Assembly (NCBI GenBank): GCA_043820815.1
Contig: JBDRDJ010000005.1
Coordinates: forward strand, 105,517 to 169,516
From: Candidatus Omnitrophota bacterium
GTDB taxonomy: Bacteria > Omnitrophota > Gorgyraeia > Duberdicusellales > 4484-171
Direction: 5' to 3'
DNA length: 64,000 nucleotides
Positions 1 through 64,000 of the stretch are shown one piece after another. The notes below the pieces were generated by a model. The model had not been told where the DNA came from. It made no database searches and was given only the letters and a program-made list of their open reading frames with translations. Numbering within the stretch: position 1 is the first letter of the stretch; each line of letters opens with the position of its first letter. The position numbers and the translations under genes are program-made.

Positions 1-13
1 CTGCGTAAATTTC

Positions 14-38
14 GAGGATTTCGAACCCACCAAAGGTG
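14..38 (-). terminator. Hairpin (ACCCACC-TTT-GGTGGGT) followed by a U-rich stretch, immediately 3' of the GIY-YIG ORF
   Basis: Minus-strand inverted repeat cacccacctttggtgggt, then tcgaaatcctcgaaattt, just downstream of the stop at 50. Confidence 0.3.
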
Positions 39-49
39 GGTGAGAAATC

Positions 50-316
50 TTATTTGCCTTTTGAATCAATTAACGCCAATTTCTTATCACGACGCCATCT
101 TTTTATCTCGGCTTCACGTTTAAGCGCACTTGAACGATCACAAAATTGTTCACAATATAGCAATCTTACCGGCTTACGAAACCTAGTATATCGGCACTTA
201 ACAGTAGTATTGTGTTCTTTTATACGCCTATTTACATCATTTGAAATGCCAACGTATAGTTCTCCATTCCTACATTTGGCGATATAAACATTCCAAATAT
301 TAAGATCCTTCGTCAC
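50..316 (-). CDS. GIY-YIG nuclease family protein (small stand-alone GIY-YIG domain, 88 aa)
   Basis: Translation contains the GIY-YIG hallmark: ...ELYVGISNDVNRRIKEH...REAEIKRWRRDKK (GIY...YIG...R...E...N-type layout). Confidence 0.7.
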   Translation of the reverse strand: MTKDLNIWNVYIAKCRNGELYVGISNDVNRRIKEHNTTVKCRYTRFRKPVRLLYCEQFCDRSSALKREAEIKRWRRDKKLALIDSKGK

Positions 317-459
317 TTTCGTTCCTCAGGACTAATTCGACTACAGGCTTTTTTGCCTTCGGCTTCAAAAGCCTAAGTCTCATTGAGCTCTGCCACCCCT
401 CCTAAATGGCAAATCGTAAGATGCATAATTATAGCATGCTTTGGGGGTTTTTCAAGAAG

Positions 460-527
460 GTAAAAGGGGTCACACCTATTTTTGATGCTTAGAGAAATTT
501 AGAAAAATAGGTGTGACCCCTTTTACT
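460..527. terminator. Long perfect hairpin (about 22-bp stem, TAAAAGGGGTCACACCTATTTTT / AAAAATAGGTGTGACCCCTTTTA) overlapping the stop of the receiver gene
   Basis: Inverted repeat read directly. Same AAAAGGGGTCAC core as the hairpins at 21244-21272 and 30008-30037, which sit downstream of minus-strand genes. Confidence 0.45.
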
Positions 528-910
528 CAGTCAGGCGGGATTAATCTTTCAATCATTAGAATAAGTTCATCAACTATAACCGGCTTTGCCATGATATGGT
601 GCTTACCACAGCGCTCCATAGTCCTTGCTTCTGACTTATTCATAATTCCCGTTAGAAACAAAATAGGAATATTCGAGGTTTTGGGATTTTTCGATAAAAG
701 CGAAGCGACCTCGCCTCCGGATAGATCAGGCATAACTATGTCAAGGATTATGAGGTCAGGCTTTTTAGAAAGGGCTAAATCAAAAGCATCCTTGCCTTTA
801 GAAGTTACAACGACCTTATAATTGTGGCGCGAAAGTATATTCTTTAGATACTCTAAAATGCCGGCTTCATCATCAACCACCAATATAGTTTTCTTTGCTT
901 CACTTTGCAT
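527..910 (-). CDS. Single-domain response regulator (CheY-like receiver)
   Basis: ILVVDDE...DLIILDIVMPDLSG...PILFLTG...K receiver-domain motifs with the phospho-acceptor Asp context. Confidence 0.85.
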   Translation of the reverse strand: MQSEAKKTILVVDDEAGILEYLKNILSRHNYKVVVTSKGKDAFDLALSKKPDLIILDIVMPDLSGGEVASLLSKNPKTSNIPILFLTGIMNKSEARTMERCGKHHIMAKPVIVDELILMIERLIPPD

Positions 911-970
911 ATGCTATAAATACCACAATTAATTTTGCTTGTCAAGCAAGCTGTAAAATGGCATAAATTC

Positions 971-1567
971 CTATCTAAGAGCCTGGGTAAAAACATCCTG
1001 AATCAGGATTGCTCCGTTTTTCATGCCCTCCAATATTACTTTTCCGGTGTATATATTAAAACCTATGCGTAAATACAGGCTCAAAATAATAAGATTAAGA
1101 ATAAACAGGATGCTGAACATAAACAAGTAATTTACACTTGAAGAGAATGAACTGCCTTTTATCTGGCGGGCGATAAAGATAAGATGCATGCAAAAAGAAA
1201 AACCGCCCACAAAGATAAAAATGTCTTTATTGATTGAAGTGTTGGTAATTTTTGGCACAAAGAAATAACCAATACTCAAAATAACCAATAAAGAGGGAGA
1301 AAACAAAGATACATACTGGGCGCGGAAAAAGAAATTCTGGATTTTCTTATAGAATCCGTCTAAATCGGATATAAAAGTATAAAACGCAAAAGTTGAAATT
1401 ATCGATAAGACTAAAATATCCAGGTTGAAAGCGTCCTGGGAACGCAGTTCACCCCAAAGCCGGGCTGTCAACTTTACGAGAAAACAAAGAATAAAAAGAA
1501 AAAGAATAAGCTTTATAACGGTAAAGAAATAATTACTGCGTAAACTGTGCTCTTCCATTTCTTTCAT
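971..1567 (-). CDS. Hypothetical polytopic membrane protein
   Basis: 198-aa ORF dominated by hydrophobic helices; no recognisable catalytic motif. Confidence 0.4.
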   Translation of the reverse strand: MKEMEEHSLRSNYFFTVIKLILFLFILCFLVKLTARLWGELRSQDAFNLDILVLSIISTFAFYTFISDLDGFYKKIQNFFFRAQYVSLFSPSLLVILSIGYFFVPKITNTSINKDIFIFVGGFSFCMHLIFIARQIKGSSFSSSVNYLFMFSILFILNLIILSLYLRIGFNIYTGKVILEGMKNGAILIQDVFTQALR

Positions 1568-1623
1568 TCTTCGTTATCAATCTAATAATGGATTCCGCCC
1601 TTCGGCCGCATTCCGAAACAAAG

Positions 1624-2895
1624 CTATTTCTTTATACAATCTTTGCCCCCCATATACTTTCTCAAAGCCTGGGGGATAACAACAGAACCGTCTCTTTGCT
1701 GGTAATTTTCCAATATTGCCACCACTAATCGTGCAAGAGCAACACCTGAGCCGTTAAGAGTATGGACAAAAATATTCTTTCCTGATTCTTTATCTCTGTA
1801 TTTTATATTGGCCCGCCGGGCTTGAAAATCCTCAAAATTGGAACAGCTTGAAACCTCAAGCCATTTATCAATTCCCGGTGCATAAATTTCTATATCATAA
1901 CATTTTGCTGCGGCAAAACTTATATCTCCGGTTGCAAGAAGAATAACCCTGTAAGGTATATCGAGAATCTCAAGTACTTTTAAAGCATTCTCGAGAAGAT
2001 TATCAAGCTCATCATAAGAGTTTTGAGGCTTAACGAATTTAACAAGTTCAACTTTGTCAAACTGATGCACCCGCATAAGCCCGCGGGTATCTTTGCCGTA
2101 AGATCCGGCTTCTCTTCTAAAACAAGGAGTGTATGCCGTATAGCAAATAGGCAAATCATCTTCGTTCAGAATTTCGTCTCGGTGGATATTAGTCAACGGA
2201 ACCTCGGCCGTAGGAATCAAAAATAAATCGTCATCTTTTGTTACGTACATATCTTCTTCAAGGTTGGGGAGCTGGCCGGTTGCGCGCATAGAATGCCTGT
2301 TTACCAAAACCGGTGAGAAAATCTCTCGATAACCATGCTCATTAACATGTAAATCAAGCATAAGATTTATAAGAGCGCGTTCCAGACAGGCACCGTCACC
2401 TTTGAAAAGCGCAAAGTTAGAACCGGCTATCTTTGCTGCCCTTTTAAAATCAATAATATCGTGGCTTTGCGCCAGCTCTATATGGTCAACGGGCTTGAAA
2501 TCGAATTTCTTTAACTCCTGAGGTTCCTTTATGATCTCATTGCAAAACGCACTGCCCACAGGAACAGACTGGTGAGGAATATTGGGGATTCTATCACAAT
2601 CCTCTCTAAACTTAACATCTAATTTATCGAATTCTTCCTGCAGTTGGTTAATCTCTGATTTTATCGCCTTGCTTTCATCTATCTTTTGGCCGGGGTCTTT
2701 TTTTTCCTTAAGGATAGCCTTAACATCAACATCTATTCTGTTTTGTGCGGCATTAAGCTCCTCTATTTTAGCAAGGATAGTTTTACGGTCATGGTCAAGC
2801 AGGAGAAATGAATCTAAATCAAAGCGGTAATTGCGGTTTTTAAGCGCGGCTCTGACAACCTCGTGATTCTGACGGATAAATTTTGGGTCTAACAT
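1624..2895 (-). CDS. serS: Seryl-tRNA synthetase
   Basis: 423 aa. N-terminal coiled-coil arm, then class II aaRS core (FSPVLVN, GLMRVHQFDKVE, GSGVALARL motif-3-like). Confidence 0.9.
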   Translation of the reverse strand: MLDPKFIRQNHEVVRAALKNRNYRFDLDSFLLLDHDRKTILAKIEELNAAQNRIDVDVKAILKEKKDPGQKIDESKAIKSEINQLQEEFDKLDVKFREDCDRIPNIPHQSVPVGSAFCNEIIKEPQELKKFDFKPVDHIELAQSHDIIDFKRAAKIAGSNFALFKGDGACLERALINLMLDLHVNEHGYREIFSPVLVNRHSMRATGQLPNLEEDMYVTKDDDLFLIPTAEVPLTNIHRDEILNEDDLPICYTAYTPCFRREAGSYGKDTRGLMRVHQFDKVELVKFVKPQNSYDELDNLLENALKVLEILDIPYRVILLATGDISFAAAKCYDIEIYAPGIDKWLEVSSCSNFEDFQARRANIKYRDKESGKNIFVHTLNGSGVALARLVVAILENYQQRDGSVVIPQALRKYMGGKDCIKK

Positions 2896-2924
2896 ATTTT
2901 AAATGATTACACAGATATTAAATA

Positions 2925-2945
2925 TAATACAATATTATACATGGG
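2925..2945 (-). promoter_or_regulatory. Putative extended -10 promoter (TGTATAAT) for serS
   Basis: Minus-strand TGTATAAT about 40 nt upstream of the serS ATG; no clear -35. Confidence 0.3.
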
Positions 2946-2987
2946 TTCTTGAAAAAATCTATATTATTATGATAAATCGTATTAATA

Positions 2988-3010
2988 ACGGGCGGCCACA
3001 AGGGCCGCCT
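2988..3010. repeat. GC-rich hairpin repeat, copy 1 (ACGGGCGGCCACAAGGGCCGCC)
   Basis: Member of the 4-copy family ACGGGCGGCCRCAAGGGCCGCCCGT with an AT-rich TTATTA leader; intergenic between serS and the permease gene. Confidence 0.7.
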
Positions 3011-4649
3011 AATATTCCTTCTTCTCCAACTTCCAAAGCCCTATCCAGCTTACCGCTATTGCCGTGCTTATGCTGACAACTACCCAAATCAATAATGCCT
3101 TATTTAGGGTATTATGAAAATAAAGAGATTTACCTTTAAAATAAAGATGTGTTATTGTACCAAATAAAAAAACAGTTATGAAAGTATACCCCACATTAAT
3201 AATAAGTGCTACAAATCCCCCCAGGCTTTCAACAGCCTCAAGGTAATACGGCTGGGTAAAATCGGCAAAATATGCACCCAAGCCCAAAGAATAACTCGAC
3301 ATTGTTAATGTAGAGACTAAAGTGACAAACAAGGCAAGTTTTAAAAAGGCCGGATCAATATCAAGCATGCGGCTGGATGTATAAATAAGCAATCCTGCTA
3401 TAAAAGCGATCGTAGTAAACGAAAGAAAAAACTTTTCAATAAACACTTTCTTTAAAGATACGGGCGCAAGCTTTAAAATCCAGAAATTGCTTCCCTCAAG
3501 GCTCCATTGCGGATAAATAAACCGTATGCCAATGGCTGAAATTATACAAAGAATACTGAACATATTTAAAAATGTTAAAATATTCTTCCATACAGGGACC
3601 AAAAGATGATAAGACATTCTGCGTATATTCAAGAAATAAAAGAACAATATTCCGAAAAAAAGGAAAAACTGAAGCCACTGGCTGGGCTCACGCACAAAAA
3701 GCTTTATATCTTTAGCTATAAAAGCACGCATCTTTATGGGAATAACTTTAAGATAACCGATAACAATTCCTAAATAATCAGTATTAGTTTTCTTATGTAT
3801 AAGCCAGCGGTGCCTATGATAAATAAAAAGAAATGTTTTTGAGGGCAGGCTGATTAGGCTAAGCAAAAGAAAAGAAAGCCCCCAGAGGTTGACAAGGTAT
3901 AAAAGAGATTTCTTAATATTTCCATCCTCGAAATAGGTTAAACCGTACCCCGGCCAAGAAGATGGAAAAAACCAAACTCTGGAAGTTTTTAAGAATGCGA
4001 CTTCCTCGGAAAGAAAATAAAATAAATCTTTTCCTTGATGAAGGCTGCTGTATTTCAAATAAAGAGCAATGAAAATAGCCGGCACAACGGTTACGCTTGC
4101 GATAACAATTTTCTTTAAGCTAAGCCGCCGAAGAATCCAAAGCGCAAGAAAATATCCTGTTGCACACGATATGATAAAAAACGGGACAGAATAAAATATG
4201 CATGCCAACGAAAGTTTAACTCCGATTCCGCCAACTTGAGAGTAAGCCGTGATAAACAGAATTACCCCAAAAAAAGGAATCCAGCAGGTCATAAAAAGAG
4301 ATTCGGCGAACTTATAAAGAATAATGTTTGCTGAATCAACCGGAAGGCTCAACAGGTATTGTGTTTCCTTACTCCTGAATGTTACCCCGTAGAAAAATAC
4401 CCCGAAGCTTAAAGCCACCATACAAAAAAGAATAAAAAACAAAATAAAGATTATTTTCTTGACTATGACCGTGCCCAAACCGCCAAGCACAATAAGAAAC
4501 CTTAGCCCCTCCCAAATTCCGATATATATCCCGAATATCGCAAAAAGAAGAAACAAACAAATAGCAAAAAATCTGAAAGGCGACTTATTATAGATTGATA
4601 TGATGTGATTTAGAAAACTATTCAGGCGCTGAACAAATAAAGGCTTCAT
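3009..4649 (-). CDS. Polytopic membrane protein, probable ABC transporter permease partner
   Basis: 546 aa with about 12 hydrophobic segments, immediately downstream of and translationally coupled to an ABC ATPase. Confidence 0.5.
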   Translation of the reverse strand: MKPLFVQRLNSFLNHIISIYNKSPFRFFAICLFLLFAIFGIYIGIWEGLRFLIVLGGLGTVIVKKIIFILFFILFCMVALSFGVFFYGVTFRSKETQYLLSLPVDSANIILYKFAESLFMTCWIPFFGVILFITAYSQVGGIGVKLSLACIFYSVPFFIISCATGYFLALWILRRLSLKKIVIASVTVVPAIFIALYLKYSSLHQGKDLFYFLSEEVAFLKTSRVWFFPSSWPGYGLTYFEDGNIKKSLLYLVNLWGLSFLLLSLISLPSKTFLFIYHRHRWLIHKKTNTDYLGIVIGYLKVIPIKMRAFIAKDIKLFVREPSQWLQFFLFFGILFFYFLNIRRMSYHLLVPVWKNILTFLNMFSILCIISAIGIRFIYPQWSLEGSNFWILKLAPVSLKKVFIEKFFLSFTTIAFIAGLLIYTSSRMLDIDPAFLKLALFVTLVSTLTMSSYSLGLGAYFADFTQPYYLEAVESLGGFVALIINVGYTFITVFLFGTITHLYFKGKSLYFHNTLNKALLIWVVVSISTAIAVSWIGLWKLEKKEY

Positions 4650-4652
4650 TAA

Positions 4653-5372
4653 TTAAGCGGTTAGTTTCAAAAATGCCTCTTCCAGCGAATTGGCAGATAG
4701 TTGGGTCCTTAATTCATGCGGAGAGCCTTCTGCGATGAGCTTACCGCCATAAATAATACCCGCGCAATCAGCCAGCTCTTCGGCAATTGAAAGTATGTGG
4801 GTGCATAAGAGTATGCTTTTACCTTCTAAGGTTTCTTGCTTTAGGATCTTTTTTAGAGTATGTATGCTGTAAGGGTCGAGGCCGACAAGCGGTTCATCTA
4901 TTAGATAAACTTTGGGAGAATGGATAAAATTAGAAATATATACTATCTTCTGCCTCATTCCGTGAGAAAGGCCCTTTATAAGATTGTTGCGGCTTTCGCC
5001 TAATTTAAAAAGATCAAAATAATAATCTATCTTCTCATAAAGATCTTTCCTTAAAATGCCGAAGACATCTCCTACAAACTCTAAAAACTCAACGCATGTC
5101 AAATTGTCGTATAAAAAAGGGGTATCGGGAATAAAACCAAGTATACTTTTTACGGAAAGATAATCACCGGGCGCGCTCACGTCTAACCCATCAACAAAAA
5201 CTTTACCTTCTGTCGGCCTCATTAATCCTGTAATGATTTTAAGGGTTGTGGTTTTTCCGGCTCCATTGGGCCCCAAAAGACAATAAAACTCGCCTTTCTT
5301 TACTTGGAGGTTTAAGTTCTTTATCGCCCAGAAATCGCCAAACTGTTTGGATAAATTCTCTATTTTTATCAT
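4653..5372 (-). CDS. ABC transporter ATP-binding protein
   Basis: Walker A GPNGAGKTT, signature LSHGMRQK, Walker B LIDEPLVGLD. Confidence 0.85.
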   Translation of the reverse strand: MIKIENLSKQFGDFWAIKNLNLQVKKGEFYCLLGPNGAGKTTTLKIITGLMRPTEGKVFVDGLDVSAPGDYLSVKSILGFIPDTPFLYDNLTCVEFLEFVGDVFGILRKDLYEKIDYYFDLFKLGESRNNLIKGLSHGMRQKIVYISNFIHSPKVYLIDEPLVGLDPYSIHTLKKILKQETLEGKSILLCTHILSIAEELADCAGIIYGGKLIAEGSPHELRTQLSANSLEEAFLKLTA

Positions 5373-5374
5373 TG

Positions 5375-6844
5375 TTATTTATATTCTAACACATCAATTT
5401 TTAGATTATCAATAATTTTAGAAATTTCAAATTGATTCTTTAACCCTTTAAACAATTTTATGTGCGTTGCATCAGCAACAATCTGCCCTAAGGCAGGGTC
5501 GGTATCAAACCAATTTCCCGCATACACGGAAACCCAGGCATGGTAAAAGAACTTTTCTTTTTCATATACAATACCGACATTAACATACGAAGGAATGCCT
5601 AAGCTGCGCAAAAAACCAACAAGAAGAGCGCTTAATTCAGAGCAATCACCACTCTTAATTGCTAAGGTATCAAGCGTATTTGGAAGGGATAAAGTAGGTA
5701 TCTTTTCAATATTATTATCTATCCACTCCGAGAGTTTTCTTACAGCAGATACGGGATTCGTTATATCCTTTACTATAGAATAAGCAGTTTCCCTGATAAT
5801 AGGAGAATTTACATGGATATACCCGTCTTCTCTTAGATATTTTGAAAATCTTTCCTTATCGATTAAATCAATATCAATTATATCGGAAGGCGTATTTTTA
5901 AACACCTCTACAACAAAGCCATCATCTGTAATCACAGCTTTCTGGTTAAAGTCATTAAGTGTATCAACTGAATCGATCCCGCTCAGCTTAACTTTTAAAT
6001 ACGAGATATTTTCTTTTCCAGGTATAGCTTTTGACTTAACAGCGAAATATTCTATTATGTCTTTTTTGCCGGGATTTAACCGCCGGCTGAAAAGCTTATC
6101 AGGGTCTTCCTTGACAAATGAAAACCCCAAAAGCTCTTCCTTTATCATTCTACCCCTATCGTCAACATACATTGTTCCAGAAATACCTTCAGTGTCGATT
6201 TTAATAACATTGAGTTTTTGTAATCTGCCGCTTACGGTAATTTCTTTTTTGCCTTCGTTATACAAAGTAACCGATGTCTTTCTGTCAAGAAACGGATCAT
6301 AAAAAGATAGGTTGGTTTGCCGGTTAAGGGGGACATAGTTAAGAGACATAGGCGCAAGCATTGAATTAATTAATTCACCTTTAATTGTAAGGGCTTTGCT
6401 GGATTTCTGAAAAGGTGTTTTTGTTGTAATTGTATAATTATCACCTCTTGATTGTTTTATAGACCCTTCAAAAAAGTAATTTCCTGAATTTACTTTAAAT
6501 GCCGCGTCTTTAAGTTTGTAATTATTATGAAGATTAATACTGGCGTCTATGTTAAGCGGGGTAATATGCCCCAACAAAGGCAAAGCAAGACGGGAAGTTG
6601 TTTTCATAAGATATCCGCCGCCCTCTTCAACATCCTTTAATTTCATTAGATAATTTAAATATCCTATGAAATTATCTCTGAAATAAACTGCATACCACGA
6701 ATCTTCGATAAGAAGATCCGGGGGCACAAGAGATGAAAAATTATTGACTTTTGACCTGTTTCTAAAGGGCCCTTCGGTGATGAAAAGAAGGCTGAATGAT
6801 ACGATGAAGAACACCAAGAAAATGAGCCTTTTGTTTATTTTCAA
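5375..6844 (-). CDS. Secreted/membrane-anchored transglutaminase-like cysteine protease domain protein
   Basis: N-terminal signal/TM, then the C-terminal transglutaminase core GDCSELSALLVGFLRSLGIP...HAWVSVY...WFDTDP (Cys-His-Asp). Confidence 0.7.
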   Translation of the reverse strand: MKINKRLIFLVFFIVSFSLLFITEGPFRNRSKVNNFSSLVPPDLLIEDSWYAVYFRDNFIGYLNYLMKLKDVEEGGGYLMKTTSRLALPLLGHITPLNIDASINLHNNYKLKDAAFKVNSGNYFFEGSIKQSRGDNYTITTKTPFQKSSKALTIKGELINSMLAPMSLNYVPLNRQTNLSFYDPFLDRKTSVTLYNEGKKEITVSGRLQKLNVIKIDTEGISGTMYVDDRGRMIKEELLGFSFVKEDPDKLFSRRLNPGKKDIIEYFAVKSKAIPGKENISYLKVKLSGIDSVDTLNDFNQKAVITDDGFVVEVFKNTPSDIIDIDLIDKERFSKYLREDGYIHVNSPIIRETAYSIVKDITNPVSAVRKLSEWIDNNIEKIPTLSLPNTLDTLAIKSGDCSELSALLVGFLRSLGIPSYVNVGIVYEKEKFFYHAWVSVYAGNWFDTDPALGQIVADATHIKLFKGLKNQFEISKIIDNLKIDVLEYK

Positions 6845-6846
6845 AG

Positions 6847-8298
6847 TTAGCCTTTAACCACGCACAGCGGCCTCATGCGGCAAACTTTCTTTGAAAGGCC
6901 TGCATTGTGCACGACGTCTATGACTTGATCTATGTCTTTATATGCCGAAGGCGCTTCTTCAACTATGGTTTTTTTACCTGTTGCCCTTACTTCAATCCCC
7001 TTTTGTTTTAATTCATTAATCAGTTTATCTAGGCTTATTGTTTTTAAAGCCTCATGGCGCGATTTTATCCTTCCGGCTCCGTGGCACGTAGAACTAAATG
7101 ATTCTTCCTCAGCTTTCTTCGTGCCGGCCAAAAGATAAGAACCTGTTCCCATATCTCCCGGAATAATCACCGGCTGGCCGATATCACGGTATCTGTCGGG
7201 CAATTCAGGATGGCCAATGCCCAATGCGCGGGTTGCCCCTTTTCTGTGGACACATAACGCCTTTTCAATGCCGAAAATCTCATGTTTCTCAATCTTAGCT
7301 ATATTATGCGCAACATCGTAAATTAAACTCATACCCAGAGACTGCCAGCTTTTGGAAAATATTTTTTCGAAACTCTGGCGCGTAAGATGCATTAAAACCT
7401 GCCTGTTTGCCCAGGCATAATTAGCCGCCGCGCGCATTGCACCTATGTAGCGTTTGCCTTCCGGGCTATTTACAGGTGCACAGACAAGCTGCCTGTCAGG
7501 GACATTGATTGAATATTTCGAAAGGCACTTAACCATGCCTTTTACGCTGTCATCGCAAACCTGATAGCCAAAACCCCGTGAACCAGAATGAATCATGACT
7601 GTGATTTGCCCTATATATAAACCTAAGCTTTGTGCTATTTTATCATCGAAAATATCTTCAATAACCTGAACTTCCAAGAAGTGGTTGCCGCTTCCCAGCG
7701 TTCCTGCCTGGGGCTTTCCTCTTTCATACGCCCTATCGGATACGCAATCAGGGTCAGCGCCTTCTATGGCACCATATTCTTCACAACACTCCAAATCTTC
7801 TTTTACTCCATACCCCCGTGAAACAGCCCACTTAGCTCCATCAATAAGAAGTCTTTTTTCCTCGCTAAAAGACATCTTAACATCGCCTTTTGAGCCTACG
7901 CCTGAAGGAACATTCTGGAAAAGGCTGTTTACAATCCTTGGAATCTTATCTTTTATGTCTTTTAAATCTAAATTTGTTTTAAGCAGCCTGATGCCGCAGT
8001 TGATATCATATCCTACTCCTCCGGGAGAAATAACTCCTCCATTTTCAGGGTCAGTTGCCGCAACGCCTCCTATTGAAAACCCGTAACCCCAGTGAATATC
8101 AGGCATGGCAAGGGAATTTTTAACAATCCCCGGTAAATGTGCAACATTAGCTACCTGTTCAAGAGCGCGGTCTTTTTTTATGCCTTCGATAAGTTTATCG
8201 TCAGCATATATAATACCATCGACGCGCATCCCCGCTTTGTAACTTTTAGGAATCCGGAATTTGTAATCACCGATTTTCTCTAAAGGACCATCCCACAT
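6847..8298 (-). CDS. rtcB: RNA-splicing ligase RtcB (3'-phosphate/5'-hydroxyl RNA ligase)
   Basis: 483 aa; conserved RtcB segments (GYDINCG, HSGSRGFG, STCHGAGR). Confidence 0.9.
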   Translation of the reverse strand: MWDGPLEKIGDYKFRIPKSYKAGMRVDGIIYADDKLIEGIKKDRALEQVANVAHLPGIVKNSLAMPDIHWGYGFSIGGVAATDPENGGVISPGGVGYDINCGIRLLKTNLDLKDIKDKIPRIVNSLFQNVPSGVGSKGDVKMSFSEEKRLLIDGAKWAVSRGYGVKEDLECCEEYGAIEGADPDCVSDRAYERGKPQAGTLGSGNHFLEVQVIEDIFDDKIAQSLGLYIGQITVMIHSGSRGFGYQVCDDSVKGMVKCLSKYSINVPDRQLVCAPVNSPEGKRYIGAMRAAANYAWANRQVLMHLTRQSFEKIFSKSWQSLGMSLIYDVAHNIAKIEKHEIFGIEKALCVHRKGATRALGIGHPELPDRYRDIGQPVIIPGDMGTGSYLLAGTKKAEEESFSSTCHGAGRIKSRHEALKTISLDKLINELKQKGIEVRATGKKTIVEEAPSAYKDIDQVIDVVHNAGLSKKVCRMRPLCVVKG

Positions 8299-8554
8299 AC
8301 AAGCAACGGGCCGACACAGGTCGGCCCCTCCATATTTGATAAATTCTTCGGGCGATTACACGGAATCGCCTCTACAATATTATTTTATATTTTTCCTCTG
8401 TTTCTGGTTACTTTTTATACGCATTCCGCATTCCGCACACCGCATTCCGAAACTGCGGACTTTCTCTGTCTGGTTTCTGCCCAGCACCAGAACAAGTTCG
8501 ATGCTGGGCGGCCCCGAACCGAACTATGTTCTGGTTCGGGGCTGGTTACTGTAG

Positions 8555-8977
8555 TCAGGTATCAAAAATTACCTCCACTATATATCCGTCTTCGCTATGA
8601 TCAATTTTTAAATTATGAAAAGTTGCGGCTTTTATCTCCATATCGAGCTTGTTACTATATGGGTCAAAATCCTGGCCGGACACTACGGCGTTTAACAGCT
8701 TCTGGCCTTCTCTATCATCAATTGTGATAACGTATTCGGAAGGAAGAAAGTTTTCGGTGTAAAGAATTGAAATAAGTTCGTTTAGCCAGAAAACCAGCAA
8801 ATCTTCGAGAGTTTCTGCTTCAACAATAATATTTTTCTGAATCTCTTTTAAAGGTTTGATTTCGATTATAATGGAAAAGAGCGCGCAGGCTGTATTTTGA
8901 AACAATTCGGCAAGAGTCGTTGCGCGGACACGTATTCCGATATCAGCAGTATGTTCGATGAATTCAAAATTTACCAT
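8555..8977 (-). CDS. Archease (RtcB activator)
   Basis: 140 aa beginning FEFIEHTADIGIRVRATTLAELF, the archease N-terminal signature; directly upstream of rtcB. Confidence 0.8.
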   Translation of the reverse strand: MVNFEFIEHTADIGIRVRATTLAELFQNTACALFSIIIEIKPLKEIQKNIIVEAETLEDLLVFWLNELISILYTENFLPSEYVITIDDREGQKLLNAVVSGQDFDPYSNKLDMEIKAATFHNLKIDHSEDGYIVEVIFDT

Positions 8978-9089
8978 GATTTGTATTGCGTTGTGCGTAT
9001 TGCGTATTGCGTAAATTAATCATCTCATAACGGACATGGTAACGCGAAAACAATTGAGTTAAAAAATATTATAACGCAATACGAGAAAG

Positions 9090-9163
9090 TGGGCCATGAA
9101 GGACTTGAACCTTCAACCTCCGGATTAAGAGTCCGCTGCTCTGCCGAATTGAGCTAATGGCCC
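9090..9163 (-). tRNA. tRNA-Lys (anticodon CUU); CCA not encoded
   Basis: The reverse complement folds as a cloverleaf: acceptor GGGCCAT/ATGGCCC, T-loop GGTTCAAGTCC, anticodon loop CT-CTT-AA with U33. Confidence 0.8.
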
Positions 9164-9283
9164 TATTATACGTTTTGCGGGGTGCGGGTTGCGGAATTCA
9201 ATAGCAGAAAAAAGTCAAGAAATAATAATGAACACGAGCCCCGGATAAATCTATTTTGCATAACATCAAAAATTACGCATAGG

Positions 9284-9667
9284 CTAGCTTTTTACCTTAT
9301 GCGATAGAGACTCGCGGACGGTGTGTTTTAATTCTTCGTTATCCCATGGCTTCTGAATAAATCTAAAGATCTCTCCTTTGTTAACGGCATCTACTAATCC
9401 GTTAAAATCATTATATCCTGAAAATAAAATCCGGATAACTTTAGGGTATTTTTGATTGACGATTTTTAACATTTGCGAACCGCTCATGTCAGGCATTTTT
9501 TGATCAACCATAACAAGGTCAATCTTTTCCTTTTCTAAAATTTCCAAACCCTCTTTTGCCGACCTGGCAGAATGAACCGCATAACCTTCTTTTTTGAAAA
9601 TCTTTTCTAAGCCAGTAACGACTATCGCCTCATCATCAACGCATAAAATAGAATGTTCCTTTTCCAT
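9284..9667 (-). CDS. Single-domain response regulator (CheY-like receiver)
   Basis: ILCVDDE...DLVMVDQKMPDMSG...ILFSG...K receiver motifs. Confidence 0.8.
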   Translation of the reverse strand: MEKEHSILCVDDEAIVVTGLEKIFKKEGYAVHSARSAKEGLEILEKEKIDLVMVDQKMPDMSGSQMLKIVNQKYPKVIRILFSGYNDFNGLVDAVNKGEIFRFIQKPWDNEELKHTVRESLSHKVKS

Positions 9668-9895
9668 AAACCACCTCCAGCTTCATGAATCAATTTAGAT
9701 AACATAAGAATACCATGCAAATATTTTAAACCCGATAAGAACAGGTGGCAAGAGTAATTTTTGGCCACTTCTCACATTTGCGAAAAAAGAGAAAGAACCT
9801 GATTGCACAGATTTTTTATTTATTTACAATGAAAATAATTTTGTCCCGATGGAAGTTTCTGATTTTTTTTAAAGCGGCGAAGAGGAATAAAAAAA

Positions 9896-9936
9896 CCCGG
9901 CAACTACCTACTCTCCCACAACCTTGCGATTGCAGT
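9896..9936 (-). repeat. Exact 41-nt duplicate of the 3' end of 5S rRNA, followed by a T-run (partial 5S copy)
   Basis: Identical to 10015-10055; the next bases are the inverted repeat GGTTCGACTTCG. Confidence 0.8.
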
Positions 9937-10014
9937 GGTTCGACTTCGTCCTTCGACTCGTTTCACTCGCTCAGAACGACTCTGAGCGAAGCGAGAAATG
10001 GCATATAAAAAAAG

Positions 10015-10131
10015 CCCGGCAACTACCTACTCTCCCACAACCTTGCGATTGCAGTACCATCGGCCTCGGAGGACTTAACGGCCGTATTCGGAATGGGAAC
10101 GGGTGTGGCCCCTCCAGTTTGGTCACCGGAC
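10015..10131 (-). rRNA. rrf: 5S ribosomal RNA
   Basis: The reverse complement matches 5S landmarks (CCCGTTCCCATTCCGAAC, GGGAGAGTAGGTAGTTGCC); helix I pairs the two termini. Confidence 0.85.
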
Positions 10132-10602
10132 AATATTTTTATAATAAACCAAATTATCAATTAGAACGGGTGTCATTTCAAGCGAAGTCGAACCATGGCC
10201 CCTCCAGTATAGACACCGGGATTTTTTCTTTTTTCTTGGTTCGTATTTCGCAGGGGATAAAACCCAGAACGAAACACGAACCAAGAAAAAAGTGGTTGGA
10301 TATCAAGCCTATTGGCTTATTAGTAGTGCTCGGCTAAACATATTACTATGCGTACACCTGCACCCTATCAGGTGGTAGTCTCCCACCAGCCTTCATCCCG
10401 GGCGAACCCGGAAAGGGATTCTTAGTTTCGGGGTTAGCTTCCCGCTTAGATGCATTCAGCGGTTATCCGAAAGGAACATAGCTACCCAGCCTTTACTCCT
10501 GGCGGAATAACTGGTACACCAGAGGTTCCTCTGTCCCGGTCCTCTCGTACTAGGGACAGCTCCCCTTCAAGAATCCTAACACCCACAGTGGATAGAGACC
10601 GA

Positions 10603-11362
10603 CAGTTTTGTTACTCTTATCCGATTTTCATTGGATAAAGGGCTAATCATTTCTGTTAGCCTCTGCACGTCGCCGTGCAGCTCGGACTGTATCTTCCTTT
10701 GACATCTTTGATGTCAAAGGTCCGGCGTACAGTCTCTGAGGGTTACAAAGAAGCAATTAGTTCCTTAAGAGACAACTTTCTATATTTGCCTCTACTATTC
10801 ATAGAAAAAGCGATCTTAAGGATTTGTATTAATCCATCTTTGGCGAGGTGATTTTTCTCAAACATCATATTCACTACTTTCTTAAATTTAAGAAAATCTT
10901 GATGCTTACAAATCAACGGATAGCTATGGAAAAAAGGTATCACTCTATCTCTTAAGTTTTTTAAATCCCTCACCACAAAAACCCATGTCAAATCATAAGG
11001 ATTTTTACTGTGATTTGGCTTTAAATAACCACAGTCAAGAGTTACCTTAATAAATTCCAATACTTGTGTGCGATTGCCATGCTGTGAAACATGAAATTCA
11101 GGAATAATCTGAATACCTAATCGCACGTTCTTGCTTCGTTGGATTGTGATAGAAAAACTACCTTCACCATCTACAAATCCCGCAATATAATCGCCAGTTT
11201 GCCTCTTTGTCCTTCCCTGCTGATTGTCTGCACCCATATATTGTCACTCCTAACTAATGTTAATCAATATATTTTACACTATAGAGACTAAATAGTCAAA
11301 TAGTAATATGGGATACCCAGATTTTCCAGCATATAGCCAGATTTAAAGACAGCAAATCTCTT
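10603..11362 (-). mobile_element. Group I intron in 23S rRNA domain V (inserted after ...GTGAGACAGT, before TCGGTC)
   Basis: Exon 1 ends GAGACAGU and the intron contains GCUGUC nearby, giving P1 with the U.G wobble. The intron ends in G. R-like (TCAGAGACTG) and S-like (AAGATACAGTCC) core elements lie in the 3' part. The exons rejoin to the conserved ...GAGACAGTTCGGTC. Confidence 0.8.
10743..11237 (-). CDS. Intron-encoded LAGLIDADG homing endonuclease (single-motif, I-CreI-like size, 164 aa)
   Basis: The motif YIAGFVDGEGSF near the N-terminus is the LAGLIDADG signature; the ORF lies wholly inside the group I intron. Confidence 0.85.
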   Translation of the reverse strand: MGADNQQGRTKRQTGDYIAGFVDGEGSFSITIQRSKNVRLGIQIIPEFHVSQHGNRTQVLEFIKVTLDCGYLKPNHSKNPYDLTWVFVVRDLKNLRDRVIPFFHSYPLICKHQDFLKFKKVVNMMFEKNHLAKDGLIQILKIAFSMNSRGKYRKLSLKELIASL

Positions 11363-11502
11363 ACTGTCTCACGACGTTCTGAACCCAGCTCACGTACCCT
11401 TTTAACCGACGAACAGTCGGACCCTTGGGACCTTCTCCAGCCCCAGGATAGGATGAGCCGACATCGAGGTGCCAAACCGCGCCGTCGATGTGAACTCTCG
11501 GG

Positions 11503-11552
<50 letters not shown>

Positions 11553-12015
11553 GCTCCCACGCGCAACCACCGGATCATTAGGCCCTGCTTTCGCATCTGC
11601 TTGGCTTGTCAGCCTCGCAGTCAAGCACCCTTGTGCCCTTACACTCACCGTCCGATTTCCAAACGGACTGAGGGTACCTTTGGGCCCCTCCGTTACTCTT
11701 TAGGAGGGAACTGCCCCAGTTAAACTGCCCAACTGGCACGGTTCTCTGCACAACACAGAGTTAGAATCTTAACATAATAAGGGTGGTATTTCACCGGTGG
11801 CTCCTCCCGACCTAGCGGCCGAAACTCAAAGCCTCCCACCTATGCTACACATATTAGGCCAAAATTCAATACCAGCCTACAGTAAAGGTTCCGGGGTCTT
11901 TTCGTCCTACTGCGGGTAGACGGCATCTGAACCGCCACTACAATTTCGCCGAGAGCCTCGCTGAGACAGTGTTCCCATGGTTTTACCTTTCGTGCGGGTC
12001 GGAAATTACCCGACT

Positions 12016-12056
<41 letters not shown>

Positions 12057-13457
12057 ATTCACCAGGGCTTCGGTTCAAAGCTTCTTCTGACGAATCAGAA
12101 TAACCTTTTCCCTTAACCTTCCGGCATTGGGCAGGTCTCAGTCCCTATACATCCTCTTGCGAGTTAGCAGGGACATGTGTTTTTGCTAAACAGTCCCAGG
12201 AACCATTTCTCTGCGCCCATGACATAAATGTCAAGGGACCCCTTCTCGCGAACTTACGGGGTTATTTTGCCGAGTTCCTTAGCGAGGTTTATCTCGAGCG
12301 CCTTACCATACTATGGCAGCCTACCTGTGTCGGATTCCGGTACGGTCACCTATAGACAACTTAAGAAACTGTTTCTTGGCACTCAATCCTGATGGGTTCG
12401 CCCGCGCCGTAGCTTGGACTCCTGCCGGTCCCTTACGGAACCGAAAACGGACACATCCAACAGTCCGACCATCGCATCTTGTGCGTCATCTCTTAAGTTA
12501 ACGCCTATAGGTGGGGGGTGAACTATTAACACCCTTACCCATCGCCTACTCCCGTTAAACCGGGATTTGACTTAGGGACCGCCTAACCTCCGTTTGACGA
12601 ACATTGACGGAGAAACCTTAGGCTTTCGGCGCACCGATTTTTCATCGGTGTTTTCGCTACTCATTCCAGGATACTCACTTCTATGCGCTCCAGCTTGATT
12701 TACATCAAACCTTCAGTGCGCGTAGAACGCTCCCCTACCCCTTCCGATTATTCATCGGAAAGCCGCGGTTTCGGTAACAGGCTTGAGCCCCGATCATTTT
12801 CGGCGCAAAATCACTCGATCGGTGAGCTATTACGCACTCTTTAAATGATGGCTGCCTCTAAGCCAACATCCCGACTGTCTTAGCAACTTCACATCCTTTA
12901 ACACTTAGCCTGTGTTTTGGGACCTTAACCGGCGGTCTGGGCTGTTTCCCTTTCGACTATGGAGCTTAGCCCCCACAGTCTCACTCCTCGGGTAAGAACA
13001 GTAAAGATTCGGAGTTAGGTTGGGTTTGGTATGGACTCTGTCCACCCTAGCCCATCCTGTGCTCTACCCTCTACGTCCAATCCCGAAGGCTGACCCTAAA
13101 GTCATTTCGGGGAGAACCAGCTATCACCAATCTTGATTAGCCTTTCACTCCAACCCACAGCTCATCCGAGCCTTTTTCAACAGACACCAGTTCGGGCCTC
13201 TATCCCGCTTTCGCGGGACTTCACCCTGGCCATGGGTAGATCGACTGGCTTCGGGTCTATTTCCTACCACTAAAACGCCCTGTTAGGACTCGGTTTCCCT
13301 ACGCCTGCCCCTTATTAGTTACAATAAGGGTTAAACTCGTGATAAAAAATAACTCCCTGGACCATTATGCAAAAGGTACGCCGTCGCCACGCCATTGCTG
13401 ACGGGCTTCGACCGCTTTGTAAACTTATGGTTTCAGATTCTATTTCACTCCCCTCAC

Positions 13458-13494
<37 letters not shown>

Positions 13495-14070
13495 ACTATC
13501 GGTCTGATGCGAGTATTTAGCCTTGCCCCGTGGTCAGGGCGAATTCCCACAAAGTTTCTCGTGCTCCGTGGTACTTGGGAATACATGCCAGAGAGTTTTT
13601 TCCATTTTGCTTACAGGACTATCACCCTCTATGGTGCCGCTTTCCAGCAGCTTCTGCTATAGAAAAAATTTTTGACTCTCCGAGAGCACTGCCGCGCTCT
13701 CCACTTGTACCCCGTAACTCTCAAAAAGCAACACCGGCAGGCTTATAAACTTTTTGAGTTTGGGCTGTTCCCTTTTCGCTCGCCGCTACTGGGGGAATAC
13801 TGTACGGTTTCTCTTCCTCCGGCTACTGAGATGTTTCACTTCACCGGGTTAGTCCCCTTGATATTGTCATACCAAGGGTTTCCAGGCATTACCCTGGAAG
13901 GGTTACCCCATTCGGGAATCTGCGGATCAAAGAAAGCTTGCCTCTCCCCGCAGCTTATCGCAGCTTGCCACGCCCTTCATCACCTGCATCAACCAAGCCA
14001 TCCTCCATAAGCTCTTAGTAGCTTGATACCCAACCAAATTTTCAAAGACCAAATTTATTTTTTTCCTCAA

Positions 14071-14143
14071 TGGACCTGAGGAGACTTGAACTCCTGACCC
14101 CCTGCGTGCAAAGCAGGTGCTCTCCCAGCTGAGCTACAGGCCC
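14071..14143 (-). tRNA. tRNA-Ala (anticodon UGC) with a G3:U70 identity pair; CCA not encoded
   Basis: The reverse complement is GGGCCTGTAGCTCAGCTGGGAGAGC...CTTTGCACG...GGTTCAAGTCTCC...CAGGTCCA; located in the 16S-23S spacer. Confidence 0.9.
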
Positions 14144-14153
14144 TAATAGCTAA

Positions 14154-14226
14154 TGGGCTCAGGTGGGATTGAACCACCGACCCCCGCGTTATCAGCACGG
14201 TGCTCTTCCAACTGAGCTATGAGCCC
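14154..14226 (-). tRNA. tRNA-Ile (anticodon GAU); CCA not encoded
   Basis: The reverse complement is GGGCTCATAGCTCAGTTGGAAGAGC...CTGATAACG...GGTTCAATCCCACCTGAGCCCA; in the spacer. Confidence 0.9.
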
Positions 14227-14306
14227 ACTTTAACATTGGAACAGCTTCCCAGCACTGACCCTGAACAAGCCCAAGCTCTGTTTATGTGAATGGGCGCGTC
14301 GAAGGG

Positions 14307-14341
14307 TCAGCACGGTGCTCTTCCAACTGAGCTATGAACCC
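14307..14341 (-). pseudogene. Duplicated 5' half of tRNA-Ile (35 nt, 34/35 identical; ends inside the anticodon loop after CUGA)
   Basis: GGGTTCATAGCTCAGTTGGAAGAGCACCGTGCTGA on the minus strand, 80 nt upstream (in transcript sense) of the intact tRNA-Ile. Confidence 0.7.
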
Positions 14342-14576
14342 AGAACCACGGAATCGCGGAAAAAAACGGAAATACTTGAAATAATTACTTCTAAGTATTT
14401 CCGTTTTTCCACATTTTTCTGTGGTTCCGTGATATAAAGACAAAAGCCTTTGAAGGGGTGTCCTTCATGTATTTTTTTACCTCGTTCCTTCGAGGTCATT
14501 TTCTAGCCGCAGAAAGAAAGTTAAGATTTCTCGCTTTCGCTCGAAATCATTTCCTTTATCTACGATAAAGAAAATG

Positions 14577-16165
<1,589 letters not shown>

Positions 16166-16349
16166 CAAAGGCTATTTTTCCATAATTAGAAAGAGCAAAA
16201 AAATATAAACCTCCCTTACAGAATAAGGGGGTTTCCTTATCTTGCCAACTAACATTAAGATGTTAACTAATTCGCTATCTTAGGTAAGCAGGTTTTGATT
16301 TAGATATAGTTTTCCCACTCCGAATAGTCAAACTTACTTTTAAAATGAG

Positions 16350-16385
16350 CATATAATATATACTATTAATGAATGTTTTTGTCAA
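16350..16385 (-). promoter_or_regulatory. Sigma70-type promoter for the rRNA operon (TTGACA, 17 nt, TATATA)
   Basis: Minus-strand TTGACAaaaacattcattaatagTATATA about 185 nt upstream of the 16S 5' end. Confidence 0.5.
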
Positions 16386-16413
16386 GATATTTTTTTAAAA
16401 ACTTTTATGCTAT

Positions 16414-17160
16414 TTATTTAAAAAGAAATATGCTGACTATCGAAATAAAAAAACAGTAGTACCCGAACATGTAAAAGCGTTGATTTTCCATTAATTTTCT
16501 TAGGATTGCCAAAGCAGATATCCCGGTAATAAGCGCGGCAAAGAAACCAGCGAAAAGCCCGCTAAAAGCGATATTTGGCGGTTTAAAAATTTCACTTGAT
16601 TTAAGAATAAACGCTCCCGCGGTTGCCGGTATTGCCATAAGAAACGAAACGAAAAAAGCATCCTTGGGCCTTAAACCCCGCAGCAGCAGGCCAGAAATAG
16701 TAATGCCTGAACGCGAAAGCCCGGGCAAAACAGATAAGCCCTGAAGAACCCCTAAAAAAATAGAGTCCTTAAAGCAAAGTTTAAGGCTGTCTCTTTTTAT
16801 GGATAATTTCTTTGTAGAAAGAACGAGCGCACCTGTCACACCAAGGCATATTGGGACAAGCAGCCTGCTTTCAAAAAACGGCTCTATGAATTTATCAATA
16901 CAAAGGCCTATCACTGCTGTAATAAAAGTAATTATTGCGATATGTAAAATAAAGTTTTTATCTTTTAGGGCAAGGGGAAGTTTCTTTCTTAAAAAAATAA
17001 AGATGGCAAGAAGAGTTGCGATGTGCAGAAAAATAAAAAAATAAAGATAATCCCCTTTGGCACCGAATAGCTTCTTTAATAAATAAAGATGTCCCGAGCT
17101 TGAAACCGGAAAAAATTCCGTAACGCCTTGAATAAAACCGTATAAAAAGAAATCTGACAT
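16414..17160 (-). CDS. uppP: Undecaprenyl-diphosphatase
   Basis: 248-aa polytopic protein with BacA/UppP motifs (GFIQGVTEFFPVSSSGH, SRSGITISG). Confidence 0.9.
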   Translation of the reverse strand: MSDFFLYGFIQGVTEFFPVSSSGHLYLLKKLFGAKGDYLYFFIFLHIATLLAIFIFLRKKLPLALKDKNFILHIAIITFITAVIGLCIDKFIEPFFESRLLVPICLGVTGALVLSTKKLSIKRDSLKLCFKDSIFLGVLQGLSVLPGLSRSGITISGLLLRGLRPKDAFFVSFLMAIPATAGAFILKSSEIFKPPNIAFSGLFAGFFAALITGISALAILRKLMENQRFYMFGYYCFFISIVSIFLFK

Positions 17161-17172
17161 GTCAGGGTATTT

Positions 17173-17451
17173 TTATCTTTTGAAGAGCAGGGAGAGGAAA
17201 AATAAAATAGCGATGATACAACAAAAGGCGATTATATACTCCCACGAACCTGCTTTAGAAGAAACCGCCGGCTTAGTCGGTTTTTCAGTTTGGCTCGGAA
17301 TAGGAGCCTGCGGCTGATCCATAATCTGGCTCAGAAGCTTACGGCACAGGTCACAAACACAGAGGTGCTCCTCTACGCTCTTAACCTCGCCGTCAACGGC
17401 CCTGTGATTAATATAACGGGGTATTATTTCCTTTATCTCTTGACACTGCAT
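17173..17451 (-). CDS. Putative membrane-anchored anti-sigma factor (zf-HC2 zinc-finger type)
   Basis: The H-x3-C-x2-C motif (EEHLCVCDLC) follows a conserved N-terminal helix; single C-terminal TM helix; its start overlaps the rpsU stop (TAATG). Confidence 0.45.
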   Translation of the reverse strand: MQCQEIKEIIPRYINHRAVDGEVKSVEEHLCVCDLCRKLLSQIMDQPQAPIPSQTEKPTKPAVSSKAGSWEYIIAFCCIIAILFFLSLLFKR

Positions 17452-17612
17452 TACCGCTTTTTCTTGTTCTTCTCCCTGCGTTTCTGGGAAGGCTTTGTAT
17501 AATACTGGCGGTCTTTACAACGTTTTAGAATTCCTTCTTTCTTGCATTGCGCTTTAAATTTCCGTAAAGCTCTTTCAAAATCCTCTTTTTTTTCTATTCT
17601 GACTTCTGCCAT
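17451..17612 (-). CDS. rpsU: 30S ribosomal protein S21
   Basis: A 53-aa ORF, too short for the ORF track: MAEVRIEKKEDFERALRKFKAQCKKEGILKRCKDRQYYTKPSQKRREKNKKKR. It matches S21 (FKR.C.K.G.....RRR.YEKP...R). Strong RBS GGAGGAGAAATG. Confidence 0.8.
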   Translation of the reverse strand: MAEVRIEKKEDFERALRKFKAQCKKEGILKRCKDRQYYTKPSQKRREKNKKKR

Positions 17613-17804
17613 TTCTCCTCCTAATTTTTTTTATTTTTGCAGATTGCATTATATCATGTTTGGATGATTGCACAAGAATAATTTCCCACACAGAAAAGGT
17701 AATAAATTTCGGGATGGTTTAAAAAATGGGTTTTTTTGAAAGAGTTATAAAGGGTAATTATAAAGGCTTAAATAATTTCGGAAAATTAGGTGTGCCCCTT
17801 TTTG

Positions 17805-18206
17805 CTAATCAGGGGTACAGCAGAGGTAAGACGGGCTGCAACCCATGGGAACTCCTCCATTATTCCACCATTGGCTGGTTGACTGAGCACAGCCGGATCC
17901 TGAAGGATGATGGAAAGATGCCAAACTACTGAAGGTATCTTTGCATTCCCCTGTATATCCTAAATACTTCTTTTGAACAAAATTGAGCGGACAAAAATCG
18001 TATTCCGGCAAAGCAGCCTTATTCACACAAGGCTGGGATGCTACGCCATTATTAGTGCCGCAGTGATAGACAAAACAAAAACCCGAAGCTGTGCCGCCTT
18101 GTTGACTTTCATCACTCAAACCTTTTGAACCCAAAACAAAAAATATTGCAATAAAGAATATTGCAAAAACACTGCCGATAAACAAACGTGAAATTTTTCT
18201 TCTCAT
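17805..18206 (-). CDS. Small secreted Cys-rich protein: stand-alone copy of the C-terminal Cys-rich module of the paralog family
   Basis: Signal peptide/TM, then FCFVYHCG...PCVNKAALPEYDFCP...YLGYTGEC...HPSGSGC...YLCC; this aligns with the C-termini of the proteins at 18299-21148. RBS AAAGGAGG. Confidence 0.65.
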   Translation of the reverse strand: MRRKISRLFIGSVFAIFFIAIFFVLGSKGLSDESQQGGTASGFCFVYHCGTNNGVASQPCVNKAALPEYDFCPLNFVQKKYLGYTGECKDTFSSLASFHHPSGSGCAQSTSQWWNNGGVPMGCSPSYLCCTPD

Positions 18207-18298
18207 TACAGCCTCCTTTTATCCATTCGCCAGAAGACCACGCGCATGCGCGCGGGACTCCATTTACAGCCAAACTTTAATAAACTTAAAAAATACGA
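18207..18298. promoter_or_regulatory. Intergenic region with a GC-rich palindrome CCCGCGCGCATGCGCGTGG upstream of the 17805-18206 gene
   Basis: A perfect 12-bp palindrome CGCGCATGCGCG in an otherwise AT-rich spacer, about 20 nt upstream of the RBS. Confidence 0.3.
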
Positions 18299-19258
18299 TT
18301 ATTTTATACAAATATAAACACGGTCTCCGGGATAATATGTGAAACCGGCAAGACAGTTTCCCCCGGGCGGCGTATAATGAAAATCAGAGCCTTTTTGGCA
18401 GAGGCCCCAAGTACCAAGATAAACCCTCTGTTTATATTCACCGGGACAAAAATCCTCTGCCGGAAATACCGCTTTATTAACACAAGCAGGCGCATATGAA
18501 CCGCCGCAGTAATAAGTAAAATATATTCCTTCTTCTCCTATGGCCGCCACCCATTTTTTCTCATCACCGTCATAAACCTTAAGCATATAGTAATCCGGCG
18601 GGGATATAATTGCCGGTTTCCCTGCTAAAATATTTGCAGGGCAATCCCCATTATCATCAACCGGCACAATTACCATATCACCTGTTTCTGGATTCTGAGG
18701 ATAAATTGCCGTACAATGATCGGGACTCAAAAGTTGATTTAAAATGGGGAGCGGCTGAATACGGATACCATCAGAAGTCTTAATATGGAGTGTTCTTTGA
18801 GGGCCTCCTTCTGAAATATCAAGGCCAATACCTACTCTTCCCTTATCGCTCACGGATAAAATATCCATGTCACTTCCGGCATTACGCACTCTTAAAGCAT
18901 ACGTATCTGCATTATTGCCGCTGTTCTCACCCCTTATATCAAAACGAGCCAATTGAGCCGGGTCGGTTCCCGCAGACACACCAACAGCAACCTGGCCGCT
19001 AACTGTAAGGCCTCCCGGTATTAGGTCTCCGGCCTGGGCATGATTGGCAGGATATGTCGGCCTCTGGATTTCACCAATACTTTGGCTTTCAACAACAACG
19101 AGATCTTGATATGAACCATAGGGTATAGGGTAATAAGTAGTTAAGGTAATTTCTTTATATCCCTTGGATTTTACCTGGCTTAAAACCGGAAAAATTATTA
19201 ATGCGTTAACAGCTAAGAGTAAAACCGCAACAATAACAAAAATTTTCTTTTTCATCAT
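18299..19258 (-). CDS. Secreted paralog family protein P1 (N-terminal ITLTTYYPIPYG motif, Gly-rich GIG repeats, C-terminal Cys-rich module)
   Basis: Signal peptide; KEITLTTYYPIPYGSYQDL; GRVGIGLD...RTLHI; C-terminus YFTYYCGGSYAPACVNKAVFPAEDFCPGEYKQRVYLGTWGLC...PPGGNC...YICIK. Confidence 0.7.
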   Translation of the reverse strand: MMKKKIFVIVAVLLLAVNALIIFPVLSQVKSKGYKEITLTTYYPIPYGSYQDLVVVESQSIGEIQRPTYPANHAQAGDLIPGGLTVSGQVAVGVSAGTDPAQLARFDIRGENSGNNADTYALRVRNAGSDMDILSVSDKGRVGIGLDISEGGPQRTLHIKTSDGIRIQPLPILNQLLSPDHCTAIYPQNPETGDMVIVPVDDNGDCPANILAGKPAIISPPDYYMLKVYDGDEKKWVAAIGEEGIYFTYYCGGSYAPACVNKAVFPAEDFCPGEYKQRVYLGTWGLCQKGSDFHYTPPGGNCLAGFTYYPGDRVYICIK

Positions 19259-19279
19259 AACTGCCTTGGTTAAATTATT

Positions 19280-20248
19280 TTACTTCTTCTCAATGATGTA
19301 GCCGCCGGGAACACACAGATAAGCTTCTCCGATATTTTCTAAACCCATGTGTTTTCGGCAGCCTCCGCCGGGAGGACGATAAAAATAATCCTTAACAACA
19401 AAGCTACCCTCCTTATGGCAATAGCCCCAATTGCCAAGAGGCATTACTTGTTTAAAACCAACAGGGCAATACTTTTGAGGCTCACCTGCATCAATACAAA
19501 GACGTCCGCCTTGACCGCCGCAATAGTATGTAAAGGCATACCCTTTGCTTCCGGCCTTAGGAGTCATCCATACAGCCGGCTTCTCTAAGTTTGGATCAGC
19601 GTCTGGAACCGATTCCTGATATAGCCACTTAAGCTTATTTTTATCGCTTTTATCAATTAAGATATCGCCGGGCTTGCCGTCAGGCTTATTGCCTACAAGG
19701 GGAAATACATTAACATCGCTTAGGTCTGAATGTTCAATCCTCATGCCGTTATCACCAAAAATATCAAGCCGCCTTCTAGGCTGTTCATTAAACACATTAA
19801 CGCCAAATCCAATCATAGAGTTATTTCCAACTGCCAAAGCATATTTACCGCTGTTACTGCTATCGCGCACACCAAATACATATTCACCGGCTGAATCATT
19901 TTGCCTGGACACATGAACAGTTGTAACAGGCCTATCCACGCCAACGCCTACTCTTCCCGAAACAGCTAAAAGGCCTCCGTTATTAGGCATAACAATTGGA
20001 ACAACCGCAGGCAAATCATCCCTGTCAACAACACCGTCATCATTAACATCGCCAATAACCTGCCTGGTAACATACAAATCTTTATAAACTCCGTAAGGAG
20101 CAGGATAAAATGTTGTTAATGTAATATTTTCGCTCTGATTTTGAGTAAATCCGGGCAAACTTATAATAGAAATAAAACACAAAATATAAATTATTCTTCT
20201 CACAAAATAGCTCCTAAAATAAAAATATTTGTTATCAAAATTCTCCAC
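19280..20248 (-). CDS. Secreted paralog family protein P2 (ITLTTFYPAPYG motif, dockerin-like DVNDDGVVDRDD loop, Cys-rich C-terminus)
   Basis: Signal peptide; NITLTTFYPAPYGVYKDL; GDVNDDGVVDRDD; C-terminus FTYYCGGQGGRLC...YCP...LGNWGYC...PPGGGC...YLC. Confidence 0.7.
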   Translation of the reverse strand: MENFDNKYFYFRSYFVRRIIYILCFISIISLPGFTQNQSENITLTTFYPAPYGVYKDLYVTRQVIGDVNDDGVVDRDDLPAVVPIVMPNNGGLLAVSGRVGVGVDRPVTTVHVSRQNDSAGEYVFGVRDSSNSGKYALAVGNNSMIGFGVNVFNEQPRRRLDIFGDNGMRIEHSDLSDVNVFPLVGNKPDGKPGDILIDKSDKNKLKWLYQESVPDADPNLEKPAVWMTPKAGSKGYAFTYYCGGQGGRLCIDAGEPQKYCPVGFKQVMPLGNWGYCHKEGSFVVKDYFYRPPGGGCRKHMGLENIGEAYLCVPGGYIIEKK

Positions 20249-21148
20249 AGATATACGCCTTGCCTATAGGAAGAGATTTAGTGTCCCCTGGAAAACAGCC
20301 TCCGCCGGGAGGATGATAATAGGAATAAGCCGGCGGCCACCCCCAGGGTCCCTTCGGAACTTCACAATTACCCCATTCCCCCAGATAAACTTTTTCTTTA
20401 AATTGTATATTGTTTATAACCGGGCAATGGTTCTCAATAGGAGGGTTATCAGGTGGACAAAGCCTGCACGTTTCATTTTGCCCGGTACAATTATAACTGC
20501 AGTAATAATCAAAATGGACATTAGTTCTTCCTGCGCTTCTCCATTTTTCTCCGTCGTGCCAGCTAAGCGCATTGCCATTGCTTAAATCAACTACAATATC
20601 GCCGGTATCGCCTTCAGGTTGGTTGTTTACGCGGGGAAAGCTGTTAAGGTCAGCGGCCTTGAGCCTTATTCCGTTAACACCGCCGACATGAAGGGTCCTT
20701 TCTGCATCGTTAACACCAATGCCTATTCTACCGTTGCTATTTATAAACATTGCAAAATCAGCTTTGCCTGGGCTGCTGCCAATACCAAGAGGAAATTGTC
20801 CGTGGACACTATTTATACCGGTATCTCTTACAATATCTAAAGTAGCGGCAGGGGAAGTTGTGCCAATACCTAATCTTGAGGCAACAGTCAAGCCTCCAGG
20901 TGTTGGCTGGCCTGCGCTTGGATGGCCAGGGGGTATCTAAGCATATCCTCGGAATCAACATCGCCGTCACCGTCAACATCCCCTATGACTTCGTGGTTGG
21001 TAACGATTATTTCTCTATATAATCCGTAAGGCGAGGGGTAATAGGTAGTAAGGGTTATTTTTTCATCAGCCTGCTGGCAGAAAAGAGAGGATTGAAAGGA
21101 AAAACATAAAAAAGATACGAATAAAATAAAAGCAAACTGTCTTAACAT
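20235..21148 (-). pseudogene. Paralog P3 broken by a frameshift in a G5 (plus-strand) homopolymer at 20929-20933; one extra G restores a single ORF of about 304 aa
   Basis: The ORF at 20888-21148 encodes signal peptide + EKITLTTYYPSPYGLY + GDVDGDGDVDSEDMLRY. The frame of 20235-20891 continues upstream as IPPGHPSAGQPTPGGLTVASRLGIGTTSP..., matching the neighbours. The two frames meet in the CCCCC run. Confidence 0.65.
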
Positions 21149-21243
21149 TCCTGCGTCTCCCCTGAATATCAGCTAAATTAGTAAATATGAGTACCATATA
21201 AGTGTAACATATTTTTTAATTAAAAACCACCTTTTTTTATGAA

Positions 21244-21272
21244 CTAATAGCGTAAAAGGGGTCAGTGTGACC
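21244..21272 (-). terminator. Hairpin GTAAAAGGGGTCACACTGACCCCTTTTAC downstream of btuD
   Basis: Perfect inverted repeat plus a U-rich tail on the minus strand, immediately after the stop at 21277. Confidence 0.5.
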
Positions 21273-21276
21273 CCTT

Positions 21277-22053
21277 TTACGCAAGAAAAACATAAGGGGT
21301 ATTAGAAGACGGGTGATTTCCAATTTCGACATTAGTTTGATAAACATCTTCGATTATTGCCTTGGTGATAACTTGGCCGGGCAAGCCTTGTGAATGGGCT
21401 TTTCCCTTATTAAGAAGAACCAATCTGTCACAATATTGAGATGCAAGGTTTAAATCATGTAAAATCACAATAACCGTAAACCCTTTTTCTTTATGCAGCC
21501 TTTTTAGAAGGTTTAAAATCTTAACTTGATTGCCTATGTCAAGATGGCTTGTTGGTTCATCTAAAAGTAAAAGCAAAGGTTCCTGGGCCAGAGCTGCGGC
21601 AATGCTCGCAAGCTGCCTCTCGCCTGAGCTGATCTCAAGCAAAGACTTACCTTTAATATGTTCCGTATGAGTGCCTCTAAGAGCAGAATGAACTGCGGCT
21701 AAATCATTTTTAGTCTCAAAAAACTGAAATCTTCTAAAATGAGGGGTTCTTCCAAGCAGTACATATTCTTCAACTGTTATGGGAATATGCTCTTCAGTTT
21801 GGCTTACAACCGCGATTTTCTTTGCAAGCTTAGTTCTCTTTATATTAATTAAATCCTCATCGTCGAAAATAATCTTGCCCGATTTTATTTTAAGAATCCC
21901 TGCGACTGCCTTGAGCATGGTTGTTTTGCCGGAACCGTTTGGGCCGATTATTCCTATAAAACCCCCCTTCTGAACAGTTAAATTGATCCCTGATAGAGAA
22001 AAATTATCATAACCGCACTCAAGATCAAATATTTCAAGTAATTTAGAGCTCAT
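21277..22053 (-). CDS. btuD: ABC transporter ATP-binding protein (iron-siderophore/cobalamin family, BtuD/FepC-like)
   Basis: Walker A GPNGSGKTT, signature SGERQ, Walker B LLLDEPTSHLD; adjacent to a FecCD permease and a binding protein. Confidence 0.8.
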   Translation of the reverse strand: MSSKLLEIFDLECGYDNFSLSGINLTVQKGGFIGIIGPNGSGKTTMLKAVAGILKIKSGKIIFDDEDLINIKRTKLAKKIAVVSQTEEHIPITVEEYVLLGRTPHFRRFQFFETKNDLAAVHSALRGTHTEHIKGKSLLEISSGERQLASIAAALAQEPLLLLLDEPTSHLDIGNQVKILNLLKRLHKEKGFTVIVILHDLNLASQYCDRLVLLNKGKAHSQGLPGQVITKAIIEDVYQTNVEIGNHPSSNTPYVFLA

Positions 22054-23057
22054 AAATATCTCTTTTTGCCCAAAGCATATATAAAAACTGAACCGCCGAT
22101 TATTCCCGTAATTACCCCTACGGGAAGCTCAAGAGGTAAAATAATTGTCCGGGCAGCTATATCGCAGGAAATAAGAAATATTGCCCCTGCCAGATAAGAA
22201 GATAATAAAAGTATCCTGTGGTCACGGCCGCAAACTATTCGCATAAAATGAGGAACAACTAACCCGACAAAGCCTACGATTCCGCAGACAGAGACAAAAA
22301 CTCCCGTTAAAAGGCTTGCCATAAGAAAAATTATCTTTTTTAATCTCTCAACATTTAAACCTAAATAAGCGGCCTGTTCTTCCCCCAAAGACAAAGCGTT
22401 CAACCGCACAGATAAAAAGCAAGCTGTTATCAGCCCGAGGAATGAACACAAAGCGGCAAGCTGCGTTAATTTCCAATCGGCCTTGCCCAAATAACCCATT
22501 GTCCACATAACAATACCGTGTAAATCTTCTGTCTTTGAAAGCGCCATTACAAGCATAATCAACGACGAACTTATATAGCTTACCATGACTCCTGAAAGCA
22601 ATACGCCTTTTAATTCAAGCAGGCCTTTTCGCAGGCTGATAGAATATAGAAAACAAACAACCAAAAGCGAGCCCAGAAATCCGGATATAGCAAGAGAGGC
22701 ATTGCCTAATATGGCAAAACTTCCTCTTAACCCCAAGCTTAAGCTGACCCCCAGACAAGCGCCCCCTGAAATACCTAAGGTGTAAGGCTCAACAAGCGGG
22801 TTTCTAAACATCGCCTGAAGCATAACACCGACAAGGCTTAATCCCCCTCCCACAGCTAAACCTAAGACAATCCGCTGAAAACGCAAATTCCATATAATAC
22901 TGAAGGCAATAGAATCATGTCTGCCAAATAATGAAGCTATAACTTCTCTTGCAGAATATCCTATCGTGCCTGTTTTTAAGGAAACAAAACAAACTCCTAA
23001 AAGTATTAGCAAAAGCGTAATTATACAAAAAGCGTAGCGGATTATCTTTTTATTCAT
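22050..23057 (-). CDS. btuC: FecCD-family ABC permease (BtuC-like)
   Basis: 335-aa polytopic protein with the typical FecCD layout (..GLAVGGGLSLVG.., ..TGIIGG..); translationally coupled. Confidence 0.8.
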   Translation of the reverse strand: MNKKIIRYAFCIITLLLILLGVCFVSLKTGTIGYSAREVIASLFGRHDSIAFSIIWNLRFQRIVLGLAVGGGLSLVGVMLQAMFRNPLVEPYTLGISGGACLGVSLSLGLRGSFAILGNASLAISGFLGSLLVVCFLYSISLRKGLLELKGVLLSGVMVSYISSSLIMLVMALSKTEDLHGIVMWTMGYLGKADWKLTQLAALCSFLGLITACFLSVRLNALSLGEEQAAYLGLNVERLKKIIFLMASLLTGVFVSVCGIVGFVGLVVPHFMRIVCGRDHRILLLSSYLAGAIFLISCDIAARTIILPLELPVGVITGIIGGSVFIYALGKKRYL

Positions 23058-23913
23058 TGTCAGGATGAATTATTTTCACAAATTCCTTTAATGCCTGTAA
23101 GAACGCAGCCGGGTTCGGCCTGGTTACAACATCGGCGCAAACGAAGTGTATCCGATTGTTCTTTACCGCACCAATAGATTCAAAACTCCTCCACAGCTTC
23201 ATTTCTTCTTCCTGGATGATACCCATTGACGCAATAATGATAATATCGGGGTTTTTCCTAAGAACTTCTTCGCGTGAATAAATCCCCTGGGGGCTGTCTT
23301 TGGCAATATTTACTGCCCCGGAAAATTCAATAAGGTCATTAACAAAAGAGTTCTTATTAACGGTAAAAAGGGGCTTTGCGCCGATTTGAACGAAAACCTT
23401 CGGGCCTGCTTTACTTGATACAGAACCGCGTATTTCATTGATTTCGTTTTTTACATCACCTATCATTTCTTCTGCTTCTGCTCTTTTTCCTATTAACCCG
23501 CCAAGGCGGATAAACTGTTCACAGAGATCATCGAAATTAACAGGCTCGGCAAATACTGCCGTATTGATATTAAAATTTCTAAGAAGATTCTTATCATTAT
23601 CAGAAAGCATAGTTGTAACCAAAACTAAATCCGGCTTCATGGCCAAAACCTTCTCTATATTGATACCGGTGAGAGTGCCAATTTTTTCTTTTTCTTTAGC
23701 AAAAGCCGGACGCGTGCAGTATATCGTGTCAGCAATAAGTTTATCTTGGGCACCAAGAGCATAAATTCCTTCGGTCAATGCCGGGCTTAATGAGATTATT
23801 CGCGAAGGCAATTTATCCTGTGTGTAACCGTAATCACACAAAAAAATGAAAATAGCTGCATAAATAAAATTTAATTTTGATAAATTCATAACGGAAGAAA
23901 ATCGCAATAGCAA
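23050..23913 (-). CDS. btuF: Periplasmic substrate-binding protein (BtuF/iron-siderophore class III)
   Basis: Signal peptide, RIISLSPALTE...KPDLVL motifs typical of BtuF-like binding proteins. Confidence 0.75.
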   Translation of the reverse strand: MLLRFSSVMNLSKLNFIYAAIFIFLCDYGYTQDKLPSRIISLSPALTEGIYALGAQDKLIADTIYCTRPAFAKEKEKIGTLTGINIEKVLAMKPDLVLVTTMLSDNDKNLLRNFNINTAVFAEPVNFDDLCEQFIRLGGLIGKRAEAEEMIGDVKNEINEIRGSVSSKAGPKVFVQIGAKPLFTVNKNSFVNDLIEFSGAVNIAKDSPQGIYSREEVLRKNPDIIIIASMGIIQEEEMKLWRSFESIGAVKNNRIHFVCADVVTRPNPAAFLQALKEFVKIIHPDNE

Positions 23914-24554
23914 AACCTGTCGTCTCTTAACACAATTTCACCTTTGACAAAGGCAACCGGCTCTTTAAAAATTGGCCCGTCAAAGACAAAAGAGTGGAAT
24001 TCTCCGTTTTCACCGCAATGGTCAACTCCCTCTGGCAATTCAGAAACAAGGCCTTTTGAAAATAACCTCCCGGTGAATTTCTTATCAAGCCTTTTTGTAT
24101 CTACACAAGATAAAGCAGCCTTGAACCCATAATTTATAAACGAATCAGCAAGCTTTTTTGTATCCTTTCCCCAAAGAGGAAAGATTGCTTTTAAGCCTGC
24201 CTCGCTTAATTTATCCTCCCGGTAACGCCTTAAATCCTCAAGAAAAATATCGCCGACAACAACAGATTCAACCCCGTTTTTCTTGTAATTTAAAAGGGTA
24301 TTTTTCATTTGCGCTTCATAATCTCCGTTTGCAGCGTCTTTGGTAATGAAAACTTTTTCAAGACAAATACCTAAGCTTAGGGCTTGCTGTTCAAGAAGAG
24401 ACGTTCTTACGCCGTGCATGCTTATTCTGTCATAATCGCGGGTAACTGTTGTAAGCAGGGCGGCGACTTCATATTGTTTTGTTTTTATTATTTCATAAAG
24501 CGCGAACGCAGAATCTTTACCGCCACTCCAAGAAATTAGGACCTTTTCTCGCAT
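23886..24554 (-). CDS. PP-loop ATP pyrophosphatase, Dph6/MJ0570-related (COG2102-like)
   Basis: N-terminal SWSGGKDS PP-loop; overall pattern of diphthine-ammonia-ligase-like alpha/beta ATPases; embedded in the riboswitch-controlled btu operon. Confidence 0.65.
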   Translation of the reverse strand: MREKVLISWSGGKDSAFALYEIIKTKQYEVAALLTTVTRDYDRISMHGVRTSLLEQQALSLGICLEKVFITKDAANGDYEAQMKNTLLNYKKNGVESVVVGDIFLEDLRRYREDKLSEAGLKAIFPLWGKDTKKLADSFINYGFKAALSCVDTKRLDKKFTGRLFSKGLVSELPEGVDHCGENGEFHSFVFDGPIFKEPVAFVKGEIVLRDDRFCYCDFLPL

Positions 24555-24599
24555 GATTAATTAACGGTGCAGGCAGGCCTGCACCCTACAATCCAATTA

Positions 24600-26555
24600 T
24601 TAGAATTCGCATTTAAAACCGGTGTAGAGAGATAGTTTTTCTTCCTGATAACCCTTGATTCTTTCGTAATCTTTATTTAATAAATTATTCACCTTTATAA
24701 ACAACGTTGATTTATCATTAAGCCGGTAGTTGCAATTTAAATTAACTAGAGTGTAAGGCTTCATAGGAACAAAACTATCCACTGCCCCAACCCATATTCT
24801 ATCAGTTCTCGAGCCTGCGTAAATAAAATCTAAAATTGTTTTTAATTTCTTAAATTCCCATGTAATATTAAAATATGCCTTATGCCTGGGCACGCGGATT
24901 AAGGCACGGCTGAAAATATCCACTAAATTATCGTCAACAAAATCCTGCTCACCGTTTAAATGCGTATATCCGGTTTCAATTTTTAAGGCTTCATCGGGCT
25001 TATAATCAAAAGAAATCTCAACTCCCCTCATTTTCTGCTTAGCGGCATTTTTGTATTCTCCCTGATAAAGCGAAGGATTTGTAAATACAAAATCAATTAA
25101 TCCTTTCAAATTGGAGTGAAAGTAGGCAAAATTAAGCGATATTTTATCGCCAAAGGCTTGCTTGAAGCCGGCCTCCCAGGTTTTTGACTCTTCCGGTTCA
25201 AGATTGCGGTTTCCGTTTGATGAAAACAGCTGATACAAAGACGGTGCTTTAAACCCCTCTCCGTAAGAAAAGAATAGATTAGAATTATCAATAGGGCTGT
25301 AAGAAACTCCTGATTTCACAACAGAATGATATTTAAAAAGAGGGCTGTATTCACGCCGGTATGAAAAATCTACATTTAGATTTTCCCATGGGTTTATAAT
25401 CTGCTCAACAAACCACCCCTTGGCATAGCTGCTTACCTTAGGCGAATCAGAAGCATACCCAAAAGCCCAGGCGTAATCATAGGTATACCTGTAGCTGTCC
25501 ATATGCTCCTGGGTATAATCAAAGCCTACGAGAGTCCTGTATTCATTTAAAGGCCGCAGCTCGAAATGGTTTGACAGCTGATAAGTGCTGCCTTTATACC
25601 AACCTCTTGTATATTCATCAGCGCCGCCCTCATTGTCATCAAAAACTTTCCTGTAAATCCTGGTATAGCCGGCCTGGATTTTATAATCAAGGCAATCGAG
25701 TAAATTTTTCTTAATGTAAGTAGTGCCAAAAAACTCATTACCTATATTTAGATTATCAGGGTCATCTTCGGGAAATCCGTCTAAGTTATCGTCATCATCT
25801 ATCTCAGTTCTGGAATGTGAGCCTCTCATATAAAGGGCCATCTCAAGATTTTGCGGTTCTTGATAATTTAACCCCAGTGTAAGATTTGTATTCTGGTAGG
25901 GGTCACGTTCAGGGTTGTTATTCTTTTCTTTTGCTTTTGAAATACCTTTTGAATCAACCCGGGCAATATTAAAAAGATAGGATAAATTATTTGATTCTCC
26001 GCCTAATTCTAAGCTTTCTTGAAATGTATCGTGAGAACCGGATAAAGATGAAATATTGATATGCGGCCGGCCAGCAGGCCTTTTAACAAGAAAATTAACC
26101 GCACCTCCTATAGGAGAAGATCCGTAAAGGGATGAAAGGGGGAATTTTACAATCTCTATTTTATTGAGGCCGGTTGCGAGAAAGTCCGAAGGCACGTAGT
26201 AGGCTGATGTATTTGAAGGGTCATAGATTTTTAATCCTTCAAATAAATAGGCAGTATGCCTTGTTCTTGCTCCTCTTATATAGATTCCCTCAGAGGAACT
26301 TCCGAGCCTACCTCCGCCTATAACATCAACGCCGGTTATGCCTGAAAGAGTTTCGCCGGCAGTAAACAGGTTTTTGCCTTCAATATTCTCTTGGCCTAAA
26401 ACATTAACATGAATATCGTGATATTTTGACTCTACCTCAGTCTTTGAAGGCGTGATTACTAAATTGCCCAGGTCAACGGGATCCTGGCTGTAACAGACCA
26501 GGGATACAAGACACAAGACCGCAGGCAATAATAATTTTTTTAATAATTTTGGCAT
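24600..26555 (-). CDS. btuB: TonB-dependent outer-membrane receptor (cobalamin receptor BtuB-like)
   Basis: Signal peptide, TonB-box-like DLGNLVITPSKTE, plug and barrel, C-terminal ...FKCEF ending in Phe; first gene after a cobalamin riboswitch. Confidence 0.8.
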   Translation of the reverse strand: MPKLLKKLLLPAVLCLVSLVCYSQDPVDLGNLVITPSKTEVESKYHDIHVNVLGQENIEGKNLFTAGETLSGITGVDVIGGGRLGSSSEGIYIRGARTRHTAYLFEGLKIYDPSNTSAYYVPSDFLATGLNKIEIVKFPLSSLYGSSPIGGAVNFLVKRPAGRPHINISSLSGSHDTFQESLELGGESNNLSYLFNIARVDSKGISKAKEKNNNPERDPYQNTNLTLGLNYQEPQNLEMALYMRGSHSRTEIDDDDNLDGFPEDDPDNLNIGNEFFGTTYIKKNLLDCLDYKIQAGYTRIYRKVFDDNEGGADEYTRGWYKGSTYQLSNHFELRPLNEYRTLVGFDYTQEHMDSYRYTYDYAWAFGYASDSPKVSSYAKGWFVEQIINPWENLNVDFSYRREYSPLFKYHSVVKSGVSYSPIDNSNLFFSYGEGFKAPSLYQLFSSNGNRNLEPEESKTWEAGFKQAFGDKISLNFAYFHSNLKGLIDFVFTNPSLYQGEYKNAAKQKMRGVEISFDYKPDEALKIETGYTHLNGEQDFVDDNLVDIFSRALIRVPRHKAYFNITWEFKKLKTILDFIYAGSRTDRIWVGAVDSFVPMKPYTLVNLNCNYRLNDKSTLFIKVNNLLNKDYERIKGYQEEKLSLYTGFKCEF

Positions 26556-26585
26556 GTTAACCTCCTTTATTTGTTGTTATTTATT

Positions 26586-26610
26586 ACGGGCGGCCGCAAG
26601 GGCCGCCCGT
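26586..26610. repeat. GC-rich hairpin repeat, copy 2 (ACGGGCGGCCGCAAGGGCCGCCCGT, perfect 10-bp stem)
   Basis: Same family as 2988, 46831 and 48046; lies between the riboswitch terminator and the btuB RBS. Confidence 0.7.
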
Positions 26611-26613
26611 ACA

Positions 26614-26660
26614 ATAAAAAACCCCCTATACCGCTCGCTTTCACAAGTGATATAGGGGTG
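26614..26660 (-). terminator. Intrinsic terminator of the riboswitch expression platform
   Basis: Minus strand CCCCTATA...TATAGGGGG followed by TTTTTTATT, just downstream of the aptamer. Confidence 0.6.
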
Positions 26661-26694
26661 CACCCTTATTTACTTTGCCCTATAATTAAAAAAA

Positions 26695-26895
26695 TTTAGG
26701 TTCTATTTCCGCGCAAAACCTAAAGTCACATACTTATTCAGCAGGTCTTCTGACTTACCCGCTCTTTTAACGCCTTCCCATCCTAATTTATTCGGAAAGT
26801 GGCTTAAGTGTTAAAAGAGTTTTCTCATCTTAAGAGAAACAGGATCACAGCTCCGGGAGAGCTGCCGAATTTCACGGCATTCCCTTTTAATCCAT
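26695..26895 (-). promoter_or_regulatory. Cobalamin (AdoCbl) riboswitch
   Basis: Minus strand carries GGGAATGCCGTGAAATTCGGCAGC...CCCGGAGCTGTGATCC...GCCACT...GGGAAGGCG...AGTCAGAAGACCTGCTG. This matches the cobalamin aptamer core (GGGAA..GGTGAAA.TCC..GC.G.CCC.GC.ACTGT) and B12 box (AGYCAGGAGACCTGCC). Confidence 0.8.
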
Positions 26896-27088
26896 ATGGC
26901 ACTGAATCAGTAAATTAATCAAATTTTTAAAGAGCTGATTTATTTTACATGAAGGAGATGTTGTGTCAAGCTTTTTCGGAATACGGATAGCGACCGAAGG
27001 GAGTCCTGAGCGAGACCGAAGGTCGAGTCGAAGGGCGGATTGCGTGATGCGTTATTGTTCGGTGTTGGTTATTTGCAGGCACGCATTA

Positions 27089-27511
27089 TCAAGCACCAGA
27101 AAGGTAAGACTTTACCGTTTTAAGATAATCGCTAATTACTGCGGGGATATTTTGAAGTTTATCGTAAACAATTTCGTGGTCTAAAGCCGCGTATTCGTGA
27201 ACAAGTATATTTCTGAACCGGGCCAGGTCGATAAGTTTTTCTTTTAACTCACTGTCAATAATATTATTTTCAAATAAGATTCTTGGTATCTCAGCATAAG
27301 TATCGGGCTTGCGAAACTTCTTTTCGCTGATAATTATTTCTCCGATAGTTAGATATGCTTCCAAAGCTAAATGAAGCTCCCTTTCGGCCAAATCATGAAT
27401 CTTCCAATCAGAAAGAAATTTATCACGTGAACATTTCTTAAGCTCATTCAGCTGTTTTGCATAACGCTCTAACTCTAATAAATACTTGGCTATTTTTTCC
27501 TGATCAACCAT
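27089..27511 (-). CDS. hepT: HEPN-domain toxin HepT (DUF86)
   Basis: 140 aa with the C-terminal R-x4-HxY motif (RNILVHEY); directly downstream of an MNT-type nucleotidyltransferase. Confidence 0.8.
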   Translation of the reverse strand: MVDQEKIAKYLLELERYAKQLNELKKCSRDKFLSDWKIHDLAERELHLALEAYLTIGEIIISEKKFRKPDTYAEIPRILFENNIIDSELKEKLIDLARFRNILVHEYAALDHEIVYDKLQNIPAVISDYLKTVKSYLSGA

Positions 27512-27516
27512 AAAAG

Positions 27517-27927
27517 TTAACCATCTTTTATCGCCTGCCTTGTATATTTATCAAGATAAGGCTTCCAGTCCAGATATTTAAGTATAGTTATCTGCTCATA
27601 ATCAAGTCTCAGTTTTTCATCGGCGCAGTAAATAAGTTTGCCGTCACGCAGAATTCTTTGCGCTAAGAAAGGGCTTGCATTGTTTAAAAGCACAAGGTCT
27701 ATCTCGTCAGTCTTAAGGGCATCGTTTAACCGGCCAAGCAGTTCTAATTTCTTTCCGGAATATTCCTTCCTATCCAATCCTCCTATATACAAAGCAATGT
27801 CAATATCACTCAAAGGACCGGTTGAGCCTTTTGCCTGTGAGCCAAAAAGATAAGCAAACACAACACCGCTATCTCTACATACAGCGTTTATCTTCTCCCC
27901 GATCTCTTCTCTGTTATGCTTTGCCAT
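27517..27927 (-). CDS. mntA: Minimal nucleotidyltransferase MntA (antitoxin, pol-beta-type NTase)
   Basis: GS-x10-SDID motif (FGSQAKGSTGPLSDIDIAL) of the pol-beta NTase fold; 136 aa; 5-nt gap to hepT. Confidence 0.8.
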   Translation of the reverse strand: MAKHNREEIGEKINAVCRDSGVVFAYLFGSQAKGSTGPLSDIDIALYIGGLDRKEYSGKKLELLGRLNDALKTDEIDLVLLNNASPFLAQRILRDGKLIYCADEKLRLDYEQITILKYLDWKPYLDKYTRQAIKDG

Positions 27928-27933
27928 ACAGAG

Positions 27934-27968
27934 AATATACCATATTTTAATGGGGACATCAATGAAAA
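27934..27968 (-). promoter_or_regulatory. Putative sigma70 promoter for mntA-hepT (TTGATG, 17 nt, TATATT)
   Basis: Minus strand TTGATGtccccattaaaatatggTATATTctctgtATG. Confidence 0.4.
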
Positions 27969-28029
27969 AGGAACGCGATTACGGGAATGGGAAGAGACAT
28001 TGTACCCCCCTCCCCGTGAGGCCGCTGAA

Positions 28030-28810
28030 ACCACAGAGGCCGCAGGGTGTAGGTCGAGTAGACCCGTATTTCAGAGCCCCTCACAGAACCGTACGTGCGG
28101 ATTTCCCGCATACGGCTCTTGAGTAAATTTCCATCAGTATACGATTATGCGTATCACATTATCAACCCCTACCGCTTTATTCCTGTCAAGCGTATAGAAG
28201 CTCGCCTTTAAGGATTCCTTGTTAACATGTTGCATTATGTTGACAAACTTTCGCTTAGAATCCCTTGCGGCATACTGACTTAGTGTGGTTAATTTCGTTC
28301 CCACTGTTTTCCTTTGAACTTTGAGTTCATACAATGTTTCCTTAACCACATTCAACTTACTCCTAACCCCTTCGAGCAGCTTTAAGCTTTAGCGGCGTTA
28401 CCCGCTATTGACTCTAATATGGATTAGTCCGACTACCATTCATGTCGTACTATTGCCTTACTTCTTCAGCTTAAGCACTAGCTTAATTGGAAACATGATG
28501 GTCATCCCAAGTTCCAATGCAAACATTCGATAACCCACGGTGGCTTACTACCCCGGCAGGACAACATATCCTTGCCATAGCGTTTATGCTGTTACTGGTT
28601 TCCAGCACTTGAAAACTTTAACCCACTGCTACATGTCTATTTCGGGGCTAAAAATCCTTCACTTGTGTTACCGTTGATTATCTCCTTCCCCTTGGCTTTG
28701 CACGATTTGTTACCGCCTCGTACACAAGGTTCAGTACCTCCCTGATGGCTAATCTTTAAGAGAGTTAGCTTTTACATACTAACCTGTCTGCATCAGCTTT
28801 CTTGGCGCAC
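28030..28810 (-). mobile_element. ORF-degenerate group II intron (about 0.78 kb), probably class C: inserted in intergenic DNA immediately after a stem-loop
   Basis: 5' end GTGCGCC (revcomp of 28804-28810). Domain V GAGCCGTATGCGGGAAATCCGCACGTACGGTTC (revcomp of 28086-28118) matches the DV consensus. A 73-aa RT N-terminal remnant sits between. The exon flank just 5' of the insertion forms the hairpin TCAAGTCTCAACTTGA. The 3' boundary is approximate; D6 was not resolved. Confidence 0.75.
28134..28355 (-). pseudogene. Remnant of the group II intron-encoded reverse transcriptase/maturase (N-terminal 73 aa only)
   Basis: The translation ...LYELKVQRKTV...FVNIMQHVNKESLKASFYTLDRNKAVGVDNV resembles the RT0/N-terminal region of intron-encoded proteins (..L...I...NL..A...V..NKGAAGVDG..). 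The ORF stops 16 nt before DV. Confidence 0.6.
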
Positions 28811-28940
28811 TCAAGTTGAGACTTGACCCCCATTTTCTAAGGCACAAAGACACAAAGGCTTAAAAGTAATATATTTTAATAACAAAAAATCTTCGTGATC
28901 TTTGTGCGAGCATAGACAGCGTAATTCTTCAAATACATTT

Positions 28941-28971
28941 TTCGTGTCAATTCGTGTTATTCGTGGTTAAA
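28941..28971 (+). repeat. TTCGTG direct-repeat element ending in TTCGTGGTTAAAAAA
   Basis: TTCGTGTCAATTCGTGTTATTCGTGGTTAA with a 9-10 bp period. Related copies lie at 31198-31226 (+) and 29892-29906 (-); the latter is immediately upstream of the RBS of the 29116-29883 gene. Confidence 0.5.
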
Positions 28972-29115
28972 AAATGAGAGGTTTCCTCATCGGCTTGGTG
29001 CCTTGGCAATAGAGAAAAATTGCGGTTACGGATTTTAAACTCAGTGGCTACTGTATGCCCTGTGGTTAAATAGGCTAATTTCGAGGCTTTGTCTCCATTG
29101 TTTCATCAAACATGA

Positions 29116-29883
29116 TTAAAAACAAGGTTCCTTTAGACCGGAACAACTCAGCGATATCGTACGTATACCACCTACCGCACAACTATTTTGACGTTGCCAA
29201 CCACTAGCATTGGTATAATACCAAACCCAATTATCAGTACAGGAAACCCATTGTTTAGTCTTTATAGCATCAACCTTGGTATAACCTTCAAGTTCGCATA
29301 AATGCTTAGCAGTTGTATTGTCGGCCCTTGTCTGTTCCGAATCATCAGCTACTGGTAGACCTGCACCCTCGCTGCCTGCAAGTTGATTAATTCTACTTTC
29401 ACCAAGAACAACATTCTCCGGTGGGCACCAACACGGAATCCATACTGCTTTTCCAGCGCCATCTGACTTAAGACAATCACCTTTCTTGCCCTCTGCAACC
29501 GGCAACTCATATCCAACCCCAGGGGCACCAATATTTACCTGCCCTTCTAAGAGAGCTGTACCGACAACATCAAGATTCTCTCTAGGTTCACGAGTCCCTA
29601 TGCCCAAACTGCCAGATAGTGCCAAACTTCCCGGCAAAGGATCACCGTTTATGTCAACAGCCATGTCTGCATTAGTAACTTTACCGTCTCCATCAACATC
29701 TCCAAGAACAACGGTGTTGGTAATAATGAGATCTTTATACACCCCGTAAGGTGCCGGGTAATAGGTTGTAAGTGAAATTTTCTCGCCATCAGGCTCCTCT
29801 GCCTTAGGCTTAGAAAAACCGGTAAACACCACTGAAACAGCGAGAAACAAAAATGCAATTAGAATAAAGGCTCTTTTTGACAT
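29116..29883 (-). CDS. Secreted paralog family protein P4 (ISLTTYYPAPYG motif, dockerin-like DVDGDGKVTNAD loop; divergent Cys-rich C-terminus)
   Basis: Probable start MSKRAF (RBS AAGGAGG), not the upstream ATG at 29913. Signal peptide; EKISLTTYYPAPYGVYKDLII; GDVDGDGKVTNADMAVDINGD; SLGIGTREPRENLDV; 10 Cys in the C-terminal 110 aa. Confidence 0.65.
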   Translation of the reverse strand: MSKRAFILIAFLFLAVSVVFTGFSKPKAEEPDGEKISLTTYYPAPYGVYKDLIITNTVVLGDVDGDGKVTNADMAVDINGDPLPGSLALSGSLGIGTREPRENLDVVGTALLEGQVNIGAPGVGYELPVAEGKKGDCLKSDGAGKAVWIPCWCPPENVVLGESRINQLAGSEGAGLPVADDSEQTRADNTTAKHLCELEGYTKVDAIKTKQWVSCTDNWVWYYTNASGWQRQNSCAVGGIRTISLSCSGLKEPCF

Positions 29884-30007
29884 ATTCCCCTCCTTTTTAA
29901 CCACGAAATCCAATATTTGAATACTACATATTTATGAAAACTATACCATATAAATATACCATATTTTCGGCGGAAAAACCACCTTTTTCGGAGAAAAAGG
30001 AAAAAGG

Positions 30008-30037
30008 GGAAGTTCAGTGCAACCCCTTTAATACTCG
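30008..30037 (-). terminator. Intrinsic terminator after cobO (AGGGGTTGCACTGAACTTCCCCT + TTTTTCC)
   Basis: Hairpin and U-run on the minus strand overlapping the stop codon at 30028. Confidence 0.55.
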
Positions 30038-30552
30038 ATGCCTTTGCGGGCGATAAGTTTTCTGTCAAAGGGGTGTTTGATCTTCTGAATATAGGAGACA
30101 TAATCGGCCATGGCGATTATTGATTTAGGGGCTTCTCTTCCGGTTAGAACAAGCTCAACTTCTCTCGCTTTTCTGATTAATTCCTTAATTCTTTGCTGTT
30201 TTACAATTCCCAGCTCAAGGCCGTTTAAAAGCTCGTCCAGTATAAACACATCGAATCTCTGTATATTGAGGTCATATTCAATTTTTTCCAAGGCTTGCCT
30301 TACGGATTCCTCTGTCTTTTCTTTATCAAAATCACCGTCTTTTAAAAACATGGGGTGTGTCTGGTATTCAAAACGCTCTATCTTAAAAGGAAGCTTATAT
30401 TCCTTAACAATATTCAGCTCACCGCAAGAAGAATCCAAACTTTTTAGAAACTGAGCAATATAAACAGACTTCTTCCAGCCTGCCGCCCTTAGAGCCAACC
30501 CTAAAATCGACGTTGTCTTTCCTTTTCCGTCACCTATGTATAAATGTATCAT
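30028..30552 (-). CDS. cobO: Cob(I)yrinic acid a,c-diamide / corrinoid adenosyltransferase (CobO/BtuR family)
   Basis: 174 aa. P-loop GDGKGKTT, ...VYIAQFLK..., ...FILDEL..., ...LTGREAP... typical of the BtuR/CobA family. Confidence 0.75.
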   Translation of the reverse strand: MIHLYIGDGKGKTTSILGLALRAAGWKKSVYIAQFLKSLDSSCGELNIVKEYKLPFKIERFEYQTHPMFLKDGDFDKEKTEESVRQALEKIEYDLNIQRFDVFILDELLNGLELGIVKQQRIKELIRKAREVELVLTGREAPKSIIAMADYVSYIQKIKHPFDRKLIARKGIEY

Positions 30553-30582
30553 TTTATTATTATTTTGTTTCGTATTGCGTTT

Positions 30583-31065
30583 TTAATTCAAGAATTTAAA
30601 TATCCCAAGTGTTCCGAGCGTTACAAGGATGCCGGCGATTATCATTCCTATTAATATAGCAAGAAAGGCTCTTTTTAGTTTAAATTCGAATAAAGTTGCC
30701 GCAACCGCGCCTGACCATATGCCTGAGCCGGGAACCGGGATTGCAACGAATAAAGCCAGGCCCCAGAACCCGTAAACCTGCACAATTTTTGACTTTTTAT
30801 GGACTTTATCAAACCACCATCTAAGCCCCTTACCTATATACCTTATATTCTCAAGCCTTTTTTCTGCCCAGCGTAAAAAAACCAATAAAGGAACAATCGG
30901 GATAAAATTTCCTAAGAAAGAATAAAAACAAACGCTCTGCCATGGCATTTTAAACGAAAGTATGCCTAATGGTATTGAACCGCGAAGCTCAAAAACAGGC
31001 AATGCCGCAACCACGGCAACTGCAAATTCTTTCGGCAAAGCTAAAATCCACTCAGGGACACCCAT
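30583..31065 (-). CDS. Small integral membrane protein (COG2426-like, putative small exporter family)
   Basis: 160 aa, 4-5 hydrophobic helices; weak resemblance only. Confidence 0.35.
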   Translation of the reverse strand: MGVPEWILALPKEFAVAVVAALPVFELRGSIPLGILSFKMPWQSVCFYSFLGNFIPIVPLLVFLRWAEKRLENIRYIGKGLRWWFDKVHKKSKIVQVYGFWGLALFVAIPVPGSGIWSGAVAATLFEFKLKRAFLAILIGMIIAGILVTLGTLGIFKFLN

Positions 31066-31254
31066 TTAATATTTAATCCAATTCTTCTGCCACCAAGGCC
31101 TTTTAGAATCTGTAATCTCCCATCACGGTTTCGCATTTTAGATATCACATGTTTTCTTGAAACAGGATGAACTTTGTGGCTTAGTGTGAGATTATTATTC
31201 GTGAATATTTGTGCAATTCGTGGTTAAGAAAACATATAAAAGTCCCTATAAAAT

Positions 31255-31896
31255 TCATTTTGCGTTTTCTTCGCTGATGAGAGGGACGAAAATGCAGCCG
31301 CCGGCTCTTTCTTGTTTTACGCAGCCGTGCGCATCTTTATTCACAACAATTAAATCTTGATGAAACCTTTCTCCAACAGGTATTACCATTATGCCGGGGC
31401 TCTCAAGCTGTTCAATAAGCGCAGGTGGAATAGCCGAGGCTCCTGCAGCCACGATAATCCTGTCATAGGGGGCATATTCAGGCCAGCCCAGGGTGCCGTC
31501 GGCAACTTTCATATCAAAGGTATAACCCCGGGAATTTAAAATTTCCTTAGCCTTCTTCGCCAGCACGCCAATGCGCTCAACGCTGAATACTTTTGCTCCT
31601 AAACTGCATAGAACCGCTGTCTGGTAACCGCTTCCTGTTCCTATCTCTAAAACCTTGCTATCGGCATTTACGTTTAATAGCTCACTCATCAGCGCGACCA
31701 TGTAAGGCTGAGATATTGTCTGGTCTTTACCTATTGACAGGGGCCGGTCATGATATGCGTATTGCCTTTGAAACCTGGGGACAAAAAGATGACGGGGAAC
31801 TTCTTTCATCGCCCGCAAAACAGACTTATTTACTATGCCGCGGCAGCATATTTGATCATCAACCATTTGAAATCTTTGTTTGTTATAATCAGTCAT
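31255..31896 (-). CDS. pcm: Protein-L-isoaspartate O-methyltransferase
   Basis: SAM-binding motif VLEIGTGSGYQTAVL and the PIMT pre-/post-motifs (SQPYMVA, RIIVAAGA). Confidence 0.85.
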   Translation of the reverse strand: MTDYNKQRFQMVDDQICCRGIVNKSVLRAMKEVPRHLFVPRFQRQYAYHDRPLSIGKDQTISQPYMVALMSELLNVNADSKVLEIGTGSGYQTAVLCSLGAKVFSVERIGVLAKKAKEILNSRGYTFDMKVADGTLGWPEYAPYDRIIVAAGASAIPPALIEQLESPGIMVIPVGERFHQDLIVVNKDAHGCVKQERAGGCIFVPLISEENAK

Positions 31897-31914
31897 TTAC
31901 ATATACGGTGTGAA

Positions 31915-32601
31915 TCAAACATTTCTTGATATTTGATTTTCTTTATTAATGCTGATTGCGAAACGTATAAATCGAATAGTATCGATAATCGGATTGATCT
32001 TGCTCGGGCGGTTTTTAAAATAAATACTTTTTATTGGTACGCTTTCAATCGTAAAATTGCCTCTTGCGGCTTTAATAATGATTTCTGATTCCATTTCAAA
32101 CTTATGAGTCGTAATCTCAATATGCTCAAGGACATCTCTTTTGATAAGCCTAAAGCCGCACTGGGTATCAGGTATGCTCTGGCCGGCCAGCTTTGAAATA
32201 AACCAGGACATAAAAGTATTTGTAATTACCCTGATCTTAGGCATATCCTTTGGGTCATCCATGCGGTTACCCACGACAAATTCACAATTTTCCTTTGCCT
32301 TCTGTATGAAAAATTCAATATCAGCCGGGGAATGCTGGCCGTCGGCATCCATAGTTACAATATGGGTAACCGCGGGATTCTTAAGGAGGCAATTTATCCC
32401 CTTAAGCAGCGCCGAACCCTTCCCAAGATTATGATTATTCCTAACCACATCGGTTGCGTGAGTTTTTGCAACCTCATATGTCTTATCAGTCGAACCGTCA
32501 TCGATTACAAGGACAGAAATTTTAAGCGACGAGAGTTCTAGAAGTAAATTTTTTAAAGATTCAGCTTCGTTATAGGCCGGAATTAATACCCAGATATTCA
32601 T
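31915..32601 (-). CDS. Family 2 glycosyltransferase (polyprenyl-phosphate sugar transferase-like)
   Basis: IPAYNE...VIDDGSTD...MDADGQH...GFRL motifs of the GT2 DPM1-like family. Confidence 0.75.
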   Translation of the reverse strand: MNIWVLIPAYNEAESLKNLLLELSSLKISVLVIDDGSTDKTYEVAKTHATDVVRNNHNLGKGSALLKGINCLLKNPAVTHIVTMDADGQHSPADIEFFIQKAKENCEFVVGNRMDDPKDMPKIRVITNTFMSWFISKLAGQSIPDTQCGFRLIKRDVLEHIEITTHKFEMESEIIIKAARGNFTIESVPIKSIYFKNRPSKINPIIDTIRFIRFAISINKENQISRNV

Positions 32602-32609
32602 ATTACCTG

Positions 32610-33569
32610 TTACGTGTGACGTGATACATTTTTTTCATCTGACGCCTGCCCTCTGACTTCAGAGGTTTGCCCCTCATGCGGTTCGTCGAGCCAGTACTTA
32701 TCAAACATAAACCACTGATCAGGGTACTTTCTGATAAACCTCTCTAAAACAGGTACGTAGTGTTCAATTATCTTAATTTGATCTGACTCAGAACGGCCGT
32801 CTTTATTTGAATCCCCTTTGGATGAATTATCATTTATATCATTTAAGTCATTTGTGAGAGGTTCTCCTAAAATAAACTTGAAATTGAATTTGTTTTCTCT
32901 GACAACAAAAGCCGGAACTATATAGGCGCCGGTTTTAAGCGCAAAATAAGCAAGCCCCTTAGGAAGACAGACGCTTCGCGAAAACATCTTGGTTCTTAAT
33001 CCGTTACCTGAGAAATCTTTATCTCCTAAGAAAGCAACAAACTCGCCCTTTTTAAGGGCCTGGTAACATTTTTTGACGGCAACGCTTGTGGGGATAACCT
33101 TTATACCGAAAAAACGGCGCTGATTATTGAAAAGCCGATTCGTTCTTCTGTCTGTGTGGGTTAAAGCCACAACACTAATGGGATACCCCAATAAAGAAGT
33201 AACAACCCCTCCAAGCTCGTAACTGCCAAGATGAGCTGAAAGAACAATAACTCCTTTTCCTTCAGAAAGCGGTTTATTTAAATTATGGATACCTTCAACC
33301 TTAATATACTTTTCTACAAATCCTTTATCGATCTTTGAAAAGCTCAAAAAATCAACGAGGTAATACGAAAAGTTAATAAATACCCTTTTCGCGCAGCGCA
33401 GGCGCTCTTTTCTATCGCCTATTATAGCCGAAAGATTGTATAAAACATATTTTCTATCATTTGGACAGAAATAAAAATGCAAAATTGCGCAGAATTTAGC
33501 TAATGAATAAGAGATATTTCGCGGTAAAACAACACTGATAAACCTTCCTAAAACGAATAGATAATACAT
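32610..33569 (-). CDS. Lysophospholipid/lipid A acyltransferase (LPLAT, HtrB/LpxL-like)
   Basis: 319 aa with the HtrB-like N-terminal TM and an acyltransferase core (SAHLGSYE..., FLGDKD...). Confidence 0.55.
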   Translation of the reverse strand: MYYLFVLGRFISVVLPRNISYSLAKFCAILHFYFCPNDRKYVLYNLSAIIGDRKERLRCAKRVFINFSYYLVDFLSFSKIDKGFVEKYIKVEGIHNLNKPLSEGKGVIVLSAHLGSYELGGVVTSLLGYPISVVALTHTDRRTNRLFNNQRRFFGIKVIPTSVAVKKCYQALKKGEFVAFLGDKDFSGNGLRTKMFSRSVCLPKGLAYFALKTGAYIVPAFVVRENKFNFKFILGEPLTNDLNDINDNSSKGDSNKDGRSESDQIKIIEHYVPVLERFIRKYPDQWFMFDKYWLDEPHEGQTSEVRGQASDEKNVSRHT

Positions 33570-33596
33570 AACCTTTTATCAATACAGTTAGAAAAA

Positions 33597-34712
33597 TCAG
33601 CCGAGCAATCCTGAAATTAAATCGTAAATCCGTAAAGATGAATCGATAAAAGATATAGTCTTTGCGTTTTCCTTAAGGTTATACATCTTTTTTTTATCGA
33701 GTATAAGCGATTTAACTAACTCTGCTGAGTGATGCGGGTTGTCAGCTTCGACAATAGCCTCTTTCTTAAGCAAATATCCTACATTCCTCTCTTCCTGGCC
33801 GGGTATTGGACGGGTTATTATTATACTTAAGCCTTTTGCGAGAGCTTCAGATACGGTTATCCCACCGGCTTTGGTTATTATAATATTGGAAAAATCCATG
33901 ATTTTGTTGACACACTCTATGTAACTAAAATAAAAAAGGTGCTTTTTAAATTTTCGCTTGTTTCGCGAAAACCACTTATAAAGTTTCTTATTTCTGCCGC
34001 ACAGGACTATGATCTGAAAATCTAAATCTAACCTCTCTAATTCCCGTGATACTTTTTGTATAGGCCCAAACCCTGAGCCTCCTCCCATAAGCAAAACGGC
34101 GGGTTTAATTTTATCCATACCAAAAGAAACAGCGGTTTCAGAGCGGGAAAACGTACCCATAAACTTAACCGATATAGGGATTCCTAAAAGTTTTATCTTA
34201 GATTTATCAACGCCTTCTTGAACTAAAACTTCTTTTGCTTCAGGGCAGGCAACAACATATTTATCAATAGTTTTATGAATCCAGAATTTATGAGGGTAAT
34301 AATCAGTTACGACTGCAACGAGAGGGATATCAAGGGATAACTTCTGCTTATAGTCAGCTACCAACCCGCAGGGAAAAGCCTGGGTCGCAATGATGCAGTC
34401 AGGCTTAATTTTATTTATAAGACGGGAAAGCTTTTTAAACGCAAGTATGCTTACGAACTTGCGGCAGGGGGTCAATCTCCTTACTACCGGCTCTCTGTCG
34501 TAAATTTTACCCCATACTGAAGGAATGTGTTTGATTACTGCGGTATATAAAAAATCAATAATTTTCTCCCAGTATGGAAAAAAATATCCTAAACCGTTCA
34601 TGGTTATGACCTGGGCTTGCGGGTCGCGGTATTTAAAAGCTTCCTTTATATTATCCGCGGCTTTACTGTGGCCTCCGCCGTCAGATATGTAAAATATCAG
34701 TATTTTCTTCAT
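33597..34712 (-). CDS. GT28-family glycosyltransferase (MGDG synthase / diacylglycerol glycosyltransferase-like)
   Basis: N-terminal ILIFYISDGGGHSKAA and C-terminal ...MGGGSGFGP...ITKAGGITVSEA... typical of the MGDG-synthase/UgtP family. Confidence 0.7.
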   Translation of the reverse strand: MKKILIFYISDGGGHSKAADNIKEAFKYRDPQAQVITMNGLGYFFPYWEKIIDFLYTAVIKHIPSVWGKIYDREPVVRRLTPCRKFVSILAFKKLSRLINKIKPDCIIATQAFPCGLVADYKQKLSLDIPLVAVVTDYYPHKFWIHKTIDKYVVACPEAKEVLVQEGVDKSKIKLLGIPISVKFMGTFSRSETAVSFGMDKIKPAVLLMGGGSGFGPIQKVSRELERLDLDFQIIVLCGRNKKLYKWFSRNKRKFKKHLFYFSYIECVNKIMDFSNIIITKAGGITVSEALAKGLSIIITRPIPGQEERNVGYLLKKEAIVEADNPHHSAELVKSLILDKKKMYNLKENAKTISFIDSSLRIYDLISGLLG

Positions 34713-35868
34713 CTATCTCCTTTATCGCCTTAAGAAAAGCATCTACTACAGGTGGTGAAAATTGCTTTTTCCGGTTTTTCTTAATCTCTTCCAGAGCCTT
34801 AGCTTTGGTTAATGCTTTACGGTAAGGCCTATCGGTTGTCATAGCATCGTAGGCATCAGCAAGCGCTATAATTGAGGCTATGAGGGGGATTTTTCTGCCC
34901 TTTAGGCCATAAGGATACCCCCCGCCGTCGTAACGCTCATGATGATACTGGATACCATGCTGAACTTCCCCGAACCCCTTAACGTGGTCGATAATTTGAA
35001 GCCCTATCAGAGGATGAACTTGAACAATTTTCAACTCTTTTTCGTCGAGCGGCGTAGTCTTATTAAGAATATTTTCGGGGATGCCAATTTTTCCGATATC
35101 GTGAAGAAGAGCTGATATTCTCACATCTTCATGAAACTTTTCCCAATCGGAGGCGATTTTTTTTCTTTTTAAATTCCTTACTATTGCCAGAGAATATTCA
35201 ACCACGCGGCTCGTATGCCCGCTGGTATACCTATCCTTGGCCTCGATGCTCGAGGCAAGGGCTGAAACTATCTGCAAGAATAAACGTTTATTAATCTCAA
35301 GCTGTTTATTTAAATCTTCAATGAGCCAGGCATTCTTTAACGCCATCACAACATCTGAAGCCAAAACAGATAAAAACCCTATCTCTTCTTCTCTAATAGG
35401 TTTTTTATTAATTTTCTCGCCTAAGAACAATACCCCTATAAGGTCTTTTCTAAAGAAACCCGGTATGCACACTTTAGCCTGATACAAGAAAAGATTTGTT
35501 TTCAGGTTTTCGATAAACCGCTTAAGCCTTTTGTTTTTCTTAACCGAAGATGTCCGGGCATAACTCTCAATCGCCTTATAAGTTAATATGTCTTTTGGAA
35601 ACTTAAGATTTCTATCGGTAAAATAGCGTATAACCGGGTTTTCAACGCTAACCTTTACAAATCCGGAAGGTATTCTAAAGCCCGGATGGCCGCGGGATAT
35701 TCTTACGATATAGGCATCTTTATCAGAATCGTAAATTAAAATCCCGGCATGTTTAACCCTGATAGTCCTTATAACAGTCCTTAGAATTATTTTAACGAGA
35801 GTATCGGCATTATGTATGGCAATCATTTGCCGGGCTGCCTGTTCTAGCTTTTTTCGATAGTTAACCAT
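34681..35868 (-). CDS. GAF domain + HD-GYP phosphohydrolase (putative c-di-GMP phosphodiesterase)
   Basis: C-terminal HD-GYP core (HTSRVVEYS, LHDIGKIGIP, HHERYDGGGYPYGL); N-terminal GAF-like region. Confidence 0.7.
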   Translation of the reverse strand: MVNYRKKLEQAARQMIAIHNADTLVKIILRTVIRTIRVKHAGILIYDSDKDAYIVRISRGHPGFRIPSGFVKVSVENPVIRYFTDRNLKFPKDILTYKAIESYARTSSVKKNKRLKRFIENLKTNLFLYQAKVCIPGFFRKDLIGVLFLGEKINKKPIREEEIGFLSVLASDVVMALKNAWLIEDLNKQLEINKRLFLQIVSALASSIEAKDRYTSGHTSRVVEYSLAIVRNLKRKKIASDWEKFHEDVRISALLHDIGKIGIPENILNKTTPLDEKELKIVQVHPLIGLQIIDHVKGFGEVQHGIQYHHERYDGGGYPYGLKGRKIPLIASIIALADAYDAMTTDRPYRKALTKAKALEEIKKNRKKQFSPPVVDAFLKAIKEIDEENTDILHI

Positions 35869-35879
35869 GTTTAAATTCT

Positions 35880-36239
35880 TTAAAGAACATATTTATTTAT
35901 CTTCCTTCGTAACTGCTCAAGGTCTATGGGTTTAGTTATATAATCAACCGCACCGTACTTTTTTGCATTATCCTGAGATTTCTTATCATCCCTTGCGGTC
36001 AACATTATTACTTTGCAGCGGCTGTTTCTTTTTTTCATTTCTTTAAGCACAGTAAGGCCGTCCTTATCAGGCATGCATATATCAAGAAAAACCCACGCAG
36101 GGATTTCCTTATCATATAAATCCAACGCGGCAACCCCTCCTGTAGCTTTTACAACCACCAGGTTAAAACGCCCCAGAAATTTCTCCATAAAATCAACAAT
36201 TTCTTTCTCATCATCAACAACAAGAACTTTTTTGCTCAT
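35880..36239 (-). CDS. Single-domain response regulator (receiver)
   Basis: VLVVDDE...WVFLDICMPDKDG...VIMLTA...K motifs. Confidence 0.8.
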   Translation of the reverse strand: MSKKVLVVDDEKEIVDFMEKFLGRFNLVVVKATGGVAALDLYDKEIPAWVFLDICMPDKDGLTVLKEMKKRNSRCKVIMLTARDDKKSQDNAKKYGAVDYITKPIDLEQLRRKINKYVL

Positions 36240-36396
36240 TTATACCTCCTCGGTATTACCTTCGTATTGTCTAAAGGTTTTTCTTTTATCCTATTTACCA
36301 CTCTTTTTTTATATACTTTCATATTATTCTTGATAAAATCTTTAGTATATGTGTACAAATAAATATAATACCATAAATACCTTGATGGGTAAACTG

Positions 36397-37710
36397 TTAC
36401 ATCTTAAGGCTTATAACATATTCTATTTTTACTGAATCCCCAACCTTGCTTAAATCTAAGATTTCCTTTTTATCATGGGGAAAAATTACTTCAACGCGTG
36501 GGGCAAAAATATTATCGGGATTGATCTCCCGGACAACTGCGGTTCTGCCGTCGTTTAAATGCACGATTGTCCCAACCGGCCAAACACCTATAATTTTAAA
36601 AAAACCTTCGAGCAGGTCAGGGCTAAACATACGCCCTCTTTCTTTCATCATTAGCCTGTATATCGCATCAGGAGGATAATCCTGCTTATAAGTCCTTCTC
36701 TGGATTAACGCGTCATAAACATCACAAATAGAAACAATCGACGAAAACACATGGGGCCGCTGCGAAAAATAAGTTTTGGGATACCCCTTCATGTCAAAAC
36801 GCATATGGTGTTCAAAAACTACAACTATAGGCACTATGCCTAAAGAATCCTTGTATTTTAAAAGAATTTCCGCTCCAACAACAGCATGGCTTTTCATGGT
36901 ATCGAATTCTTCATCGGTTAACCTGTCGGGCTTCTGAACTATTTTTCTCGAAATATAAAGTTTTCCGATATCATGAAATAACGCTGCAATTCCGATATCT
37001 AAAACATCTTCTTTGGCAAAACCGAGCTTTGAGGAAAAATACATAGATAAAATAGATACATTTAAAAGGTGATTAAATGTTAATTTATCATAACTTTTAG
37101 CGGTGGCAAGGCGCAAAAACTCATGATAACTGCCAATAAGTTTCTCCATAACATTTGTTACGGTAAGCCTTAGCCCCAGATAATCAACCGCATCATCCTC
37201 AAGCGTCGCGTTAATCGATTTAGAAAGTTCACCAATTGTATCTTCGTAATATTTAAGGTTACTTACGGTTTCTGATATATCTATTTCGGCTGCCTGAGTG
37301 GATGCCTTAAGTTTACTCACTGAAACGTTACGGATTCCAAGACGGTTAAATAATTTTTGTAAACTTTCTTCAGGATTTAAGTTGTATTTAATTATTGTGT
37401 TAATGCACCTTGCCGTCTCATCTTTATCAATACCCTGAGAAAACGCTAAACGCTCTATGCCTTTTTCCTTTAAATAGGTAATCATTGCGCTTAGGCGTTG
37501 GCTTAAATCAAAGAATATCTCTTTTTCAAAAGCAAACTCACTGCCTATTATGCCTATAACGACTTCCGGCCTTTCAGTAAGAATTTCCTGAAGTTTCTCA
37601 AAAACATTATCAACGGATTCGTTAAATTTCGGGTGTTGTGAAGTATAAATACGCCCGACCTGCAAGCTTAAAATAAACTGCTTTAAGAATTGTTCGATTT
37701 CTTTATGCAT
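36397..37710 (-). CDS. HD-GYP domain protein with N-terminal sensor-like region
   Basis: HD-GYP core (LFHDIGKLYIS, HHMRFDMKGYP). Start moved to MHKEIEQF (RBS GAGGGG), which removes the 77-nt overlap with the upstream gene. Confidence 0.65.
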   Translation of the reverse strand: MHKEIEQFLKQFILSLQVGRIYTSQHPKFNESVDNVFEKLQEILTERPEVVIGIIGSEFAFEKEIFFDLSQRLSAMITYLKEKGIERLAFSQGIDKDETARCINTIIKYNLNPEESLQKLFNRLGIRNVSVSKLKASTQAAEIDISETVSNLKYYEDTIGELSKSINATLEDDAVDYLGLRLTVTNVMEKLIGSYHEFLRLATAKSYDKLTFNHLLNVSILSMYFSSKLGFAKEDVLDIGIAALFHDIGKLYISRKIVQKPDRLTDEEFDTMKSHAVVGAEILLKYKDSLGIVPIVVVFEHHMRFDMKGYPKTYFSQRPHVFSSIVSICDVYDALIQRRTYKQDYPPDAIYRLMMKERGRMFSPDLLEGFFKIIGVWPVGTIVHLNDGRTAVVREINPDNIFAPRVEVIFPHDKKEILDLSKVGDSVKIEYVISLKM

Positions 37711-39637
37711 TCCACCCCTCAATAATTTCTTTTGCCTTATCCCGGATAGGTTTATTCCAGAAAAACCGGCACCTGGCAAGTGAATTAATAAATGGTTCTG
37801 CCTGGGCTAATTTGATATCCTGAATAATGCGTAAATGAGTAAGGATAATTCTGTTTCGAAAACCTAAAAAGTTATTAATTCCAAGGAGTAATTTGGCCGC
37901 TGTTTCGCTCTCCGGCTTATATCTTGAGATAATTTTTAAGGCCTCTTTCTTTACAAAAGGGTTACTTTTTCTAACAACCGAAAATAAAAAACCTTTATCT
38001 ATGCAGGATAGATTGCCCATCGCTTTTATGACTTCAACCTTAACAAAGGTATTTGAAACTGAATAGATATATTTAAGAATTATAAGGCTGGAATCAAGGT
38101 TTACATCCATTAGGTATGCGAGAACTTCCTCTATAAATGCAACATCATGGATCACCTTCTCAAGCCTGGCGCAAAAATCATTTATTTTTCCGGGAAAAAT
38201 ATTCAGAAACAAAAAAAGTGAATTGTGCGCCATTTTTCTTTCTTCGAAAAATTTCTTAAGGTAGAATTCATAACCAAAGGCGCTTTCAGTAAGTGAGCCA
38301 ACAAATGCGCTTATATCATATGCGATATCTTCGTCAAACACCAAATCTTCCACAAACTCCGATATACGCCTGCTTAATCCGTCAAATACAACTGAAAGGT
38401 GAGGGTTTTCTTCTCTGCGCTTATTAACTAAGGCCAAAATGCTGGCAAGGTATTCAAAATCTTTCGTTTCAATGATTTCATCCCATTCTTTAAGTATTGC
38501 ATCTAAAATAGTATTGACACGTTTTTCCATATTTTCAATAGCAAGAATGTTAAGCAGCACATAACGGTAATTACTCCTTAAAAGATTACGGTCAAAACGT
38601 ATGCCTTCACCAGCAGAGATATCCTCAAGCAGTTTCAAAAGCGTATACCGGTAAGATCCTGAAGAAACGCCTCCTTCAATAGTAAATAACCCCTTTATTT
38701 TTCTCTGGATAGATGAGTTCTTAAACAATGTCTCATCGGTGCTTATCCTCTCTGCTAATGCGGAGGCAATATTTTCCTGCTTCCCTTCGTCAATAAACTG
38801 AGAAAAGAATTTAAGAGTGAGGGGATCCCATTTGTCTTCGGTTACAATCTCACCCCAAAGAACATCCACAAGATCTTCTTCGCTTACCCCCTCAAAAATA
38901 TTTTTTAACCTTCCTATGTTTTCCGAGGTTGGAAGAGATTTATTCTTCAAGATAACTTTAATCAATACTTTCGAACAACGGCGGAATTTAGCGGTATCAA
39001 TATTTTGCAGATAATTGAGAAAATTATGCAGGTTTTTCTGTAATTTACTTTCGCTTAATATGTCACGGATATTAAATTTACTGACTACCTTATCGAAATT
39101 ATTTACAAGCTCATCTAACTCGCCAACGTTATAACTGCTTACGGCTTCTTTGAGAAGATACGCCCAGACATCGGCAACGCTTTCTCCTTTATCTTTTAAT
39201 AATACCGAATAATCAAGCTCTTCTATCAGAATATGCGGATTTAAAGACAGGGATAAAACGCTCAGGATGCCGCCGCGTTTATCGATATCTTGAGGTGTCA
39301 TAGAAACTGCAATAATAAAATTTATCAGCTCTTCAGTAGTAATCCCGGCCCTCAGCTCTATGCTCTTAATTTTTTTTTGATGAAGCATAAGGGCAAACCT
39401 TTTATGAAATGCTTCTTTCTCGAGATATTCACCCTCTATCAATAAGGCTTGCGGAGCAACCGAAAGTTTAAACGGGTTTACAAACGAAAACATATTTTCT
39501 AGGTTAGCTTGCAAAACTTTTAGTGATTGTTTAAGGGTAGGGTGATCTTCGGGATAAAATGCGGCTTGATTTATCGCAATTCTTAGGCAATTAAGCAAAT
39601 CTAAAAGGATATGTTTCTTATCTAGCGTATCTGCCAT
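37703..39637 (-). CDS. Large hypothetical protein (644 aa, helical repeat-like), operonic with the HD-GYP/receiver genes
   Basis: Long ORF with strong coding periodicity; no recognisable motif. Confidence 0.4.
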   Translation of the reverse strand: MADTLDKKHILLDLLNCLRIAINQAAFYPEDHPTLKQSLKVLQANLENMFSFVNPFKLSVAPQALLIEGEYLEKEAFHKRFALMLHQKKIKSIELRAGITTEELINFIIAVSMTPQDIDKRGGILSVLSLSLNPHILIEELDYSVLLKDKGESVADVWAYLLKEAVSSYNVGELDELVNNFDKVVSKFNIRDILSESKLQKNLHNFLNYLQNIDTAKFRRCSKVLIKVILKNKSLPTSENIGRLKNIFEGVSEEDLVDVLWGEIVTEDKWDPLTLKFFSQFIDEGKQENIASALAERISTDETLFKNSSIQRKIKGLFTIEGGVSSGSYRYTLLKLLEDISAGEGIRFDRNLLRSNYRYVLLNILAIENMEKRVNTILDAILKEWDEIIETKDFEYLASILALVNKRREENPHLSVVFDGLSRRISEFVEDLVFDEDIAYDISAFVGSLTESAFGYEFYLKKFFEERKMAHNSLFLFLNIFPGKINDFCARLEKVIHDVAFIEEVLAYLMDVNLDSSLIILKYIYSVSNTFVKVEVIKAMGNLSCIDKGFLFSVVRKSNPFVKKEALKIISRYKPESETAAKLLLGINNFLGFRNRIILTHLRIIQDIKLAQAEPFINSLARCRFFWNKPIRDKAKEIIEGWNA

Positions 39638-39648
39638 AACTCGTATTA

Positions 39649-40809
39649 TTAAAAATAATCTCTTAAAACTATCGCAACACGATCAGCAAACGAGTGTCTT
39701 TTAATTCTTATCTTTTCAAACGTCTTAAAGACAGCATAATTCAGGCATCCAACGGCAAGGGAAGATCCTCTATCGGCAAAAATTTTATAAATAGAATCGG
39801 AAATCAATTCATGTGAAAATTTCTCAAAACCATCTTGAGAATTAAGCCTGCCGGTAAAATGAATTTGGTATTCGCTGCTCTCTGCCATTGAACATACTTT
39901 ATCAAATATTTCTCTAATTCTGCGCTCAACGTAATTACAAACCAGAGAGTTTAAGCTCCGTATGCTTATTTTGATATAGCCATAATCTTGGCGCATAACA
40001 ATTTCCTTATCTAAACTGTTTGCGTTATTAGGTTCATAACTAAAATTAACATAACGCTCAAACAGCTCCTTTGCCAGATCTAATTCCAAGGAGAACTTGC
40101 CTTTAATTATTTCCAGGACATGCTCTAATCCAAAATCGATGCTCATAACATTATTTATTCTGCCGTTTCTAACCATCACAATGTCGCTTTCGTAAAAGCG
40201 AATATTTATAATTGCCAGATTATCCAGGTTATTTTTAAGTACGGAAGAAAACGCCGCAAGAGTATGTACAACAATACCATCGAGTTTCAAGTGATACTCA
40301 TCTAATATATTGCAAATATCATGATAGTCTTTTTGCTTTATCCAAACCAAATATAACCGTAATTTTATTCTGTCAGCCAAAACGCCTGCCGGCGGGCTGT
40401 AGTATACTGTTTTATTTACTGTAAAATTACTTATGCAGCTATGAATACATAAATCATCCCAGCCTAAAACCTTTTCTTCTATTTCTCCCTTAGCATAAAA
40501 TATGTCCTTGCTTGAAATTTCTCTCCTCTTCGGAAGACATACGGTTTCTTCAACAAAGCCACTGGACAGGTGAGATGGCGACAGGCAAAGAAAGGTTTTT
40601 TCGAACTTTAAACGATGTTTGTTTTCTTTTTCTTTAATACAGCCTGCTATTCTAAATCCGTTATTCTTAAATAGCTCAATTACCCCCTTAGGACTGCTTA
40701 AGCTGTAATGCTCTTTGTCCAATAAGCTGATTTTAGGCCCTCTCAATGAAGCAAAGCATAAAGAAACAACATCTGAGTCAATCGCTATAGAGCAAACACC
40801 TTTCATCAT
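39649..40809 (-). CDS. Hypothetical protein at the ftsA position of the dcw cluster (possibly a very divergent actin-like ATPase)
   Basis: 386 aa, immediately downstream of ftsQ; only weak actin-like hints (SIAIDSD, MSIDFG); no canonical FtsA phosphate motifs. Confidence 0.3.
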   Translation of the reverse strand: MMKGVCSIAIDSDVVSLCFASLRGPKISLLDKEHYSLSSPKGVIELFKNNGFRIAGCIKEKENKHRLKFEKTFLCLSPSHLSSGFVEETVCLPKRREISSKDIFYAKGEIEEKVLGWDDLCIHSCISNFTVNKTVYYSPPAGVLADRIKLRLYLVWIKQKDYHDICNILDEYHLKLDGIVVHTLAAFSSVLKNNLDNLAIINIRFYESDIVMVRNGRINNVMSIDFGLEHVLEIIKGKFSLELDLAKELFERYVNFSYEPNNANSLDKEIVMRQDYGYIKISIRSLNSLVCNYVERRIREIFDKVCSMAESSEYQIHFTGRLNSQDGFEKFSHELISDSIYKIFADRGSSLAVGCLNYAVFKTFEKIRIKRHSFADRVAIVLRDYF

Positions 40810-40816
40810 TAATTTC

Positions 40817-41608
40817 CTAACGCTTATATCCTATAAAAACCCGCTTAAACCTAAGGTCTATACGGTCGATTAAAGTAAGGTCATTATTTAACTTCTTTTC
40901 TAAAACCTGTATCAAACGATTTATTTTCGTTTCAGAGTCATGCTTGCCTACAAAAACTTTTGTGCTTCCGATAAAAAAATGCAGGTCATTGATTGTAGCT
41001 GCATTAACAAAATTTATGCCGTAAGATTCTAGTAAATTATATTTCATTAACGAATCAATCAGCTTAAATGAATATTCCAATCTATCATCATTAAGCCTAT
41101 TTCCTGTTTTCAAATCTCCCCTGATATCTCCTATGCTAACTACAACCAAAGAGTCAAGCTTCTCTATGCTGCCGGAATCGAGAACTACGCCTTCCCTGTC
41201 TATGGGGAAAAAGATCTTCCCTTCTAACTGGGCGAAGGGTTTTCTTTTTGTAACTTGCACCCTCAAGGTTGACGGCAGTTCCTTGTAGATAATAACATCT
41301 TTATATTCAGGGTAATCTTTCAATATCGAGGAATAGAATTTCTTTATATCAAGGTTCAATATGGGTTTGCCTTTTACTATTTTGTGAATATTTTTGTTAA
41401 GGGGCTCATTGGAATTTATTGCCTTTACGGTAAACAAATCAGATTCATGAAAATACTTGACGCAAAACACGCCGGCAAACGCCGCAAGCAATAGCATCCC
41501 TGCAATACTCAACACGCGCTTTGGAGGCGGTGTTTTCTTTGAGTTTTTATTAAATTTACCGCGGAGGTAGTTATTGCGCTTTAATTTCTTGATTTTTCTT
41601 CGATTCAT
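40817..41608 (-). CDS. ftsQ: Cell division protein FtsQ/DivIB (POTRA + beta domain)
   Basis: N-terminal TM, 263 aa, directly downstream of ddl as in canonical dcw clusters. Confidence 0.55.
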   Translation of the reverse strand: MNRRKIKKLKRNNYLRGKFNKNSKKTPPPKRVLSIAGMLLLAAFAGVFCVKYFHESDLFTVKAINSNEPLNKNIHKIVKGKPILNLDIKKFYSSILKDYPEYKDVIIYKELPSTLRVQVTKRKPFAQLEGKIFFPIDREGVVLDSGSIEKLDSLVVVSIGDIRGDLKTGNRLNDDRLEYSFKLIDSLMKYNLLESYGINFVNAATINDLHFFIGSTKVFVGKHDSETKINRLIQVLEKKLNNDLTLIDRIDLRFKRVFIGYKR

Positions 41609-42563
41609 CGTTAGCTATCTGTAAAATACTAAGAATTAATTCATCAAAATTAATACCCGATGCTTTTGCCGAAAAAGGCAAAAGGCTGTGTGAAGTAAAA
41701 CCCGGAATGGAATTTGCCTCTAAAACATAAGCAATGCCGTCATCGCTAAGCCTGAAGTCTACCCGGGAGAAATGGCGGCACCCTAAAGCTAAGTGTGTTC
41801 GCAAAGCAAGGCCTTGAATCATATGATATTTATCAGAATCAATATTTGCCGGAGCTATAAATTTAGTATTTGGGTCGTTATATTTTGCAAAATAATCATA
41901 GCACCCGCTTTCCGGTATTATTTCCACGACAGAAAGAGGCTTTGAACCAAGTATGCCAACGGTTAATTCTCTGCCAGAAATAAATTCTTCTACGATAACT
42001 GCTTCTGTACGAGGTAAGCCATGTAAACCTTTCTTGCTTATATTCATGGCTTTATAAGCAATATCTATAGCCGGCAGCAACTGCAAGCTGTCACGGACAA
42101 TGGTTACCCCTAAACTTGAACCGGAATAATTAGGTTTTACGACAACAGGCTTGGAAAACTCTATATTTGCTTCTAAGCTGCTGGCTAAGAAAAACTCAGG
42201 GGTTGGTATAGATTCTCTAAGAAATATTTCCTTAGACGATATTTTGTCCATTGCCAGCAAGCTGGGCTTAGGCCTTGAACCTGTGTAAAGAACTTCCAAT
42301 CTTTCAAGAATAGCCTGAATCCTGCCATCCTCACCGAAATAACCGTGAAGGGCAATAAAGGCAATATCTATGCCTTCAGAAAAAATCATCTGCTTAATTG
42401 CATTTTCATCTTCGGTATTAATATCAATAAAAACCGAATCAATTCCGCTGCCTTTTAATGAGGCAAGGATATTATTTGCAGACATTAGGGAAACTTCCCT
42501 CTCGGAAGATACACCCCCTCCTAGGACACCGACCCTCATGTTTTTTAATGAATTTTTAATCAT
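41571..42563 (-). CDS. ddl: D-alanine--D-alanine ligase
   Basis: ATP-grasp ligase: N-terminal GGVSSEREVSLMS, ...LHGYFGEDG..., C-terminal ...EANSIPGFTSHS.... Confidence 0.85.
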   Translation of the reverse strand: MIKNSLKNMRVGVLGGGVSSEREVSLMSANNILASLKGSGIDSVFIDINTEDENAIKQMIFSEGIDIAFIALHGYFGEDGRIQAILERLEVLYTGSRPKPSLLAMDKISSKEIFLRESIPTPEFFLASSLEANIEFSKPVVVKPNYSGSSLGVTIVRDSLQLLPAIDIAYKAMNISKKGLHGLPRTEAVIVEEFISGRELTVGILGSKPLSVVEIIPESGCYDYFAKYNDPNTKFIAPANIDSDKYHMIQGLALRTHLALGCRHFSRVDFRLSDDGIAYVLEANSIPGFTSHSLLPFSAKASGINFDELILSILQIANDESKKNQEIKAQ

Positions 42564-42607
42564 ATACTTTTTAAGCGGGCAGGGTAAACCCTGCCCCTGC
42601 TTCTGGA

Positions 42608-43462
42608 TTACGTCCAGCGCACAATTTCTTCTTCCAGAACGACTCCGTGTTTTGCGTAAACTTTATCTTTAATCTTCGCGATAAGGTAATCCACATCACC
42701 GTAGCCAGCCTTACCTTTGTTGATTATAAAGTTAGCGTGTTTACCGGACACCTGAGCATCATTGCAAGATAAGCCCTTAAGCCCGCAGGATTCGATTAAA
42801 AAACCTGCAGGAATATCATTATGGTTTTTAAAAATACATCCGCAGCTGGGAAAATCAAAATCCTGGCTCATTATTCGTAATTGTATAAATTTAAGTATAT
42901 TATTTTTAATATCGGTGTTTTTTCTTAAACGAAACCATGCCCTGAGGATAAAGAAATCAGAAAGAGATGAATTTCTGTAACTGAATTCAATATCTTTCCT
43001 ATCTATGACATCGATTTTACCTTCCTTATCGATTACCTGAACCCTTACAAGGACGGAAAATAAAGAACTGCCGTATGAAGAAGCCCCCGTAGCCAAAAGC
43101 CCGCCAATCGTTGCGGGTATGCCGGATAAGTTTTCAACGCCGGAAAGTAAATTTTTACTGCAGAAACCCAAAAGAGAATTAAAAGGAATGGCGGCGCCGG
43201 CCTCAACCAAATCACCATATTGCCTTACATAATTAAATTCACCGCAAAGTTTTACAACCGGTTTTTCAATGACTCCGTCCTTTATTAGAAGATTGGACCC
43301 CGCGCCAAGAATATAAAAAGGCCGGTTGAGCTCTCTTATGATTGAAAATAAATCTTCGGTGTTTCTAACATGGAAAAAATATTCGGCATAACCGCCTATT
43401 TTTATTGTAGAGTATTCTCTCAAGCTAATACCACGGCTTACTTTAGATAATATTGCTTTCAT
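42608..43462 (-). CDS. murB: UDP-N-acetylenolpyruvoylglucosamine reductase
   Basis: FAD-binding ILGAGSNLL, ...GLKGLS..., MurB C-terminal domain. Confidence 0.8.
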   Translation of the reverse strand: MKAILSKVSRGISLREYSTIKIGGYAEYFFHVRNTEDLFSIIRELNRPFYILGAGSNLLIKDGVIEKPVVKLCGEFNYVRQYGDLVEAGAAIPFNSLLGFCSKNLLSGVENLSGIPATIGGLLATGASSYGSSLFSVLVRVQVIDKEGKIDVIDRKDIEFSYRNSSLSDFFILRAWFRLRKNTDIKNNILKFIQLRIMSQDFDFPSCGCIFKNHNDIPAGFLIESCGLKGLSCNDAQVSGKHANFIINKGKAGYGDVDYLIAKIKDKVYAKHGVVLEEEIVRWT

Positions 43463-43518
43463 TTTCTTTTAAAGATATTTATTTTTAATTCATTGTAGAA
43501 ACGCAATTAATCACGCCT

Positions 43519-44910
43519 CTACGCTCTGCTACAATTCTGACCTCGAGATTTCTGCATAAACGCATGCCTAACCTCTGCCATTATGTTGTTGATATCACCT
43601 GCCCCTAAGGCTAAAACTAAATCCCCTTCCTCAATAAGCTCCGGTAAATATTGCGCCAATTCGCTCCCGGGAATATAAATAGCTTTGGGAAAATAATTAC
43701 GTGTATCCTCCCAGAGCAGCTTTCCATTGATTCCGGAAATTTCGGCTTCACCTGCACTATAAATATCGGTGATTACCAACTCATCGGCAAGTTTAAAACA
43801 ATTAATGAACTCACCCCAGAGTATCTTCACGCGGGAGAAACGATGGGGTTGAAAAATCGCAAAAATCCTCTTTGGTTTTAAATAGGCAGCGGCTTCTAAA
43901 ACCGCCCTTATCTCTGAAGGGTGATGCGCATAATCATCAATGAATTTAACCCCGCCTATATTTGCTTTAACTTCAAAACGCCTCGCAGTCCCCTTGAATT
44001 TACTTAAAGCAGCTTTTACCCTGGCCACATCATATCCTAAGTAGTTAAAAAAAGCCAGAGCAGAAAGAGCATTTAAACAGTTATGCTTACCCAGCATAGG
44101 AAGTTTAAATAATCCTTTTTTTGTATTGTTGATTAAAAGCTCAAAACACATATAGCCTTTATCGTAAATAATATTATCTGCGCGGATATAATTATGAGGC
44201 TTAACCCCGTAGCTTATGCCGCCGAATTCCTCTAATATATGCATTACATAAGGATCATCACCGCATCCTATTATTTTTGATTTTGTTCTTAGCGCAAACT
44301 CCTTAAAACTATCCCTTAGGTGTTCGATGCTTCGGTAATAGTCCAAATGCTCAAAATCAATATTGGTAATTATTGAAACCCAGGGAGAACAAAACAGAAA
44401 ACTTCCGTCGCTCTCATCAGTTTCTACGACAAAATAATCACTTCCCCACCAGGCATTACGACGGCAATCGACAGGCAATCCTCCGACAAATACAGCAGGC
44501 GCATAACCTAATGAAATTAATATATGGCTTACGAGAGATGAAATTGTAGTTTTGCCGTGGCTTCCGCTAACCGCAATTGTCCTTTTACCATGGCAAAGCT
44601 CTGCTAAAAGCTGCCCTCTTTTTATAACAGGGATTTCCCGCTTTCTTGCCTCTAATATCTCAGGGTTATTATCTTTAACTGCGGAAGAGCAGCACAAAAG
44701 ATCTATGCGTGAATCAATATGATCGCTTTTGTGGCCTATATGAATCTCTATTCCGGCCTCCGTAAGAGCCGTTATGCGCGAATTCATGCATTGATCCGAG
44801 CCTTTAACGCAATAGCCTCTTTCGTTGAGCAAAAAAGCTAAACCGCTCATGCCCACACCGCCGATACCTACCAGGTATATATTCTTTACTTTGTGTAAAA
44901 TTCCTTCCAT
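43519..44910 (-). CDS. murC: UDP-N-acetylmuramate--L-alanine ligase
   Basis: N-terminal Rossmann YLVGIGGVGMSGLA; P-loop AVSGSHGKTT; Mur ligase C-domain. Confidence 0.9.
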   Translation of the reverse strand: MEGILHKVKNIYLVGIGGVGMSGLAFLLNERGYCVKGSDQCMNSRITALTEAGIEIHIGHKSDHIDSRIDLLCCSSAVKDNNPEILEARKREIPVIKRGQLLAELCHGKRTIAVSGSHGKTTISSLVSHILISLGYAPAVFVGGLPVDCRRNAWWGSDYFVVETDESDGSFLFCSPWVSIITNIDFEHLDYYRSIEHLRDSFKEFALRTKSKIIGCGDDPYVMHILEEFGGISYGVKPHNYIRADNIIYDKGYMCFELLINNTKKGLFKLPMLGKHNCLNALSALAFFNYLGYDVARVKAALSKFKGTARRFEVKANIGGVKFIDDYAHHPSEIRAVLEAAAYLKPKRIFAIFQPHRFSRVKILWGEFINCFKLADELVITDIYSAGEAEISGINGKLLWEDTRNYFPKAIYIPGSELAQYLPELIEEGDLVLALGAGDINNIMAEVRHAFMQKSRGQNCSRA

Positions 44911-45758
44911 TGCTTTTCAAAATTAACTCTGTTACGAAAAGAATGATGAAAACCTTTGGCAAGGGCTTCATCTACTCCGTGATCCCTCCTTAAAAAAAAG
45001 AGAAAACGGGAGAAATTGTCATTGCCGTATTTTTCAACCAAGAAGTTGATAATAGAAAATGACTGAATATAAAATAAGTTAACATAATCCGAAGAAACAT
45101 TTCTAAGGTCTGTTCCCGTTATAACCTCAAGGTCAGAAAAAATAATATAACGGTCTTCGGTGATAACTCTTTTAAGCCACGGAATTCTTTTCTTATGGCG
45201 GCCGTCTGAATATTTATCTTCAATGTAAGATGCAATAGCTTCATCCAGCCATAAAGGCACCCTTCCAGAATTAACATATTCCCGGAAAATAATATGCGTC
45301 ATCTCGTGCGCAAAAAGCGACTTAAAATTATTTTGATGAGGGTATGTGTAGATGATTTTGGAATCATACTCGACACAAGCGCCAGACCAAGAGGGACAGC
45401 TGAAACGATTGAGATAATCTTCGCTATCCTTAGCGATAAATACCCGCGCCCTGTTTTCCCACAGCCAAAGCTTATCTCTTATAAGCCTGAATTCCTCGGT
45501 AATTTTCCGATAAAGGTCTTCAGACAGGCTCTTAATTTCATTTACATAACCAGTGTCAACATCGCTATGATATTTAATTATGAAATGTTCTGAACGTAAT
45601 TCTTTAAAATCATTATGATCAGCAAAGCAAATTCCGGCTGACAAAAAAAACACAAAAATTAATATAGTAAAAAATTGAAATTTCTTCTTCAAATTATTCA
45701 TGCAGATAAAACTATTAAGACCCCGACAGCGGTATAATGCCAGAACCAGCGAAATCAC
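44886..45758 (-). CDS. Secreted HExxH zinc-metallopeptidase-like protein inserted in the dcw cluster
   Basis: Signal peptide (probable start MNNLKKK), motif AHEMTHIIF with downstream Glu-containing segments; sits between murG and murC. Confidence 0.45.
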   Translation of the reverse strand: MISLVLALYRCRGLNSFICMNNLKKKFQFFTILIFVFFLSAGICFADHNDFKELRSEHFIIKYHSDVDTGYVNEIKSLSEDLYRKITEEFRLIRDKLWLWENRARVFIAKDSEDYLNRFSCPSWSGACVEYDSKIIYTYPHQNNFKSLFAHEMTHIIFREYVNSGRVPLWLDEAIASYIEDKYSDGRHKKRIPWLKRVITEDRYIIFSDLEVITGTDLRNVSSDYVNLFYIQSFSIINFLVEKYGNDNFSRFLFFLRRDHGVDEALAKGFHHSFRNRVNFEKQWKEFYTK

Positions 45759-45780
45759 AAATCGCCGGCCATAAGGGAAT

Positions 45781-46809
45781 TTACCTTGGCCCGAGGTGTT
45801 CCCTGAGCATGAATTCTTGCGGGCTGAAACCCAACTTTATACGGCTAAGATTTCCCGCCAAAACATCTCTTCTTGCTCTATCAAATAAAAGGCCTTCTAT
45901 TGACCTTCCTAACTCTTTAAAAGAAAAATTGCCTTCTTCAAACATTAAAGCTGCGCCCCGCTTAACGAAAAATAAGGCATTTTCTTTCTGGTGGCTTCGG
46001 GCCCCGGAAAAAGGAATTAATACTGCCGGGATTCTAAAGAAAGTTACCTCGGCAAGTGTAGAGGCACCGCTTCGGCAAACGACAACATCAGCGGCGCTAT
46101 ATAAAACTTCGGCCGATAAATAGAAATCACAGACAAAAATAGACCCCTCTATTTTATTATAGAATGATCGAATTGAAAAGTATTCTCTTTGGCCTGTTAT
46201 ATGAATTATCTGAATTTTAGAGGCGGTATTTATGGCAAACTTCTTGCAAATACGGTTTATAAAAGAACATCCCTGGCTGCCGCCAAGAAACAAAATAGTC
46301 GGTAAATCTTTAAGGTTAAGCCTGCGGCGGGCATTAAACTTATCAATTCTGAGTATATTTTGACGCAGCGGCACTCCGACGAATTCACTCTTTTTATCAT
46401 GTTTATCTTCAGGAAAACCGCGTAAAACCTTAGGCACCAATAATGATAATATTTTATTGGCTTTTCCCAATCTTACGTTAGCCTCGTATATCACAACATT
46501 AAGCAGAAATAACCGGCTAAAAAGAACTAAAAATAAACTATCTCTACCTCCAAGGCCGACCACATGGGTGGGCCTGATTTTAAAAATAATAAAAAATGCC
46601 TCGGGAATTCTGTAAATGAGTTCGATAAAAGCATTTCTTTTTGAAAAACACCTGCCAAGCACCTCATACCCTTCCTGCTCGATATATCTTTTAAGCTTCG
46701 GTGCCGTAACAAAGAAATATATTTCGTTATTTTTACCTATGCTTTGGGCCATAGAAAGAGCGGGAAAAATATGGCCTGCACTGCGCTCGCAAACAAATAG
46801 GATTCTCAT
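45781..46809 (-). CDS. murG: UDP-N-acetylglucosamine--N-acetylmuramyl-(pentapeptide) pyrophosphoryl-undecaprenol GlcNAc transferase
   Basis: GT28 fold: N-terminal ..SAGHIFPAL.., C-terminal ..FLGGSQG... and ..CRSGASTLAE... Confidence 0.85.
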   Translation of the reverse strand: MRILFVCERSAGHIFPALSMAQSIGKNNEIYFFVTAPKLKRYIEQEGYEVLGRCFSKRNAFIELIYRIPEAFFIIFKIRPTHVVGLGGRDSLFLVLFSRLFLLNVVIYEANVRLGKANKILSLLVPKVLRGFPEDKHDKKSEFVGVPLRQNILRIDKFNARRRLNLKDLPTILFLGGSQGCSFINRICKKFAINTASKIQIIHITGQREYFSIRSFYNKIEGSIFVCDFYLSAEVLYSAADVVVCRSGASTLAEVTFFRIPAVLIPFSGARSHQKENALFFVKRGAALMFEEGNFSFKELGRSIEGLLFDRARRDVLAGNLSRIKLGFSPQEFMLREHLGPR

Positions 46810-46830
46810 GTATTATTGGAAATATTTATT

Positions 46831-46854
46831 ACGGGCGGCCACAAGGGCCGCCCC
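46831..46854. repeat. GC-rich hairpin repeat, copy 3 (ACGGGCGGCCACAAGGGCCGCCCC), abutting the ftsW stop
   Basis: Same 18-nt leader TATTTATTACGGGCGGCC as copies 2 and 4. Confidence 0.7.
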
Positions 46855-48023
46855 TACTTCTGACTTCTGACCTCTGACATCTGGCGTCTGGGTTCTGGCT
46901 TTTGGCGGGAGGCGTTAAAAAATAATCCTAAAAGCATATAATGCACAATTAGATTACTGCCCCCGTAGCTGACAAAAGGCAATGAAAGCCCTTTTGTGGG
47001 CAGAAGCCCGCAGCTAACACCGATGTTTATGGTTATTTCCAGGAAAAAGATAAGTATTACTCCCCATAAAATACTATTTTCATACGAAAAATGATCTGAT
47101 GAGGCGGAGTTTTTCCTAATCAGCATTATATAATAATTCGTCGCTACATAAAACATTTTATAAAATAATAAAGCGAATATGAAAAGCATAAAAAAAGACC
47201 CTGTTATACCGAACTCTTCTGCGATTATTGAGAAAATAAAATCAGTGTGGGCAGCAGGAAGAAAAAATAACTTCTGTTTACCCTCTCCGAACCCTGTACC
47301 CCATAAGCCGCCCTCACCGTAAGCTATCTGTGATTGTATTGATTGGAATCCCGAACCTTTGGGGTCGGAAAAAGGATCAAGGTAGGCAGCCATCCTGCGT
47401 ATGCGGTAAGGGTATATAACTATGAGGATTAAGCAAAGAAAAGTAGCTAAAGCGATAAAATATCCCAAGTGGCGTTTTCGTGCATTATGAAGGAAAAGAA
47501 ACAGAAAAACAAATAGAATCCAGAATATTATCGTCCCTAAATCAGGCTGCAAAACAAGAAGAAGGCATATCAAACCAAGGACTATACCCAGAGGCACAAG
47601 GCCTTTAATGTTTCTTATAGCTGCCCCCTTGTTTTTAAGGTAACTGGAACAATAAAAAAGAAAAGAAATTTTCAGCAATTCTGAAGGCTGAAATCCAAAA
47701 CTGTAAAAATAAAACCATCTTTTTGCCCCTCCGGTTCTCTTGCCTACAACAAGAACAAGAAAAAGCAGAAAAATAGTAAATGTAAGAATTTTTGCGCTGT
47801 GTTGGCGCAAAGTTTCTAAATTTGTAAAGAGAGCGAGGAAAAAGAAAACCAATGCTAAAGAAAAAGAAATAATCTGGCGCTTGAAGAAATAAGCGGAGTC
47901 GGAAAATGCGTTAAAAGCATGAATGCCAGAGGCTTCATAAATCATAAGGGAACCTAAAAGGGTAAGCCCCAGAACTATTAGAAAAATTGTCCGCCTTTCT
48001 TTTCTAAAATATATTTTCTCCAT
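46854..48023 (-). CDS. ftsW: Peptidoglycan glycosyltransferase FtsW (SEDS family)
   Basis: 389 aa; 10 TM helices with SEDS motifs (..PSELLKI.., ..LPAAHTDFIFS.., ..GGSNL..). Confidence 0.85.
   Translation of the reverse strand: MEKIYFRKERRTIFLIVLGLTLLGSLMIYEASGIHAFNAFSDSAYFFKRQIISFSLALVFFFLALFTNLETLRQHSAKILTFTIFLLFLVLVVGKRTGGAKRWFYFYSFGFQPSELLKISFLFYCSSYLKNKGAAIRNIKGLVPLGIVLGLICLLLVLQPDLGTIIFWILFVFLFLFLHNARKRHLGYFIALATFLCLILIVIYPYRIRRMAAYLDPFSDPKGSGFQSIQSQIAYGEGGLWGTGFGEGKQKLFFLPAAHTDFIFSIIAEEFGITGSFFMLFIFALLFYKMFYVATNYYIMLIRKNSASSDHFSYENSILWGVILIFFLEITINIGVSCGLLPTKGLSLPFVSYGGSNLIVHYMLLGLFFNASRQKPEPRRQMSEVRSQK
46855..46905. repeat. Degenerating heptanucleotide tandem repeat (CTTCTGA x2, then CCTCTGA, CATCTGG, CGTCTGG, GTTCTGG, CTTTTGG) that encodes the extreme C-terminus of FtsW
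   Basis: Seven consecutive 7-mers visible on the plus strand; translated in-frame as ...RQKPEPRRQMSEVRSQK*. Confidence 0.6.
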
Positions 48024-48045
48024 ATTTAATCTCGGTGTTCGTATT

Positions 48046-48066
48046 TATTACGGGCGGCCGCCCCTA
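48046..48066. repeat. GC-rich hairpin repeat, copy 4 (loop-less derivative TTATTACGGGCGGCCGCCC), just upstream of the ftsW start
   Basis: Shares the TATTTATTACGGGCGGCC leader; the self-complementary GGGCGGCCGCCC. Confidence 0.6.
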
Positions 48067-49317
48067 CTTGCCAAGGGCATTGACTATCTCAACGAATCTT
48101 CCGCCTCTCTCCTTGTAATTAGAAAACATATCAAAACTTGAGCACATGGGAGAAAAAAGGACAACATCACCGCCTCGGGCATATTGAAAAGAATTAAATA
48201 CTGCTTCTCTTAACGAAGTGAAGGCATCTATATCTACGCTTTTACCCAAGGAATCTTTTATCCTTTGCGATGCCTCTCCGAAAAGATTTATCTTTCTTAC
48301 TTTTGATAAAAACTTTTTTGTCTCAGAGTAATCCAGCCCTTTATCGCGCCCGCCTGCAATAAGAACAATGGGCTGGTCAATATTCTTTAACGCCCATACG
48401 GTTGAAGATGGGTTTGTGGCTTTAGAATCATTGATAAATTTTATACCATTTATTTCCCGCACAAACTGCATACGGTGCGGCAAACCTTTAAATTTGGAAA
48501 AAACAGACCGGCAATCATCCTTGCTAACGCCTAATATTTCAGCTATTCTAAAAGCGCAGGAGAAATTTTCGTTGTTAAATTCATCTGAGAAATAAACTTT
48601 TCCGGCATTGACCCGGCTTTCAATATCAAAACTTACCGGGCTAATTTTATTTAAAACGGCCCAATCATCTTTTGTCTGATTTCGGAATATATTCATTTTT
48701 GCCTCAAGATATTGATCCAATTGAGAATACCGGTCAAGATGGTCACAATTGAAATTGAGAAGCGAAGCGATATAGGGCTTAAAATCAATAATCGTTTCCA
48801 GCTGGAAAGAACTAACTTCAAGAATAATAATATCGCCTTCTTTGGTTTTATCTACGAATGAGGAAAGGGAAATTCCAATATTGCCTCCCAGAAAAACCCT
48901 ATCGACCCTCTGCTTTATTGCCTGATATGTAATAAATGTTGTGGTTGTCTTGCCGTTGGTTCCGGTTATGGCAATAAACTTTGCCGGAGTCAACCACGAT
49001 GCAAATTCTATTTCTCCAACACATTGGATATTGTTAGTGTTAGCGATTTCTAAAATATTTGAATTATTTAAATTTACCCCCGGGCTTACAACTATCAAGC
49101 CGGCGTCTTTTATAATATTATTGCTATGGCCGCCAAAATCAAAAATTACCCCGTAAGAGATAAAACGGTTTATGATAGAGCTATTAAACGATTTTCGATC
49201 CTTGAGTTCTGTAACTATGACCTCTTTTTTTAGCGACAGTAAAAGCTCACAAAGGGACCTTCCTGTTATGCCCCAGCCGACAACGCATACTTTTTTAATA
49301 TTGTCTAAATTTACCAT
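48064..49317 (-). CDS. murD: UDP-N-acetylmuramoylalanine--D-glutamate ligase
   Basis: P-loop GTNGKTTTT; Mur ligase middle and C domains; position between mraY and ftsW. Confidence 0.85.
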   Translation of the reverse strand: MVNLDNIKKVCVVGWGITGRSLCELLLSLKKEVIVTELKDRKSFNSSIINRFISYGVIFDFGGHSNNIIKDAGLIVVSPGVNLNNSNILEIANTNNIQCVGEIEFASWLTPAKFIAITGTNGKTTTTFITYQAIKQRVDRVFLGGNIGISLSSFVDKTKEGDIIILEVSSFQLETIIDFKPYIASLLNFNCDHLDRYSQLDQYLEAKMNIFRNQTKDDWAVLNKISPVSFDIESRVNAGKVYFSDEFNNENFSCAFRIAEILGVSKDDCRSVFSKFKGLPHRMQFVREINGIKFINDSKATNPSSTVWALKNIDQPIVLIAGGRDKGLDYSETKKFLSKVRKINLFGEASQRIKDSLGKSVDIDAFTSLREAVFNSFQYARGGDVVLFSPMCSSFDMFSNYKERGGRFVEIVNALGK

Positions 49318-49377
49318 ATTAAAACCTTTATAATACCACCGGCAAGAGCCTGCTGCGTTTCTAACGGGGTAAATATC

Positions 49378-50460
49378 TTATCTAAGCTTAAGGGTGAGCA
49401 ATGCAGTAATAACACACAAAATTGACACAATCCAGAACCTTACGATAATTTTCGATTCATGCCATCCTTTTATTTGAAAATGATGATGCAGGGGTGCTGC
49501 AAGAAATATTTTTTTCTTACAAAACCGCACAGAACATATTTGCAGAATAACACTCAGGGCTTCCATAACAAATAGGCCGCCGCTTAGAAAAAGGAGAAAT
49601 TCTTTCTTGATAATCAAAGCTATAACGCCTATTACACCCCCCAGAGCCAAAGCGCCCACGTCACCCATGAAAATCTCTGCCGGATGAGCATTAAACCATA
49701 AGAAACCCAAGCCCGCCCCTGCAATAGCAAGACAGATGACTGCCAGCTCTCCGGCACCGTTTACATACGGTATGAATAAATAATTTGAGAACTTTATATG
49801 GCCGACAATATAGCTCAAGAAAGCAAAAAGTAAAAAGTTAATAATCAATGTGCCTACCGCTAAACCATCTAACCCATCGGTAAAATTAACGGCATTACAG
49901 GTAGCTACAATTATCAGAGCAGCCCAGAAAACATAAAAGTAACCCAAATCAAGGGCAAGGTGCTTAAAGAATGGGAAATCCCAGGTGGTAGAAAGATTAT
50001 TATTAAGCGCTATCCAAAACCCTAAACTTATTCCTACTGCACATTGCATTATTAGCTTATCGCGGCGGCTTAAGCCATAGGTTCTTTTTATCTTTAAGAA
50101 GTCATCGATAAACCCTATCAGGCCTAAAGCCAACATAATTGATATACAAAGCCAAATCAAATGGTTATCCCACCGCCCCCAGAGAAACACCGTAGATAAT
50201 ACCGAAAATAGTATAAGCACGCCCCCCATAGTAGGAGTCCCCTTTTTGGCGCCATGAAGCAATTCAAGCCCGGCATGTCCATACATGTTTATATTTTCTA
50301 AATATTTAAGATTTCTTAATTTTTTTAAAACCGGTTTAGCAAACAACATTACAAGAAAAAAAGAAGTTACAAAAGCACAGCCTCCGCGGAAAGTAATATA
50401 CCTGGTAACATTAAAAAAAGAAAAATATTCGGTTAATGGGTAAAAAAGATGATAAATCAT
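49378..50460 (-). CDS. mraY: Phospho-N-acetylmuramoyl-pentapeptide transferase
   Basis: 360 aa, 10 TM; motifs ..NAVNFTDGLDGLA.., ..MGDVGALALGG.., ..APLHHH.. Confidence 0.9.
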   Translation of the reverse strand: MIYHLFYPLTEYFSFFNVTRYITFRGGCAFVTSFFLVMLFAKPVLKKLRNLKYLENINMYGHAGLELLHGAKKGTPTMGGVLILFSVLSTVFLWGRWDNHLIWLCISIMLALGLIGFIDDFLKIKRTYGLSRRDKLIMQCAVGISLGFWIALNNNLSTTWDFPFFKHLALDLGYFYVFWAALIIVATCNAVNFTDGLDGLAVGTLIINFLLFAFLSYIVGHIKFSNYLFIPYVNGAGELAVICLAIAGAGLGFLWFNAHPAEIFMGDVGALALGGVIGVIALIIKKEFLLFLSGGLFVMEALSVILQICSVRFCKKKIFLAAPLHHHFQIKGWHESKIIVRFWIVSILCVITALLTLKLR

Positions 50461-50466
50461 TTTAAT

Positions 50467-51804
50467 TTACTTTAAGTATTTTATTATTTTATCTAATTGC
50501 ATTGCACGCGAACCTTTTAGAAAAATGACTGTACCTTCAGGAAATTTTCTATCAATACATTTTGCCATGTCTTTAAGTTTCTTGAAATGAGTGAAATTTC
50601 TAAACCCTTTGTTTTTTAACTCACCCTTAAGAAATTGAGTATATTTTCCGACAGCCAAACAGCTCATTACTCCAGACTTTATTATATCGCCGGAAAGCAA
50701 TTTGTGATAATAAATACTTTTATTGCCTAATTCCAGCATATCTCCTATGACGGCGGCTTTGGGATTCGGAAATTGTTTAAGAATGCTTAACGCCTGTTTA
50801 AAAGAATAAGGATTTGCATTATATGCATCATTGATGACGATAAAACGGCCCTTTCTTACAAATTGCATCCGGGATTCCAAATAGCCTTTAAAATTATTCA
50901 TTTTACAAACCAGATCTTTAATTTCCAACTTTTTAATACTCGCCGCAAGCAGGGCAGCCAATACATTATTTATAAAACCCTCATAAACAAAAGGCATATT
51001 AAGCCGGTATTTGTTACATACCTTAAAGACACTCTCTTTGCAGTTTCGCCTTACCAGCCTGGCATATACATTTGAATCAAAAGAACTGCCGAACCACAGG
51101 GCTTTTTTAGAATTTACTTTACCAAGGTATCTATCGTTACTGTTAAGCACGGGAATAATTGCGTTATGGCTCCTAATCAAAGAAATCTTTTCGTTAAAAA
51201 TACCTCTTAGGGATTTAAATTTCTCAAGATGGACAGGCTTAATCGCAGTAATTATACCCACATCGGGAGTGGTAATTGATGCTAAATCCCCTATTTCGCC
51301 GGGAGAATTTGTACCGAGTTCAATAATAACAGTTTTTTCGTTTCTTAAGGCGAACATCGTTTTAGCTACTCCAAAAATATTGTTTTCGGTGCCGATGTTC
51401 TTAATATGAGGGTATTTATCCTCAATAAGAAAACTCAACATTTCTTTTGTCGTACTTTTACCGACTGAGCCGGTTATGGCAAATATAAAAGGCCTTTTAA
51501 TCCTGCGGATAAACTTAATTAGACTGCGCAAACAGGCAAAAGAATCCTCTACTACAAAAAAAGCTGTTTTAGGACGATGGGGAAGATAGCGCTCTGCGAT
51601 AATGCATGAAGCTCCTTTTCTAACAGCTTCAGAAATAAAGTTGTGGCCGTCGGCGCGGCTCCCTTTAAGAGCTATAAAACAATACCCTTTGCTGATTTTG
51701 CGCGAATCAATTGAAAATCCTTCAATGCCCCGGAAATGATAAAGATTATAAATATTTACCGGTTTTACTATGCACTCTAACTGTTTAAAATCTGATATTA
51801 ACAT
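50467..51804 (-). CDS. murF: UDP-N-acetylmuramoyl-tripeptide--D-alanyl-D-alanine ligase
   Basis: P-loop ITGSVGKSTTKEML; Mur ligase domains; synteny. Confidence 0.85.
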   Translation of the reverse strand: MLISDFKQLECIVKPVNIYNLYHFRGIEGFSIDSRKISKGYCFIALKGSRADGHNFISEAVRKGASCIIAERYLPHRPKTAFFVVEDSFACLRSLIKFIRRIKRPFIFAITGSVGKSTTKEMLSFLIEDKYPHIKNIGTENNIFGVAKTMFALRNEKTVIIELGTNSPGEIGDLASITTPDVGIITAIKPVHLEKFKSLRGIFNEKISLIRSHNAIIPVLNSNDRYLGKVNSKKALWFGSSFDSNVYARLVRRNCKESVFKVCNKYRLNMPFVYEGFINNVLAALLAASIKKLEIKDLVCKMNNFKGYLESRMQFVRKGRFIVINDAYNANPYSFKQALSILKQFPNPKAAVIGDMLELGNKSIYYHKLLSGDIIKSGVMSCLAVGKYTQFLKGELKNKGFRNFTHFKKLKDMAKCIDRKFPEGTVIFLKGSRAMQLDKIIKYLK

Positions 51805-51815
51805 TAGTTTCGTGG

Positions 51816-53309
51816 TTAGCGGCTAGTGGTTCGTGTTTCGTTATCTCTAATATTTCGCAGCAGCGAGCGTATTGCATCCTTATCCTTAAATTTAATTTTT
51901 TTATTGCCGATTATCTGATAATCTTCATGGCCCTTGCCGGCTACAAGAACGCATGAATTCTTATATTTACGGCTAAATATCATTGCCTTGTTTATAGCAA
52001 CTTTCCGGCTAAGGATAACCGAATAATTATTTTTATTAAAACCTTTCTCTATTTCTTTGCATATTTCTGAGGCCGATTCTGTTCTGGGATTATCAGATGT
52101 TATAAAAGTAAAGTCTGCCATAGTGCTTGCTACTTTACCCATGAGCTTACGCTTGCCCCTGTCCCTATCGCCGCCGCAGCCAAAAACACAAACTATCTTA
52201 TCATAGTTTACTTTCCTTAAAGTCCGTAATACATTTTTAAGGGCATCGGGGCTGTGTGCATAATCAACAAATACATTTGCCTCTATGCGCTCAAGCCTTC
52301 CTTCAACAGCCTTGGCAAAAGGAAGGCAGCTAACAATATCTTTTAAGCCGGCACCTAAAGATAAAAGAACTCCGGTAGATGCAAGAGTATTGAAAACATT
52401 ATGGGTGCCTAAGAATTTTGATTTTACCCTTATGGAATCCCCTTTGTATAAAAGGTCAAAGAAAGTCCCGTTTTTTGTAAAAGTTAAATTTACGGCCCGG
52501 ATATCGGCATCCTTGTTTAAGCCATACGATAATGCCGAGGGGAATTCCCTAATGAGCCTCTTTCCGTAATTGTCATCGGCATTTAAGATCAAGGCTGCTT
52601 TTGGATTAGCGATAAATAACTGCCTTTTAGCTTTAAAGTAGGCAGGAATTCCCCCGTGATAATCTAAATGATCCCTTGATAAATTTGTAAAAACACAACA
52701 GGAAAATTCAATTCCCTTTATTCGCTTCTGGTCAATTGCATGGGAAGAGACTTCGATTACGGCATATTCACACCCAAATACTGAGGATTGATACAGAAGT
52801 TTTCTAAGAGTTAAGAAATCAGGGGTGGTATGGGTTGCTTTATATCTTATTTTACCTATGAAGTATCCCGTTGTTCCGATGAGTGAGGCGGTTTTGCCTA
52901 AACGCTTAAGTAAAGAGTGGATGAGATATGTTGTTGTTGTTTTACCGTTTGTGCCGGTTATCCCGATTATCTTAAGAGGCCGGCCGCAAATACCATAGTA
53001 AACTTCAGCTGCGTCAGTTAAGGCGTTATCTATGTTATCGACTGGCACAACCGGCTTTCGCAAGTCTTTTAATCTGGCGGCGTCTTTGCGTTCTATCACG
53101 AATGCAGCGACTTTACTCTCAACCCCTTTTAGCGCGGAGAAAATATCAAAATTATTTGTCTTTTTGACAAAAAAAACTTCTTCTCTGGCGGCTAAACGCG
53201 TATCATCGCTGATTCCCTTGATTTTCAAATTGCCTATGCCACCTTCGACGATTTGATTAGGTAAAATATCGCGAATTTTCATAAAGTTAATTATCGTTAT
53301 TCCCGACAC
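51816..53309 (-). CDS. murE: UDP-N-acetylmuramoyl-L-alanyl-D-glutamate--2,6-diaminopimelate (or L-Lys) ligase
   Basis: P-loop GITGTNGKTTTT; ...DNPR... motif region (TSDNPRTES). Confidence 0.85.
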   Translation of the reverse strand: MSGITIINFMKIRDILPNQIVEGGIGNLKIKGISDDTRLAAREEVFFVKKTNNFDIFSALKGVESKVAAFVIERKDAARLKDLRKPVVPVDNIDNALTDAAEVYYGICGRPLKIIGITGTNGKTTTTYLIHSLLKRLGKTASLIGTTGYFIGKIRYKATHTTPDFLTLRKLLYQSSVFGCEYAVIEVSSHAIDQKRIKGIEFSCCVFTNLSRDHLDYHGGIPAYFKAKRQLFIANPKAALILNADDNYGKRLIREFPSALSYGLNKDADIRAVNLTFTKNGTFFDLLYKGDSIRVKSKFLGTHNVFNTLASTGVLLSLGAGLKDIVSCLPFAKAVEGRLERIEANVFVDYAHSPDALKNVLRTLRKVNYDKIVCVFGCGGDRDRGKRKLMGKVASTMADFTFITSDNPRTESASEICKEIEKGFNKNNYSVILSRKVAINKAMIFSRKYKNSCVLVAGKGHEDYQIIGNKKIKFKDKDAIRSLLRNIRDNETRTTSR

Positions 53310-55017
53310 CGGATAAACTAACTTCTTCGGCTCTCTCGTCAGGCTTTAGCGTTTTGGCTAAATCAGATACGTTTAACTGATAGGCTAAAACTTTTGATGC
53401 AATCTTCTTAAAAACCGGTGCGGCAACAACGCCCCCGAAATGCGACTTTTGAGGCTCATCAACGCTTACGCCTATGACAACGGGCGGGTCCATACTGCTT
53501 ATAAAACCTATAAAGGTAGCCCGGTAATTTTTCGGAGAATAACGCTTGATAGCGGGGTCGTACTTTTGAGCTGTTCCGGTTTTTCCGCCTATCTTCTGTC
53601 CTTCTATAAAAGCACCTTTTCCTGTTCCGTCTTCAACTACTTCAATTAAAATATCCTTAGCTATTGCGGCAACGTCTTCGGAAAACACCCTGCTTCTTAT
53701 GTCTTCTGTTTTTCGCACAACGAGCTGGGTACGAATGTCTTTGGCGATATAAGGCTTAACTAAATAACCCCCGTTACAGACAGAAGCAAGCATCCTTACA
53801 AGCTGAAGCAGATTAACTCCTACTTCCTGGCCCACTGGTATAATGTATCTTGACGTATTTGACCACTCTCTCACAGGCCTTATTTTACCCGCAGCCTCAC
53901 CGGGCAAATCTATGCCTGTTTTTTTGCCAAAACCTAATTTTAGAATATATCTGTAGAAATCATGCTCTCCTATCGCGGCTGCGATTTTACTGACACCGAT
54001 ATTGCTCGATTTCTTAAATACTTCACGAAAAGTAAGATTACCGTAAGGCCTGAAGTCATGAAGCACGCTTCCCGGTATCTTTAGCTTGCCGTTCTCGCAA
54101 AATATTATATCGTCTTGATTAAATTTGTTATTTTCGATTGCCGCAAGCAGGGTTACAACTTTAAAAACTGACCCCGGCTCAAACATATCACATATCGCAG
54201 CATTCCTGGTAACCCTGCTAACCGCAGCTTCGCTTATTTTTCCTTTCTTATGACTTGCTATCGCGAGCAGCTGGCCTGAGTTAGCATCCATTACTATTGC
54301 ATCAGCTCCGCTGGCATCAAACTCTTCTAAAACTTCCTGCAAATAGGTCTCAAGCCAATACTGAATCTGCCCGTCTATGGTCAGCGCCACATCAGTCCCG
54401 CACTGAGGATCAATAACCTGCGGAGATAAAATAATATCCCTTGAAGCTGAATCTTTTAGAACCTCAACCCATCCGTTTTTGCCTCTTAAATAGCTGTCAT
54501 AAATAAATTCAAGCCCTTCTATCCCTATATTGTCAATATTTACTGCACCAATTATCGATAAAGCCAGCTTTCCCTGGGGATAAAAACGCATTTCCTCGCG
54601 TATGAAACCGATTCCTTTTAAACCCAACGATTTTATTTCCTCTTTCTCCTGCCAGGAAATTTTACGTTTTATCCATACAAAACGTTTTCCGGAATTTAGC
54701 TTGCTGAAAAGTTTCTTTTTAGGTAAATCAATATGCTGTAAAAGAATATCGGCGGTTTTCAAGGGGTTTTCAATAAGCAGCGGTTCACAATAAACAGAAT
54801 ATACATTTATGCCGGTGGCCAAAAGCATACCGTTACGGTCAAAGATCTTCCCGCGCTTACTTTCAAAGGGAATTCTTTTGTAATATTGGCTTTTGGAAAG
54901 TTTTCGCAAGAATGTTTTCCTGAAAATCTGAAGGTAATAAATTCTAAACGACAAGGCCAAGAACAAGAAAGTGAAGAAATACAGAACTAAATGTATTCGA
55001 ATTAACCTATTCTTCAA
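53287..55017 (-). CDS. ftsI: Penicillin-binding protein (FtsI/PBP3-type transpeptidase)
   Basis: N-terminal TM, dimerisation domain, transpeptidase motifs (SxxK: ..EPGSVFK..; SxN: ..SSN..; KTG: ..GKTGTAQ..). Confidence 0.85.
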   Translation of the reverse strand: MKNRLIRIHLVLYFFTFLFLALSFRIYYLQIFRKTFLRKLSKSQYYKRIPFESKRGKIFDRNGMLLATGINVYSVYCEPLLIENPLKTADILLQHIDLPKKKLFSKLNSGKRFVWIKRKISWQEKEEIKSLGLKGIGFIREEMRFYPQGKLALSIIGAVNIDNIGIEGLEFIYDSYLRGKNGWVEVLKDSASRDIILSPQVIDPQCGTDVALTIDGQIQYWLETYLQEVLEEFDASGADAIVMDANSGQLLAIASHKKGKISEAAVSRVTRNAAICDMFEPGSVFKVVTLLAAIENNKFNQDDIIFCENGKLKIPGSVLHDFRPYGNLTFREVFKKSSNIGVSKIAAAIGEHDFYRYILKLGFGKKTGIDLPGEAAGKIRPVREWSNTSRYIIPVGQEVGVNLLQLVRMLASVCNGGYLVKPYIAKDIRTQLVVRKTEDIRSRVFSEDVAAIAKDILIEVVEDGTGKGAFIEGQKIGGKTGTAQKYDPAIKRYSPKNYRATFIGFISSMDPPVVIGVSVDEPQKSHFGGVVAAPVFKKIASKVLAYQLNVSDLAKTLKPDERAEEVSLSGVGNNDN

Positions 55018-55175
55018 GTTTGCAAAATATCTCCCTTAATAAAATATTAAACTAAAAATATACGATCCAGGTTATGGGCCAGAAATCCCGCGGATAAAAT
55101 TAAGGAGGGGCTCTATGTAGATTTTTTAGCCTTTCAATATCTCTGCATTCGAAATATTTCCGAGCCGCTTGCCAG

Positions 55176-55673
55176 CTATTCTTTGTCGTCGGCCAAGACC
55201 GTTGATGTAGCTGCTGGTACTCGCAAGAAACGGTTGATTATCGAAGCTAATTGAGTCTTTACTGCCGGCTTTTCTTTATCTTTATTCAAACGCAAAGCCA
55301 AAACCTTTTCTTTGGCCACGGGGATAAAATTATGGCCTTCTGCCCACTGGTTAATTTTAGACAAAGAAACTTCTTTTTTAAAATTATACACCAAGTAATC
55401 CCTATTATCAACCAATTCGTTATAAACATAAAGATTCTTGCTGAGACGGTATGCCTCAACATAAATACTGATTTTCTGGTGCAGATAAAGAAAAGCTAAA
55501 ATAAAAACTAAAATAAATAATAAACAGATGCCCAAAAAGCTTAGCCGGCTTATATCTTTAATATTTGAACGATAGAGTTTATAGTTATTGCCGGCAAAAG
55601 CATTACCTGCATTAGCCAAATTACCTATATGAATTCCTAGTAGATTATTCTTTTCTGAAATTGTTGTCTTCAT
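55176..55673 (-). CDS. ftsL: FtsL-like septum formation protein (single TM + coiled coil)
   Basis: 165 aa with one TM helix and a short periplasmic helical region, located between rsmH and ftsI. Confidence 0.45.
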   Translation of the reverse strand: MKTTISEKNNLLGIHIGNLANAGNAFAGNNYKLYRSNIKDISRLSFLGICLLFILVFILAFLYLHQKISIYVEAYRLSKNLYVYNELVDNRDYLVYNFKKEVSLSKINQWAEGHNFIPVAKEKVLALRLNKDKEKPAVKTQLASIINRFLRVPAATSTVLADDKE

Positions 55674-55702
55674 ATTTCGAATTAGCTTTGAAAAAATAAC
55701 AT

Positions 55703-56629
55703 TTAATAGCTATTCTCGGCGACTCGAAACTTTGCTGAACGGCTGGGAGGATTTTCTTGTTTCTCTTGATCTTGAGGAGTCAACGGCCGTTTTGTAATTA
55801 TTTTTATTTTGTTGAGCGATGATTTTTCTCTGAATGTGTGTTTTACAATTCTGTCTTCCAGCGAATGGAAAGAAATCACCCCAATCCTTCCTGACGGAGA
55901 AAGGGAATTTACTGCGGTAACTATTCCTTTAGGTAGGGCTTCTAACTCTCTATTTACAGCTATGCGCAAAGCTTGAAACACACGGGTCGCCGGATGTATC
56001 CTTGATGAATGACAGCCAAAACCAATTGCTGAAATAACTGCATTTGACAATTCTAATGTTGTAGAAAATGGCCTTCTATTGCGGGCATTGATTATATACC
56101 GGGCAATCTTTCTGGCATAGCGTTCTTCTCCGAATTTGAAAAATATACCCGCCAGTTCAATCTCACTAAGATTGTTTACTAAATCGGCCGCGCAAAGGAA
56201 ATTTTCTCTGTCCATACGCATATCTAAAGGGCCGGGTTTCAAAAAGCTAAATCCTCTTTCCGTATTAGCCAATTGATACATGGAAATTCCTAAATCAAAG
56301 AAGAAAACATCAGCCGATTTTATCCCTATCGAAGCTAAAGCCCTTTCAAGATGATAAAAGTCATCCTTGATAAGGACGAATCTTCCTTCGTACGCTTTTA
56401 GCCTCTCGCGGCTTAGCCGCAGGGACTCTTCATCCCTGTCAATTCCTATGTAAAAAGAATCCTTTCTCATAACTTCAAGGAACCTTAAAGCATGAGATCC
56501 AGTCCCCATTGTGCAATCGACTATTATTTTCGCCTTGGTTATCGATAGTAAATCTATCGACTCTTGGCACATAACAGGATAATGTTGAAGCTCTGTCATT
56601 TCTTCTACTGTTAATGTCATATTGGTCAT
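55703..56629 (-). CDS. rsmH: 16S rRNA (cytosine1402-N4)-methyltransferase
   Basis: HYPVM...DCTMGTGSH... SAM-binding; ..ISFHSLEDRIVK.. signature of MraW/RsmH. Confidence 0.9.
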   Translation of the reverse strand: MTNMTLTVEEMTELQHYPVMCQESIDLLSITKAKIIVDCTMGTGSHALRFLEVMRKDSFYIGIDRDEESLRLSRERLKAYEGRFVLIKDDFYHLERALASIGIKSADVFFFDLGISMYQLANTERGFSFLKPGPLDMRMDRENFLCAADLVNNLSEIELAGIFFKFGEERYARKIARYIINARNRRPFSTTLELSNAVISAIGFGCHSSRIHPATRVFQALRIAVNRELEALPKGIVTAVNSLSPSGRIGVISFHSLEDRIVKHTFREKSSLNKIKIITKRPLTPQDQEKQENPPSRSAKFRVAENSY

Positions 56630-56664
56630 CGTAGCTTTTTGAATAACAAATTTTACATTAAGCC

Positions 56665-56853
56665 TTAAATATAACGTGTATTACTCAATGTCCACTTTTT
56701 GTATTTAACACTGCGCTGTGCCGGTTTTCTTTCACATATCTCACAGATATGAAAACCGGAAAGAGCCGATAAGGAATGGTTATGAAATTTGGATTTTAAT
56801 GATTTAAAAATAATTTTTTTATCATCGGGGCTCTTTGAAATATTTATTTTCAC
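56665..56853 (-). CDS. Small hypothetical protein (62 aa) between mraZ and rsmH
   Basis: Short ORF with Lys-rich sequence and a CxxC (HICEIC); uncertain. Confidence 0.2.
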   Translation of the reverse strand: MKINISKSPDDKKIIFKSLKSKFHNHSLSALSGFHICEICERKPAQRSVKYKKWTLSNTRYI

Positions 56854-56899
56854 CGGCCACCTCCCATTTTTTTAATGAATTTTTTTTCCCGTGCTCTGC

Positions 56900-57331
56900 C
56901 TAAAACAATTTCTCTGCCAGATTTTCAAAATTTTTCTTATTTTCCTTATAGAATTTTTCCCAAATTTCCTTGCTCCAAATCTCAATGCTTTCAGCCACGC
57001 CAATGATAACTATCTCTTTTTTAATCTGAGCAAATTCCCTTAAATGTTCAGGAAGAGTTATCCTGCCCTGATTGTCAATTTCTACTTCGCATGCACCGCT
57101 AAAAAATAGCCTGTTAAAGGCGCGCGAGTCAGTCTTGGTAAAAGGAAGGGACTTTAATTTTTCTTCCCTTCTTAACCATTCTTCCTCGGCAAATATAGAA
57201 AGGCATCCTTCGAGCCCGCGGGTTATATAAAACTTTTTTCTCTTGAGTTCTTTTGCCTTTTCGCGGAACTTTGCCGGCAGGATAAATCTTTCTTTATTGT
57301 CTAATGTATGTATATATTCGCCATACCACAT
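56900..57331 (-). CDS. mraZ: Transcriptional regulator MraZ
   Basis: 143 aa, two SpoVT/AbrB-like halves with DxxxR motifs (..LDNKERFILPAKFR.. and ..IDNQGRITLPEHLR..). Confidence 0.85.
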   Translation of the reverse strand: MWYGEYIHTLDNKERFILPAKFREKAKELKRKKFYITRGLEGCLSIFAEEEWLRREEKLKSLPFTKTDSRAFNRLFFSGACEVEIDNQGRITLPEHLREFAQIKKEIVIIGVAESIEIWSKEIWEKFYKENKKNFENLAEKLF

Positions 57332-57358
57332 TCCACTTCACTCCACTTTACTCCACAA
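57332..57358 (-). promoter_or_regulatory. Three direct repeats GTGGAGT-AAA-GTGGAGT-GAA-GTGGAAT (10-bp period) between the -10 and the mraZ ATG: candidate MraZ operator boxes
   Basis: Read directly on the reverse complement; MraZ autoregulates by binding direct repeats with about 10-nt periodicity in its own promoter. Confidence 0.45.
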
Positions 57359-57362
57359 CACA

Positions 57363-57391
57363 ACTATAAAGCCCCACATATTTTTTGTCAA
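57363..57391 (-). promoter_or_regulatory. Sigma70 promoter of the dcw cluster (TTGACA, 17 nt, TATAGT)
   Basis: Minus strand cTTGACAaaaaatatgtggggcttTATAGT, about 30 nt upstream of the mraZ ATG. Confidence 0.55.
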
Positions 57392-57478
57392 GCGCTTTAA
57401 TCAAATAAATTCTTATACCACAATAAGTTGTGTAAGTTTTCTGGGGAAGATACTATATATTGAAGAGGATTAAAAGAG

Positions 57479-58405
57479 TTAAATTGTGTGGAAATTGCAG
57501 GCTTTATTGGACATGAGCTGAATATCTTTAGCTATTTGAGCCTTAAGACCATAAACTGAGGAAAACTTCTTTTCGTTTCTTATCCTTTCTAGGAAAATAA
57601 TTTTAACATTGCGGCCTAAGATATTTCTTTGAAAATTAAGTATATGTGCCTCCAGCGTAATTTTATCGTTAAACCCAAAAGTAGGTTTATTGCCGATATT
57701 GACTGCACAGAAGTATTTAGAAGGCCCTAAAATCGCATAAGCACAATAAACCCCGGGGCGGGGAATAGTATGCCCACCCGTATTAATGTTGGCTGTTGGA
57801 AATCCTATTCTGGTACCGAAGCCGCGTCCGGCGGTAACTTGCCCTTTAACCAAATAAGGCCTTCCCAGAAGTTTATTTGCGCGCCTAAAGTCACCTTTAA
57901 AAATATATTCCCTAATACGTGTGCTGCTTACCGGGTGCTTTTGCATTTTCTTTTTTTTGATTACAGAAAGCTTAAAATTATACTTGCGAGAAAAAGTTTT
58001 AAGGTCTGAAATTCCCGATTTACCATGGGATCCAAATCGGAAATCATCTCCCACGATAAGATGCTTTAAGCTAAAATACTTTGCCACAAAAGACAGATAC
58101 TGTTCTGCGGACATTTTAAGCAGTGACGGCGATATCTTCATCGCCCATAGATAATCTATCCCGGTACTCTTAAACAATGATTTCTTTTCTTCTAAATCGG
58201 TGAGGTATCCTCTAAAGCGGCTGGACAACACAAGCTGCGGCGGATAATCAAAAGTAATAACTAAAGAAGGGCTTTCATATTTTGAAGACAAACAGGCAAG
58301 TTTGCTGATGATATAACGGTGGCCCATGTGAACGCCGTCAAAAATACCGATAGTGCCGACGCATCCAATACGCCTAGAAGGTAACTTTCCGTAGATGACT
58401 CTCAT
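57479..58405 (-). CDS. ribF: Bifunctional riboflavin kinase / FMN adenylyltransferase
   Basis: N-terminal FAD-synthetase motifs (GIFDGVHMGH), C-terminal riboflavin kinase (..GFPTANI.., ..E.HIL..). Confidence 0.85.
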   Translation of the reverse strand: MRVIYGKLPSRRIGCVGTIGIFDGVHMGHRYIISKLACLSSKYESPSLVITFDYPPQLVLSSRFRGYLTDLEEKKSLFKSTGIDYLWAMKISPSLLKMSAEQYLSFVAKYFSLKHLIVGDDFRFGSHGKSGISDLKTFSRKYNFKLSVIKKKKMQKHPVSSTRIREYIFKGDFRRANKLLGRPYLVKGQVTAGRGFGTRIGFPTANINTGGHTIPRPGVYCAYAILGPSKYFCAVNIGNKPTFGFNDKITLEAHILNFQRNILGRNVKIIFLERIRNEKKFSSVYGLKAQIAKDIQLMSNKACNFHTI

Positions 58406-59072
58406 TTACGTTATCTAAATCTACTGCCTCATCTAACTTAAATGCCCCTATACTTAGGCGCTTTATGCTTATCATATGGGCTCCGCATCCTAATACTTCC
58501 CCGATATCCTCGGCTAGTTTTCTAATATATGTCCCTTTTGAGCAATATGCATAAAATTCTACATGAGGCAAATCGATTGAACGCAGCTGAAGGGACTTGA
58601 TAACTATTCTACGAGGTGCCCGCTCTATAGCTATACCGCGCCGGGCAAGGCTGTATAGGCGTTTTCCGCCTATACGGATAGCACTGACCATTGGAGGAAC
58701 TTGTTCGATTTCTCCTTCAAAACGCGAGAAGACATCGCGTATATTCGACTGGGTAATTTTTGTGTAACCGGCTTTTTTGGTAACTTTCCCTTCGCTGTCC
58801 CCGGTAGTTGTAATCTCGCCAAGCTTAAGCACGCCTAAATATTCTTTATCGAAATTAGCGAAGCGATTAAAAAGTTTTGTGGCCTTGCCGACCAAAATAA
58901 TCAATAATCCCTCAGCGATGGGATCGAGCGTGCCCGTATGCCCTACCTTACGCATAGACAGCCTGTTGCGGACGATATCCACAACATCATGGGAAGTAAT
59001 GCCTCTGGGCTTGTTAACCAGAATTATACCCTGTTTTGGGATAATATAACCTGACATTTTATCCGCCATCAC
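58374..59072 (-). CDS. truB: tRNA pseudouridine(55) synthase
   Basis: ..GIILVNKPRGITSHDVV.., catalytic Asp in HTGTLDP, PUA-less short form (232 aa). Confidence 0.9.
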   Translation of the reverse strand: MMADKMSGYIIPKQGIILVNKPRGITSHDVVDIVRNRLSMRKVGHTGTLDPIAEGLLIILVGKATKLFNRFANFDKEYLGVLKLGEITTTGDSEGKVTKKAGYTKITQSNIRDVFSRFEGEIEQVPPMVSAIRIGGKRLYSLARRGIAIERAPRRIVIKSLQLRSIDLPHVEFYAYCSKGTYIRKLAEDIGEVLGCGAHMISIKRLSIGAFKLDEAVDLDNVNESHLRKVTF

Positions 59073-59102
59073 ATAAACCCTAATATATTATTCAGTTTCG
59101 TT

Positions 59103-60059
59103 TTACTTGCGTAACCTTGATCCGTTAGTATAGCGCCTAACAAATGTAATGACTTTCTTCTGGGCACTCTCAAGAGTATCTTCCATGGTAGTACCACTTG
59201 CTCTTTTATGCCCTCCGCCGCCAAAAAATTTAGCAACCCTATTAACATCAACAGACGAACGTGACCGAAAATTTACTCTTATCTTATTCTTTCCTGCTTT
59301 CTTAAAAAGAATAAAGACTTCTACTCCTTTGAGCAATCTCATAATTGAAAAAAGAACCTCTGTTAAGTCATAGTTGCCTTCTCGCCATCTGGTTATAGGA
59401 GCCCAGCAAATTCTTCTGCTTATATCAAATTTAAGAGACGAGACCACCTTGCCCATAAATTTCAGGTCTTCGAGCTGACATGAACTATGTAACTTAACAT
59501 AAATATCGTGAGGATTTATATTGTAAGACATAAGCTTTGCCGAAATATTAAGTGTTTCGGGCTTAGTATTAGCATAAGTAAAATTTCCGGTATCGGTATA
59601 GATACCTGTGTATAAACATATTGCGATCCTCCTGTCCATGATCTTTAGATTACTGGCTATTTTATAAATCATTTGAGCCACAGAGCTTGCTGCGGGATCA
59701 ACCCAGTTCATATCGCCGAAATTGGTATTACTTATATGGTGATCGATATTTATTATGCTTTTGGCTCTGCTTAAATAATCCTTTACCCTGCCTGCGCGGG
59801 AAGAATCGGAGCAGTCTAAAACTATTGCCACATCAAACACTTCATCATCTAATGTATTTCTGATAATATTTGCTCTGGGAAGAAATCCGTATATACGGGG
59901 CGTTGGATCATTATTGCATATTATTACTTTCTTCTTAAGCTTCTTAAGGAGCAGGTAGGTTGCAAGCTCTGAACCTAAGGCATCGCCCTCTAAATTCATA
60001 TGAGCCGTGATTAAAAAACTTTTAGAATTGTGAATTTTATCAATTATCTTCTTAATCAT
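59103..60059 (-). CDS. nrnA: DHH-family phosphoesterase (NrnA-like oligoribonuclease/pAp phosphatase)
   Basis: DHH motifs (..ITAHMNLEGDALGS.., ..VLDCSD.., ..NIDHHISN..) and C-terminal DHHA1 GGGH. Confidence 0.8.
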   Translation of the reverse strand: MIKKIIDKIHNSKSFLITAHMNLEGDALGSELATYLLLKKLKKKVIICNNDPTPRIYGFLPRANIIRNTLDDEVFDVAIVLDCSDSSRAGRVKDYLSRAKSIINIDHHISNTNFGDMNWVDPAASSVAQMIYKIASNLKIMDRRIAICLYTGIYTDTGNFTYANTKPETLNISAKLMSYNINPHDIYVKLHSSCQLEDLKFMGKVVSSLKFDISRRICWAPITRWREGNYDLTEVLFSIMRLLKGVEVFILFKKAGKNKIRVNFRSRSSVDVNRVAKFFGGGGHKRASGTTMEDTLESAQKKVITFVRRYTNGSRLRK

Positions 60060-60445
60060 GGAAGATCCTCTTTAAAATCCGGATTTGTTTTGTTTTTTCT
60101 TAATTCTTCCTGAGATCTCACTTCTTCAATTTTCTTATAAATATCTACACTGTATTTTATAGAATCATCATGTATAAATTTTAACTCGGGTATGAACTTA
60201 AGCCTGACTCTCTTTGCTAAATTGAGACGTATAAATTTGTTCATTGCATTAAGGACTGACTGTGCCTTACCTATCTTTGTCTCATCGAGCATACTAAAGT
60301 ATATCTTACTTTCACTCAAATCAGGGATAGTCTTTACGCTGGTTATTGAAATCATTTCGCAAGCGGGGTCATCTATCTCCTCCATGATTATAATTGTTAT
60401 CTGCTTGCGTATTTCGCTGTTAATCTTATCCATCCTTAATGACAT
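60056..60445 (-). CDS. rbfA: Ribosome-binding factor A
   Basis: KH-like RbfA signature near the C-terminus (..KRVRLKFIPELKFIHDDSIKYS..). The likely start is M36 of the longest ORF (MSLRMDKIN); the upstream 35 codons look non-RbfA. Confidence 0.7.
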   Translation of the reverse strand: MSLRMDKINSEIRKQITIIIMEEIDDPACEMISITSVKTIPDLSESKIYFSMLDETKIGKAQSVLNAMNKFIRLNLAKRVRLKFIPELKFIHDDSIKYSVDIYKKIEEVRSQEELRKNKTNPDFKEDLP

Positions 60446-60552
60446 ATCTTCAATCCATGGTTTAGTTTTGTATTGTAAAATAGGAACCCCATAAACATAT
60501 GCTAAGGTAAAGGGGCAAATTATAGCGTAAATTCTCAGAGTTGACAACAATT

Positions 60553-61845
60553 TTAACTGCCGGCATATTTTTTTATTTTTAGCAATCTCTTATATATACA
60601 TTGTGCGGCCTTTAACTCCTGTTTTTTAGTCCTGAAACCTTTATCAATCTTTGTATCGAGCAATTTACCCATTATCTTACTATATATCTTTGTATGTGTC
60701 ACTCCGATTGCCTTAAGATCATGCCCTTTTGTCAAAAGGCGTGCGTGAACGAGCTTGCCTAAATAGCGGTCAATATTATTCCTGATCCTTTTATCCGGAC
60801 AGCAGGCATAAAAAAACAAAATTGCTTCGAGGCTTAAACCCTTTAGAGTTCGGTACACCCTGTGGGGCAAAACCGTTTTATTTAAGCCATTAATCTTAGA
60901 TTTCGACGTTTTCATTGACAGCAGGCGAATACGCTCATTCTTTTTTAAATCAAACCTCTGGAAAAAATATGCCATATTCTTTTTGGAAAGTTTTACGGAA
61001 AGCGCCCCGAGGTACAAAAGCCATCCTTCAATCCTAAGATGCTTTGGAAACTTTTCTTCATACCATAAAAGCGTTTTTTTAATTCGCGACAACAGAGCAT
61101 AGTCATCCTTTGCTAATTTTATCCTGGCGTCTAAAAAAAAGAGTCCATTGAGTTTATCTATACGTTTTATACAATCTAAAGGCATGGGCTCTTTAAGAAT
61201 GAGTATGATTTCGTCCCGCAAACGATGAGGATGAATAAGCCCTAATGCTTCAAGAGAGTTGGCTTCTTTCATCAAAGTAAAGGTGCGGTGCTCAATTTTA
61301 AAGTTAAACCGCTGCTCAAACCGTATTGCTCTTAAGATTCGGGTTGGATCATCAAGAAAACTCTCATTATGAAGGACTCTTATTGTTCCTTTCTTTAAGT
61401 CAGAAAAACCTCCATGGAAATCAACCAATTTACCGTAATTACCGCTGTTTAAACTTATTGCCATGGCATTTATGGTAAAATCCCTGCGAAATAAATCATC
61501 TTTTAATCCTGAAGGTTTAACTTTGGGCAAAGCTCCGCGGTGAGAATACACTTCAGACCGGGCCGTAGTAAAATCTATCTTGTGGCATTTATAAAATACA
61601 GAAGCGGTTCCAAATGCAGGATACTTACGCAAGTTTGCATTAAAATGAATACTCATTTCTTCAGATAATTTTATAGCATCACCCAAAACGGTTATATCTA
61701 AATCGAACACCGCTTTACTTAATAATAAATCCCTGACAACCCCTCCTACGATATAGGATTGAAAACCTAAACGCTCAGAGAACAACGAAGTAGTTTTAAG
61801 AAATTTCCTGAATTCCAAAGGCAAGGTTTTTAACTTATTTCTCAT
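60553..61845 (-). CDS. cca: tRNA nucleotidyltransferase / poly(A) polymerase family protein (CCA-adding enzyme-like)
   Basis: Pol-beta head motif YIVGGVVRDLLL...DLDITV; ..RDFTINAMA..; 430 aa. Confidence 0.75.
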   Translation of the reverse strand: MRNKLKTLPLEFRKFLKTTSLFSERLGFQSYIVGGVVRDLLLSKAVFDLDITVLGDAIKLSEEMSIHFNANLRKYPAFGTASVFYKCHKIDFTTARSEVYSHRGALPKVKPSGLKDDLFRRDFTINAMAISLNSGNYGKLVDFHGGFSDLKKGTIRVLHNESFLDDPTRILRAIRFEQRFNFKIEHRTFTLMKEANSLEALGLIHPHRLRDEIILILKEPMPLDCIKRIDKLNGLFFLDARIKLAKDDYALLSRIKKTLLWYEEKFPKHLRIEGWLLYLGALSVKLSKKNMAYFFQRFDLKKNERIRLLSMKTSKSKINGLNKTVLPHRVYRTLKGLSLEAILFFYACCPDKRIRNNIDRYLGKLVHARLLTKGHDLKAIGVTHTKIYSKIMGKLLDTKIDKGFRTKKQELKAAQCIYKRLLKIKKYAGS

Positions 61846-61886
61846 TTTATTGTTTGTTTTGACAATGATTCAGTATTAACGGCCGG

Positions 61887-62771
61887 CTATGGTCTTGGAT
61901 GAAATTTCCTGTGAATCTCTTTCAGCCGAGAGGCGTTTACATGCGTATAAATCTGGGTTGTAATAATGCTTGCATGGCCGAGCATTTCTTGAACGCTGCG
62001 CAAATCAGCCCCGCCTTCAAGAAGATGCGTTGCGAAAGAATGCCGCAGCGTATGCGGCACAACCGGCTTACGTATGCCTGCTTTCTTAACCGCAGCCTTA
62101 ACAGCCTTCCAAATGCTTTGACGGCTTAGTTTTCTTCCTCCCTGAGCAAGAAAAATATATGAAGAAACTTTCTTTCCCAAAAGCTTATTTCGCGATTCCG
62201 ACAAATATCTCTCTAAGAAATGCCCGGCAACTTTTCCTAAGGGGACAATCCGTTCTTTGGAGCCTTTTCCTGTTGATTTAAGAAAACCTACATCTATATT
62301 TATGTCAGAAACCTTAAGCCCTGACACCTCTGAAACACGCAATCCGCAGGCGTACATTAATTCTATAATTGCCTTATCACGTAAACCTCTGATATCTTTA
62401 ATGTTTGGAGCTTTGAGCAATCGTTTTATCTCCTGGTGCCCTAAAACAGATGGAATGTTCTTTTCTGTTTTAGGTGATTCTATTAATTCTGTAGGATCAG
62501 AAGAAGATATTTTCTCACGTAAAAGAAAACGATGAAAACTCTTTACCGTAGAAAGAACTCTGGAAATGCTTGTTACCGAAGAACAGATGCGCAGAGAGAA
62601 AAGAAAATCAGTAATAATCTTTGGCGTAATATCTTTTGGTTTTATTATAGATTTTTCCTTAACATAATCGAAATATTTCTTTAGGTCACAATTATAAGAA
62701 ATTATAGTGTTGTGAGACAAACCCTTTTCTACTCTTAGAAAATCCAAGAAGGATTCTTGATATATTTGCAT
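61887..62771 (-). CDS. xerD: Tyrosine site-specific recombinase XerD/XerC-type
   Basis: Core-binding N-terminus, catalytic R..HxxR..Y (..GLRVSE.., HTLRHSFATHLL, ..TTQIYTH..). Confidence 0.85.
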   Translation of the reverse strand: MQIYQESFLDFLRVEKGLSHNTIISYNCDLKKYFDYVKEKSIIKPKDITPKIITDFLFSLRICSSVTSISRVLSTVKSFHRFLLREKISSSDPTELIESPKTEKNIPSVLGHQEIKRLLKAPNIKDIRGLRDKAIIELMYACGLRVSEVSGLKVSDINIDVGFLKSTGKGSKERIVPLGKVAGHFLERYLSESRNKLLGKKVSSYIFLAQGGRKLSRQSIWKAVKAAVKKAGIRKPVVPHTLRHSFATHLLEGGADLRSVQEMLGHASIITTQIYTHVNASRLKEIHRKFHPRP

Positions 62772-62827
62772 GTCAAAACTCCAGGCTCAAGAGTGAAAAA
62801 ATCAAGATAAAAGACTAATTCCTGTAA

Positions 62828-63442
62828 CTATAAGTATGGGTTGCTTTTTGCCTCATCGCCTATGGTGGTCGATTCTCCATGGCCGGGATAGACAATTGTA
62901 TCAGGCGGTAAAACAAGTAATTTATCCCTAATAGACTTAATTAAAAGATCATGGGAACCTAAGGGGATATCCGTCCTGCCCACTGACCGGCAAAAGAGCG
63001 CATCGCCGCTAAAAAGCCGATTACCTATATATACAGATATTGAGCCGGGGGTATGTCCGGGAGTATGAATCGTTTTTAGCTCATGGGATTCAAACTGGAT
63101 TATACCATCTGTTTCAATTACATTAGGCTCCCTTTCGATGATAAAGGGCGCGCCAAAGAAAGAAGAGCCATTTAGGGGTGCTTTTCTAAGAAACGGCTTG
63201 TCTTCTTTATGAACATAAAAAGGCACACATATATCACTTAAGCCTCCTATATGGTCAAAGTGGGCATGAGTTAAAACATAGAAACAAATATCTATGTTCG
63301 CTTTTCCGGCAAAATCCTTAACCTCATCTAAAGGACATGGCGCATCAATTACAAATCCTTTTTTCGATAAAGGATTATAGACAAGGTAACAATTAGTTAA
63401 AAGATCGCCAAGGGCAAATTGTTTTAGCTTTAATTGATTCAT
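62828..63442 (-). CDS. MBL-fold metallo-hydrolase (glyoxalase II-like)
   Basis: HxHxDH motif (THAHFDHIGG) and downstream His/Asp ligands. Confidence 0.8.
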   Translation of the reverse strand: MNQLKLKQFALGDLLTNCYLVYNPLSKKGFVIDAPCPLDEVKDFAGKANIDICFYVLTHAHFDHIGGLSDICVPFYVHKEDKPFLRKAPLNGSSFFGAPFIIEREPNVIETDGIIQFESHELKTIHTPGHTPGSISVYIGNRLFSGDALFCRSVGRTDIPLGSHDLLIKSIRDKLLVLPPDTIVYPGHGESTTIGDEAKSNPYL

Positions 63443-63475
63443 TTCTTTGAAATGATTACAGTGATTATATACAGA

Positions 63476-63967
63476 TTACAACGATGAATCTTCAACCCAT
63501 AAATAGCCTTTGCTGGGCCGCAATTTACTTTCAAATTCCCTCTTGAAGATTATTAAGCGATTGATTAATTTATAACGCCCTGTTTCTGTCATGTTTGGCC
63601 GGCGCGAATAATCCTGTATTATAGATACCAATTCAATTTTTAGCCCGTTTACGGCAACTTTTCCGCTATCGGTGAAAAAACTAATCATCTGCTCAAAGAG
63701 AAAAAGCGCTTCCTCCAGTGATTTCTTTTCTCTTTTAAAATTATTACCGCCCTCTAAAGAATTTATACATTCATCAAGCCATGCCTTGATAATGAAATAA
63801 ACCTCCTCATAGGCTTCAAGTGACATACCTTGAGGATAATCCTTTAAATCAAGATAAACAGAGAAATCGGTTCTGGGTTTTCGTTTGCGTATAAATTTCT
63901 TGCGTATATTATAACACCCTGAAGTTAAAAACAAAACTGCGATAAGAAAAATTGTAATAAATCTCAT
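63476..63967 (-). CDS. Putative lipoprotein (signal peptide + lipobox LTSGC)
   Basis: 163 aa, N-terminal hydrophobic segment ending in LTSGC; no other motif. Confidence 0.4.
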   Translation of the reverse strand: MRFITIFLIAVLFLTSGCYNIRKKFIRKRKPRTDFSVYLDLKDYPQGMSLEAYEEVYFIIKAWLDECINSLEGGNNFKREKKSLEEALFLFEQMISFFTDSGKVAVNGLKIELVSIIQDYSRRPNMTETGRYKLINRLIIFKREFESKLRPSKGYLWVEDSSL

Positions 63968-64000
63968 GTATATTCCCTTTGACCGTAAGCATTATATCAT

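Follow-up and report, generated by a model that had tools for sequence, protein, structure and literature searches.

A group II intron that has lost most of its reverse transcriptase ORF in an Omnitrophota genome, and its probable place in a compact, endonuclease-less lineage

Introduction

In contig JBDRDJ010000005.1 of a Candidatus Omnitrophota bacterium (assembly GCA_043820815.1) a 73-aa ORF is annotated as hypothetical protein ABH872_01485. What element does this ORF belong to, how did it come to be so short, and can the element still function? The window discussed here is the whole 64,000-nucleotide stretch that was analysed (contig positions 105,517 to 169,516), and all coordinates are window positions. 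An initial annotation, made from the letters alone, had read the ORF as the N-terminal stub left in a group II intron after deletion of most of the protein gene, and had assigned the intron to class C because of its intergenic position and a stem-loop beside its 5' end. The first part of that reading holds: the element is a genuine self-splicing group II intron, its splicing ability being predicted from sequence, and it is a common sort of non-autonomous copy of an already known type of mobile element. The class assignment is replaced here. With a probability of roughly 0.8 we regard the copy as a non-autonomous, ORF-deleted, compact group II intron of an endonuclease-less IIB-like lineage with class E/F RNA traits (Rfam D1D4-6 type).

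Identity and extent of the intron

The intron occupies 758 nt of the minus strand and reads 5' GUGCG ... CUACUCGAC 3'. Its 5' half matches the covariance model RF02005 (E = 1.8e-30, more than twice the gathering score of 49) and its 3' part, from 28120 to 28053, matches RF00029 (61.9 bits, E = 9.6e-10), both far above chance. The second match ends at 28053, the 3' boundary of the intron. All six ribozyme domains are found (Table 1), and the domain V (DV) catalytic triad and bulge, the domain VI branch-point A and both intron ends are intact; the ends fit the group II rule of a 5' GUGYG and a 3' AY (here ...GAC). The GTGCGCC start at 28810 lies 692 nt before the start of domain V and 724 nt before its end, in agreement with the initial estimate of about 725 nt. 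Domain V itself had been called perfect. It is indeed present and unique, occurring once in the window even when three mismatches are allowed (chance expectation 0), but it is 33 nt long, with a 4-bp upper stem and a 5-nt GAAAU loop in place of the canonical 34 nt and GNRA tetraloop.

The structure is supported by an RNAalifold consensus of 15 sequences with 111 pairs, 60 of which show compensatory changes, and this copy keeps 105 of the 111. The stretch between the end of domain I and domain III includes GGUAGUCGGACUAA at 28437-28424, which is invariant in the intron family. Exon recognition is equally clear on the 5' side. The insertion point is ...CAACTTGA/CTACAC..., and in 14 of 15 relatives the EBS1 loop changes in step with the 5' exon, forming 6-7 bp with at least seven different IBS1 sequences. 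A candidate EBS3 column carries G where IBS3 is C or U and fits 15 of 16 introns, the exception being locus L141; it is U in L002 (IBS3 A), while L130, 97% identical to L002, has G (IBS3 C), which amounts to one covariation. The delta position beside EBS1 does not track the 3' exon, and for EBS2-IBS2 no alignment column covaries with, or consistently complements, 5'-exon positions from about -6 to -22.

The setting is intergenic, beside a toxin-antitoxin pair, as had been noted. On one side is a 265-aa ORF ending at 29116, and on the other a nucleotidyltransferase/HepT pair (PF18765 + PF01934) of the MntA/HepT type. Joining the exons yields no credible ORF. There is no second intron or RT gene in the 64-kb window, the intron flanks are not repeated elsewhere in the window or in related loci, and a comparison of the window with L002 gave no flank homology apart from a short homing-site motif.

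Table 1. Features of the intron and its insertion site (window coordinates; all on the minus strand)
Feature	Position	Strand	Basis or remark
Whole group II intron	28053..28810	-	Sequence; RF02005 and RF00029; ends set by alignment with 15 or more relatives
5' splice-site consensus GUGCG	28806..28810	-	GUGYG conserved across all relatives
Domain I core, Rfam group-II-D1D4-6 (RF02005 match)	28541..28773	-	110.7 bits
alpha (UUAGCCAUC loop; GCCAU pairs with alpha')	28744..28752	-	R/Y covariation with alpha' loop, 15 sequences
alpha' (AUGGC), terminal loop of domain Id3 hairpin	28570..28581	-	R/Y covariation, 15 sequences
Candidate EBS3 (G)	28626	-	Pairs with C at 28052, first 3'-exon base
EBS1 (UCAAGU), terminal loop of domain I	28607..28612	-	Pairs with IBS1 over 6 bp without mismatch
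IBS1 (ACUUGA), last 6 nt of 5' exon	28811..28816	-	Sequence; alignment with relatives
Domain I end, domain II, J2/3, domain III	28364..28540	-	RNAalifold consensus, 15 sequences
Domain IV after the deletion, 245 nt	28119..28363	-	Consensus fold with covariation
73-aa ORF remnant	28134..28355	-	RT-homologous part 28298-28155
Deletion junction (…GAUAAUGUGA/UACGCAUAA…)	28153..28154	-	BLASTN against full-length L002; motif coordinates
Domain V, GAGCCGTATGCGGGAAATCCGCACGTACGGTTC: AGC triad, AC bulge, 4-bp upper stem, 5-nt loop GAAAU (GCGG-GAAAU-CCGC)	28086..28118	-	
Linker and domain VI, bulged branch-point A at 28059, 3' terminal AC	28053..28085	-	RF00029 alignment
5'-exon hairpin TCAAGT-CTCA-ACTTGA	28811..28826	-	3' arm = IBS1; 5' arm same sequence as EBS1
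TTAGAAAATGGGGGTCA	28824..28840	-	Matches 5' half of the homing site of sister introns L002, L130, L137 (…AGAAA…GGGGTCA/)
13 nt AGTCTCAACTTGA, then C at 28052	28811..28823	-	Resembles sister-intron 3' end (GTCTACTTGAC)

Loss of the open reading frame

The initial annotation placed the 73-aa ORF just upstream of domain V, and so it lies, although its stop ends 15 nt before domain V and not 16. Only RT residues 3-50 find a match, at 71% identity to a full-length relative, which agrees with the earlier reading of an N-terminal stub, and the original ATG of the RT is GTG in this copy. Homology to full-length introns ends at 28156 and restarts at 28153. One clean deletion of about 1.13 kb has stripped the RT/maturase ORF of everything between codon ~50 (GVDNV) and the two codons that precede the stop. 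What is kept is 50 codons at the N-terminal end and, at the other end, the final two with the stop (TACGCATAA). An intact RT/maturase in domain IV, which autonomous mobility needs, is absent, and the dependence of such copies on help in trans for any movement, in line with the earlier reading, is supported. An assembly artefact was considered as the cause of the deletion and rejected, since a similar but non-identical junction is found in an independent assembly (L129). The two sides of the junction share just 1-3 nt, which also makes k-mer collapse unlikely.

What is left of domain IV is well structured. A basal stem pairs 28362-28354 with 28130-28122, a DIVa-like hairpin contains the old start codon, and a second closing helix pairs UCAGUAU with AUACUGA; inside are two inner hairpins and a small hairpin that holds the deletion junction in its 3-nt loop. 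The single-sequence minimum free energy is -70.6 kcal/mol (z = -5.7 against shuffles). The retained codons are also unusual in their conservation: the fraction of identical codons is 0.71 in the first 50 codons and 0.51 in the remainder (Mann-Whitney p = 1.8e-5), and this block ranks 1 of 387 sliding windows by that measure. Such codon comparisons point to constraint at the RNA level on the retained codons.

That constraint bears on whether the remnant could be a functional small protein. Its frame is open, it has a TTG/GTG start and it is annotated as a gene product. Its content, however, is RT residues 3-50 followed by an out-of-frame tail (IRIIVY), it has no match in Pfam or NCBIfam, it is a singleton among 5.8 billion proteins, and the region is constrained as RNA rather than as protein, all of which makes a protein function very improbable.

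Class of the intron

Full-length relatives, about 1.89 kb long with a 1.3-kb ORF, are present in other Omnitrophota assemblies and encode RTs of 432-445 aa. These match TIGR04416 (361 bits) and have no endonuclease domain; in Pfam nearly all show RVT_1 alone, two a GIIM maturase domain and two a weak RdRP_1 match. The RT lineage is about 36-48% identical to the relatives found in cultured organisms. A 5-nt DV loop and an alpha' at the tip of the Id3 stem-loop, both seen here, are traits given for IIE and IIF introns (PMC3753933). DV loops of this type are present in 136 DV matches in related loci, and where such a 5-nt-loop domain V occurs together with any match to a 5' model, that model is RF02005 in 22 of 22 loci (17 + 4 + 1 from three sets). 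The RF02005 loci include Firmicutes, Bradyrhizobium and an accessory plasmid of S. meliloti. The ribozyme is small, 758 nt including an ORF stub of ~200 nt (450-700 nt without ORF in class E/F). D1D4-6 is the sole family listed for the 5' half at E <= 1; a further overlapping hit of lower score, belonging to the same clan, was not itemised. By its RNA traits, then, the intron fits a compact, endonuclease-less, class E/F-like lineage.

Class C introns are known to target a stem-loop upstream of a short IBS1, and the initial annotation saw in the stem-loop TCAAGTCTCAACTTGA a terminator-like target with the intron inserted just after it. Such a hairpin does exist and directly abuts the 5' splice site, as had been described, and hairpins of this kind (a perfect stem of at least 6 bp ending within 2 nt) stand at 0.9% of window positions. 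In L126, too, a hairpin (5 bp) ends 2 nt ahead of the insertion site, and small size, an intergenic position and relatives without an endonuclease domain are all as in class C. The stem, however, is AT-rich and lacks a T-run, it is not called by a terminator scan (the nearest terminator-like site, 29144-29127, is ~290 nt from the hairpin), IBS1 itself serves as its 3' arm, and a hairpin of this kind is missing from 12 of 14 related insertion sites, whereas IIC introns insert immediately behind the stem-loop of an intrinsic terminator or an attC site (PMC4424553). IIC introns are also described with a shortened EBS1, part of it missing, and no EBS2 (PMC3753933); here EBS1-IBS1 is 6 bp and covarying. 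For the 5' half the matching model is D1D4-6 instead of D1D4-3, which was hit by the one IIC phage intron described in PMC12350094, and the AGC triad and 5-nt loop of domain V speak against class C as well. Against solved IIC RTs the RT of a relative scores 137-159 bits and against IIA/IIB RTs 147-153 bits; it is no nearer to the former, and such scores do not discriminate class. Taken together, membership of class C, and with it a role of the stem-loop as a IIC-type target, is contradicted on defining features and barely credible, and the E/F-like placement is kept.

The relatives have conserved homing sites of 15-20 nt, and the sequence upstream of the intron contains the 5' half of one of them, followed by 13 nt that resemble the 3' end of a sister intron (Table 1). 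These 13 nt are possibly the stub of an earlier insertion. Tandem introns are seen in L129 and L141.

Origin of the deletion

In this family the ORF is bracketed by a conserved long-range helix, GYGUARG (RT codons ~49-51) with YUUUAYRC (last codons), in full-length relatives for instance GCGUAGG with UUUUACGC. Of 17 introns, 16 have it, at a length of 5-7 bp and in U-A, C-G and U-G variants, and its covariation comes down in essence to a single double change that separates two clades, with a wobble pair as intermediate. The other ORF-less copy with a comparable junction, L129, is 81% identical to full-length L003/L019 and 66% to this copy, and the breakpoints of the two lie 3 nt apart on the 5' side and 12 nt apart on the 3' side. 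This breakpoint region is common to these two ORF-less copies only. In L082 and four other ORF-less D1D4-6 introns the extent of loss differs, and among truncated N-terminal RT ORFs no further case with the GVD breakpoint was found; they end elsewhere, mostly at contig ends.

In our main reading a polymerase probably skipped across the base of the helix, most simply the RT of the intron while it copied intron RNA in the course of retromobility. The 5' ORF segment, the first 50 codons, was probably retained for its structure as RNA, a DIVa-like platform for protein binding, rather than for what it encodes. A broader, tentative account is that the helix encloses ~1.13 kb of dispensable ORF and that jumps of an RT or other polymerase repeatedly spawn ORF-less introns that can be mobilised in trans, this copy and L129 being independent products. 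On this account the copy may also have inserted by homing at a canonical GGGGTCA site, into the 13-14 nt that an aborted insertion of a sister intron had left of its 3' end. We hold this broader account to be less probable than a coin toss by some distance. The near-coincident breakpoints could instead reflect selection, with deletions arising anywhere and persisting only where the DIVa platform and the 3' strand of domain IV were left in place. The constraint on synonymous sites stops at the breakpoint, so that the retained block is a functional unit, and the varying extents of loss in the other ORF-less D1D4-6 introns fit this too. Selection alone, on the other hand, would allow 5' breakpoints anywhere past codon ~50 and not 3 nt apart, and both junctions lie on or beside the two strands of one conserved helix; we consider selection a doubtful, if conceivable, explanation.

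Present state of the copy

For splicing and movement the intron would need the RT/maturase supplied in trans by a related intron at another place in the genome, and whether the intron is still active by this route appears to us evenly balanced. It might instead be a dead relic that neither splices nor moves, its good preservation being due to recent loss of function. No helper RT was found in the window, and none tagged with the source assembly (ABH872) was seen among the 13 NCBI-sourced clusters checked within the best 120 of 7,991 RTs, a check that left out four other NCBI-sourced entries of the best 120 and that pseudogenes escape. The source genome was not among the matches listed (at least 120 loci) in a scan of a genome collection with the DV pattern. 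The window contains a single copy of the ORF-less form, with no proliferation of copies sharing its breakpoint, and the stub protein is a singleton, so there is no sign that the ORF-less form has multiplied. The 238-kb contig was assembled straight through the intron, which suggests that the genome may hold no near-identical repeats of it. The former ATG is now GTG, and the alpha' loop reads GGCAAG where the family has GGYGAG. At sites that do not vary among 11 relatives the copy carries 21 changes (0-10 in other introns), and six of its pairs are non-canonical (four in the domain II region, two in the alpha' stem), both compatible with some decay. Against a relic stand the perfect EBS1-IBS1 pairing, the candidate EBS3 that pairs with IBS3, the intact catalytic motifs and a covariance score of 110.7 bits that exceeds those of the closest relatives L002, L003, L102 and L129 (84.6-104). 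Several of the lineage-specific changes are compensatory, and other Omnitrophota assemblies contain full-length relatives. We rate the relic as a serious alternative, somewhat short of even odds.

Comparison with known introns

The closest likeness is to class E/F introns such as Cl.be.I2, Ge.ur.I1 and Pe.th.I2 (PMC3753933). Shared with them are the 5-nt DV loop, the alpha' in the Id3 terminal loop, the small ribozyme, the 6-bp EBS1-IBS1, the endonuclease-less RT/maturase (in the full-length relatives of this intron) and a D1D4-6 5' half in common with Firmicutes and rhizobial introns. It differs in its deleted ORF, in the low identity of its RT lineage to the relatives from cultured organisms and in EBS2, for which no pairing was found; it may belong to E, to F or to some newer group. 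In Thermosynechococcus elongatus, the TeI3 introns, which are chloroplast-like IIB, include 17 copies with one shared breakpoint (PMC2882425). The ORF-less TeI3 copies resemble the present intron in having a single large domain IV deletion that leaves N- and C-terminal ORF stubs, in pairing well with their flanks through EBS-IBS, and in needing the IEP of a related intron. Here, in contrast, there is one copy, with no helper or sister copy in the window or among the source-assembly-tagged RTs checked (13 NCBI-sourced clusters).

The IIC introns B.h.I1 and O.i.I1 are likewise small and intergenic, with an endonuclease-less RT and a hairpin by the insertion site. The present intron departs from them in its full 6-bp EBS1, AGC triad, 5-nt DV loop and D1D4-6 rather than D1D4-3 5' half; its hairpin is neither terminator nor attC and overlaps IBS1, and its relatives use conserved 15-20-nt homing sites. 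Archaeal ORF-less derivatives adjoin RT-encoding relatives, and introns there home into related introns. ORF-less and nested group II introns of archaea were reportedly described by Dai and Zimmerly in 2003. Such nested introns are echoed by the insertion that this copy may have made into what was left of a sister intron's 3' end, and by the tandem arrangements of L129 and L141.

Implications

ORF-less group II introns have been called rare in bacteria by reviews (PMC4424553). In this lineage ORF loss is frequent: this copy and L129 lack nearly the whole ORF, L082 has a partial ORF, L067, L021, L121 and L080 have no ORF remnant, and L002, L130 and L003 have decayed ORFs. For annotation, the 'hypothetical protein' ABH872_01485 is an RT stub within an intron, and the class of such an intron is to be judged by EBS1, the DV loop and the model matched by its 5' half, not by a nearby hairpin. 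If a helix-bracketed deletion is the true origin of this copy, it would provide a simple structural path from an autonomous retroelement to a non-autonomous, splicing-only intron, a step that is central to ideas on the origin of spliceosomal introns.

Identity and boundaries of the intron

The window contains a group II intron of 758 nt whose ORF has been deleted; it is genuine and well preserved, and it belongs to a class E/F-like lineage in an Omnitrophota genome. Covariance models bear out the intron that the initial annotation had noticed: a Rfam scan at curated thresholds gave two matches, one for the 5' half (RF02005) and one for domains V and VI (RF00029). A sensitive rescan of the region added only two weak plastid domain V (DV) models on the same DV. 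The DV string, the 73-aa ORF, the hairpin in the 5' exon and the neighbouring nucleotidyltransferase/HepT genes were all found as the annotation described them. The DV string occurs once in the window with up to three mismatches permitted, and neither Rfam, the DV string nor RT homology revealed a second intron or RT within the 64 kb.

Features of the intron and its surroundings (window positions; a slash marks the splice junction)
Feature	Position	Strand	Detail
5' junction	28810	minus	...GGGGTCAAGTCTCAACTTGA/GTGCGCCAAG...
3' junction	28053	minus	...GGGTCTACTCGAC/CTACACCC...
group-II-D1D4-6 (RF02005)	28773-28541	minus	110.7 bits, E = 1.8e-30
DV/DVI model (RF00029)	28120-28053	minus	61.9 bits
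73-aa ORF	28355-28134	minus	
5'-exon hairpin	28826-28811	minus	
Nucleotidyltransferase (PF18765) + HepT ribonuclease (PF01934)	27089-27927	minus	125 nt downstream of intron
Cobalamin riboswitch	26723-26921	minus	94.2 bits
TonB-dependent receptor gene	24600-26555	minus	Plug + beta-barrel domains
rRNA operon	9090-16171	minus	
16S	14577-16171	minus	followed by two tRNAs
23S	11321-14028	minus	
5S	10014-10130	minus	
tRNA	9090-9163	minus	

Exon recognition and state of the ribozyme

The EBS1 loop GUUUUCAAGUGCUGG (28616-28602) contains UCAAGU, the exact complement of ACUUGA, the last six exon bases. Across the aligned relatives this loop covaries with the 5' exon, with 6-7 bp in 14 of 15 introns (loop/exon pairs UGACCC/GGGUCA, UGUCCC/GGGACA, GGGACG/CGUCCC, GGGACA/UGUCCC, GCAACU/AGUUGC and GGGAGG/CCUCUC), which fixes the 5' splice site and shows that EBS1 is full-length. 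The candidate EBS3 is G at 28626, facing C at 28052, the first base of the 3' exon. In the sister intron L002 this column is U and the 3' exon begins with A, in L130 (97% identical to L002) it is G and the 3' exon begins with C, and another related intron, L141, is the one exception to the fit. Comparison of the aligned relatives with the exon gave no convincing candidate for EBS2.

Of 111 consensus pairs in domains I-III, 60 show compensatory changes; the window copy retains 105 of the 111, and four pairs are broken in the domain II region and two in the alpha' stem. At sites invariant in 11 relatives it carries 21 changes (0-10 in the others), several of which are paired and compensatory. 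The catalytic motifs are intact, and the covariance score of 110.7 bits is at least as high as those of the closest relatives (L002 84.6, L129 101.5, L003 102.2, L102 104.1). The chance that this copy is still active is about even.

Assignment to class

The class C (IIC) assignment of the initial annotation, and the terminator targeting that went with it, are not supported. In IIC introns part of EBS1 and all of EBS2 are missing (PMC3753933), and their insertion sites are terminators or attC sites (PMC4424553). The window intron fails on the defining features of the class, as its EBS1 is complete, and the hairpin proposed as a IIC target is an AT-rich 6-bp stem without a T-run whose 3' arm is IBS1. 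In a terminator scan the closest terminator-like site (29144-29127) lay where the upstream ORF ends, and its T-run stops ~290 nt from the 5' splice site. A hairpin ends within 2 nt of the insertion at only 2 of 14 related sites; the background in the window is 0.9% of positions for stems of at least 6 bp and 2.9% for at least 5 bp. Several sub-lineages have 15-20-nt homing sites in common, for example GGAATTCCGGGGRCA/ and TAATTWAGTRT..TGTCCC/.

Classes E and F are peculiar in their 5-nt DV loop, the position of alpha' at the tip of the domain Id3 hairpin and a length of 450-700 nt (PMC3753933). Like them, the window intron has a 5-nt DV loop (GCGG-GAAAU-CCGC), an alpha' in a terminal loop and a compact ribozyme; the R position of the alpha-side loop UUAGCCAUC covaries with the Y of the terminal loop GGYGAG in 15 of 15 sequences. 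Among the matches listed, all loci of the same DV type with any 5'-model match show RF02005 (22 loci, 17 + 4 + 1 from three Rfam scans, 73-171 bits), including loci in Clostridium, Roseburia, Blautia, Dialister, Bradyrhizobium and an S. meliloti accessory plasmid, whereas the single IIC phage intron of PMC12350094 matches D1D4-3. RT scores against solved IIA, IIB and IIC RTs (137-159 bits for all) do not discriminate class. On DV loop, alpha' placement, size and RF02005 matches the intron is filed as class E/F-like, a label that takes the two classes together. At another locus (L119:4903-5565) a DV of the 5-nt-loop pattern is preceded, at a distance of ~390 nt, by a weak, IIC-type D1D4-3 match (40.9 bits), and the stretch between the two holds no RT; the locus may represent an ORF-less intron with mixed features.

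Insertion site and neighbourhood

The sister introns L002, L130 and L137 home to ...AGAAA...GGGGTCA/, and the 5' half of this site is matched by the 5' flank of the window intron (TTAGAAAATGGGGGTCA, 28840-28824). The 13 nt between this motif and the intron, AGTCTCAACTTGA, together with the C after the intron, resemble the 3' end of the sister introns, GTCTACTTGAC. In one coherent, unproven scenario a sister intron inserted here earlier but abortively and left 14 nt as a stub; the present intron (EBS1 UCAAGU) would have homed into that stub, one base short of its end, and the hairpin would have arisen as a by-product of the juxtaposition. In L141 and L129 introns lie in tandem at spacings of 110-250 nt, which shows that members of the family do cluster; ~250 nt beyond the L129 intron is the 5' end of another, at a TGTCCC site. 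At a contig end in L019 (3152-3129, minus strand), the 24 nt before the intron open with AAGAGTAATT, the first 10 nt of the L002 3' exon, either by chance in AT-rich homing sites or because the contig broke off at an intron copy lying upstream. In Clostridium sp. Marseille-P2415 (L065:447-3869), two RT-encoding D1D4-6 copies lie head to tail in 3.4 kb.

L002 also has a nucleotidyltransferase/HepT pair, ~1.8 kb from its intron, plus an HTH/SocA_Panacea gene, and toxin-antitoxin or defence genes seem to be plentiful around introns of this lineage. Elsewhere in the window, the cobalamin riboswitch is directly upstream of the TonB-dependent receptor gene, and the 23S rRNA match needs just 2708 nt to span all 2925 positions of the model but still shows some inserted segments.

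Relatives and their reverse transcriptases

NCBI lists a hypothetical protein, ABH872_01485, that is 99% identical to the 73-aa ORF and comes from a 238-kb contig of a Candidatus Omnitrophota MAG; the ORF is otherwise a singleton among 5.8 billion proteins searched. A 118-aa fragment (P0002), 71% identical to it, runs on into genuine RT motifs that begin where the ORF diverges. P0002, together with contig look-ups and a single metagenome scan for a domain II/III motif, led to ~20 related introns (L001-L003, L019, L124-L146). Intact ones encode RT/maturases of 432-445 aa without an endonuclease domain, which pass the NCBIfam group II RT model (361 bits, cut-off 300). RT relatives number in thousands, and annotated ones are present in other Omnitrophota assemblies; a helper RT could not be traced to the source assembly, its ABH872 tag being absent from the 13 NCBI-sourced clusters examined within the best 120 of 7,991 RTs.

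In one sub-lineage (L003, L127, L129, L134-L136) domain VI carries an ~80-90-nt insertion, which extends the RF00029 match from ~70 to ~157 nt and is absent from the window copy and the L002/L124 group. L130 (1915-2913), a sister intron inserted at GGGGTCA, has decayed: its ORF has lost two internal stretches, a GGTAGTC segment of domain III is duplicated, and the DV loop has gained a palindrome of 20 nt (CCTGCCTGCCGGTAGGCAGG).

Loss of the reading frame

Homology to full-length relatives runs up to 28156 (...GVDNV) and resumes at 28153 with TACGCATAA, which in the ancestral ORF was the final two codons plus the stop; by this alignment ~1.13 kb was lost in one event. RT residues 3-50 are all that survives, and GTG has replaced the original ATG start. 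The remaining domain IV (28363-28119) has a predicted fold of -70.6 kcal/mol (z = -5.7), with a basal stem, a hairpin containing the former start codon, two inner hairpins and a second closing helix, UCAGUAU with AUACUGA, that covaries; a further, small hairpin carries the deletion junction within its AUA loop. Across six intact ORFs the fraction of identical codons among same-residue pairs is 0.71 in the first 50 codons vs 0.51 in the rest (Mann-Whitney p = 1.8e-5; highest among 387 sliding windows). The stub thus corresponds to a block under RNA-level constraint and may be a DIVa-like protein-binding platform, of which such constraint would be expected. A sigma-70-like consensus match (TTGATA, 18 nt, TATACT; 10/12) at 28136-28165 on the minus strand contains the junction and faces DV and the downstream mntA/hepT; the deletion may have given rise to a promoter-like site that faces outward.

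A second ORF-less intron of the lineage, on a 1.1-kb metagenome contig (L129:1-1116), is 81% identical in domains I-III to the full-length L003 and L019 and 66% to the window copy, so each copy lost its ORF independently. The breakpoints of the two deletions are 3 nt (5') and 12 nt (3') apart. In full-length introns the sequences around the two breakpoints can pair with each other: GYGUARG lies at the Val codon of GVDxV, and its partner YUUUAYRC at the final Phe-Tyr codons. Of 17 sequences, 16 form 5-7 bp of this helix, which contains U-A in one clade, C-G in a second and U-G in L002. The simplest explanation would be a jump across the base of the helix by a polymerase, plausibly the RT as it copied intron RNA; with thin covariation and two cases only, we regard this as tentative, at roughly three chances in ten.

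ORF loss is common elsewhere in the D1D4-6 group, with different end points. L082 keeps ~116 N-terminal RT residues, and L067, L021, L121 and L080 have no ORF remnant; in these five, from Roseiarcus, other Alphaproteobacteria and Lentisphaeria, the D1D4-6 match stops 282-358 nt short of DV. L002, like L130, has internal ORF deletions. L003 has one in-frame TGA (1341-1343, Arg in relatives) in an otherwise full-length RT ORF and is either a pseudogene or from a host reading TGA as sense. About a dozen other loci among the matches listed show DV/DVI only and are probably 5'-truncated copies. ORF-deleted group II introns are already known as a kind, and the window copy is a further example; only the proposed recurrent, helix-bracketed deletion is of some wider interest.
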